Assembly: GCA_944338265.1 (NCBI GenBank)
Contig: CALVLO010000001.1
Span: forward strand, 1-30,204
Direction of reading: 5' to 3'
Origin: an uncultured Clostridia bacterium
GTDB taxonomy: Bacteria > Bacillota > Clostridia > Christensenellales > Borkfalkiaceae
Length of the DNA stretch: 30,204 bases
The notes beneath the pieces were generated by a model, which made no database searches, had not been told where the DNA came from, and saw nothing but the letters and a program-made list of their open reading frames with translations. Positions 1-30,204 of this stretch are shown here, in pieces; position 1 is the first letter of the stretch, and each line of letters starts with the position of its first letter. The position numbers were made by a program, and so were the translations under genes.

Positions 1-1
1 T

Positions 2-73
2 TTTGAGAAAGTCGTTGTCCACGCAATATTCAAAAAACTGTCCGAGCAAAAACTTCGATTTCTTGACGGTCGC
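2..73 (-). pseudogene. Internal fragment of a phage/ICE-type tyrosine integrase, open to the window edge
   Basis: Manual translation ATVKKSKFLLGQFFEYCVDNDFLK resembles the last helix of the core-binding (SAM-like) domain of tRNA-targeting integrases. In-frame stop at 95-97 upstream and no RBS. Confidence 0.6.
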
Positions 74-266
74 CAATTGCCTGTATTCGTAAGTTTACAG
101 TTTTGGGCTTGTAGGTTTCAATCAAATATCCCTTGAACGCCAATAGGTTCTGTTTTGTGATTTCTCCCGATAATTGCTGATACATTCGTATCGTAAGTAG
201 GTACGATGAAATCGTGTTTTCAGACAAATTGCTCCGCCGAAGGTGTGCTTCAAATTCTTCTAACAT
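30..266 (-). pseudogene. Truncated XerC/D-like tyrosine recombinase (N-terminal SAM-like domain only), of the type found in type I R-M loci
   Basis: LSENTISSY...LLAFKGYLIETYKPKTVNLRIQAI N-terminal motifs and RBS AGGAGG. Similarity stops at about position 75; no catalytic domain. Confidence 0.75.
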
Positions 267-309
267 AGGTAATCCTCCTAAAAAAAGTAGTATATAAATT
301 TTACTCTTT

Positions 310-777
310 TTAGAGAAAAACCTCGACTATGTATCCTTTTCCATTATTGATTTCATTTTGATAACGAGCCAAAAGCTCCTCAGGTGATGGAAAATCATCT
401 AAACCTATTTCTCGTTCGATCCCTGTAATAAAATCATACTCTTGAAAAGCATCGCCGTTGGAACTATATGCGAACGGAACATCGAGCATTTGAGCATAGA
501 GTTTGGCTTGTTGCATACCAAACGAAACGCCGTGATTGTTATCTTTGGCTTCAACAACAGCGAGAGGGTTGTTTTTGCTTAAATAAAGTATGTAATCGGC
601 TTTTTTTGGAGCTTCGCGGCTGACCAGATTCCCGCGTAAATTCACCTTGCCGTCTGTAAATTTGACCTTCGTTTCCATTGTAATTTTATCCTGCCAGCCC
701 TTTTCTAAAATTGCTGGAGTAATAAAATTTAATTTTATATCTTCTTCAGTCATTTGTTTTTTATCAATAATGCTCAT
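310..777 (-). pseudogene. hsdR: Truncated type I restriction subunit R (EcoAI/EcoEI-like), N-terminal nuclease domain only
   Basis: MTEEDIKLNFITPAI...KKADYILY...LAVVEAK...QQAKLYAQMLDVPFAYSSNG is the HsdR_N signature. 155 aa with no DEAD helicase domain. RBS TAGGAG at 784-789. Confidence 0.85.
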
Positions 778-796
778 AGTTCGCTCCTATGTTCCT

Positions 797-805
797 ATTA
801 TACCA
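797..805 (-). promoter_or_regulatory. Extended -10 promoter for hsdR fragment
   Basis: TGGTATAAT on the minus strand just upstream of the RBS; no clear -35. Confidence 0.5.
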
Positions 806-839
806 TATTATCGGAAGTTGAAGGATAAAATTAGCGCGT

Positions 840-1454
840 TTAATCCCTGCTTATAATATTTGCTAAACTCAAACTCCAAACGCCTTGAGTTCCCCTAAAA
901 TCATCATTAAAATATTTTGCAGTTCCATTTTTTAAATCTTTGTCAAACCTAATGATGGCAAAACCGTGGTGGATTCCCATTGTGCCTTCTTTTTTCTTTG
1001 GTTCATTTGTATAATTATAACTTAATTTTATTTCGTTTACACTGATAGACATAAATGTTTCGAAATTCTCTGATTGTGAATTATCAAACAACCCTTTAAT
1101 TGATATTTTATTAAAAGTCTGGTATATTTTTATCAGTCCATTATATGTATATCCCAGGGAATTTTCACCTTTTATATTCCAAATACCATTTAAATTTGGT
1201 AAATTTAAAAGCTTCATGAATACTTTTGTTTTCCATAATTTTGTATCAAACACCCATTTGAGAAAAGCATCTATTCCGCCAAGGCTAGGAAGAATAAGGA
1301 TATTTAAATAAATTATCCATACATTTGTTACCGCTATATCGCTTACAAGAATATTAAAGGTTATCATTATAAATGATGCAAATATAAGACTAAAAATAAA
1401 AATCAAACGATTTACTTTATCTCGAATATTGTTGTCAATAGCGTAATTTTTCAT
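840..1454 (-). CDS. cap15: CBASS effector, Cap15-like (2 TM + beta-barrel, SMODS-associating 2TM-beta)
   Basis: Two N-terminal hydrophobic helices; PNLNGIW, IYQTF..ISI, YNYTNEP and HHGFA..motifs. ATGA overlap with the upstream CD-NTase. Confidence 0.85.
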   Translation of the reverse strand: MKNYAIDNNIRDKVNRLIFIFSLIFASFIMITFNILVSDIAVTNVWIIYLNILILPSLGGIDAFLKWVFDTKLWKTKVFMKLLNLPNLNGIWNIKGENSLGYTYNGLIKIYQTFNKISIKGLFDNSQSENFETFMSISVNEIKLSYNYTNEPKKKEGTMGIHHGFAIIRFDKDLKNGTAKYFNDDFRGTQGVWSLSLANIISRD

Positions 1455-2377
1455 ATGTTGTATTTCCCAGCTAATACATTTTTTAGGATACCAATAAAAA
1501 ATATAGCATCGTTTTTATTCCACTGTGTGCTACGAGAACCAAATAATCGCCATTGTTTATGCTGACATTGAAAATTATCCAATGGTGTCATCAATAAAAA
1601 ATCGATTATATTATTAAGAGTTTTTAAACAAGATGTTTCAAAACAACGGCTTGGCACATTATAAATCAAATTTTCAATAAAATATGAGCTTGCAAGATTT
1701 TCACTTATAATATTTTTATCGACCAATAATGATTTAATTTTTTTTATGAACCTAACGGTCATTTTATAATTTCCATCTGTTGTCTTATTTTTATTATGTC
1801 CGTTTTCAATATGTTGCTTAGGGAAATTTACAATAATATCGTCTGTTTCAGTATTATCAAACGATATGCCAGCATCGAAATGGCTTGTACTATCTGGATT
1901 TTGTAACGAGAATGAACGGTACTTTTTATATAAAAAACAAGGAACAACATCAACTTCGATCGATGGATTTTGTAATATTATTTTAAGTGATTTAGGCTTA
2001 TAAAAAACTGATTTAACTCTTGTATAATGAGAAATAGCAGTTAATAGTTCATGATATATTGTATTTTTATATTGCTTAAAACTCAAGTTCGCTTTCTCAT
2101 AATATTTGTTTCTCTCTATTTTTGCGTAATCTGTTAGAGCACTATCGTCATATCGAAAAACTCCGTTATACTGAAAAACAATATCAACATCGGAATCGCG
2201 TTTAATATTTGTTGCATTTGCATAAGAGCCTTGTAAATAAGCTTCAAAATCATTATGGTGCGCAACAACAATAGGTAACCTAAACAGAGTTTCTTTTACG
2301 AAATGATACGCATTGGAACTTAAGTCTGTACTTTCTTGAATTGACCATTGTAATAATTTTTCTTCAGTTATAAACAT
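1451..2377 (-). CDS. cdnE: CBASS CD-NTase, CdnE-like (clade E)
   Basis: LQGSYANATNIKRDSDVDIV (GS...DxD), EVDVVP third acidic residue, NFPKQHIENG, YKMTVR, SYFIENLIYNVP. Confidence 0.9.
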   Translation of the reverse strand: MFITEEKLLQWSIQESTDLSSNAYHFVKETLFRLPIVVAHHNDFEAYLQGSYANATNIKRDSDVDIVFQYNGVFRYDDSALTDYAKIERNKYYEKANLSFKQYKNTIYHELLTAISHYTRVKSVFYKPKSLKIILQNPSIEVDVVPCFLYKKYRSFSLQNPDSTSHFDAGISFDNTETDDIIVNFPKQHIENGHNKNKTTDGNYKMTVRFIKKIKSLLVDKNIISENLASSYFIENLIYNVPSRCFETSCLKTLNNIIDFLLMTPLDNFQCQHKQWRLFGSRSTQWNKNDAIFFIGILKNVLAGKYNI

Positions 2378-2408
2378 TATTTGCTTTCCTTTTTAGATTT
2401 TTTCTATC

Positions 2409-3275
2409 TTACATTGCATTCAAATTTTTCGTAATTTCTGTAAAGAACTCTGTGCTCCAAATATTCAACTTGGTTTTGTCTTTAATAAAGGGAATTACGT
2501 CTTGTTTGGCTTGTTCATAGTCGATTTCTGCAAAGCGTTCGTTCAGCATGGAAATCAGGGTTTCGCGGGTAAGGTTGAAATCCTTGTCGATAAATCCGGA
2601 GTCTACAAGTCGTGCTTTCAGGTGTGGCATATTGACTGCAACGTTTCGAGAGAGATAGAAAATATAATCGTATAAGTCCCTGCCTTTGACACGGGTTTTC
2701 CATGCGCGGCAGATTACGGCGTGAAGTTTGCCCGCGAACAACGAAGGCATATCATACAGTTTCACTTGATAAGGCGACGGCAGCAGTCGGTACTTGTTTT
2801 CAAATGTCGCAAAGGCCGGAGGATTTGTATCGACTTCAAACTTGATTTTTATTACTTCAGACGGATTGATTTTCGTCGCACTCTGCTCGTCGTTGTAAAC
2901 GCTTAAAATGTGTTCCTTGGTGTTGCCTTTCAAAAAAGCCGATTTGACATTGGAGTCTGCTGTTTTGATTTTTTCTTCCACCTTGAAGTTCAGTCCGACG
3001 GCATGCAATTCGCTCTCTAAAACCGAAAAATATTTTTTCAATTCAAAACCGGAATCGGGCGCTACCAGCGAAAAGTCCAGGTCTTCGGAAAATCGGTCAA
3101 GTCCGTAAAAGATACGCAGCGCCGTACCGCCGTAAAACGCGGCGTCCTTAAAAAAGCCCGCTCGGGAAAGTCCGCATAGCGCGACTTCCTGTATTACTTC
3201 TGTCAGCGCGTTTTTTTCGTCGCTTTGCGACTGCGCGGGATATAGCGCAAGCATTTGGCTTAAAATTGTTTGCAT
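2409..3275 (-). CDS. abiEii: AbiEii-family nucleotidyltransferase toxin (type IV TA / abortive infection)
   Basis: FYGGTALRIFYGLDRFSEDLDF and KGRDLYD motifs intact; abuts the antitoxin gene. Confidence 0.9.
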   Translation of the reverse strand: MQTILSQMLALYPAQSQSDEKNALTEVIQEVALCGLSRAGFFKDAAFYGGTALRIFYGLDRFSEDLDFSLVAPDSGFELKKYFSVLESELHAVGLNFKVEEKIKTADSNVKSAFLKGNTKEHILSVYNDEQSATKINPSEVIKIKFEVDTNPPAFATFENKYRLLPSPYQVKLYDMPSLFAGKLHAVICRAWKTRVKGRDLYDYIFYLSRNVAVNMPHLKARLVDSGFIDKDFNLTRETLISMLNERFAEIDYEQAKQDVIPFIKDKTKLNIWSTEFFTEITKNLNAM

Positions 3276-3863
3276 TTATTTTCCTCCGTTAATCAGCTTT
3301 ACAAGATACTTGTGATTAGTCGATTTATAGAGCGGCGCTAGTTGTTTGATGTCGTCTAGATTTAACTGCCAAAAGTCGTTTTCATCGACGCGCAAATCTT
3401 CGAACAGTAACGCCCGCATTGCTTTGACCGAGCCGACGGGCGATATGGTGTACAGCTTGTCGCATAGCGCCTTTTCGGGAGTGGCGATCTGATAGGAATA
3501 ACCGTTTTCTTCCCGAATTTCCACGCCAAAATGATAAACTGCGGCAGGCACATCCCTGTATGTGAAGACTCCGAACGCGTTATTGTACTGCTTCGCTTTG
3601 CCTTTACGGAAGGTCGCGGAAGTGTAAGTCCGAAAAATCGCTTCGGGAATCAACGAACACATCGACAGTACATAATCGAAAGAAAGATAGGATGGGCCGT
3701 AGATTGTGCCCGCAAGATATTTGCCATCAGCACGCGCATCGGTTTCGTATAATCCGCGCGCGATTTGCGTTAATCGCCCCGATTGTACTTCGCGGCGAAT
3801 CTTCCCTTTTACATCGGTGTAATCTTTGAATTGTAATGCCAAACTGTCAAATGTTAAAACCAT
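3276..3863 (-). CDS. abiEi: AbiEi-family antitoxin / transcriptional regulator
   Basis: N-terminal wHTH (IARGLYET), PSYLSF..LS..SLIPE and ATPEKALCD motifs; RBS AGGAGA. Confidence 0.85.
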   Translation of the reverse strand: MVLTFDSLALQFKDYTDVKGKIRREVQSGRLTQIARGLYETDARADGKYLAGTIYGPSYLSFDYVLSMCSLIPEAIFRTYTSATFRKGKAKQYNNAFGVFTYRDVPAAVYHFGVEIREENGYSYQIATPEKALCDKLYTISPVGSVKAMRALLFEDLRVDENDFWQLNLDDIKQLAPLYKSTNHKYLVKLINGGK

Positions 3864-3883
3864 TGTTTTCTCCTGTTGGTTTT

Positions 3884-3912
3884 ATTATATCAAACTTTTC
3901 GGTGAAAATCAA
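3884..3912 (-). promoter_or_regulatory. sigma70/sigmaA promoter of abiEi-abiEii(-cdnE-cap15) with overlapping palindrome
   Basis: TTGATT (3912-3907), 17 bp, TGA-TATAAT (3889-3884). TTTTC-GGT-GAAAA palindrome at 3896-3908. Confidence 0.7.
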
Positions 3913-3990
3913 TATATTTTAGAAGATTCGATATAATTATTTCGTGAAAAAGTAAGGCTTAAGATAATACCGAGATATTGCCGTATTTAA

Positions 3991-4010
3991 ATCAGGTCAA
4001 ATTAGGTCAA
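3991..4010. repeat. 10-bp tandem repeat, candidate integrase arm site
   Basis: ATCAGGTCAA ATTAGGTCAA. Confidence 0.45.
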
Positions 4011-4120
4011 AAAATGCGATATTCTTTGTATTTGCTTTTTAAAATCACTCCGCAAGCCAGACCAAATAATACCCGTCAAAAACGCTATCAAACTGACCGA
4101 AACGATCTGAAAAATCTAAA

Positions 4121-4168
4121 ATGGTGGTAAATGGTAGTAAAAGCAGCAAAAAACCATTACTACCATTT
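4121..4168. repeat. 10-bp tandem repeat plus inverted copy, candidate integrase arm sites
   Basis: ATGGTGGTAA ATGGTAGTAA. AAATGGTAGTAA (4129-4140) is the exact reverse complement of 4157-4168. Confidence 0.55.
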
Positions 4169-4195
4169 TTCTTTAAATTGTATTAAAATAATAAG

Positions 4196-4250
4196 AAAAC
4201 GGCGGAAAAAGCACAAGATACTGTGTCTTTTCCGCCGTTTTTATTTTTTT
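4196..4250 (+). terminator. Intrinsic terminator-like hairpin at the island end
   Basis: Perfect 14-bp IR AAAACGGCGGAAAA (4196-4209) / TTTTCCGCCGTTTT (4228-4241) followed by a T-run. Confidence 0.6.
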
Positions 4251-4271
4251 AGAGCACTTCCTCTTTTTGCA

Positions 4272-4329
<58 letters not shown>

Positions 4330-4376
4330 AAAAAAGCGCCCTGATGCCGAGAAATACGGCTTTAGGGCGCTTTCTT
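4330..4376 (+). terminator. Terminator hairpin downstream of the tRNA fragment (also faces the convergent gene)
   Basis: AAGCGCCCT...GCCG-AGAAATA-CGGC...AGGGCGCTT stem. Confidence 0.65.
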
Positions 4377-4379
4377 ATC

Positions 4380-5207
4380 CTAAAATTTTCCCAATGCCCA
4401 GCCGAGCTTTCCTCCCGCAAGGAGATGCCGCTTCACGCTCCGCTGCAGCGAAGTTTGCTCGGGCAACGCTTCGTAGGCGACGGCGGGATCGGGATAGATC
4501 CATTCGAGAAACGCCGTGCTATCCTCCTCCGTGCGCAGAATGCGGAAGCGGCGCTGAAACTTTAAAATATTCGAGCTTGCGGGGAGCAATTCCCGCAGCG
4601 TGGGCACGAGCATCCAGGAATCACAATCCATTTCCGCCTGCGCAAAGGCGGGATAATATTCGGCAAAAAATCGCTTTGCAGCGGCAACGGAGTCCGTAAC
4701 GGAGCGCTCAGAAAGGTCGGCATCGAACGGGATATGCAGATAGATCTTTCTATCGCCGTCTTCTTCCGTCATCTCGTATTCAAGCGCGCCGAGGCGAAAT
4801 TCCCGCATGGAGAGCTGCCGCGGGAACCACCAGCCCCAACGGAAGGCGAGCGTGCCCCGCTTCCGCGCATCGTCTGCAAGAAAGCGGGAGAGAAACTTCA
4901 TTGTATCCCAATAGACCGCCTCGCCGATGCCCTTTGCGGCATAGTCCGCGTGCGTGCGCACCGCACAGCGGCAGAGGTAGACGAAAAGCTTCATGCCGTC
5001 CGCATCTGCGCCGAGCAGGGTGTGCGCCGCCTCGATCCCCTTCTCGTAAGCCTTCCCTTCAAACAGCGGCGCAAGCAGCGGCAGGGTGAGCACTTGGGGG
5101 AATTGGCGGATGACGCGCTCCGCGCCTCGCCGCCCCGCCTCGCTCAAACCGATCCCGCAAAAAAAGCGATCCAAGTTCTCTTCTTCCGATTTTCCGAAGA
5201 TCTCCAT
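4380..5207 (-). CDS. GNAT-like acyltransferase domain protein (DUF5596-like family)
   Basis: FRLGALEYEM, LHIP, CDSWML, SNILKFQRRF pattern. Own promoter TTGCTT (5259-5254), 17 bp, TATCAT (5236-5231). Confidence 0.6.
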   Translation of the reverse strand: MEIFGKSEEENLDRFFCGIGLSEAGRRGAERVIRQFPQVLTLPLLAPLFEGKAYEKGIEAAHTLLGADADGMKLFVYLCRCAVRTHADYAAKGIGEAVYWDTMKFLSRFLADDARKRGTLAFRWGWWFPRQLSMREFRLGALEYEMTEEDGDRKIYLHIPFDADLSERSVTDSVAAAKRFFAEYYPAFAQAEMDCDSWMLVPTLRELLPASSNILKFQRRFRILRTEEDSTAFLEWIYPDPAVAYEALPEQTSLQRSVKRHLLAGGKLGWALGKF

Positions 5208-5280
5208 CCCCTCTTTCCCCCGTTTTTTTGATGATACACCACCGCTGCGAAAAAAGCAAGCGCTGCACAGAAAAAAATAT

Positions 5281-5302
5281 GCGGGCGCCGAAAAACGCCC
5301 GC
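5281..5302 (-). terminator. Intrinsic terminator after the GH27/Cys-rich gene pair
   Basis: GCGGGCG/CGCCCGC stem followed by a T-run on the minus strand. Confidence 0.55.
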
Positions 5303-5328
5303 AAAGCTACCTGATACACAGCGGTAAG

Positions 5329-5529
5329 TTACAATTGCAGCCCGGCGAAGAGGGCGCAGCCCGCACGCTGAAACTCGCGCGCCTTCTCGATAAGCAACGC
5401 GCGGGAGACGGCAAACTTTTTAGCAAGGCAGCCGATACAATAGTACGTTTGACTGCCGCGGTTGACAAACTTTTTTGTGAGCGCCGCATCGAGCGGCGTG
5501 ACGGCGGCGCCGCAGCATAGACACGTCAT
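5329..5529 (-). CDS. Small (66 aa) Cys-rich putative Zn-binding protein
   Basis: MTCLCCG...YYCIGCL...GCALF (two CxxC pairs plus a C-terminal Cys). ATG overlaps the GH27 stop (ATGA). Shorter than the ORF-track call. Confidence 0.7.
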   Translation of the reverse strand: MTCLCCGAAVTPLDAALTKKFVNRGSQTYYCIGCLAKKFAVSRALLIEKAREFQRAGCALFAGLQL

Positions 5530-6677
5530 GCCTTGACGACCTTCCCGCAGTAGACGGCGCAGGCGTGCGGTGCGAGCGTAACGCAGACGGAACCGCACTG
5601 CGGGAGGCACTTTTCCCCCGTGAAGCAATCGCAGAGTTCGAGCGTTCTGCCCGAGGGAACGCCGAGCCCGACCTCATCGAGCGTGCACTCCATGCGGCGC
5701 TCTTCCTCGGTAAAGTTGAAAAATCCGAGCGCCACATCGCCGTTCTCGAGCATGCGCGCCAACATATAGTAGCGGTTCTCGGAGGGATCATCCTCGAAGG
5801 CGCCCTCGTAGGGAAGGATGCGGTAGGTCTGCGCGCAGAGCGCATCCTGATCGAGGGCGATAAGCATGGGATTTGTGAGGAGCGCGCGCGTTGCATCGCT
5901 CATATTGCGCACGTCGCAGCCGATCATGAGCGGCGATTGCAGGAAGCACCAAGCGGCAAAGTGCGTGCGGTACTCCTCATCCGTACAGCCGCCCAGCCCG
6001 ACGTGCCCCTTGCCGTGCATCCCGACCACGAGCATATCCATATCGTTAAAGCACCCGCGCCCGCCGTAGGGCAGGATGGACATCTGCCTGTGGAACAGAT
6101 CGCAGATGCTCTTCCAATTATCGAAAATATCCCCCGTCGAGCGCCACATGCCGGCGCCCGTTGTGCGGATCCACTCGTGCGTTTTGTCTGCGCCCCAGCT
6201 GCAGCCCGAAAAGAGGATATCCCGCCCGCTGTTGGCAAGGGCGAGGCGCATGGTGCGGTACAGATCGTCTCCGCTGCGGTTCTTGGGTTTGAAGCAATAG
6301 TCGTATTTGAGGAAGTCGACGCCCCACGCCGCAAAGGAACGGGCGTCCGTCCACTCGTGATCGAGCGAGGAGGGATAGCGCGCGCACGTCATCCGTCCGC
6401 AGCAGGAATACATGCCGAACTTCAGCCCCATGGCGTGAATGTCGTCGGCGAGCGCCTTCATCCCGCGGGGGAACTTGGCGGGATCGGGCACGAGCTTTCC
6501 GTCCTTGCCCCGCTCTTTGAGCGCCCAGCAATCGTCGATCACGACGTATTTGTAGCCCGCCTGCGCAAGCCCGCTCTTTTTGAGCGCCCGCGCGCTCTCC
6601 AAAATGAGCGCCTCATCGATGTTCTCTGCATAGGTGTTCCAAGAATTCCAGCCCATCGGCGGTTTGTTCACGATCAT
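5526..6677 (-). CDS. GH27 alpha-galactosidase
   Basis: PPMGWNSW, IDDCW, DFLKYDYC, WRSTGDI and NDMDML motifs. Confidence 0.92.
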   Translation of the reverse strand: MIVNKPPMGWNSWNTYAENIDEALILESARALKKSGLAQAGYKYVVIDDCWALKERGKDGKLVPDPAKFPRGMKALADDIHAMGLKFGMYSCCGRMTCARYPSSLDHEWTDARSFAAWGVDFLKYDYCFKPKNRSGDDLYRTMRLALANSGRDILFSGCSWGADKTHEWIRTTGAGMWRSTGDIFDNWKSICDLFHRQMSILPYGGRGCFNDMDMLVVGMHGKGHVGLGGCTDEEYRTHFAAWCFLQSPLMIGCDVRNMSDATRALLTNPMLIALDQDALCAQTYRILPYEGAFEDDPSENRYYMLARMLENGDVALGFFNFTEEERRMECTLDEVGLGVPSGRTLELCDCFTGEKCLPQCGSVCVTLAPHACAVYCGKVVKA

Positions 6678-6775
6678 CTCTTGACCTCTCTTTCCCGTTG
6701 TGATATACTTGGATTATAGCAGAAAATGTTTCAAAAGCAATATGTTTTTGTCTCATTTTTATGGAGAAATGTTGC

Positions 6776-7549
6776 ATGGACGATTTTTTACAGCTCATGT
6801 GGACGGGACGACAGGCGTGCAAGCCCGCCTACAGGGTGGGACCCTATCCGCGCAACTGCTACATTTTGCACTACATCCTCGAAGGGCGGGGCAAGGTGCG
6901 GGCGCACGGCGTTGAGACGACGGTGGAGGCGGGGCAAATGTTTGCCATCTGGAAGGGTGAGAGCCTCGTCTACTGTGCCGACGAGCAGGCGCCGTGGACG
7001 TATGTTTGGGTGGATTTTGACGGCGAAGCCGCCTACGGGCTTCTCGCGCAGACAGGGTTTTCCCGCACGGCGCGCGTCTCCCCCACGCTCGAACGGCAGA
7101 TATTTGAACCGCTCTTTGAGCGGCTGCACGCCGCCAATGCTTCGCGGCTGCCGCATGAGGGCTGCGCCGCCCTGCTCGCCCTCTTTTCCGCGCTCATCCG
7201 CGCCTTCCCCGCCGACCGCGCCCCGCGCCTGAAAGCGGCGGAACGCGCCGCGGCGATGCTGCGGGCGGGATTTTCCGATCCCAACCTCCGCATCGACGCC
7301 ATCGCCAAAGCAGAGCACCTGAGCCGTTCGCAGCTCTACCGCCTCTTTTACGGGGAATACGGCGTCTCGCCCAAGTCTTACCTGCGCACCTTGCGCCTCT
7401 CGCTCGCGCGGCGGCTCCTGCAAGAGCACGCCCTCTCCGTTGCGGAAGTTGCCGCCTCCTGCGGCTATACCGATCCCCTCTACTTTTCTGCGGACTTCAA
7501 GCGCGAGTACGGCGACTCCCCCAAGGCATTCGCCAAGAAGCTGCCATAA
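6776..7549 (+). CDS. AraC-family transcriptional regulator
   Basis: N-terminal cupin and C-terminal double HTH (VAEVAASCGYTDPLYFSADFKREYGDSP). Divergent from GH27. Start placed at the ATG after GGAG. Confidence 0.9.
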   Translation: MDDFLQLMWTGRQACKPAYRVGPYPRNCYILHYILEGRGKVRAHGVETTVEAGQMFAIWKGESLVYCADEQAPWTYVWVDFDGEAAYGLLAQTGFSRTARVSPTLERQIFEPLFERLHAANASRLPHEGCAALLALFSALIRAFPADRAPRLKAAERAAAMLRAGFSDPNLRIDAIAKAEHLSRSQLYRLFYGEYGVSPKSYLRTLRLSLARRLLQEHALSVAEVAASCGYTDPLYFSADFKREYGDSPKAFAKKLP

Positions 7550-7570
7550 AACGCTGTCCCGCACGGCGAT

Positions 7571-7599
7571 AAAAAAACAGGGCGATGCCCTGCTTTTTT
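7571..7599. terminator. Bidirectional terminator
   Basis: AAAAAACAGGGC-GAT-GCCCTGCTTTTTT between convergent genes. Confidence 0.75.
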
Positions 7600-8494
7600 A
7601 TTTTGCGAATTTTCCGTAGACTTCCGAGACCGGCGCGAAGGAGGCGAACGTCCCCGGATAGCGCTTCAGAATGCGCTGCAATTCTCCGATCTGCCGTTTG
7701 CGGATGATGCACACGAGCAGCGCCCGCGCCGCGTGCGAGTACATGCCCGTTGCGTTGAGTTCGGTCACGCCGTGGTGCAGCCGATCCATGATCTCTGCCG
7801 CGAGCTCCTCCGGCTGATCGGTGACGATCTCAAAGCGGTATGCCACCTGAAAGCCGTGCAGGATGACATCGCACATCTTGCTCGTCACAAAAAGAGAGAC
7901 GAGCGCGAGGAGGACGGGCTCGAGCTTTGCCGTAAAGCCCATGCCGCGGTGATAGACAAAGAAGGAAGCCACCACGACGCAGGCATCGAAGACCGCCGTC
8001 ATGCCGCTCACGCTGAGGTTGCGGAATTTTTTGTTGACGAGGGAGGCGAGTACCGTCGTCCCGCCGCTCGTGCCGCAGCTCCTGAGCATGATGGCAAGCG
8101 ATACGCCCAAGAGCACGCCGCCCGCGATCGCCGCGAGGATGTGATTATTGGCGGGGCGGTAAAAGACCATCCCCGGGATGTGCCCGAACGCGATCAAAAG
8201 CCCCGAGGTGAGCAGCATGGAGAGCGTGGAGATGACGGCGCCGTACTTCCCCAAGAGGAAGAATGCCACAAAAAAGAGCGGCACGTTGAGCATGATGAGG
8301 AAGATGCCCGCGCTCCAGCCCGTTCCCTCCTCCAAGAGGACGGCGATGCCGTTGATCCCGCCGGGCGCAAAGTCGTTCGGCGTGACGAAGAGATAGATCG
8401 CGACCGCCCGCAGCACCCCCGAAAGCAGCACGGGCAGCACCGCCACCCATGCCCAATGTGCCATCGTTTTCCATACCTGCGCCGTCTTTTGCAT
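7598..8494 (-). CDS. YitT-family membrane protein (DUF161/DUF2179-like)
   Basis: FAPGGINGIA, GTSGGTTVLA and HHGVT...GMYS motifs; multiple TM helices. Confidence 0.88.
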   Translation of the reverse strand: MQKTAQVWKTMAHWAWVAVLPVLLSGVLRAVAIYLFVTPNDFAPGGINGIAVLLEEGTGWSAGIFLIMLNVPLFFVAFFLLGKYGAVISTLSMLLTSGLLIAFGHIPGMVFYRPANNHILAAIAGGVLLGVSLAIMLRSCGTSGGTTVLASLVNKKFRNLSVSGMTAVFDACVVVASFFVYHRGMGFTAKLEPVLLALVSLFVTSKMCDVILHGFQVAYRFEIVTDQPEELAAEIMDRLHHGVTELNATGMYSHAARALLVCIIRKRQIGELQRILKRYPGTFASFAPVSEVYGKFAK

Positions 8495-8570
8495 GTGTGT
8501 TCCTCTCTTTCGTGTTAAAATATGCTTTTATCCTACCATATTTTTGCACGAAAGACAAGCGCCTGCACAC

Positions 8571-8596
8571 AAAAAAACCCGCCCAAGCGGGCGGGG
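8571..8596 (-). terminator. Intrinsic terminator of citrate synthase gene
   Basis: CCCGCCC/GGGCGGG stem followed by a T-run on the minus strand. Confidence 0.65.
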
Positions 8597-8602
8597 ATGC
8601 GA

Positions 8603-9994
8603 TCAGAGACTGAATGCCTCCAACTCGCGGATGCGGTGCGAATCGATGGCGTAGATGAGGTTGACGAGCTCGTCGTCGCCGAACGAGCTGTTGCGCCCCT
8701 CTTCGTACTCCGCATCGATGCGCTCCTTCATCTTCACGACGAGTGGATCGCTCTTTTCGATGCGGTGCTCTTCCGGCAGCTTATAATAATCGTTGATCCA
8801 GAAGGCGATACCTGCAAGCCCGCTCGTCTTGTTGACGGAGACGCGCGCGGGGCGGTTGAGGATCTTTGCAGTATCGAAGATATTGTAGATCTCCTCGTCC
8901 TTCAAGAGCCCGTCCGCATGGATGCCCGCGCGGGTGGAGTTGAAGGCGCGCCCCACAAAGGGCGTTTTGGGCGGAATGTTGTAGCTGATCTCCCGCTCGA
9001 AGTAATCGGCGATCTCTGTGATGGCGGTAAAGTCCATGCCGTCCATCGTGCCGCGCAGACCCGCATACTCCACCGCCATCGCCTCGAGCGGGCAGTTGCC
9101 CGTGCGCTCGCCGATGCCGAGCAGAGAGCAGTTGACCGCGGATGCGCCGTACAGCCAAGCCGTGGAGGCGTTGGAGACGACCTTGTAAAAATCGTTGTGC
9201 CCGTGCCATTCCAAGAGCCCGTGCGGCACGCCTGCATAGTGATGCAGCCCGTACACGATGCCCTGCACGCTGCGCGGCAGGGAGACGCCCGGGAAGGAGA
9301 CGCCGAAGCCCATCGTATCGCACATGCGGATCTTGATGGGGATGCCGCTCTCCGCCGAAAGGCGCATGAGTTCGGTGGCAAACGGCACCACGAAGCCGTA
9401 AAAATCGGCGCGGGTGATATCTTCGAAGTGGCAGCGCGGGCGGATGCCGATCGCGAGCGCGCTCTTGACGATGCCGAGGTACTGATCGAGCGCCTGACGG
9501 CGGGTAAGGTGCATCTTTTTGAAGATGTGATAGTCCGAACAGCTCACCAAAATGCCTGTTTCCGCCACGCCCGTCGACTTGACGAGCTCAAAGTCCTTGG
9601 GGTTGGCGCGGATCCATGTTGTGATCTCCGGGAATTTGAGCCCCGTATCCTGGCAGGCGCGGAGCGCATCCTGATCCTTTTTGGAATAGACGAAGAACTC
9701 CGACTGCCGCACCAAGCCCTTGGGCCCGCCGAGGCGCGCCATCAGCTTGTAGAGATCGACGATCTGCTTCACCGTAAAGGGCGAGGTGGACTGCTGCCCG
9801 TCGCGGAAGGTGGTATCCGTCATCCAGATCTCCTCCGGCATGTTGGTGGGCACATGGCGGTTGTTGAAGGCGATCTTGGGGATGGACTCGTAATCGAAGA
9901 GCTCGCGGTAAAGCTCCGGCTCTTTGACGTCCTGCAATTCGTAGTGATACTTGATATCTTCCAATAAATTGGACTTGTTGCTGTAATAGATCAT
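8603..9994 (-). CDS. Re-citrate synthase (isopropylmalate/homocitrate synthase family)
   Basis: DTTFRDGQQ, SCSDYHIFKK, RCHFEDITRADFYGFVVPF, EWHGHNDF and RAGIHADG match clostridial Re-citrate synthases. Promoter TTGACA (10062-10057), 18 bp, TATAAT (10038-10033). Confidence 0.8.
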   Translation of the reverse strand: MIYYSNKSNLLEDIKYHYELQDVKEPELYRELFDYESIPKIAFNNRHVPTNMPEEIWMTDTTFRDGQQSTSPFTVKQIVDLYKLMARLGGPKGLVRQSEFFVYSKKDQDALRACQDTGLKFPEITTWIRANPKDFELVKSTGVAETGILVSCSDYHIFKKMHLTRRQALDQYLGIVKSALAIGIRPRCHFEDITRADFYGFVVPFATELMRLSAESGIPIKIRMCDTMGFGVSFPGVSLPRSVQGIVYGLHHYAGVPHGLLEWHGHNDFYKVVSNASTAWLYGASAVNCSLLGIGERTGNCPLEAMAVEYAGLRGTMDGMDFTAITEIADYFEREISYNIPPKTPFVGRAFNSTRAGIHADGLLKDEEIYNIFDTAKILNRPARVSVNKTSGLAGIAFWINDYYKLPEEHRIEKSDPLVVKMKERIDAEYEEGRNSSFGDDELVNLIYAIDSHRIRELEAFSL

Positions 9995-10105
9995 GTTCCC
10001 TTCTCCGAAAAGCGCCTGACTTATTTCAAAGTATTATAACAAATTCTTCCGCGCCCTGTCAAGCGATCGGCGGCGCTCTGCGGCGTGCTTTTGAATATTA
10101 TTCAT

Positions 10106-10141
10106 AAAAACAGGTCTGCATGCAAGTTTTTTGCGCAGACC
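10106..10141 (-). terminator. Terminator of the opp operon
   Basis: GGTCTGC...GCAGACC stem followed by TGTTTTT on the minus strand. Confidence 0.5.
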
Positions 10142-10149
10142 CGTGATAT

Positions 10150-10560
10150 TTATGCAGTTGGAATTTGATAATATACGATGAGCAGGATGATCGCGACAGC
10201 AAAGTAAACCAGCCCCGTTACGAGCAGGAAGGCATAACTTTGCTCCCCGCTCCGCCCCAGCTTGCGCGCGCGGTACTCTGCATACGTCTCTCTGCTCTTC
10301 GGGAGAAAGGGCAGCAGCGTATGCACGAACCGCCCCACCGCATACCCGATGCCGAGAAACGCGCCCTTGCTGCTCACCCATACGAGCGCGCAGAGCAGCA
10401 AGAAGAGCGCGCCGGCAAGCGTGAAGGCATCGCACAGGAGCCTGCATTGCGTCTTCCACACCGTCTCCCCAAAATACCCCCTTCCCCACAGCATGAGGAC
10501 GACGATGACCGCCGCAACTGCCATGGCGATGAGGTATTTGAGCAATTTCTTAAAAATCAT
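10150..10560 (-). CDS. DUF3899-like small membrane protein, last gene of the opp operon
   Basis: Three hydrophobic segments and LCDAFT...GAFLGIGY pattern; 6 bp downstream of oppF. Confidence 0.7.
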   Translation of the reverse strand: MIFKKLLKYLIAMAVAAVIVVLMLWGRGYFGETVWKTQCRLLCDAFTLAGALFLLLCALVWVSSKGAFLGIGYAVGRFVHTLLPFLPKSRETYAEYRARKLGRSGEQSYAFLLVTGLVYFAVAIILLIVYYQIPTA

Positions 10561-10566
10561 ACCCTC

Positions 10567-11829
10567 TCAAAGCCCGAGCTCGCTGCGGTACTTTTGCTCC
10601 TCCGCATCGTTGCAATACACAAAGTGCCCCGGGCAGACCTCCCTCAGCGAGGGCTTATCCGTAGAATAATCGTGCTCTGCAATGGGGTTGTAGGTGATGC
10701 GCGTGCGCTGCTTTTCGTAGTGCGGATCGGGCAGCGGGATGGCGGAAAGGAGGGAGCGGGTATACGGATGCAGCGGGTGGGCGAAGATCTCGTCCGACGA
10801 TGCGAGCTCGACCATCTTGCCGAAATACATGACGCCGATCCGATCGGAGAAATACTTGACGACGGAGAGATCGTGCGCGATAAAGAGGATGGTGAGCCCG
10901 AGCTTCTCGCGCAGGTCGTTCAAAAGGTTGATGACCTGCGCCTGAATGGAGACATCGAGCGCGGAGATGGGCTCATCGGCAATGATCATATCGGGGCGCA
11001 TGATGACGGAGCGCGCAATGCCGATGCGCTGCCGCTGCCCGCCCGAGAACTCGTGCGGGTATCTGCCCGCGTGCTCGCGCACGAGCCCGACGAGCTCGAG
11101 CATCTCGTACACCTTTTCGTCGATATACGCCTTATCGCGGATGCCGTTGATCACGAGCCCTTCCGAGACGATCTCCCGCACCGTCATGCGCGGATTGAGG
11201 GAAGCGATCGGATCTTGAAAGATCATCTGAATGCGCGTAATGAGCTTGGTCTTGCGGGCGACCGCGCACTTTTTGCGGTATTCCCCGCGCAGCTTTTTGA
11301 GGGCTTCTTCATCCCCCTCTGCCGCGGCGAATTTGGGCGCATACTCGCCCTTGAGCTCTTCGAGCAAGGTGGCGGCATATGCCCTATCGCAGTTCTTGTG
11401 ATCGTAATTTGCCGAGGCGATCTTGCGCTTGTTTTCATCGATGACCGCTTGCAGCGCCTTGCGCTTTTCGGCGATCTGCGCCACAACTTCCTCTGCCTTG
11501 GCGGGATCTTCCTTTGCCGAAGCGCGCAGCGCCTTGGCTTCGCTGCGGAACGCCTTCTTTGCCGCGGCTATGGCATCGCGGTAGGAGCGCGTGCCCGCGC
11601 AGATGCGCTGACCCTTGAAGTAGATATCGCCCGAGGTGATATCGTAGAGTTTGATGATGGAGCGCCCCGTCGTCGTCTTGCCGCAGCCCGACTCGCCGAC
11701 GAGCCCGAAGACTTCGCCCTTCTTCACCTCAAAGCTGACATCATCGACCGCTTTGAGCTCCTTGCGCCCCATCTTGAAGTATTGGCAGAGATGCTCGACG
11801 CGGAGCAAAACTTCGTTGTTATTTTCCAT
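10567..11829 (-). CDS. oppF: Oligopeptide ABC ATPase OppF with ~100-aa helical insertion
   Basis: GESGCGKTT, FSGGQRQR, IIADEP and C-terminal HPYT oligopeptide-ATPase extension. GTG at 11838 is an alternative start. Confidence 0.9.
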   Translation of the reverse strand: MENNNEVLLRVEHLCQYFKMGRKELKAVDDVSFEVKKGEVFGLVGESGCGKTTTGRSIIKLYDITSGDIYFKGQRICAGTRSYRDAIAAAKKAFRSEAKALRASAKEDPAKAEEVVAQIAEKRKALQAVIDENKRKIASANYDHKNCDRAYAATLLEELKGEYAPKFAAAEGDEEALKKLRGEYRKKCAVARKTKLITRIQMIFQDPIASLNPRMTVREIVSEGLVINGIRDKAYIDEKVYEMLELVGLVREHAGRYPHEFSGGQRQRIGIARSVIMRPDMIIADEPISALDVSIQAQVINLLNDLREKLGLTILFIAHDLSVVKYFSDRIGVMYFGKMVELASSDEIFAHPLHPYTRSLLSAIPLPDPHYEKQRTRITYNPIAEHDYSTDKPSLREVCPGHFVYCNDAEEQKYRSELGL

Positions 11830-14041
11830 CTTTGCCACCTACCAATTTTTTCATGCGGGCGATGCGGTCCGTGATCGCCTTGGGCACGGGGACCTTGGGC
11901 GCATCGGGATGCAGCAGCCAGGTTGCCGCATAGTGCGTATCGCTCACGCGGAACATGGGCGGCTGTTCCTCGAAATCGATCTTGAGTGCGTATTTGTTGC
12001 GCTCGGCAAAGGCATCGCCCTTGGGCGGATAGATCATGTTGGGCGGCGTGCCGGGGATGGCATCCAGCTTCTCATCGGTATCGAGATCGGGCATGGAAGA
12101 GAGCAGCGCCCAAGTATACGGATGGCGGGGATCGTAGAAGACATCGTCCGCCGTGCCGTATTCGACGATCTTGCCCGCGTACATGACGGCGATCTTATCT
12201 GCCATGTTCGCAACGACGCCCAGATCGTGCGTGATGAAGATGACGGAGAGATTGCGCTCCGCCTTGAGCTTGTTGATGAGCTCGAGGATCTGCGCCTGAA
12301 TAGTCACGTCGAGCGCAGTCGTGGGCTCGTCGCAGATGAGGATATCGGGGTTTGCCGCGAGCGCGATGGCAATGACGATACGCTGCCGCATCCCGCCCGA
12401 AAACTCGAAGGGATACTGATAGAAGCGGATGCGCGGTTCGGGAATGCCCACTTCGTCCATGAGCTTGATCGCCTTCTCGCGCGCCATCCGCTTGGTGACG
12501 CGGTAGACGACCTGCGACGCCTTATCCTTGAAAAAGTCGATGAGCGCGTAGCACTTTTCATTGAGATCGACCTGCTCTGCGGCGGCGATCTCCGCCTCGT
12601 ACTTTTTGGCGAGGCGCTCGTAAACGGAGAGAATATTTTCGATCTCGCCATCGAGATCCATCACGACCTTGGGCACGACCTTCCAATCCACCGTCTTGCC
12701 CTTGGCAATGAGCGCATCGCGGCGGCGCGTCTGCCGTGCGAAGCGCGCCTCCTCCTTGGGGTTGTTCTTTTTGTAGAAAAAGTACCGTGCGATGGCGCTT
12801 CTGAAGCTCGTGCGGAAGGTGTAGGCGACGCTGTCTTTGATGGGTTCCAAGCGGTCGATGGAGCGGTCGACGCAGGCGACGAGCTCGCGGTAGAGCGCCT
12901 TCGCCTCCTTGCGCGTAAATTCGCCGCGGAAGAAGGTGCGCACCTTCTCCGCCGCCGCCACGACTTCCCGCTTGCCTTCGAGCGCAGCCGCAAAGGAGTG
13001 CCCGAGCCCCGCCGTGGCGAGCCCGAAGAACTCGCGCATGAAGTGCTCTTCGAGATAGGCGAGCGCAAACTCGTTGAGTTCCTCCACCGTCCTGCCCGCG
13101 AGCGAAATATCCTGCCCGGAGAGCTTGCAATAGCCGATGCGGAAGAAGTTGGGGCGGGCGCGGGAGACGATCTCGCCGAGCAGCCCTTTCAGCCGCTCGA
13201 GCGTGCCGACGACCTCGGCGGAGACCTCCGAAGTGCTCTCTTTGCCGATGAGCTTGCGCAAATAGGCGCGGGCAAATTCAAACTTATCGCCGATGGCGTT
13301 CACCTGCTCGCGCAAGAGCGCCGCCATCTCTGCGGTGCGGTCTTCAAACCCGCTCGTAAGGAAGGGATCGCTGACGAGCGCGAGCTTTTTGCCGAAGGCA
13401 ACGAGCCTGCCGCGCACATCGAGCTTTTGGCGGTGCTCCACGCGGAAGAGGAAATCTTCGATATCGGCGATGAGCTCCTCCGCTTGGGTATACGCCTCGT
13501 TATAGGCGCTCTCGAGGCGGAGCGCCTCGATGTTAAAGCTATCGAACAGCTTGACGAGCCGCTTGATCTCGGCGACTTTTTCTTCGTTCTCCCTGCCTGC
13601 GGCTTCCACCATGTGCGCTTCGAGCGCGGCGAGCATGGCGTTAAATTCCCTTCTGCCCGCGCGGCGGTTTGCCTTGTTTTTGAGGAGCATTGCCTCGGTG
13701 ATCTGCTTGCCGATCTTGACGATGGGATCGAGGCTGGAGAGCGGATCCTGGAAGATCATCGAGATCTTATCCCCGCGGATCTTGTGCATATCGTCTTCGC
13801 CGATGCGGAGAAGATCTTTGCCGTCGTAGAGGATCTCGCCGCCCTCGATGATGGCGTTGCCCGCAAGGATGCCGAGGATCGCCTTGGAGGTGACCGACTT
13901 GCCCGAGCCGGACTCGCCGACGATGGCGAGCGTCTCGCCGCGCTGCAAGTTAAAGGAGATATCGCGCACTGCTTTGACGGTGCCGCTCACCGTGCGGAAG
14001 GAGATCTTGAGATTTTTGACTTGTAAAATATTATCTGCCAT
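11819..14041 (-). CDS. oppD: Oligopeptide ABC ATPase OppD with ~400-aa insertion
   Basis: GESGSGKS, MIFQDP, FSGGMRQR, ICDEPTTALD and HPYT; 740 aa. Confidence 0.9.
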   Translation of the reverse strand: MADNILQVKNLKISFRTVSGTVKAVRDISFNLQRGETLAIVGESGSGKSVTSKAILGILAGNAIIEGGEILYDGKDLLRIGEDDMHKIRGDKISMIFQDPLSSLDPIVKIGKQITEAMLLKNKANRRAGRREFNAMLAALEAHMVEAAGRENEEKVAEIKRLVKLFDSFNIEALRLESAYNEAYTQAEELIADIEDFLFRVEHRQKLDVRGRLVAFGKKLALVSDPFLTSGFEDRTAEMAALLREQVNAIGDKFEFARAYLRKLIGKESTSEVSAEVVGTLERLKGLLGEIVSRARPNFFRIGYCKLSGQDISLAGRTVEELNEFALAYLEEHFMREFFGLATAGLGHSFAAALEGKREVVAAAEKVRTFFRGEFTRKEAKALYRELVACVDRSIDRLEPIKDSVAYTFRTSFRSAIARYFFYKKNNPKEEARFARQTRRRDALIAKGKTVDWKVVPKVVMDLDGEIENILSVYERLAKKYEAEIAAAEQVDLNEKCYALIDFFKDKASQVVYRVTKRMAREKAIKLMDEVGIPEPRIRFYQYPFEFSGGMRQRIVIAIALAANPDILICDEPTTALDVTIQAQILELINKLKAERNLSVIFITHDLGVVANMADKIAVMYAGKIVEYGTADDVFYDPRHPYTWALLSSMPDLDTDEKLDAIPGTPPNMIYPPKGDAFAERNKYALKIDFEEQPPMFRVSDTHYAATWLLHPDAPKVPVPKAITDRIARMKKLVGGKDGK

Positions 14042-14044
14042 GGC

Positions 14045-15634
14045 TCACTCCTCCACGCCGCGCAGCGACGGGTTGAACGCATCGCGCAAGCCGTTGCCGA
14101 AGAGATTGAAGCAGATCATCAAAAGCGAGATGACGACTGCGGGGAAGATCATCAGATGCGGGTATCGCGTCCAGATGCTTGCCGCATCCGAGAGCAACGT
14201 ACCGAGCGAAGTCATGGTAGATCCGCCCAGATTGACGATGCCGAGGAAGCTGAGCATGCTCTCCGAGAAGATGACGCTCGGGATGACAAGCACGGAAGAC
14301 GTGATGATGGTGCCGAGCGAATTGGGGAAGATATGCTTCCAGATGATGCGCCGATCCCGCGCGCCCAGCGTGCGGGCGGCGAGCACATATTCCGAATTTT
14401 TGAAGCGGTAGAACTGCGTTCGCGTGCGGGCGGCGGTGCTGATCCACCCCGTCATGACAAAGGCGAACAGCAAACTCGGGATGGGCCCCACCTGCGCCGC
14501 CAAATGGATCTGGAAGAGCGTTGCAACGACAATGAAGGGCACGCCTGCCAAAATATCGGCAATGCGCTCCATCACGAGGTCGACCGCGCCGCCGTAGTAG
14601 CCCTCGATGGCGCCGTAGATCGCACCGAGCACAAGATTGAGCACGGAGACGCACACGGCAACGAGCAGCGAGAGCTGAATGCCGCGCGCCATGCGCAGCG
14701 CGAGATCGTACCCTTGGGTATCCGTTCCGAACAGGTACTGCGGCTCGAAGCCGTGCTGATAGACATAGTAGTTATAATAGAGCACGCGCACACGGTACTG
14801 CGCCGTCTCGGTCGTTCCGCCGCCCGTGTATTGGAAATAGACGGGCGCGCCGTTTTCATCGCGCAGGTAGTTATCTTCGAGGCGGGAACGCCCGTCTTGC
14901 AAACGATCGAGCGAAAGGGCGATCACTTCGGGCTCCTCCCCCTCCGTTTCGCTCTCGACAACGCGCACGGGCTCACGGCTCGCGTTCATCTTATACCAAT
15001 AATTTGCCGCCATGTTAGGATCGGACGGCGCAACATAATACGCGCTTTTCGTATCGATGAGCGGATAAAGGACGCTGAGCCCCGTCTCATCCTCCCACGC
15101 CCGAATATTTGCATACTCCGTTTGCGTGATATCGCGGAATAAAAAGCCGACATCGAGATAGGTATCGATCTTCGCCGAATATGTTGCAGTGGAACCCCTC
15201 TTCTGAACGTTCCCGACGTGCAGAACGGGCTGATATTTACTCTCAAGACCCTCGTTCCAAGTCGCGCCCGCGCCATCGGCATCCTCTGCCGCAATACCGA
15301 CCGCGTAATGATAGACCATGTAGCGCTCGTTGTAGTCGTTTGTCGCGCCGCCATCGGCAATGCCGATGGAACTGAGCGCCAAGTTGCGCGGTCCCATGCG
15401 GGCATAGTAGGTATCCATAAACTCGGGAATGCCGCACAGCGGCGTGATGAGCGCATAGAGAATAATGACAATGATGATGACCGCCGCCACGACAGACGCC
15501 TTGTTCTTGCAAAAGCGCAGCCATGCGTCCTTAAAGTAGCCGATAGGCTTAGTATCGAACTTTTTATCGTGCGAAATATCGCTGCGGTCGGCAAATTCGA
15601 ATTTTTCCTTCGGGATATTCTTCAACTCTTCCAT
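14045..15634 (-). CDS. oppC: Oligopeptide ABC permease OppC with large extracytoplasmic insert
   Basis: YFKDAWLRFCKNK N-terminus, FGTDTQGYD, EAA-like EYVLAARTLGA; 529 aa. Confidence 0.9.
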   Translation of the reverse strand: MEELKNIPKEKFEFADRSDISHDKKFDTKPIGYFKDAWLRFCKNKASVVAAVIIIVIILYALITPLCGIPEFMDTYYARMGPRNLALSSIGIADGGATNDYNERYMVYHYAVGIAAEDADGAGATWNEGLESKYQPVLHVGNVQKRGSTATYSAKIDTYLDVGFLFRDITQTEYANIRAWEDETGLSVLYPLIDTKSAYYVAPSDPNMAANYWYKMNASREPVRVVESETEGEEPEVIALSLDRLQDGRSRLEDNYLRDENGAPVYFQYTGGGTTETAQYRVRVLYYNYYVYQHGFEPQYLFGTDTQGYDLALRMARGIQLSLLVAVCVSVLNLVLGAIYGAIEGYYGGAVDLVMERIADILAGVPFIVVATLFQIHLAAQVGPIPSLLFAFVMTGWISTAARTRTQFYRFKNSEYVLAARTLGARDRRIIWKHIFPNSLGTIITSSVLVIPSVIFSESMLSFLGIVNLGGSTMTSLGTLLSDAASIWTRYPHLMIFPAVVISLLMICFNLFGNGLRDAFNPSLRGVEE

Positions 15635-15635
15635 C

Positions 15636-16595
15636 TTACTTCTCCCCCATTCTGATTCTCGGGTCGATGAAGCCGTAGCTGATATCGACCACGATGCCCG
15701 CCAACAGCCCGACGAGCGTGTAGAAGATGGTATCCATCATAAATACGTCGTAATCGCGCATGTTGATGGATTGGATATAGAGCTGCCCGACGCCGGGGAC
15801 GGAGAAGATCTGCTCGATGACCATAGAGCCGCCCAAAATGGAGATGAAGGTGGAGATGATCATCGGAAGAATGGGCACCATTGCATTTTTGAGCGCGTGG
15901 CGGCTGATCGCCTGGCTCTTCTTTAATCCCTTCGTCCGCGCGAGCAGCATATAGTCAGAGGTGAGCGTCTCTGTAAGCTCGGCGCGCGTAAAGCGGGTGA
16001 GCCCTGCGATCTGCCCGAAGGAGAGCGCAATGACCGCGGGCATCATGCTCCAAAACATGGTGGGAGAGAGCCAGCTGCCGCCTGCATCGGTGAGCGAACT
16101 CACCGTGAGCGGGAACCAGCCGAGCAGATAGCAGAACAGGTATTGCACCAAGAACGCATATACATACACGGGGATGGAGACAAACAGCATAACGAGCGTG
16201 CTGATGGTATGATCCTGCCACTTGTTCTTTTTGATCGCCGCAACGACGCCGAGCCCGATCCCGATGGGAACGGAAATGATGAAGGAATACAAGTTGACGA
16301 GCACGGTGGGCAAAAGGCGGCCTACGATGACATCCCATGCAGACTCCATCTGCTGCACATACCAAGAGGTGCCGAAGTCCCAATCCGTAAAAATTCCCTT
16401 CAGATAGATGCCGTACTGCACCAAGAGCGGTTCGTTGTAGCCGAGCGCCTCCCACCGCGCCTCCATAATGGCGGCAAGTTTCTTATCGGTGGGCAGTGTT
16501 CTCGGAAGGATCCTGACCAGCATGAAACAGATCGTCATGATGACGAAGAATGTAAACAGCATGAGCAGGATGCGCTTGATCACATATTTTGTCAC
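15636..16595 (-). CDS. oppB: Oligopeptide ABC permease OppB
   Basis: YVIKRILLM, WDFGTS and DYMLLARTKGL motifs. Confidence 0.92.
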   Translation of the reverse strand: MTKYVIKRILLMLFTFFVIMTICFMLVRILPRTLPTDKKLAAIMEARWEALGYNEPLLVQYGIYLKGIFTDWDFGTSWYVQQMESAWDVIVGRLLPTVLVNLYSFIISVPIGIGLGVVAAIKKNKWQDHTISTLVMLFVSIPVYVYAFLVQYLFCYLLGWFPLTVSSLTDAGGSWLSPTMFWSMMPAVIALSFGQIAGLTRFTRAELTETLTSDYMLLARTKGLKKSQAISRHALKNAMVPILPMIISTFISILGGSMVIEQIFSVPGVGQLYIQSINMRDYDVFMMDTIFYTLVGLLAGIVVDISYGFIDPRIRMGEK

Positions 16596-16660
16596 GATTT
16601 TATCCTCCGTGGCAGAGTTCTGCTGTGGTTTTTATCTAAAACAAAAATTTTCTTAACAGC

Positions 16661-16693
16661 AAGGAATGGGAGAACATAATTCTCCCATTGCCC
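16661..16693 (-). terminator. oppA-oppB intergenic hairpin (partial terminator or mRNA stabiliser)
   Basis: AATGGGAGAA (16665-16674) / TTCTCCCATT (16680-16689). Confidence 0.55.
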
Positions 16694-16723
16694 TGCCGCC
16701 AATGTTTGGATTTTTTACGAATA

Positions 16724-19252
16724 TTATTCGTAACTGAGCCCATCCTTTGCAAGATCGGCAAACTCACCGTTCGTATAATTATACGTCATCAAACGGAGAC
16801 CGCCAAATCCGTACAGGACATGATAGTTCTCGGTGTAGTAGCTGACCTGCTGGCTGAGGAGATACGAAGCAACCATTCCGCTGATCGGAATACGGAAGTA
16901 CTTGCCAAGGTACGCTTCCTCGAGCAATGCCGTGATCGCAAGCTTGACTTCGTTACTCGCGGCAGCGTATCTTCCGGAGCCGGACATGGAGTTGGACCAA
17001 GACTTCCACGACATCGTCACTTCTTCCGTCTCACCCGCGATAGCCTGTCCGTCCGCATCGACCTTGGGCACCTCCAGCGTAATGGTTTCCGTAGCAGGAT
17101 CCCAGCAACCAGCCTCGTTGATCGAATACTTCGAGGAATCCATGTACACCTGGAAGTTGCGGAACGGATACAGGAATGCGCCGCCCCATGCGCCCTGACC
17201 GATGGCGTACAAGCCCTGAGGAACAGCAGTGTAGGGATCGGGATCCTGCATGTTGCAGGTCTGCGAGAAGGTGATCGTGCCGAAGCCGCTGCCTTCTGCC
17301 GCCGCATTGATATACTTGTTGAGAAGTGCAAGCTGCGCCTGATCATCGGAATTCTGCGCGCCAAACTTCCAAGCGATGGCAATGTTGATGGGCTCGCCCG
17401 ACTTGTATTTGCCTGCAGCGACAAGCTCATCGCAAGCCTGCTTCATCAGCGCCTTTGCCTCGGTAAGGTTGTAGCCGTTGATGGAATTGTATGCCTCTTC
17501 GAGCGTCTTATACGTCTTGTCTGCACCATATTCAACGCCGTAGAGCTTGCAGATTGCCTCCATTGCCTCATCGGTGTTGCGGTAGACGGAGTTCTGATCG
17601 TTGTAAATATCGTAGTAATAAAGCTCGTTCATCAGAGAGTAAGCGGGCTTGTAGCCGGGCGTCGCCGTTACATACTCATCTCTGTTGATGGCAAGGCTCA
17701 TCGCCTTACGGAAGTTGGTGTTGCTGACGACGATGCAGTTCTTGTTCTTATCTTCCTTGCCGAGTTCGGTCAAAACCTTCTCGTTGGTGTTAAAGAAGAA
17801 GCTCATCGTATACGTCTCGTCTTCCTGATACAGGAAGTCGCTCATCTCGTAGGTGGAGAGCTGATCGGAAGCGGGCGTCCACGTTGTGAGTTCACCATTC
17901 ATGAAGGCTTGCTCCTGCGTAGCCGTATCCATCACATCGATGATGATATTCGTCGTCATATACTGACGGACGTTCTGCCCATTGATCTTCACGCTCGTGT
18001 GGGAGACGAGGTTACCGTTCTCATCGACGACGAGATCGCCGTTCTCATCTTTATCCCAACCATACCAATTCTCGTTCTGCTCGAACTTCATTTGGCGGCC
18101 TTCATCGTAGGACTCGAACTTATACACACCGTAAGACATGGTCGTCTCCAACGAGGTGCCGTAAGTCGTCGTCGTGAGCGCGCCCGTCGTCTCTTTGCCT
18201 GCCTCGTAGAGATCTTCGTAGACAAGCCAATTGGAGGTGAGCGACGTCATGAACGTGTTCAGCTCGATATACACGTTGTTGACATAGCGGATGGTATAAT
18301 CATCGACCTTATACAAGCCGACGCCATCGGCAAACTTCATCCCGTTATAGGGATTCTTCTCATAGAATACACCGACGTATGTGCTGTAATCGCCGCCGAC
18401 CTGCATATCATCAATATATTTTGTATAAAGATCGGCTGCCGAGACCCATGCGCCTTCCGCAGATTCATCCTCAACGGCTTCATCGCGGTACTTCGTCGTA
18501 TCTGTGATGGAAACATACTGCGGGCACTCTTTGCCGTTTGCATCCTTCATCCCCTCCAAACCGTAGAAGCTCCACATATCGAGCGTGATCTTCCACCCTG
18601 CCGCGATCGCATCTTCATTGGTTGCAAAATTGAGCCGCGTGATATTCCCCTTGTCATCGACCTCGACAAGCCGCGCCGTATCGAGGAAGATGGAAGCATC
18701 GGTAGAATAGTAATAATTGTATGCACCGGCAAGCTCGGATTCATCGGCAATATAGAGGTTTGCACGATAGTTCTTCATTTCGGGATTGAGCAGCTGCTGC
18801 ATGGAATAGACATAGTCATCGGCAGTGATCTGCTCGCCGTTTTCCCATTTTGCATTTTGATTGAGCTTGATCTCAAACACAAAGCCTGCTTCCGTCGTCT
18901 CCGCCGTCTTGCCCTTTTGCAGCCTGACGCCGTACTTTGTAAGATCATCCTTATGATCTTTCGTCACGTCCTCAACGGAAGTTGCCATCTCATACACCCA
19001 TTGGAACGTGCGCTCCTCGGAATCGAGAATCGTCATATCCACGAAGGGCGACGTGAGGTAGGTAAGGAGCTCGCTATCTACATTCGTCTCCCATGCGTGC
19101 GGGTTCCAATTCGTCGCAAGTCCGGTCGTTGCAGTGCGGTAGGTGTACCCTTTCGGATCCGCTACCCCGCCGCAGCCGGCTGCGACAAGCGCCACGGAAG
19201 TCGTCATGCAGGCGGCAAGCGCTACTGTTGCGATCTTCGATCTTTTGTTCAT
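16724..19252 (-). CDS. oppA: Family-5 peptide-binding lipoprotein OppA, unusually long (842 aa)
   Basis: Lipoprotein signal ending VAAG-C, ITADDYVYS, NFRKAMSLAINR; first gene of the opp operon. Confidence 0.88.
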   Translation of the reverse strand: MNKRSKIATVALAACMTTSVALVAAGCGGVADPKGYTYRTATTGLATNWNPHAWETNVDSELLTYLTSPFVDMTILDSEERTFQWVYEMATSVEDVTKDHKDDLTKYGVRLQKGKTAETTEAGFVFEIKLNQNAKWENGEQITADDYVYSMQQLLNPEMKNYRANLYIADESELAGAYNYYYSTDASIFLDTARLVEVDDKGNITRLNFATNEDAIAAGWKITLDMWSFYGLEGMKDANGKECPQYVSITDTTKYRDEAVEDESAEGAWVSAADLYTKYIDDMQVGGDYSTYVGVFYEKNPYNGMKFADGVGLYKVDDYTIRYVNNVYIELNTFMTSLTSNWLVYEDLYEAGKETTGALTTTTYGTSLETTMSYGVYKFESYDEGRQMKFEQNENWYGWDKDENGDLVVDENGNLVSHTSVKINGQNVRQYMTTNIIIDVMDTATQEQAFMNGELTTWTPASDQLSTYEMSDFLYQEDETYTMSFFFNTNEKVLTELGKEDKNKNCIVVSNTNFRKAMSLAINRDEYVTATPGYKPAYSLMNELYYYDIYNDQNSVYRNTDEAMEAICKLYGVEYGADKTYKTLEEAYNSINGYNLTEAKALMKQACDELVAAGKYKSGEPINIAIAWKFGAQNSDDQAQLALLNKYINAAAEGSGFGTITFSQTCNMQDPDPYTAVPQGLYAIGQGAWGGAFLYPFRNFQVYMDSSKYSINEAGCWDPATETITLEVPKVDADGQAIAGETEEVTMSWKSWSNSMSGSGRYAAASNEVKLAITALLEEAYLGKYFRIPISGMVASYLLSQQVSYYTENYHVLYGFGGLRLMTYNYTNGEFADLAKDGLSYE

Positions 19253-19386
19253 AAATGCCTCCCAAAAATTTTACGGCGCAAGCGCCGTCGTTTTTATTTT
19301 TATACTTCCCCCGATAGGGTTTTTTATTCGTGCGGATATCATCCGCACGAATACGGGGGCGCCCCCGTATTTGCGTATCTGAAAAT

Positions 19387-19415
19387 ATTTTACCCCCTTT
19401 TCACACATTTGTCAA
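19387..19415 (-). promoter_or_regulatory. sigmaA promoter of opp operon
   Basis: TTGACA (19415-19410), 17 bp, TAAAAT (19392-19387). Confidence 0.75.
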
Positions 19416-19554
19416 CGAATATTTCCGCAAAATTGCATTTTTCGCTTTTTCCGCCATGAAAAAGATGAATAGCAACCTTTCGTGTAAATTATAAACGCCG
19501 TAATTATACAATGCTTATATATTTTTGCAGCGGGCGAAATCCCGCCCGCAATAC

Positions 19555-19586
19555 GAAAAGAGGAACCCGCGCGGGGCTCCCCTTTC
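19555..19586 (-). terminator. Terminator of feo operon
   Basis: GAAAGGGGAGCCCC-GCGC-GGGTTCCTCTTTTC on the minus strand. Confidence 0.6.
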
Positions 19587-19593
19587 CGAAGAT

Positions 19594-19794
19594 TTATGGA
19601 GATTGTTGTGTAGGCTTTTTTGACTCTTTTCCGTCCGGTTTTTCCCTGTTGCAGGCTGCGCAGCCCGTACAGCCCGCGCAGCCGCCGCAGTCGCAGCCGG
19701 ATCTGCCCTGTTTTTTGCGGATGATCGCCCGAACGGCAACGCCGAGCACGACGGCACAAGCCGCAACGATGATGAGGATCTCGTACCAAGCCAT
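19594..19794 (-). CDS. FeoB-associated Cys-rich membrane protein
   Basis: N-terminal TM helix then CDCGGCAGCTGCAAC; directly after feoB. Confidence 0.85.
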   Translation of the reverse strand: MAWYEILIIVAACAVVLGVAVRAIIRKKQGRSGCDCGGCAGCTGCAACNREKPDGKESKKPTQQSP

Positions 19795-19797
19795 GGG

Positions 19798-22137
19798 TCA
19801 CTCCTTATCGGTAGTTTGGGCTGCGGCTGCCTCCTCGAAGGCGGCATCCGCCTCTGCCGCGGCCGCTTCCGCCAAGGGATGCTTTTTGTTCCAGAGGACG
19901 ATCCCCGTGACCGCCGCCGCAGCGAGCGCAAGGAAGATGAAGCACGTCCACCACCACGAACCGATGAGGTAGATCGCCGTAGAGACGACGTAGCTCGTGG
20001 CGAGCCAGAAGAGGAGCGTCCACTTGAACTTGCCCTTGGGAAGCTCCGCCCGCGCCGTGGCGCAAGCCGCAAAGCAGGGAATGGTGAGCATATTGAAGGC
20101 GATGAAGGCGATGAGTGCAGGCGTTGAGATGCCCGTGCCCTGGATCATGGCGGCGACTTCTGCAACGCCATCTTCCGTGGCGATGAGCGAACCCGCCACG
20201 ACGGCTGCGAGCGAGCCGAACGTTGCGATGACGTTCTCCTTCGCCACAAGCCCCGTGATCGCGGCGACCGCGAACACCCAGCCGAACTCCCTGCCGAGCT
20301 GCGAACCGAAGCCGAGCGGCGTGAAGAGCGGCTGAATGAGCATGCCGATGGAGCCCAGGATGCTCTCGTTCATCCGAAGGTTATCGCCGTTTTCATCGAT
20401 GAGGAACTCCCAGCTCCAGCTGAACGAAGAGAAGAACCAGATGATGATGGTCGAAGCCAAGATGATGGTGAACGCCTTTTTGATGTAGTGCTTGGTCTTA
20501 TCCCACAGGTGCACCATCAGGCTCTGAAAGCGCGGCGCGTGGTAGGCGGGAAGTTCCATGATGAAGGGCGGGACTTCGCCGCGCAGCGTCGTGGAGCGCA
20601 TGAGGATGACGGTTGCGATCGCCGTGCAGATACCCAAAAGGTACATGCACATGGTGATGACGTCTGCATTCCCCACGCCGGCAGCCGAGACGATGGCGCC
20701 CGCAACCGCCGTGAGGATGGGCAGCTTTGCCCCGCACGAGAAGAACGGGATGACGCGGATGGTCGTGGTGCGCTCCTTTTCGTCGGCAAGAGTACGGGTG
20801 TTGATCATGGCGGGCAGCGAGCAGCCGAAGCCCATCACCATGGGCATGAACGCCCTGCCCGAAAGCCCGAACTTGCGGAAGATGCGGTCGAGAATGAACG
20901 CAATGCGCGCCATGTAGCCGGTATCTTCCAAAATGGAGAAGAAGAGGAAGAGCGTTAAGATCTGCGGGATAAACCCGAGCACGGCAAACACGCCGCCCAG
21001 AACGCCATCCACCACAAAACTGCCCACCCACGGCGCGGCGTTGGCACAAGCCATTTCCGCAAGCACGTTGATCCATTCGAGCAGCCAATTCAGCAGATTG
21101 GTGAGGATGACGCCCGGGGAGAAGACTGCGCCGTCGTAAAAGCAGGCGAGCAGCGTCACGCCGCCGTTTTCCATATCCAGCCCGAGTTCTTCGAGCGTCG
21201 GGAGCCCGCCTGCCATCGCGCTGATGTAGAGGAAGTCCTCCGCAAAGGTGAGGTGGAAGATGGCAAACAGGATGACGATAAAGATGGGGATGCCCCAGAT
21301 GCGGTGCGTGAGCACCTTATCCACCTTGTCGCTCCCCGTGAGCTTCTCCCCCTTCGCGCCCTTGTGCGTATACGCGGTGGAATAGTTCGCCGAGATATAC
21401 TTGTAGCGCGCATCCGCAACGACGGCTTCGAGATCGGTGCCGAAGGTATCATCTTGGAAGGTCGCCTTGAAGGCATCCACCATCTGCACGAGTTCGGGGT
21501 GCATCTTCGTTTCGATCTCGTCCATCTCCGAAAGTTTGACCGCGTGGAAGAGCGGCGCACCCACCTTTTGCGCTTTGAGCGCGATATTCACATCCTGCAC
21601 GAGGTGTGCGATGGGCGAATCCTTGAGGACGGTGACGCCCTCGCGCGGCGTTTTGGAGACGGCGATGGCGCGATCCATCAGCTCTTTGATGCCCGTGCCT
21701 TTGAGTGCGGAGATGGCAACGACGGGCAGCCCGATCTTCTCCTCCAAGAGCTTGGCATCGATCTGATCGCCCGTCTTTTCCACCGCGTCCATCATGTTGA
21801 GCGCGATGACGAGGGGCACATCGATCTCCATGAGCTGCGTGGTGAGGTAGAGGTTGCGCTCCAAGTTGGTCGCATCCACGATGTTGATGACGCACGCGGG
21901 CTTTTCTTCGAGAATGAAGTTCCGCGAGATGACCTCTTCGGGCGTGTAGGGCGACAGCGAATAGATGCCGGGCAGATCGACGATCTGCACGGGCTCCGCG
22001 CCCTTTTTGTACGTGCCGACCTTTTTATCGACGGTGACCCCGGGCCAGTTCCCGACGTACGCCGTAGACCCCGTAAGGAGATTGAAGAGCGTGGTTTTCC
22101 CGCAGTTGGGGTTCCCCGCCAAGGCAAACTGCTTCAT
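19798..22137 (-). CDS. feoB: Ferrous iron transporter FeoB
   Basis: GNPNCGKTT, VGNWPGVT, DLPGIYSL, LNMMD, GFGCSLPA. Start MKQFAL overlaps the feoA stop (ATGA). Confidence 0.95.
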   Translation of the reverse strand: MKQFALAGNPNCGKTTLFNLLTGSTAYVGNWPGVTVDKKVGTYKKGAEPVQIVDLPGIYSLSPYTPEEVISRNFILEEKPACVINIVDATNLERNLYLTTQLMEIDVPLVIALNMMDAVEKTGDQIDAKLLEEKIGLPVVAISALKGTGIKELMDRAIAVSKTPREGVTVLKDSPIAHLVQDVNIALKAQKVGAPLFHAVKLSEMDEIETKMHPELVQMVDAFKATFQDDTFGTDLEAVVADARYKYISANYSTAYTHKGAKGEKLTGSDKVDKVLTHRIWGIPIFIVILFAIFHLTFAEDFLYISAMAGGLPTLEELGLDMENGGVTLLACFYDGAVFSPGVILTNLLNWLLEWINVLAEMACANAAPWVGSFVVDGVLGGVFAVLGFIPQILTLFLFFSILEDTGYMARIAFILDRIFRKFGLSGRAFMPMVMGFGCSLPAMINTRTLADEKERTTTIRVIPFFSCGAKLPILTAVAGAIVSAAGVGNADVITMCMYLLGICTAIATVILMRSTTLRGEVPPFIMELPAYHAPRFQSLMVHLWDKTKHYIKKAFTIILASTIIIWFFSSFSWSWEFLIDENGDNLRMNESILGSIGMLIQPLFTPLGFGSQLGREFGWVFAVAAITGLVAKENVIATFGSLAAVVAGSLIATEDGVAEVAAMIQGTGISTPALIAFIAFNMLTIPCFAACATARAELPKGKFKWTLLFWLATSYVVSTAIYLIGSWWWTCFIFLALAAAAVTGIVLWNKKHPLAEAAAAEADAAFEEAAAAQTTDKE

Positions 22138-22370
22138 TTCTTCTTCACCTCCATGGTCACGCATGCCGCCTCCGTCTTACGGAGCGTCAGCTCATAGCCG
22201 CGCAGGGTGATCTCGATGGGATCGCCGAGCGGCGCCTTCTTGCGCATCACGACTTCCGCCCCGGGCGTTACGCCCATATCGAACAGCCGCCTTCTGACGC
22301 GCCCCTCCCCCGCGACGGCGACGATGACGCCCTTTTCGCCGGGGACGAACTCCTCCAACAACTTTTGCAT
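22134..22370 (-). CDS. feoA: FeoA
   Basis: RRLFDMGVTPG...APLGDPIEITLRGYELTLRK. Confidence 0.92.
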   Translation of the reverse strand: MQKLLEEFVPGEKGVIVAVAGEGRVRRRLFDMGVTPGAEVVMRKKAPLGDPIEITLRGYELTLRKTEAACVTMEVKKK

Positions 22371-22411
22371 CGTACTCTATGTACCTCCCGAATAAAAAAT
22401 GCTTGCCTAAG

Positions 22412-22624
22412 TTATGCGACGTAAATGTGCGCCGCAACGTTCCGGTCGAGCGCGAGCCTGCCCTCTTTGACGCGGCAGACGGTACTCCCGCCCGCCGAGG
22501 AGAGCACGGTCACCCTCGCATCCACGAGAAGCCCCAAATTTGCAAGGTGCTTCTTCGTCTTTTCGTCTGCGACGATCTTTACGATCCTCACTTCCTGCCC
22601 GACGGGCGCAAGAACCAACGGCAT
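22412..22624 (-). CDS. feoA: FeoA (second copy)
   Basis: MPL..APVG...KHLANLGL...RLALD; start after RBS AAGGAG. Confidence 0.85.
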   Translation of the reverse strand: MPLVLAPVGQEVRIVKIVADEKTKKHLANLGLLVDARVTVLSSAGGSTVCRVKEGRLALDRNVAAHIYVA

Positions 22625-22657
22625 AAACGATCTCCTTTTCCGCCGCCCTCCGCGGCG

Positions 22658-22792
22658 GTGTTCGCACATGCGAACTCATCTTCTGAAAAAAGTGTTCGTC
22701 TCTGCGAACTACGGTCATATTCTATCACGGCGGAAAGGCGCTGTCAACTGTTTGAAGGGCATTTTTTCAAAAAAAGTTCGCCATTGCGAACT
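22658..22792. promoter_or_regulatory. feo promoter with three GTTCG-N6-CGAAC palindromes
   Basis: TTGACA (22747-22742), 17 bp, TGA-TAGAAT (22724-22719) on the minus strand. Palindromes at 22660-22675, 22694-22709 and 22776-22791. Confidence 0.7.
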
Positions 22793-22824
22793 TTTTTTGC
22801 GGGAAGCGCCTTCCCCGCTCTTTT

Positions 22825-24012
22825 TCAGTTTGCCGCCGTGGCGGAAAGCGCGCGGAAGAAGGCGTATACCTCCTCTTCCGAAGAAAAGCAGGCGATATAG
22901 CGGTAATCTCCCATGGCGGGAGCGAGCGCCCTGTCCACCTCGCCGTACTCTTTGAGGTTTGCCCCGTACCGCTGCAAGATCTCCGCGTGCGAGAGCGCAT
23001 AGCGGCGCCCGCTGCGCCGCCCGAGAAAGGCGCAGTAGAAGTGCTCGTTCTGATGGAGGGCGGGCGCCCTGCCCGCGATCATATCCGCCCAGATCTCGTA
23101 GACGTCTACGCCATTCGCGTAGTTCATCATATCGGGCGAGCAGCCGCCCGAGGGGCGCATGTTCACTTCGAGCGCGACGATCTCCCCCTGCTTGCCCAGG
23201 CGGCAACTCTGATTGAGGCGGAAAAACTCGAAGTGCACGAAGCGGCTCTTCACGCCGAACGCCTTCACTGCCGCCCTGCCCTTTCGGCGCACCTCTTCGG
23301 AGAGCTGCTTTACGATATAAAAACAGCTATCCGCATGCTCGTTGACGACATCCATCAAAGAATCGGGCGTCACGTTGCCCGTTTCGAAGACGGGCTGCCC
23401 GTCGCCGTCTATGATCGCATCGTAGGAGCAGATGGTGCCATCGACGAACTCCTCCATGATATAGCCCCTGTGTCCTTCGGCGAAAAAGCGGGAAAGCTCC
23501 GCCTCGGAGGAGATGCAATAGGTCGCGTTCGCGCCCACGCCGTTATCCGGCTTGACGACGACGCGCCCCGCCTCTTTGAGAAAGGCGGCGCACTTTGCCC
23601 TGTCATCTGCCATGCAATAGCGCGCCGCGGGGATGCCCGCCGCCTCGTAGCGCGCCTTCATTTTGGATTTGTATTTGACGGGCGGCATATCGGAAAAATG
23701 GAAGCCCGTTTGGATGTTGAAATCGTCGCGCAGGCGGGCGTTCTGTTCCAGCCAATACTCGTTGTTGCTCTCCAGCCAATCGATCTTGCCGTATTTGAAG
23801 GCGAAGAAGGCGACGGCGCGGTATACCTCGCCGTAATCTTCCAACGAATTTACCTTATAATACTCGGCGAGCGCGCCTTTGAGCTCGGGTCTGAGCGCAT
23901 CGTAGGGGCAATCCCCGATGCCGAGCACGCAAAACCCGCGCGCCTTGAGCGCCGCGCAGAACCGCCAATACCCTTCCGGAAAGTTGGGAGAAAGGAAGAT
24001 GAAATTGCCCAT
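22825..24012 (-). CDS. ATP-grasp carboxylate-amine ligase family protein
   Basis: VVKPDNGVGA, YIMEEFV, HFEFF and EVNMRP ATP-grasp motifs. Start MGNFIFLSPNFP; consensus promoter TTGACA (24123-24118), 17 bp, TATAAT (24100-24095). Confidence 0.85.
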   Translation of the reverse strand: MGNFIFLSPNFPEGYWRFCAALKARGFCVLGIGDCPYDALRPELKGALAEYYKVNSLEDYGEVYRAVAFFAFKYGKIDWLESNNEYWLEQNARLRDDFNIQTGFHFSDMPPVKYKSKMKARYEAAGIPAARYCMADDRAKCAAFLKEAGRVVVKPDNGVGANATYCISSEAELSRFFAEGHRGYIMEEFVDGTICSYDAIIDGDGQPVFETGNVTPDSLMDVVNEHADSCFYIVKQLSEEVRRKGRAAVKAFGVKSRFVHFEFFRLNQSCRLGKQGEIVALEVNMRPSGGCSPDMMNYANGVDVYEIWADMIAGRAPALHQNEHFYCAFLGRRSGRRYALSHAEILQRYGANLKEYGEVDRALAPAMGDYRYIACFSSEEEVYAFFRALSATAAN

Positions 24013-24166
24013 GCCATACCTCTTGCGGCTGCCGCCGAGCGCCCCTGCGCAGCCGCCCCGAACGGTGCGCCGCAGCGGGGCGCCGTTCAACGGTATTATA
24101 CCCCCGCGGGAAAAAATTGTCAATGCAGGGCAAAGAAATTCTTTCGACAAAAAGCGCGGCATTTTC

Positions 24167-24195
24167 TTGACAATCGTTTGACTTTGAGCTATACT
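24167..24195 (+). promoter_or_regulatory. sigmaA promoter of the GNAT gene
   Basis: TTGACA (24167-24172), 17 bp, TATACT (24190-24195). Confidence 0.75.
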
Positions 24196-24239
24196 GATTT
24201 TATCATATGATTTTATGACAAAATCAATTGGAGAGCCTC

Positions 24240-25358
24240 ATGATCGAAATCCAGGAAGTTGCCACGCGCAGACAGCGCAAGGCGTTCGTCAACTTTCCGC
24301 TCAAACTGTATAAGCACTGCCCCAACTTTGTTCCGCCGCTCTACGGCGACGAGATGCAGATCTTCCGCAAAGATTACCACTACTACGGCGAATCCGAGGC
24401 AGTTTACTACCTCGCCTACCGCGACGGAAAGGTGGTCGGGCGCATTTCGGGCATCTTGCAGCGCAAAGCCAACGATAAGTGGCAGCAAAAGCGCGTGCGC
24501 TTTACGCGGTTCGACTGCTTAGACGATCAGGAAATTGCCGCCGCCCTCTTTGCCGCCGTGGAGGCATGGGCAAAGCGCAAGGGCATGGAGGAAGTCGTCG
24601 GTCCCCTCGGCTTCTCCGATATGGAGCGCGAGGGCTTGCTCATTGAGGGCTTCGATCAGCTCGCGACATTTGAAGAACAGTACAACTACGATTACTACCA
24701 GCGCCTCATCGAGTCGCTCGGCTACGCGAAGGAAGTCGATTGGATCGAGCACAAGCTCTACCTGCCCAAGGAGATCGATCCCCATATCCACGAGATGCGC
24801 GAAAAGCTCATCAACCGCTATGAGCTGCACATGAGCGACGCCAAGACGACGCGCGACTTTATTAAAAAGTATAAAGACCGCTTCTTCCAGATGTACGACG
24901 AGACGTATGACCAGATCTACCAAGCCGTGCCCCTCAACGAGACGATGAAGAAGCAGCTCATTAAGAACTTCCGCCTCATCATCAATATCAAATATGTGGC
25001 GCTGCTGCTCGATAAAAACGAGAACCCCGTCTGCTTCGGACTGTGCTTCCCCTCCATTGCCAAAGCCGTGCAAAAATCGGGCGGGAAGCTGACGCTCCCC
25101 ACCATCTTCCGCATTTTGAAGGCGGTGAAAAAGCCCGAAGTCATCGATCTCGCGCTCGTGGGCGTGCTGCCCACCTACCGCGGCGCGAGCATCGTGATGG
25201 TGGATGAGCTCATGCGCATGCTCCAAGAGGGCACGGCAAAGCACTTGGAGACGCTTTTGAACCTCGAAGAAAACTACAATATCCACAATCTTTGGAAGAG
25301 CTTTGACTCCGTGCAGCACAAGCGCAGGCGCTGCTATGTGAAAAAGCTCACAGACTAA
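24240..25358 (+). CDS. YghO-like tandem-GNAT N-acyltransferase (resembles the bacterial ceramide synthase family)
   Basis: LAYRDGKVVGRI, VGPLGFSDMEREGLLIEGFD, YNYDYY, KEVDWIE and C-terminal HKRRR match my recollection of this family. Confidence 0.7.
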   Translation: MIEIQEVATRRQRKAFVNFPLKLYKHCPNFVPPLYGDEMQIFRKDYHYYGESEAVYYLAYRDGKVVGRISGILQRKANDKWQQKRVRFTRFDCLDDQEIAAALFAAVEAWAKRKGMEEVVGPLGFSDMEREGLLIEGFDQLATFEEQYNYDYYQRLIESLGYAKEVDWIEHKLYLPKEIDPHIHEMREKLINRYELHMSDAKTTRDFIKKYKDRFFQMYDETYDQIYQAVPLNETMKKQLIKNFRLIINIKYVALLLDKNENPVCFGLCFPSIAKAVQKSGGKLTLPTIFRILKAVKKPEVIDLALVGVLPTYRGASIVMVDELMRMLQEGTAKHLETLLNLEENYNIHNLWKSFDSVQHKRRRCYVKKLTD

Positions 25359-25374
25359 ACCCCATACAAACATT

Positions 25375-25405
25375 GCGCGCCCGCGGCTTTCCGCCGCGGG
25401 CGCGC
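25375..25405. terminator. Hairpin between convergent genes
   Basis: 12-bp perfect stem GCGCGCCCGCGG / CCGCGGGCGCGC. Confidence 0.65.
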
Positions 25406-25428
25406 TGCATTTTACCGTAAACGGCAAT

Positions 25429-26742
25429 TTAGTTTTTCCTGTAAATGCACGCCGTGTGCGGCGGCAGATAAATATCGTTGAGGTTGCGCACCTGCCCGCT
25501 CAAAAGGTCGGTCCCCTCCGCCTCCTCCACGCGCACGGTACAGTCGCCATCGCCGATATTGACGGCGACGATCACCTTCTCCCCGTTCCACTCCCGCACG
25601 AAGGAAAAGTTCGTGTTCATGCACGTCGCCTTTGCGTAGCTCCCGTAGCTGAGCGCGGGGCACGCCTTTCGGATGGCGGCAAGCTTTTGGATGTGCGCGG
25701 TGAGCGCGGGGCAGGCGGTACGGTCGATCTCGTCGATGCAGGGGCGGAGCTTATAGTCAAGATCGGACTTATCCCCCTCCGCGCCGTACTCCGAGCCGTA
25801 ATAGAGGCAGGGGATGCCGGGCATCGTAAAGAGCAGTGTGTACAAATTGGGCAAATTCGCCCTGTTTCTGAGGGCGGTCGCGGCGCGCTCGACATCGTGA
25901 TTATCTACAAAATTCAAAAGGTGCTTACCCTTGAAGAGCGCCCACGGCGTATCGGCGAACAGGCGGCTCATGGAGTGCTCGATCTCGAAGAGGTTGCCCG
26001 AGTTGAACGCCGAGACCATGCTGCGGAAGCCCTCGTAATTGGTGATGGAATCGAGGCGCGCGGGGCAGACGTTCTGCTGAAAATTGTTGTTGTGGATGAC
26101 CTCGCCAACGAGGAAAAATTCCGCCTTCTCCGCATTCACCGTGCGGCGCAAGAGCTCCATGAACCACGGCGGGAGCAGATAGCTCACATCCAGCCGAAGC
26201 CCGTCGATGCCGAACGTGCGGATCCAAAAGCGCACTGCGTCCATGAGGTAGTTTTGCACATCCTGATTTTCCAGCCGCAGTTTGACGAGTTCGGGATGCC
26301 CCTCCCAATTCTCGTAATCCAGCCCGTCGTTATAGCGGGAATTGCCCCAAAAATTGATGTTGAACCAAAAGCGGTAGTCGGTGCCCTCGCGCTTTTCGAG
26401 CACTTCTGAAAAGGGCGCAAAGCGCCTGCCGACGTGGTTGAACACGCCGTCCAGCACGACGCGGATGCCCGCCGCGTGCAGCTTTTCCACGAGCGCTTTG
26501 AACTCCTCGTTGGTGCCGAGGCGGCGGTCCACCCGAAAAAAGTCCACCGTATCGTAGCCGTGGCGCTCGCTCTCGAAGAGCGGATTCAGCAGCAGCGCGC
26601 CCACGCCGAGCGCTTTGAGGCGGGGGATCTCCGCCTCGATCTTGTGCAGGCGGTGGCGCGTTTCGCCGAAGTCGTTCTCGCGCTCCGCCCCGCAAAACCC
26701 GAGCGGGTAGATCTGGTAAAATACGCTTTCTTCAAACCACAT
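25429..26742 (-). CDS. GH13 alpha-amylase family (cyclomaltodextrinase/neopullulanase-like)
   Basis: HGYDTVDF, DGVFNH, GLRLDV, GEVIH and FVDNHD catalytic regions. Own promoter TTGCAA (26803-26798), 17 bp, TACAAT (26780-26775). Confidence 0.9.
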   Translation of the reverse strand: MWFEESVFYQIYPLGFCGAERENDFGETRHRLHKIEAEIPRLKALGVGALLLNPLFESERHGYDTVDFFRVDRRLGTNEEFKALVEKLHAAGIRVVLDGVFNHVGRRFAPFSEVLEKREGTDYRFWFNINFWGNSRYNDGLDYENWEGHPELVKLRLENQDVQNYLMDAVRFWIRTFGIDGLRLDVSYLLPPWFMELLRRTVNAEKAEFFLVGEVIHNNNFQQNVCPARLDSITNYEGFRSMVSAFNSGNLFEIEHSMSRLFADTPWALFKGKHLLNFVDNHDVERAATALRNRANLPNLYTLLFTMPGIPCLYYGSEYGAEGDKSDLDYKLRPCIDEIDRTACPALTAHIQKLAAIRKACPALSYGSYAKATCMNTNFSFVREWNGEKVIVAVNIGDGDCTVRVEEAEGTDLLSGQVRNLNDIYLPPHTACIYRKN

Positions 26743-26811
26743 ATGCGTTCTTCCTCCTTGGCAGCACAACGCCTATTGTAGCACAGCGGGCTCCGCTTTG
26801 CAAGGGGGTTT

Positions 26812-29196
26812 TTACAAATTTTCCTGCAAATTTTGCGCCTTTTGCGCCGCATGCGTCTTGGCGATCGCGGAAAGGATCTCCGCCGCGTTACGTTGCAGCT
26901 CGCCGAGCGTGATACCACCCTTTTTGCCGAGCGATGCAAGCAGCGTGCCGTCCGGCTTGCGCCTGCCGAGATACCCGCCGCCCGGCATGAGCACGTTGAC
27001 GCCCGCACGCACGCGGTAGGCGTTCACCTTTAAGCGGGGGAACTCCGGACAGCGGGCGGGGCGCATGTACCAATCGGTGATGACGCAGCCATCGAACCCC
27101 CACTCGCCGCGCAAGATCCCGCGCACGAGCTCAAAGTGATAGTGTGCCCAAACGCCGTTGACCTTGTTGTATGAGGTCATGAGAAAATGCGGCTTCCCCT
27201 CCCGCACGCAGATCTCGAACGCGCGCAGATGCAGCTCGCGCAGCGCCCGCTCGGAGAGGCGGGAATCGTTATAGTTGCGGTTAAATTCCTGATCGTTGCA
27301 GGCAAAATGTTTGGGGCAGGCGGAGACGCCCGCCGCCTGTACGCCGCGCACCGCCGCCGCGGCGAGCTTGCCCGTGAGGTAGGGATCTTCCGAATAGTAT
27401 TCGAAATTCCTCCCGCACAGCGGGCTGCGGTGCAGATCGAGCGCGGGCGCGAGCAAAACGTCGGAGCCGAGCACCTTCATCTCCTCCCCCACGGCGCGGT
27501 AGACTTCCTCTATGAGGCGGACATCAAAGCTGCACGCGAGCAGCGTGCCGATGGGCAGCAGCGAAGCCGAAGCGTGCAGACGGATGCCGGAGGGTCCGTC
27601 CGTCAGCGTGACGGGCGGCACGCCCTTTTCGCGCAGGGAGGGAAGCACTCCGCCGAGCACGCCCGCATTGCCGCTTGCGCCGAGCGGGCTGTTCATTGTA
27701 TAATCCCCGCGGGAGATCGCCTCCAACTCCTCTTGATTGAGCTGTGCGGCAAACTGCGCCGCGCTCGCCCCGCCGGAAAGGACATCTTCGAACGTGCACG
27801 CCTCCCCCGCCGCAAGCGGCGCGGGAAGATCGCGCAGCATCGCACTGCGGACATCTTGCGAAGCCGTCCGCACGGACATGGTGCCCCCGTTTTGCGTGAG
27901 CACGGGAAAGCAAACGCGCGGCGCGCCCTGTTCGGAGCACTGCTCGAAGATGCGCTCCTCCAGCACGAAAGAGCCGATCTTTTCCGCCGAACACACGTCG
28001 CCGCCCACATACAGCTCGTACTCGCCCCTTTGCATCACCCAAGCAGAGCGCGCGCTGTCGTACACGCACAGATCGCGCTCATCGATGGGGATAACGCACG
28101 CCTCGCATGCCCCGGGCGCGAGCAGCCCCGTCTTGCAAAAGCCGATGAGTTCGCGGGCGGGCGTCTCGACGGGCGCGGACGGCTTTTTCACAAAGAGGGT
28201 GACGACCTCCCGCCCCGCGCATGCTCCCGTATTTATTACCTTCACGCGGACGCAGCCCTCCCCGAGCGCCGCCTCCCGCGAAAAGGAGGTATAGCTCAGC
28301 CCGTGGGCAAAGGGAAAGAGCGGCATCTTCCCGAAGGTGGAAAAATAGCGGTAACCGACGTAAATATCCTCGAAATACTCGTTGTACTTGACGCCGCCGA
28401 AGTGCCCCGCGGTGGGGTGATCCGCATAGCGGCGCACGGCGGTATCCGAGAGCCTGCCGCAGGGCGAGACCTTGCCGAGCAGCAGATCGGCACAGGCATT
28501 GCCCGCCTCCATGCCGCCCTGCCAGATGAGGAGCGCCGCGCCGATCTTCTCCTCTTCGAGAAAGGAAAGATCGATGAGGTTCCCCACATTGAGCACGACG
28601 GCGACGCGGCGGAACGCGCCCGTCACGCGGGAAAGGAGCTCTTCTTCCTCGCGGGTGAGACAGTAGCTGCCGCCCTTGAGCTCGTTTTCGCGGTCCTCGC
28701 CCGCCGCTCTGCCGAGGACGACGACGGCGGTATCCGCCTCGGCAGCGCTTGCACGGAGCAGCTCCTCCGAAAGCGGCATCTCGGGATAGCTCCTCTGCCA
28801 TGCGCCCCAGCCCTTATCTGCAATTGGATGCGCCGCCGACCAAGCCTCGTATGCCGCGGCGAGCGCGGAAACAAGCGGCGCGTTTGCGTTGCGGAGACCT
28901 TTGAGGATGCTCACCGCATACCGCCGCCTGACGTCGCCGCCCGAGCCGTAGCCCGCATAGAAGGTATCTGACTGTACCCGCCCGAAGAGCGCAAACTTGC
29001 CCTTCAGGGGAAGGGTGCCGTCGTTTTTGAGCAGCACCGCGCCCTCCGCCGCTGCACGGCGCAAGAGCGCCGCCGTTGCGGGATCGCCCGCCTCCGCCCC
29101 GTCCTGCACGTTCTGCGCCTGCGCGAGCTTGTTATCCGCAAACTTAAAATAGATGCGTGCCATCATGTGAAAGAGTTTTTGCCTGAGTTTCCCCAT
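26812..29196 (-). CDS. GH3 beta-glucosidase with permuted domain order
   Basis: AAEGAVLLKN C-domain first, then Fn3-like, then TDGPSGIR, GRNFEYYSEDP, KHFACN, MTSYN and VITDW. Promoter TTGACA (29243-29238), 17 bp, TACAAT (29220-29215). Confidence 0.9.
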   Translation of the reverse strand: MGKLRQKLFHMMARIYFKFADNKLAQAQNVQDGAEAGDPATAALLRRAAAEGAVLLKNDGTLPLKGKFALFGRVQSDTFYAGYGSGGDVRRRYAVSILKGLRNANAPLVSALAAAYEAWSAAHPIADKGWGAWQRSYPEMPLSEELLRASAAEADTAVVVLGRAAGEDRENELKGGSYCLTREEEELLSRVTGAFRRVAVVLNVGNLIDLSFLEEEKIGAALLIWQGGMEAGNACADLLLGKVSPCGRLSDTAVRRYADHPTAGHFGGVKYNEYFEDIYVGYRYFSTFGKMPLFPFAHGLSYTSFSREAALGEGCVRVKVINTGACAGREVVTLFVKKPSAPVETPARELIGFCKTGLLAPGACEACVIPIDERDLCVYDSARSAWVMQRGEYELYVGGDVCSAEKIGSFVLEERIFEQCSEQGAPRVCFPVLTQNGGTMSVRTASQDVRSAMLRDLPAPLAAGEACTFEDVLSGGASAAQFAAQLNQEELEAISRGDYTMNSPLGASGNAGVLGGVLPSLREKGVPPVTLTDGPSGIRLHASASLLPIGTLLACSFDVRLIEEVYRAVGEEMKVLGSDVLLAPALDLHRSPLCGRNFEYYSEDPYLTGKLAAAAVRGVQAAGVSACPKHFACNDQEFNRNYNDSRLSERALRELHLRAFEICVREGKPHFLMTSYNKVNGVWAHYHFELVRGILRGEWGFDGCVITDWYMRPARCPEFPRLKVNAYRVRAGVNVLMPGGGYLGRRKPDGTLLASLGKKGGITLGELQRNAAEILSAIAKTHAAQKAQNLQENL

Positions 29197-29334
29197 ATTC
29201 GCACCTCTTGCGCCATTGTAACATATGCGGGCGGCAATGTCAAGGCGGGCAAAATGGTGCGCCTGCGCCCCTTCCCGCTTGCTTTTTGCGCCCGCACATG
29301 CTATGATAGAGGTATATCCGCCAAGGAGATCTGC

Positions 29335-30204
29335 ATGAAAGACTTTTTACGCTTCCTCGAAACTACCTATACGCCCTATCAGGCAGTGGAAAATGCCCGC
29401 GCGCTGCTCACGGCACACGGATTTTGCGAACTTCCGGAACACGCGCCGTGGGACATTGCGGCGGGCGGGAAATACTTCGCCGTCCGCGGCGGGAGCGCCC
29501 TTATCGCCTTCACCGCGGGCGATGCGCGCGGCGGCTTTAAGATCGCGGCGAGCCACGCCGATTCCCCCTGCCTCAAACTCAAAGAGGGCAGCGTGCTTTC
29601 GGACGGGCACGCCGTCCGCCTCAATGCCGAGCCCTACGGCGGCGGCATCTGGCACACCTTCTTCGACCGCCCGCTCCGCATTGCGGGGCGCGTGGTGCGC
29701 AGGGAGGGCGATGCACTCCGCACCCAAGCTTATGCGAGCGACTTTTATGTCTCCCTCCCCTCTCTCGCCATCCACCTCGACCGCGACGTGAACGAAAAAT
29801 TTGCGCCGAACATGCAGGAAGCCCTCCCCCTCCTTGCGCTGAGCGGGCAGGGGGGCGCCGTTCTTCCCGAAGACGCCGTTGCAGCCGATCTGTATGCCGT
29901 CTGCGCGGAAAAGCCATATCTTTGGGGCGCGGACGGAGCGTTCCTTTCTGCGCCCCGCCTCGATGACCTCGCGAGCGCCTATGCTTCGCTGCACACCCTT
30001 GCCGCGGCGAAGGCAGAGGGCATCTGCATTGCCGCCGTGCTCGACGGCGAAGAGATCGGTTCCCGCACGCGGCAGGGCGCGGGCGGAGACTTTTTGCGCA
30101 CCGTTTTGCGCCGCATTGCCGCCGCGCAGGGGCTCTCCGAAGAAGAATATGCCGCGGCGCTCGCCGCTTCCTTCTGCCTCTCCATCGACAATGCGCAGGG
30201 GTAT
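29335..30204 (+). CDS. apeB: M18 family (aspartyl) aminopeptidase, 3'-partial
   Basis: Manual translation: MKDFLRFLETTYTPYQAV...ASHADSP...EPYGG..WHTFFDRPLRIAGRV...SLAIHL...RLDD...DGEEIGS. RBS AAGGAG; promoter TTGCTT (29279), 17 bp, TATGAT (29302). Open to the window edge. Confidence 0.88.
   Translation, partial: MKDFLRFLETTYTPYQAVENARALLTAHGFCELPEHAPWDIAAGGKYFAVRGGSALIAFTAGDARGGFKIAASHADSPCLKLKEGSVLSDGHAVRLNAEPYGGGIWHTFFDRPLRIAGRVVRREGDALRTQAYASDFYVSLPSLAIHLDRDVNEKFAPNMQEALPLLALSGQGGAVLPEDAVAADLYAVCAEKPYLWGADGAFLSAPRLDDLASAYASLHTLAAAKAEGICIAAVLDGEEIGSRTRQGAGGDFLRTVLRRIAAAQGLSEEEYAAALAASFCLSIDNAQGY

Follow-up and report, generated by a model that had tools for sequence, protein, structure and literature searches.

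An AbiE toxin-antitoxin operon and a CdnE-Cap15 CBASS head to tail in a decaying defence island

An abiE toxin-antitoxin operon and a CdnE-Cap15 CBASS, two ordinary anti-phage systems, lie head to tail in a decaying defence island in the window (the whole 30,204-nt stretch of DNA analysed), and the locus is an ordinary defence-island mosaic. Judging from its layout, we lean towards cdnE-cap15 being a promoterless passenger in a slot of the abiE operon that is read from the AbiE promoter, with the coupling of the two systems accidental.

How cells keep suicide-type defences at harmless levels of expression, and how co-regulation arises between neighbours in defence islands, are only partly understood. 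The locus offers a clean natural case: a CBASS apparently lacking its own promoter region lies behind a probably autorepressed toxin-antitoxin operon, and it can be compared with relatives whose slot is empty or filled with other cargo. If the read-through proposed here is true, mobile defence cassettes can acquire regulation by hitchhiking in an operon; if it is false, the locus is one more tightly packed defence island.

Gene content and island setting

The order abiEi-abiEii-cdnE-cap15 on the minus strand, with successive gaps of 0, 31 and -4 bp, held as the first-pass annotation had called it. The features of the locus are as follows.

30 to 266, minus strand: tyrosine recombinase N-terminal fragment, 78 aa (Pfam Phage_int_SAM domains only)
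310 to 777, minus strand: truncated hsdR, 155 of 787 aa (Pfam HSDR_N; PADLOC REase_I, 1.3e-47)
797 to 819, minus strand: putative hsdR promoter region, motif AACTTCCGATAATA followed by TGgTATAAT, promoter role read from the sequence
840 to 1454, minus strand: cap15, effector with two transmembrane helices and a beta-barrel cyclic-dinucleotide receptor, 204 aa, overlapping cdnE by 4 nt
1451 to 2377, minus strand: cdnE, clade-E CD-NTase, 308 aa (PADLOC cyclase, 5.1e-76)
2378 to 2408, minus strand: abiEii/cdnE junction, 31 nt; left part, to about 2392, abiE tail; right part, from about 2388, CBASS ribosome-binding site
2409 to 3275, minus strand: abiEii, DUF1814 nucleotidyltransferase toxin, 288 aa (PADLOC, 4.2e-111; Pfam PF08843, 2.5e-29)
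3276 to 3863, minus strand: abiEi, type IV antitoxin and autorepressor, 195 aa (PADLOC AbiEi, 4.8e-59, residues 6-192)
3884 to 3912, minus strand: abiE promoter, -35 TTGATT (3912-3907) and extended -10 TGaTATAAT (3892-3884)
3908 to 3896, minus strand: palindrome TTTTCACCGAAAA in the promoter spacer, candidate AbiEi operator
3940 to 3950, minus strand: second, weaker copy of the palindrome, TTTTCACGAAA, read from the sequence
4184 to 4251, no strand: long palindrome AAAACGGCGGAAAAG...CTTTTTCCGCCGTTTT, an opposite-strand self-match between the tRNA fragment and the abiE promoter
4272 to 4329, plus strand: 3' 58 nt of tRNA-Thr(GGT), taken as island border and att remnant

The PADLOC match to AbiEi covers the N-terminal winged HTH and the C-terminal antitoxic domain (COG5340) of an AbiE antitoxin; Pfam AbiEi_4 matches only the HTH helix (18.3 bits, under the cut-off of 25). 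Catalytic motifs are intact in both enzymes, in agreement with the first-pass annotation. Under the published definitions of the Pol-beta-type motifs I (hGG/S), II (DhD), III (KLxAaxxR) and IV (D) (PMC3985639), AbiEii carries GG49-50, D65-L-D67, KLHAVICR and GRDLYD, and in CdnE the GS...DxD...D residues G50-S51, D63xD65 and D143 are invariant across 16 homologues. The solved structures nearest to the CD-NTase are all CdnE enzymes (RmCdnE 6E0K at 3.6e-38, then EmCdnE, EfCdnE and ClCdnE), and all five PDB sequence matches place it in clade E, an assignment made by sequence matches. Cap15 has two N-terminal hydrophobic helices and matches Pfam Cap15_CD_rec PF18153 (1e-21, residues 84-193) and the PADLOC 2TM effector (1.1e-37). 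Among ORFs of at least 50 aa in positions 1-4400, we detected no Cap2, Cap3 or HORMA/TRIP13 accessory genes. The reported absence of dedicated CBASS regulators (CapW, CapH/CapP) also stood, with no WYL repressor, HTH + M78 peptidase pair or kinase/STAS pair domain found in the island ORFs.

The best explanation for positions 1-4330 is the end of a tRNA-Thr-borne defence island, the backbone of which would be the abiE operon followed by a type I restriction-modification (R-M) operon. GC content is ~45% in abiE (44-46%), 28% in the CBASS and 59% in the host genome, and the step from 45% to 28% falls at the abiEii/cdnE junction. ARAGORN found no tRNA in the window; the 58-nt piece matches the 3' part of tRNA-Thr(GGT) genes that are complete in same-genus genomes, and the fragment is also present in the relatives L091, L199 and L200. 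The palindrome between this fragment and the abiE promoter is likely a two-way terminator. The hsdR promoter motif is common to the window, L006, L008, L009 and the empty-slot relative L200. R-M is incomplete here, as only the first 155 aa of hsdR remain (matching positions 1-144 of the 807-position PADLOC REase_I model), and the otherwise identical contig L001, where identity ends at window position 333, has an intact hsdR of 787 aa as well as hsdM. The recombinase fragment matches, at 69% identity, the beginning of a 267-aa recombinase adjoining cap15 in L008. With a truncated hsdR joined to a recombinase fragment, the island is decaying in this genome, which bears out the earlier description of broken R-M and integrase genes (155 versus 787 aa and 78 versus 267 aa). 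Plasmid and phage collections held no DNA match to positions 840-3912.

Promoter, junction and transcription

The one strong promoter that had been placed ahead of abiEi was recovered by our promoter scan, in which TTGATT-17-TGnTATAAT scored 10/12 with the TG, and it is conserved in all abiE relatives aligned. Its core, TTGATTTTCnCCGAAAAGTTTGATATAAT...AGGAG, is nearly invariant in L091, L171, L172 and L174, and the sequence upstream of it diverges. The palindrome in its spacer (TTTTCnCCGAAAA) is conserved in five relatives; the second copy occurs in the window and L171 and is replaced in L091. AbiEi autorepression is established in Streptococcus agalactiae, where negative autoregulation proceeds through binding to inverted repeats at the promoter (PMC3985639; PMC7319586), and by analogy the spacer palindrome is a candidate AbiEi operator.

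The antitoxin-first order and the 0-nt gap between abiEi and abiEii fit an AbiE operon. As the first-pass annotation had stated, no hairpin separates abiEii from cdnE: the fold of positions 2340-2480 gave z = 0.23 against shuffles, with no terminator match. With no terminator after abiEii and two further genes behind it, the abiE unit is probably not bicistronic here. Homology to other abiE loci ends by blastn at 2419 in L171 and 2392 in L199, and homology to other CBASS cassettes begins at 2388 (L006) or 2382 (L007 and L009). The cassette shares only ~11 nt upstream of the cdnE ATG with its relatives, which suggests that a ribosome-binding site is all it carried in. L091 has lost the abiEii stop, and the abiEii frame continues into the cdnE start as TAATG, making the spacer entirely coding.

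The CBASS, with no promoter region of its own, is probably transcribed from the AbiE promoter, and read-through from there is the likeliest source of its transcription. Co-transcription of abiE and the CBASS is plausible from this arrangement, as is passive co-regulation of the CBASS by AbiEi. Under the reading we favour, a two-gene type I cassette would have been inserted in the ~20-nt spacer from the abiEii stop to the hsdR promoter, carrying ~11 nt of upstream sequence that would serve as its ribosome-binding site. Most transcription of cdnE-cap15 would then be read-through from the abiE promoter, which is conserved and probably repressed by AbiEi, and AbiEi would set a low basal CBASS level. 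The two systems would otherwise act independently, AbiEii arresting growth once freed from AbiEi, and CdnE sensing infection and making a cyclic nucleotide that leads Cap15 to disrupt the membrane. The coupling would simply follow from the site of insertion and would not reflect a four-gene machine shaped by evolution. Among the sequencing runs that contain the sequence, none is listed as RNA; four possible chicken-gut RNA-Seq runs contained only 5-12% of its words.

The same mosaic could instead be served by a weak or fortuitous promoter in the 3' part of abiEii or in the 31-nt spacer, which would drive cdnE-cap15 and leave AbiEi with little influence; we consider this possible but rather doubtful. 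Promoter-like matches in the region numbered 21, not significantly above the 15 +/- 4.2 in shuffles; AT-rich DNA holds many weak sites of this kind. The many weak sigma-A-like sites include an 8/12 match within abiEii (GTCAAA-18-TATATT at ~2690, ~313 nt upstream of cdnE) that is kept in L091, low constitutive expression suffices for a type I CBASS, and the adjacent hsdR appears to fit its promoter into a 62-nt spacer. However, neither the window nor L091 has a site of at least 9/12 in the 300 nt upstream of cdnE, and the L091 spacer is wholly coding. The 8/12 site overlaps the conserved RDLYD coding motif of abiEii, and the 3' sequence of abiEii is common to the CBASS-less relatives L171, L173 and L199, so driving cdnE is not what it evolved for.

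Relatives and the history of the fused form

Close relatives of the abiE operon carry other cargo or none. L200 is an empty slot at the same tRNA-Thr site, in which the abiEii stop is followed by ~20 nt, the motif TCAACTTCCGATAATA and then hsdR-hsdM; the same motif lies downstream of cap15 in the window. The slot behind abiEii is filled by two unknown genes in L171 and directly by hsdM in G234. The abiE transcription unit can also accommodate a passenger, as in L172, where a GmrSD/DUF262 gene lies between abiEi and abiEii. The nearest abiE relatives (82-94% identical) have no CBASS, which was also absent from all 36 same-genus genomes searched; one of these (G019) has a 75%-identical abiE in a different arrangement, adjoining a complete tRNA-Thr.

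On the CBASS side, upstream information was available for 115 distinct CdnE homologues, and AbiEii precedes cdnE in this lineage only. Close CdnE relatives sit behind PDC-S14, Phd-HipA, XRE HTH, SpbK, HerA and Schlafen-like genes or a transposase, and in L008 and L009 an XRE HTH_26 gene precedes the cassette by a 3-nt gap. We rejected the idea that the wider CdnE family shares a small HTH leader, as only 2 of 33 small upstream ORFs encode a recognisable HTH protein (HTH_26, HTH_17). Most of the 33 have no family, and many are probably spurious. The Phd-HipA upstream of the cassette in L007 was likewise rejected as a CapK/CapS pair, since CapK is described as anti-sigma-kinase-like, not HipA-like.

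The fused form was seen in identical copies and in one variant, L091, at ~88% identity with the same junction. We trace the abiE-CBASS pairing to a single fusion. The first-pass annotation had named a one-off adjacency as something that would refute its case, and the result is close to that: the order is confined to one lineage among the 115 homologues, although there the fused form has persisted through ~12% nucleotide divergence. All four genes are under purifying selection, with dN/dS between the window and L091 of 0.036 for abiEi, 0.062 for abiEii, 0.096 for cdnE and 0.31 for cap15. Between the same sequences, dS is ~0.9 in abiE and 0.25-0.40 in the CBASS, and the abiE of L171 is closer to the window than that of L091, which suggests that recombination has reshuffled the modules and that some of the selection on the CBASS may date from other surroundings. 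A dS of 0.9 versus 0.3 is suggestive of separate histories for the halves, but we did not adopt them because a strong AT bias confounds the comparison and sliding identity shifts only from ~0.84 to ~0.90 between the halves.

A broader version of the passenger reading, in which this abiE subfamily provides promoterless defence cassettes with an autoregulated expression chassis, seems unlikely. Candidate cargoes would be the CBASS here, the GmrSD-like gene inside the L172 operon and the unknown Abi_2-like pair in L171. If the chassis were real, any event in the course of infection that relieves repression by AbiEi would switch on a second, unrelated abortive system as well.

The first-pass annotation had gone further, proposing a composite operon of four genes in which AbiEi may act as the CBASS regulator and couple two abortive outputs. 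Taken as a selected system with AbiEi as a dedicated regulator, it would set off both outputs together when infection relieves AbiEi repression. Several CBASS operons are known to have a dedicated repressor encoded upstream (CapW; CapH/CapP; CapK/CapS; PMC11662680, 10.1101/2022.04.27.489752, PMC13373217), some relatives of the cassette also lie behind a DNA-binding leader (XRE HTH_26 in L008 and L009, Phd-HipA in L007), and persistence through ~12% divergence with purifying selection on all four genes would fit such a system. Against it stand the origin in one fusion among the 115 CdnE homologues, the free swapping of partners on both sides in close relatives and the GC jump from 45% to 28%, and we regard the proposal as unsupported and decidedly unlikely. 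The close clade has heterogeneous genes upstream of the cassette, and the PDC-S14 nuclease, SpbK TIR, HerA and transposase are not regulators; the nearest abiE relatives do without a CBASS, and identity at the junction equals the local average, with no abiE-specific adaptation visible.

An assembly chimera, joining the low-GC segment to a 59% GC genome or abiE to the CBASS, is scarcely credible and largely refuted: the segment does lie at the end of a contig, in a metagenome-assembled genome of 163 contigs and 74% completeness, with sharp GC steps and a tRNA at its border, but identical abiEii-cdnE junctions in five other contigs from separate samples and sequencing runs from 9 studies containing the arrangement show that it is not an assembly artefact, L002 covers window positions 23-4326 at 100% identity, the diverged L091 has the same junction, and the tRNA is a 3' fragment, as expected of an att remnant, and not a full gene.

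Comparison with known systems

The abiE half resembles the AbiE systems of S. agalactiae and lactococci (Dy et al. 2014, PMC3985639) in its antitoxin-first order with abutting ORFs, its full-length AbiEi, its DUF1814 AbiEii with motifs I-IV, and a sigma-A-type promoter, with its boxes 17 nt apart, near the start codon; the palindrome at that promoter would be consistent with antitoxin autorepression. Described AbiE systems are bicistronic, whereas here two more defence genes follow without a terminator, and the relative L172, also unlike them, has a gene inserted between abiEi and abiEii.

The CBASS half matches type I systems such as the staphylococcal CdnE-Cap15, which senses phage RNA (PMC10686824), in its two-gene cyclase-effector module with overlapping ORFs. 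It shares with them the GS...DxD...D active site (structures 6E0K, 6E0M and 7X4C), a Cap15 with two transmembrane helices and a cyclic-dinucleotide receptor barrel, and the lack of Cap2, Cap3 or HORMA accessory genes. Unlike known type I CBASS, its CdnE is only distantly related to the solved CdnEs (best E 3.6e-38), and the cassette lacks an upstream region of its own and probably lies within the transcription unit of another system.

As in the CapW, CapH/CapP and CapK/CapS operons, a gene for a DNA-binding repressor heads the array and could, by analogy, set CBASS expression. Unlike in those operons, WYL, HTH + M78 peptidase and kinase/STAS genes are lacking, and AbiEi is paired with a toxin of its own. 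The link between AbiEi and the CBASS is also lineage-specific, unlike that of regulator-linked CBASS, and DNA-damage sensing is not implied.

The locus further resembles R-M loci that host passengers. The E. coli prr locus, hsdM-hsdS-prrC-hsdR, is an R-M locus hosting a passenger defence gene. Here the cassette lies directly upstream of hsdR, as it does in L001, L006 and L009, and passengers in the R-M loci of relatives include SpbK after hsdS (L013) and an AbiJ_NTD3-kinase gene between hsdS and hsdR (G234). Unlike in other passenger-hosting R-M loci, the passenger is a CBASS, and the R-M operon is truncated in this genome.

Gene content and signals of the abiE–CBASS array

The locus is a minus-strand array that joins an abiE type IV toxin–antitoxin pair to a minimal type I CBASS, with spacings of 0, 31, and -4 nt between successive open reading frames, and it lies beside a tRNA fragment:

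4272–4329, island border: 58-nt 3' fragment of tRNA-Thr(GGT)
3276–3863, minus strand: abiEi, 195 aa (PADLOC AbiEi, 4.8e-59)
2409–3275, minus strand: abiEii, 288 aa (PADLOC, 4.2e-111; Pfam, 2.5e-29)
1451–2377, minus strand: cdnE (CD-NTase), 308 aa (PADLOC cyclase, 5.1e-76)
840–1454, minus strand: cap15, 204 aa (Pfam Cap15_CD_rec, 1e-21; PADLOC 2TM effector, 1.1e-37)

Five enzymes of solved structure are related to the cyclase, every one from clade E, led by RmCdnE (6E0K, 3.6e-38) and followed by EmCdnE, EfCdnE, a cyclic dipyrimidine synthase, and ClCdnE. The catalytic residues G50, S51, D63, D65, and D143 of the cyclase are invariant across 16 homologues. AbiEii carries GG49-50, D65-L-D67, KLHAVICR, and RDLYD, in agreement with the motif set of S. 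agalactiae AbiEii (PMC3985639). The neighboring genes (30–777) are broken: hsdR is cut near codon 148, its identity to the intact gene (787 aa, accompanied by hsdM) of the otherwise identical contig L001 ends at 333, and an N-terminal tyrosine recombinase fragment follows, 69% identical to the recombinase beside cap15 in the related locus L008. The independent contig L002 has the same hsdR deletion.

The promoter scan placed TTGATT-17-TGaTATAAT ahead of abiEi at 3912–3884 (10/12 with an extended -10), versus no promoter-like site of at least 9/12 in the 300 nt before cdnE, either here or in L091, a diverged copy of all four genes; weak internal promoters are possible within this AT-rich DNA. 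The terminator scan found no terminator-like site at the abiEii/cdnE junction, where folding is no more stable than in shuffled sequences (z = 0.23). With gene calls, spacing, and motifs all confirmed, the first-pass annotation, which had also reported the lone clear promoter, the missing hairpin, and the damaged restriction-modification and integrase genes, was correct in every checkable detail. The sequence from TTGATTTTCnCCGAAAAGTTTGATATAAT through to the Shine-Dalgarno is near-invariant in abiE relatives down to 74% DNA identity, and sequence further upstream diverges. Within the promoter spacer lies the palindrome TTTTCACCGAAAA (3908–3896), an obvious candidate operator for AbiEi, given that the S. 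agalactiae protein acts on inverted repeats to repress its own promoter (PMC3985639; PMC7319586).

Module borders and the island edge

GC content is 46% in abiEi, 44% in abiEii, 29% in cdnE, and 28% in cap15, against 59% for the genome, and none of the 36 same-genus genomes searched had this CBASS. The window is one entire contig of a metagenome-assembled genome of 163 contigs that is 74% complete. The 58-nt fragment at 4272–4329, which ARAGORN did not call, recurs in genomes of the same genus as the 3' part of full-length tRNA-Thr genes; the islands L091, L199, and L200 occupy the same tRNA-Thr with differing flanks. Between this fragment and the abiE promoter is a long GC-rich palindrome (4184–4251) flanked by A and T runs, probably a two-way terminator shielding the island from the GNAT gene of the host (4380–5207).

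From the tRNA border, alignment to abiE relatives reaches 2419 (L171, 87% identity) or 2392 (L199, 89%), and alignment to cdnE-cap15 relatives begins at 2388 (L006) or 2382 (L007 and L009), just 5–11 nt ahead of the ATG at 2377, so the cassette brought only its own ribosome-binding site. In L200, abiEii (82% identical) stops about 20 nt before TCAACTTCCGATAATA, after which come hsdR and hsdM; in the window, TCAACTTCCGATAATA followed by TGgTATAAT lies 17 nt past the cap15 stop, ahead of hsdR. The CBASS thus occupies a short gap that separates abiEii from the predicted hsdR promoter, and L200 shows this slot unoccupied. Upstream of hsdR in several islands is AACTTCCGATAATA (797–819 here; also L006, L008, L009, and L200), and L008 equals L009 up to CCGATAATA, where they split into a 267-aa tyrosine recombinase and hsdR, respectively; besides a promoter, AACTTCCGATAATA may mark a site of recombination.

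Recurrence of the pairing and partners of its relatives

Five contigs besides this one, L001 among them, come from separate samples and have the exact four-gene arrangement; runs containing it span 9 studies. L091 has all four genes, ~88% identical at the DNA level and joined by the same junction sequence, except that abiEii lacks its stop and its frame extends to a TAATG overlap with cdnE. Values of dN/dS between the two versions (0.036, 0.062, 0.096, and 0.31 for abiEi, abiEii, cdnE, and cap15) show that all four genes are under purifying selection. The dS itself is ~0.9 for abiE and 0.25–0.40 for the CBASS, though AT bias makes dS unreliable here; this gap, and an L171 abiE nearer to the window than that of L091, suggests that recombination reshuffled alleles around the shared junction.

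Recurrence of the synteny had been proposed as a check on the composite operon. Genome and metagenome scans gave 115 distinct CdnE homologues with known upstream context; of these, AbiEii preceded cdnE only in L001 and L091, and no pairing was found outside this lineage. The closest cassettes (CdnE 53–75% identical) have other neighbors, and close AbiE relatives have different cargo or lack any; abiE pairs of more distant kin are mostly plain two-gene units.

Genes upstream of related CBASS cassettes, with gap to cdnE
L006: PDC-S14 GIY-YIG/DUF4357, 14 nt
L007: Phd-HipA-like pair, 39 nt
L008/L009: 69-aa HTH_26 protein, 3 nt
L013: SpbK-like TIR protein, itself after hsdS, 30 nt
L014: HerA, 233 nt
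L092–L095: Schlafen/AlbA_2 protein, 48 nt
L012: divergent transposase, 151 nt

Cargo of close abiE relatives
L171: two genes of unknown family, then hsdM
G234 (genome): hsdM-hsdS-(AbiJ_NTD3 kinase)-hsdR
L172: GmrSD/DUF262 gene between abiEi and abiEii
L173: DUF5677 genes
L174: Schlafen-like gene
L203: none

The HTH_26 (Cro/C1-type) gene (L008:5788-5997; L009:27-236) precedes a 66%-identical cassette, contains the cdnE ribosome-binding site within its coding sequence, and is likely a dedicated small regulator in that lineage. L172 (2578-5870; AbiEii 88% identical) is a defense gene nested within a toxin–antitoxin operon: its 607-aa GmrSD_N/DUF262 gene (PADLOC HEC-05, 7e-30) shares 4 nt with abiEi and stops 12 nt short of abiEii. 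In L171 (1943-3279), two overlapping genes of 206 and 239 aa fill the CBASS slot between a 94%-identical abiEii and hsdM; they had no PADLOC match and only a sub-threshold Abi_2 match, and are a candidate uncharacterized defense pair. In L196 (G234:C35, 4450-5751), an AbiJ_NTD3 and protein-kinase gene separates hsdS from hsdR in a type I restriction-modification operon that comes directly after a 93%-identical abiE pair.

Expression of the CBASS and comparison with known systems

The locus is best read as a modular defense island, with cassettes swapped at a position that has abiE on one side and a type I restriction-modification operon on the other. The abiE promoter is the most economical source of expression, because the CBASS lacks an upstream region of its own, relatives without the CBASS have the same abiEii 3' sequence, and the genes have remained under selection in this arrangement. 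We consider it fairly probable that read-through from this promoter transcribes cdnE-cap15, as is also supported by L172, whose operon carries a passenger inside its transcription unit; the run search found no run containing the sequence on record as RNA. If the CBASS is read from the abiE promoter, AbiEi would incidentally determine how much CBASS is made. The earlier proposal that AbiEi regulates a composite operon is partly supported, by the gene array, the lack of a terminator, and the promoter ahead of abiEi, but not by recurrence, with the pairing confined to one lineage; selected functional coupling of AbiE and CBASS seems improbable.

As the first-pass annotation had noted for CapW and CapH/CapP, none of the described CBASS regulators, CapK/CapS included, is present at the locus. 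Each half falls within a known family, AbiE in one case and type I CBASS with CdnE and Cap15 in the other, the latter like the staphylococcal type I CBASS of PMC10686824. The sole unusual point is the operon-level nesting of the CBASS behind abiE, a single-lineage event in keeping with the tight packing and shuffling general to defense islands.
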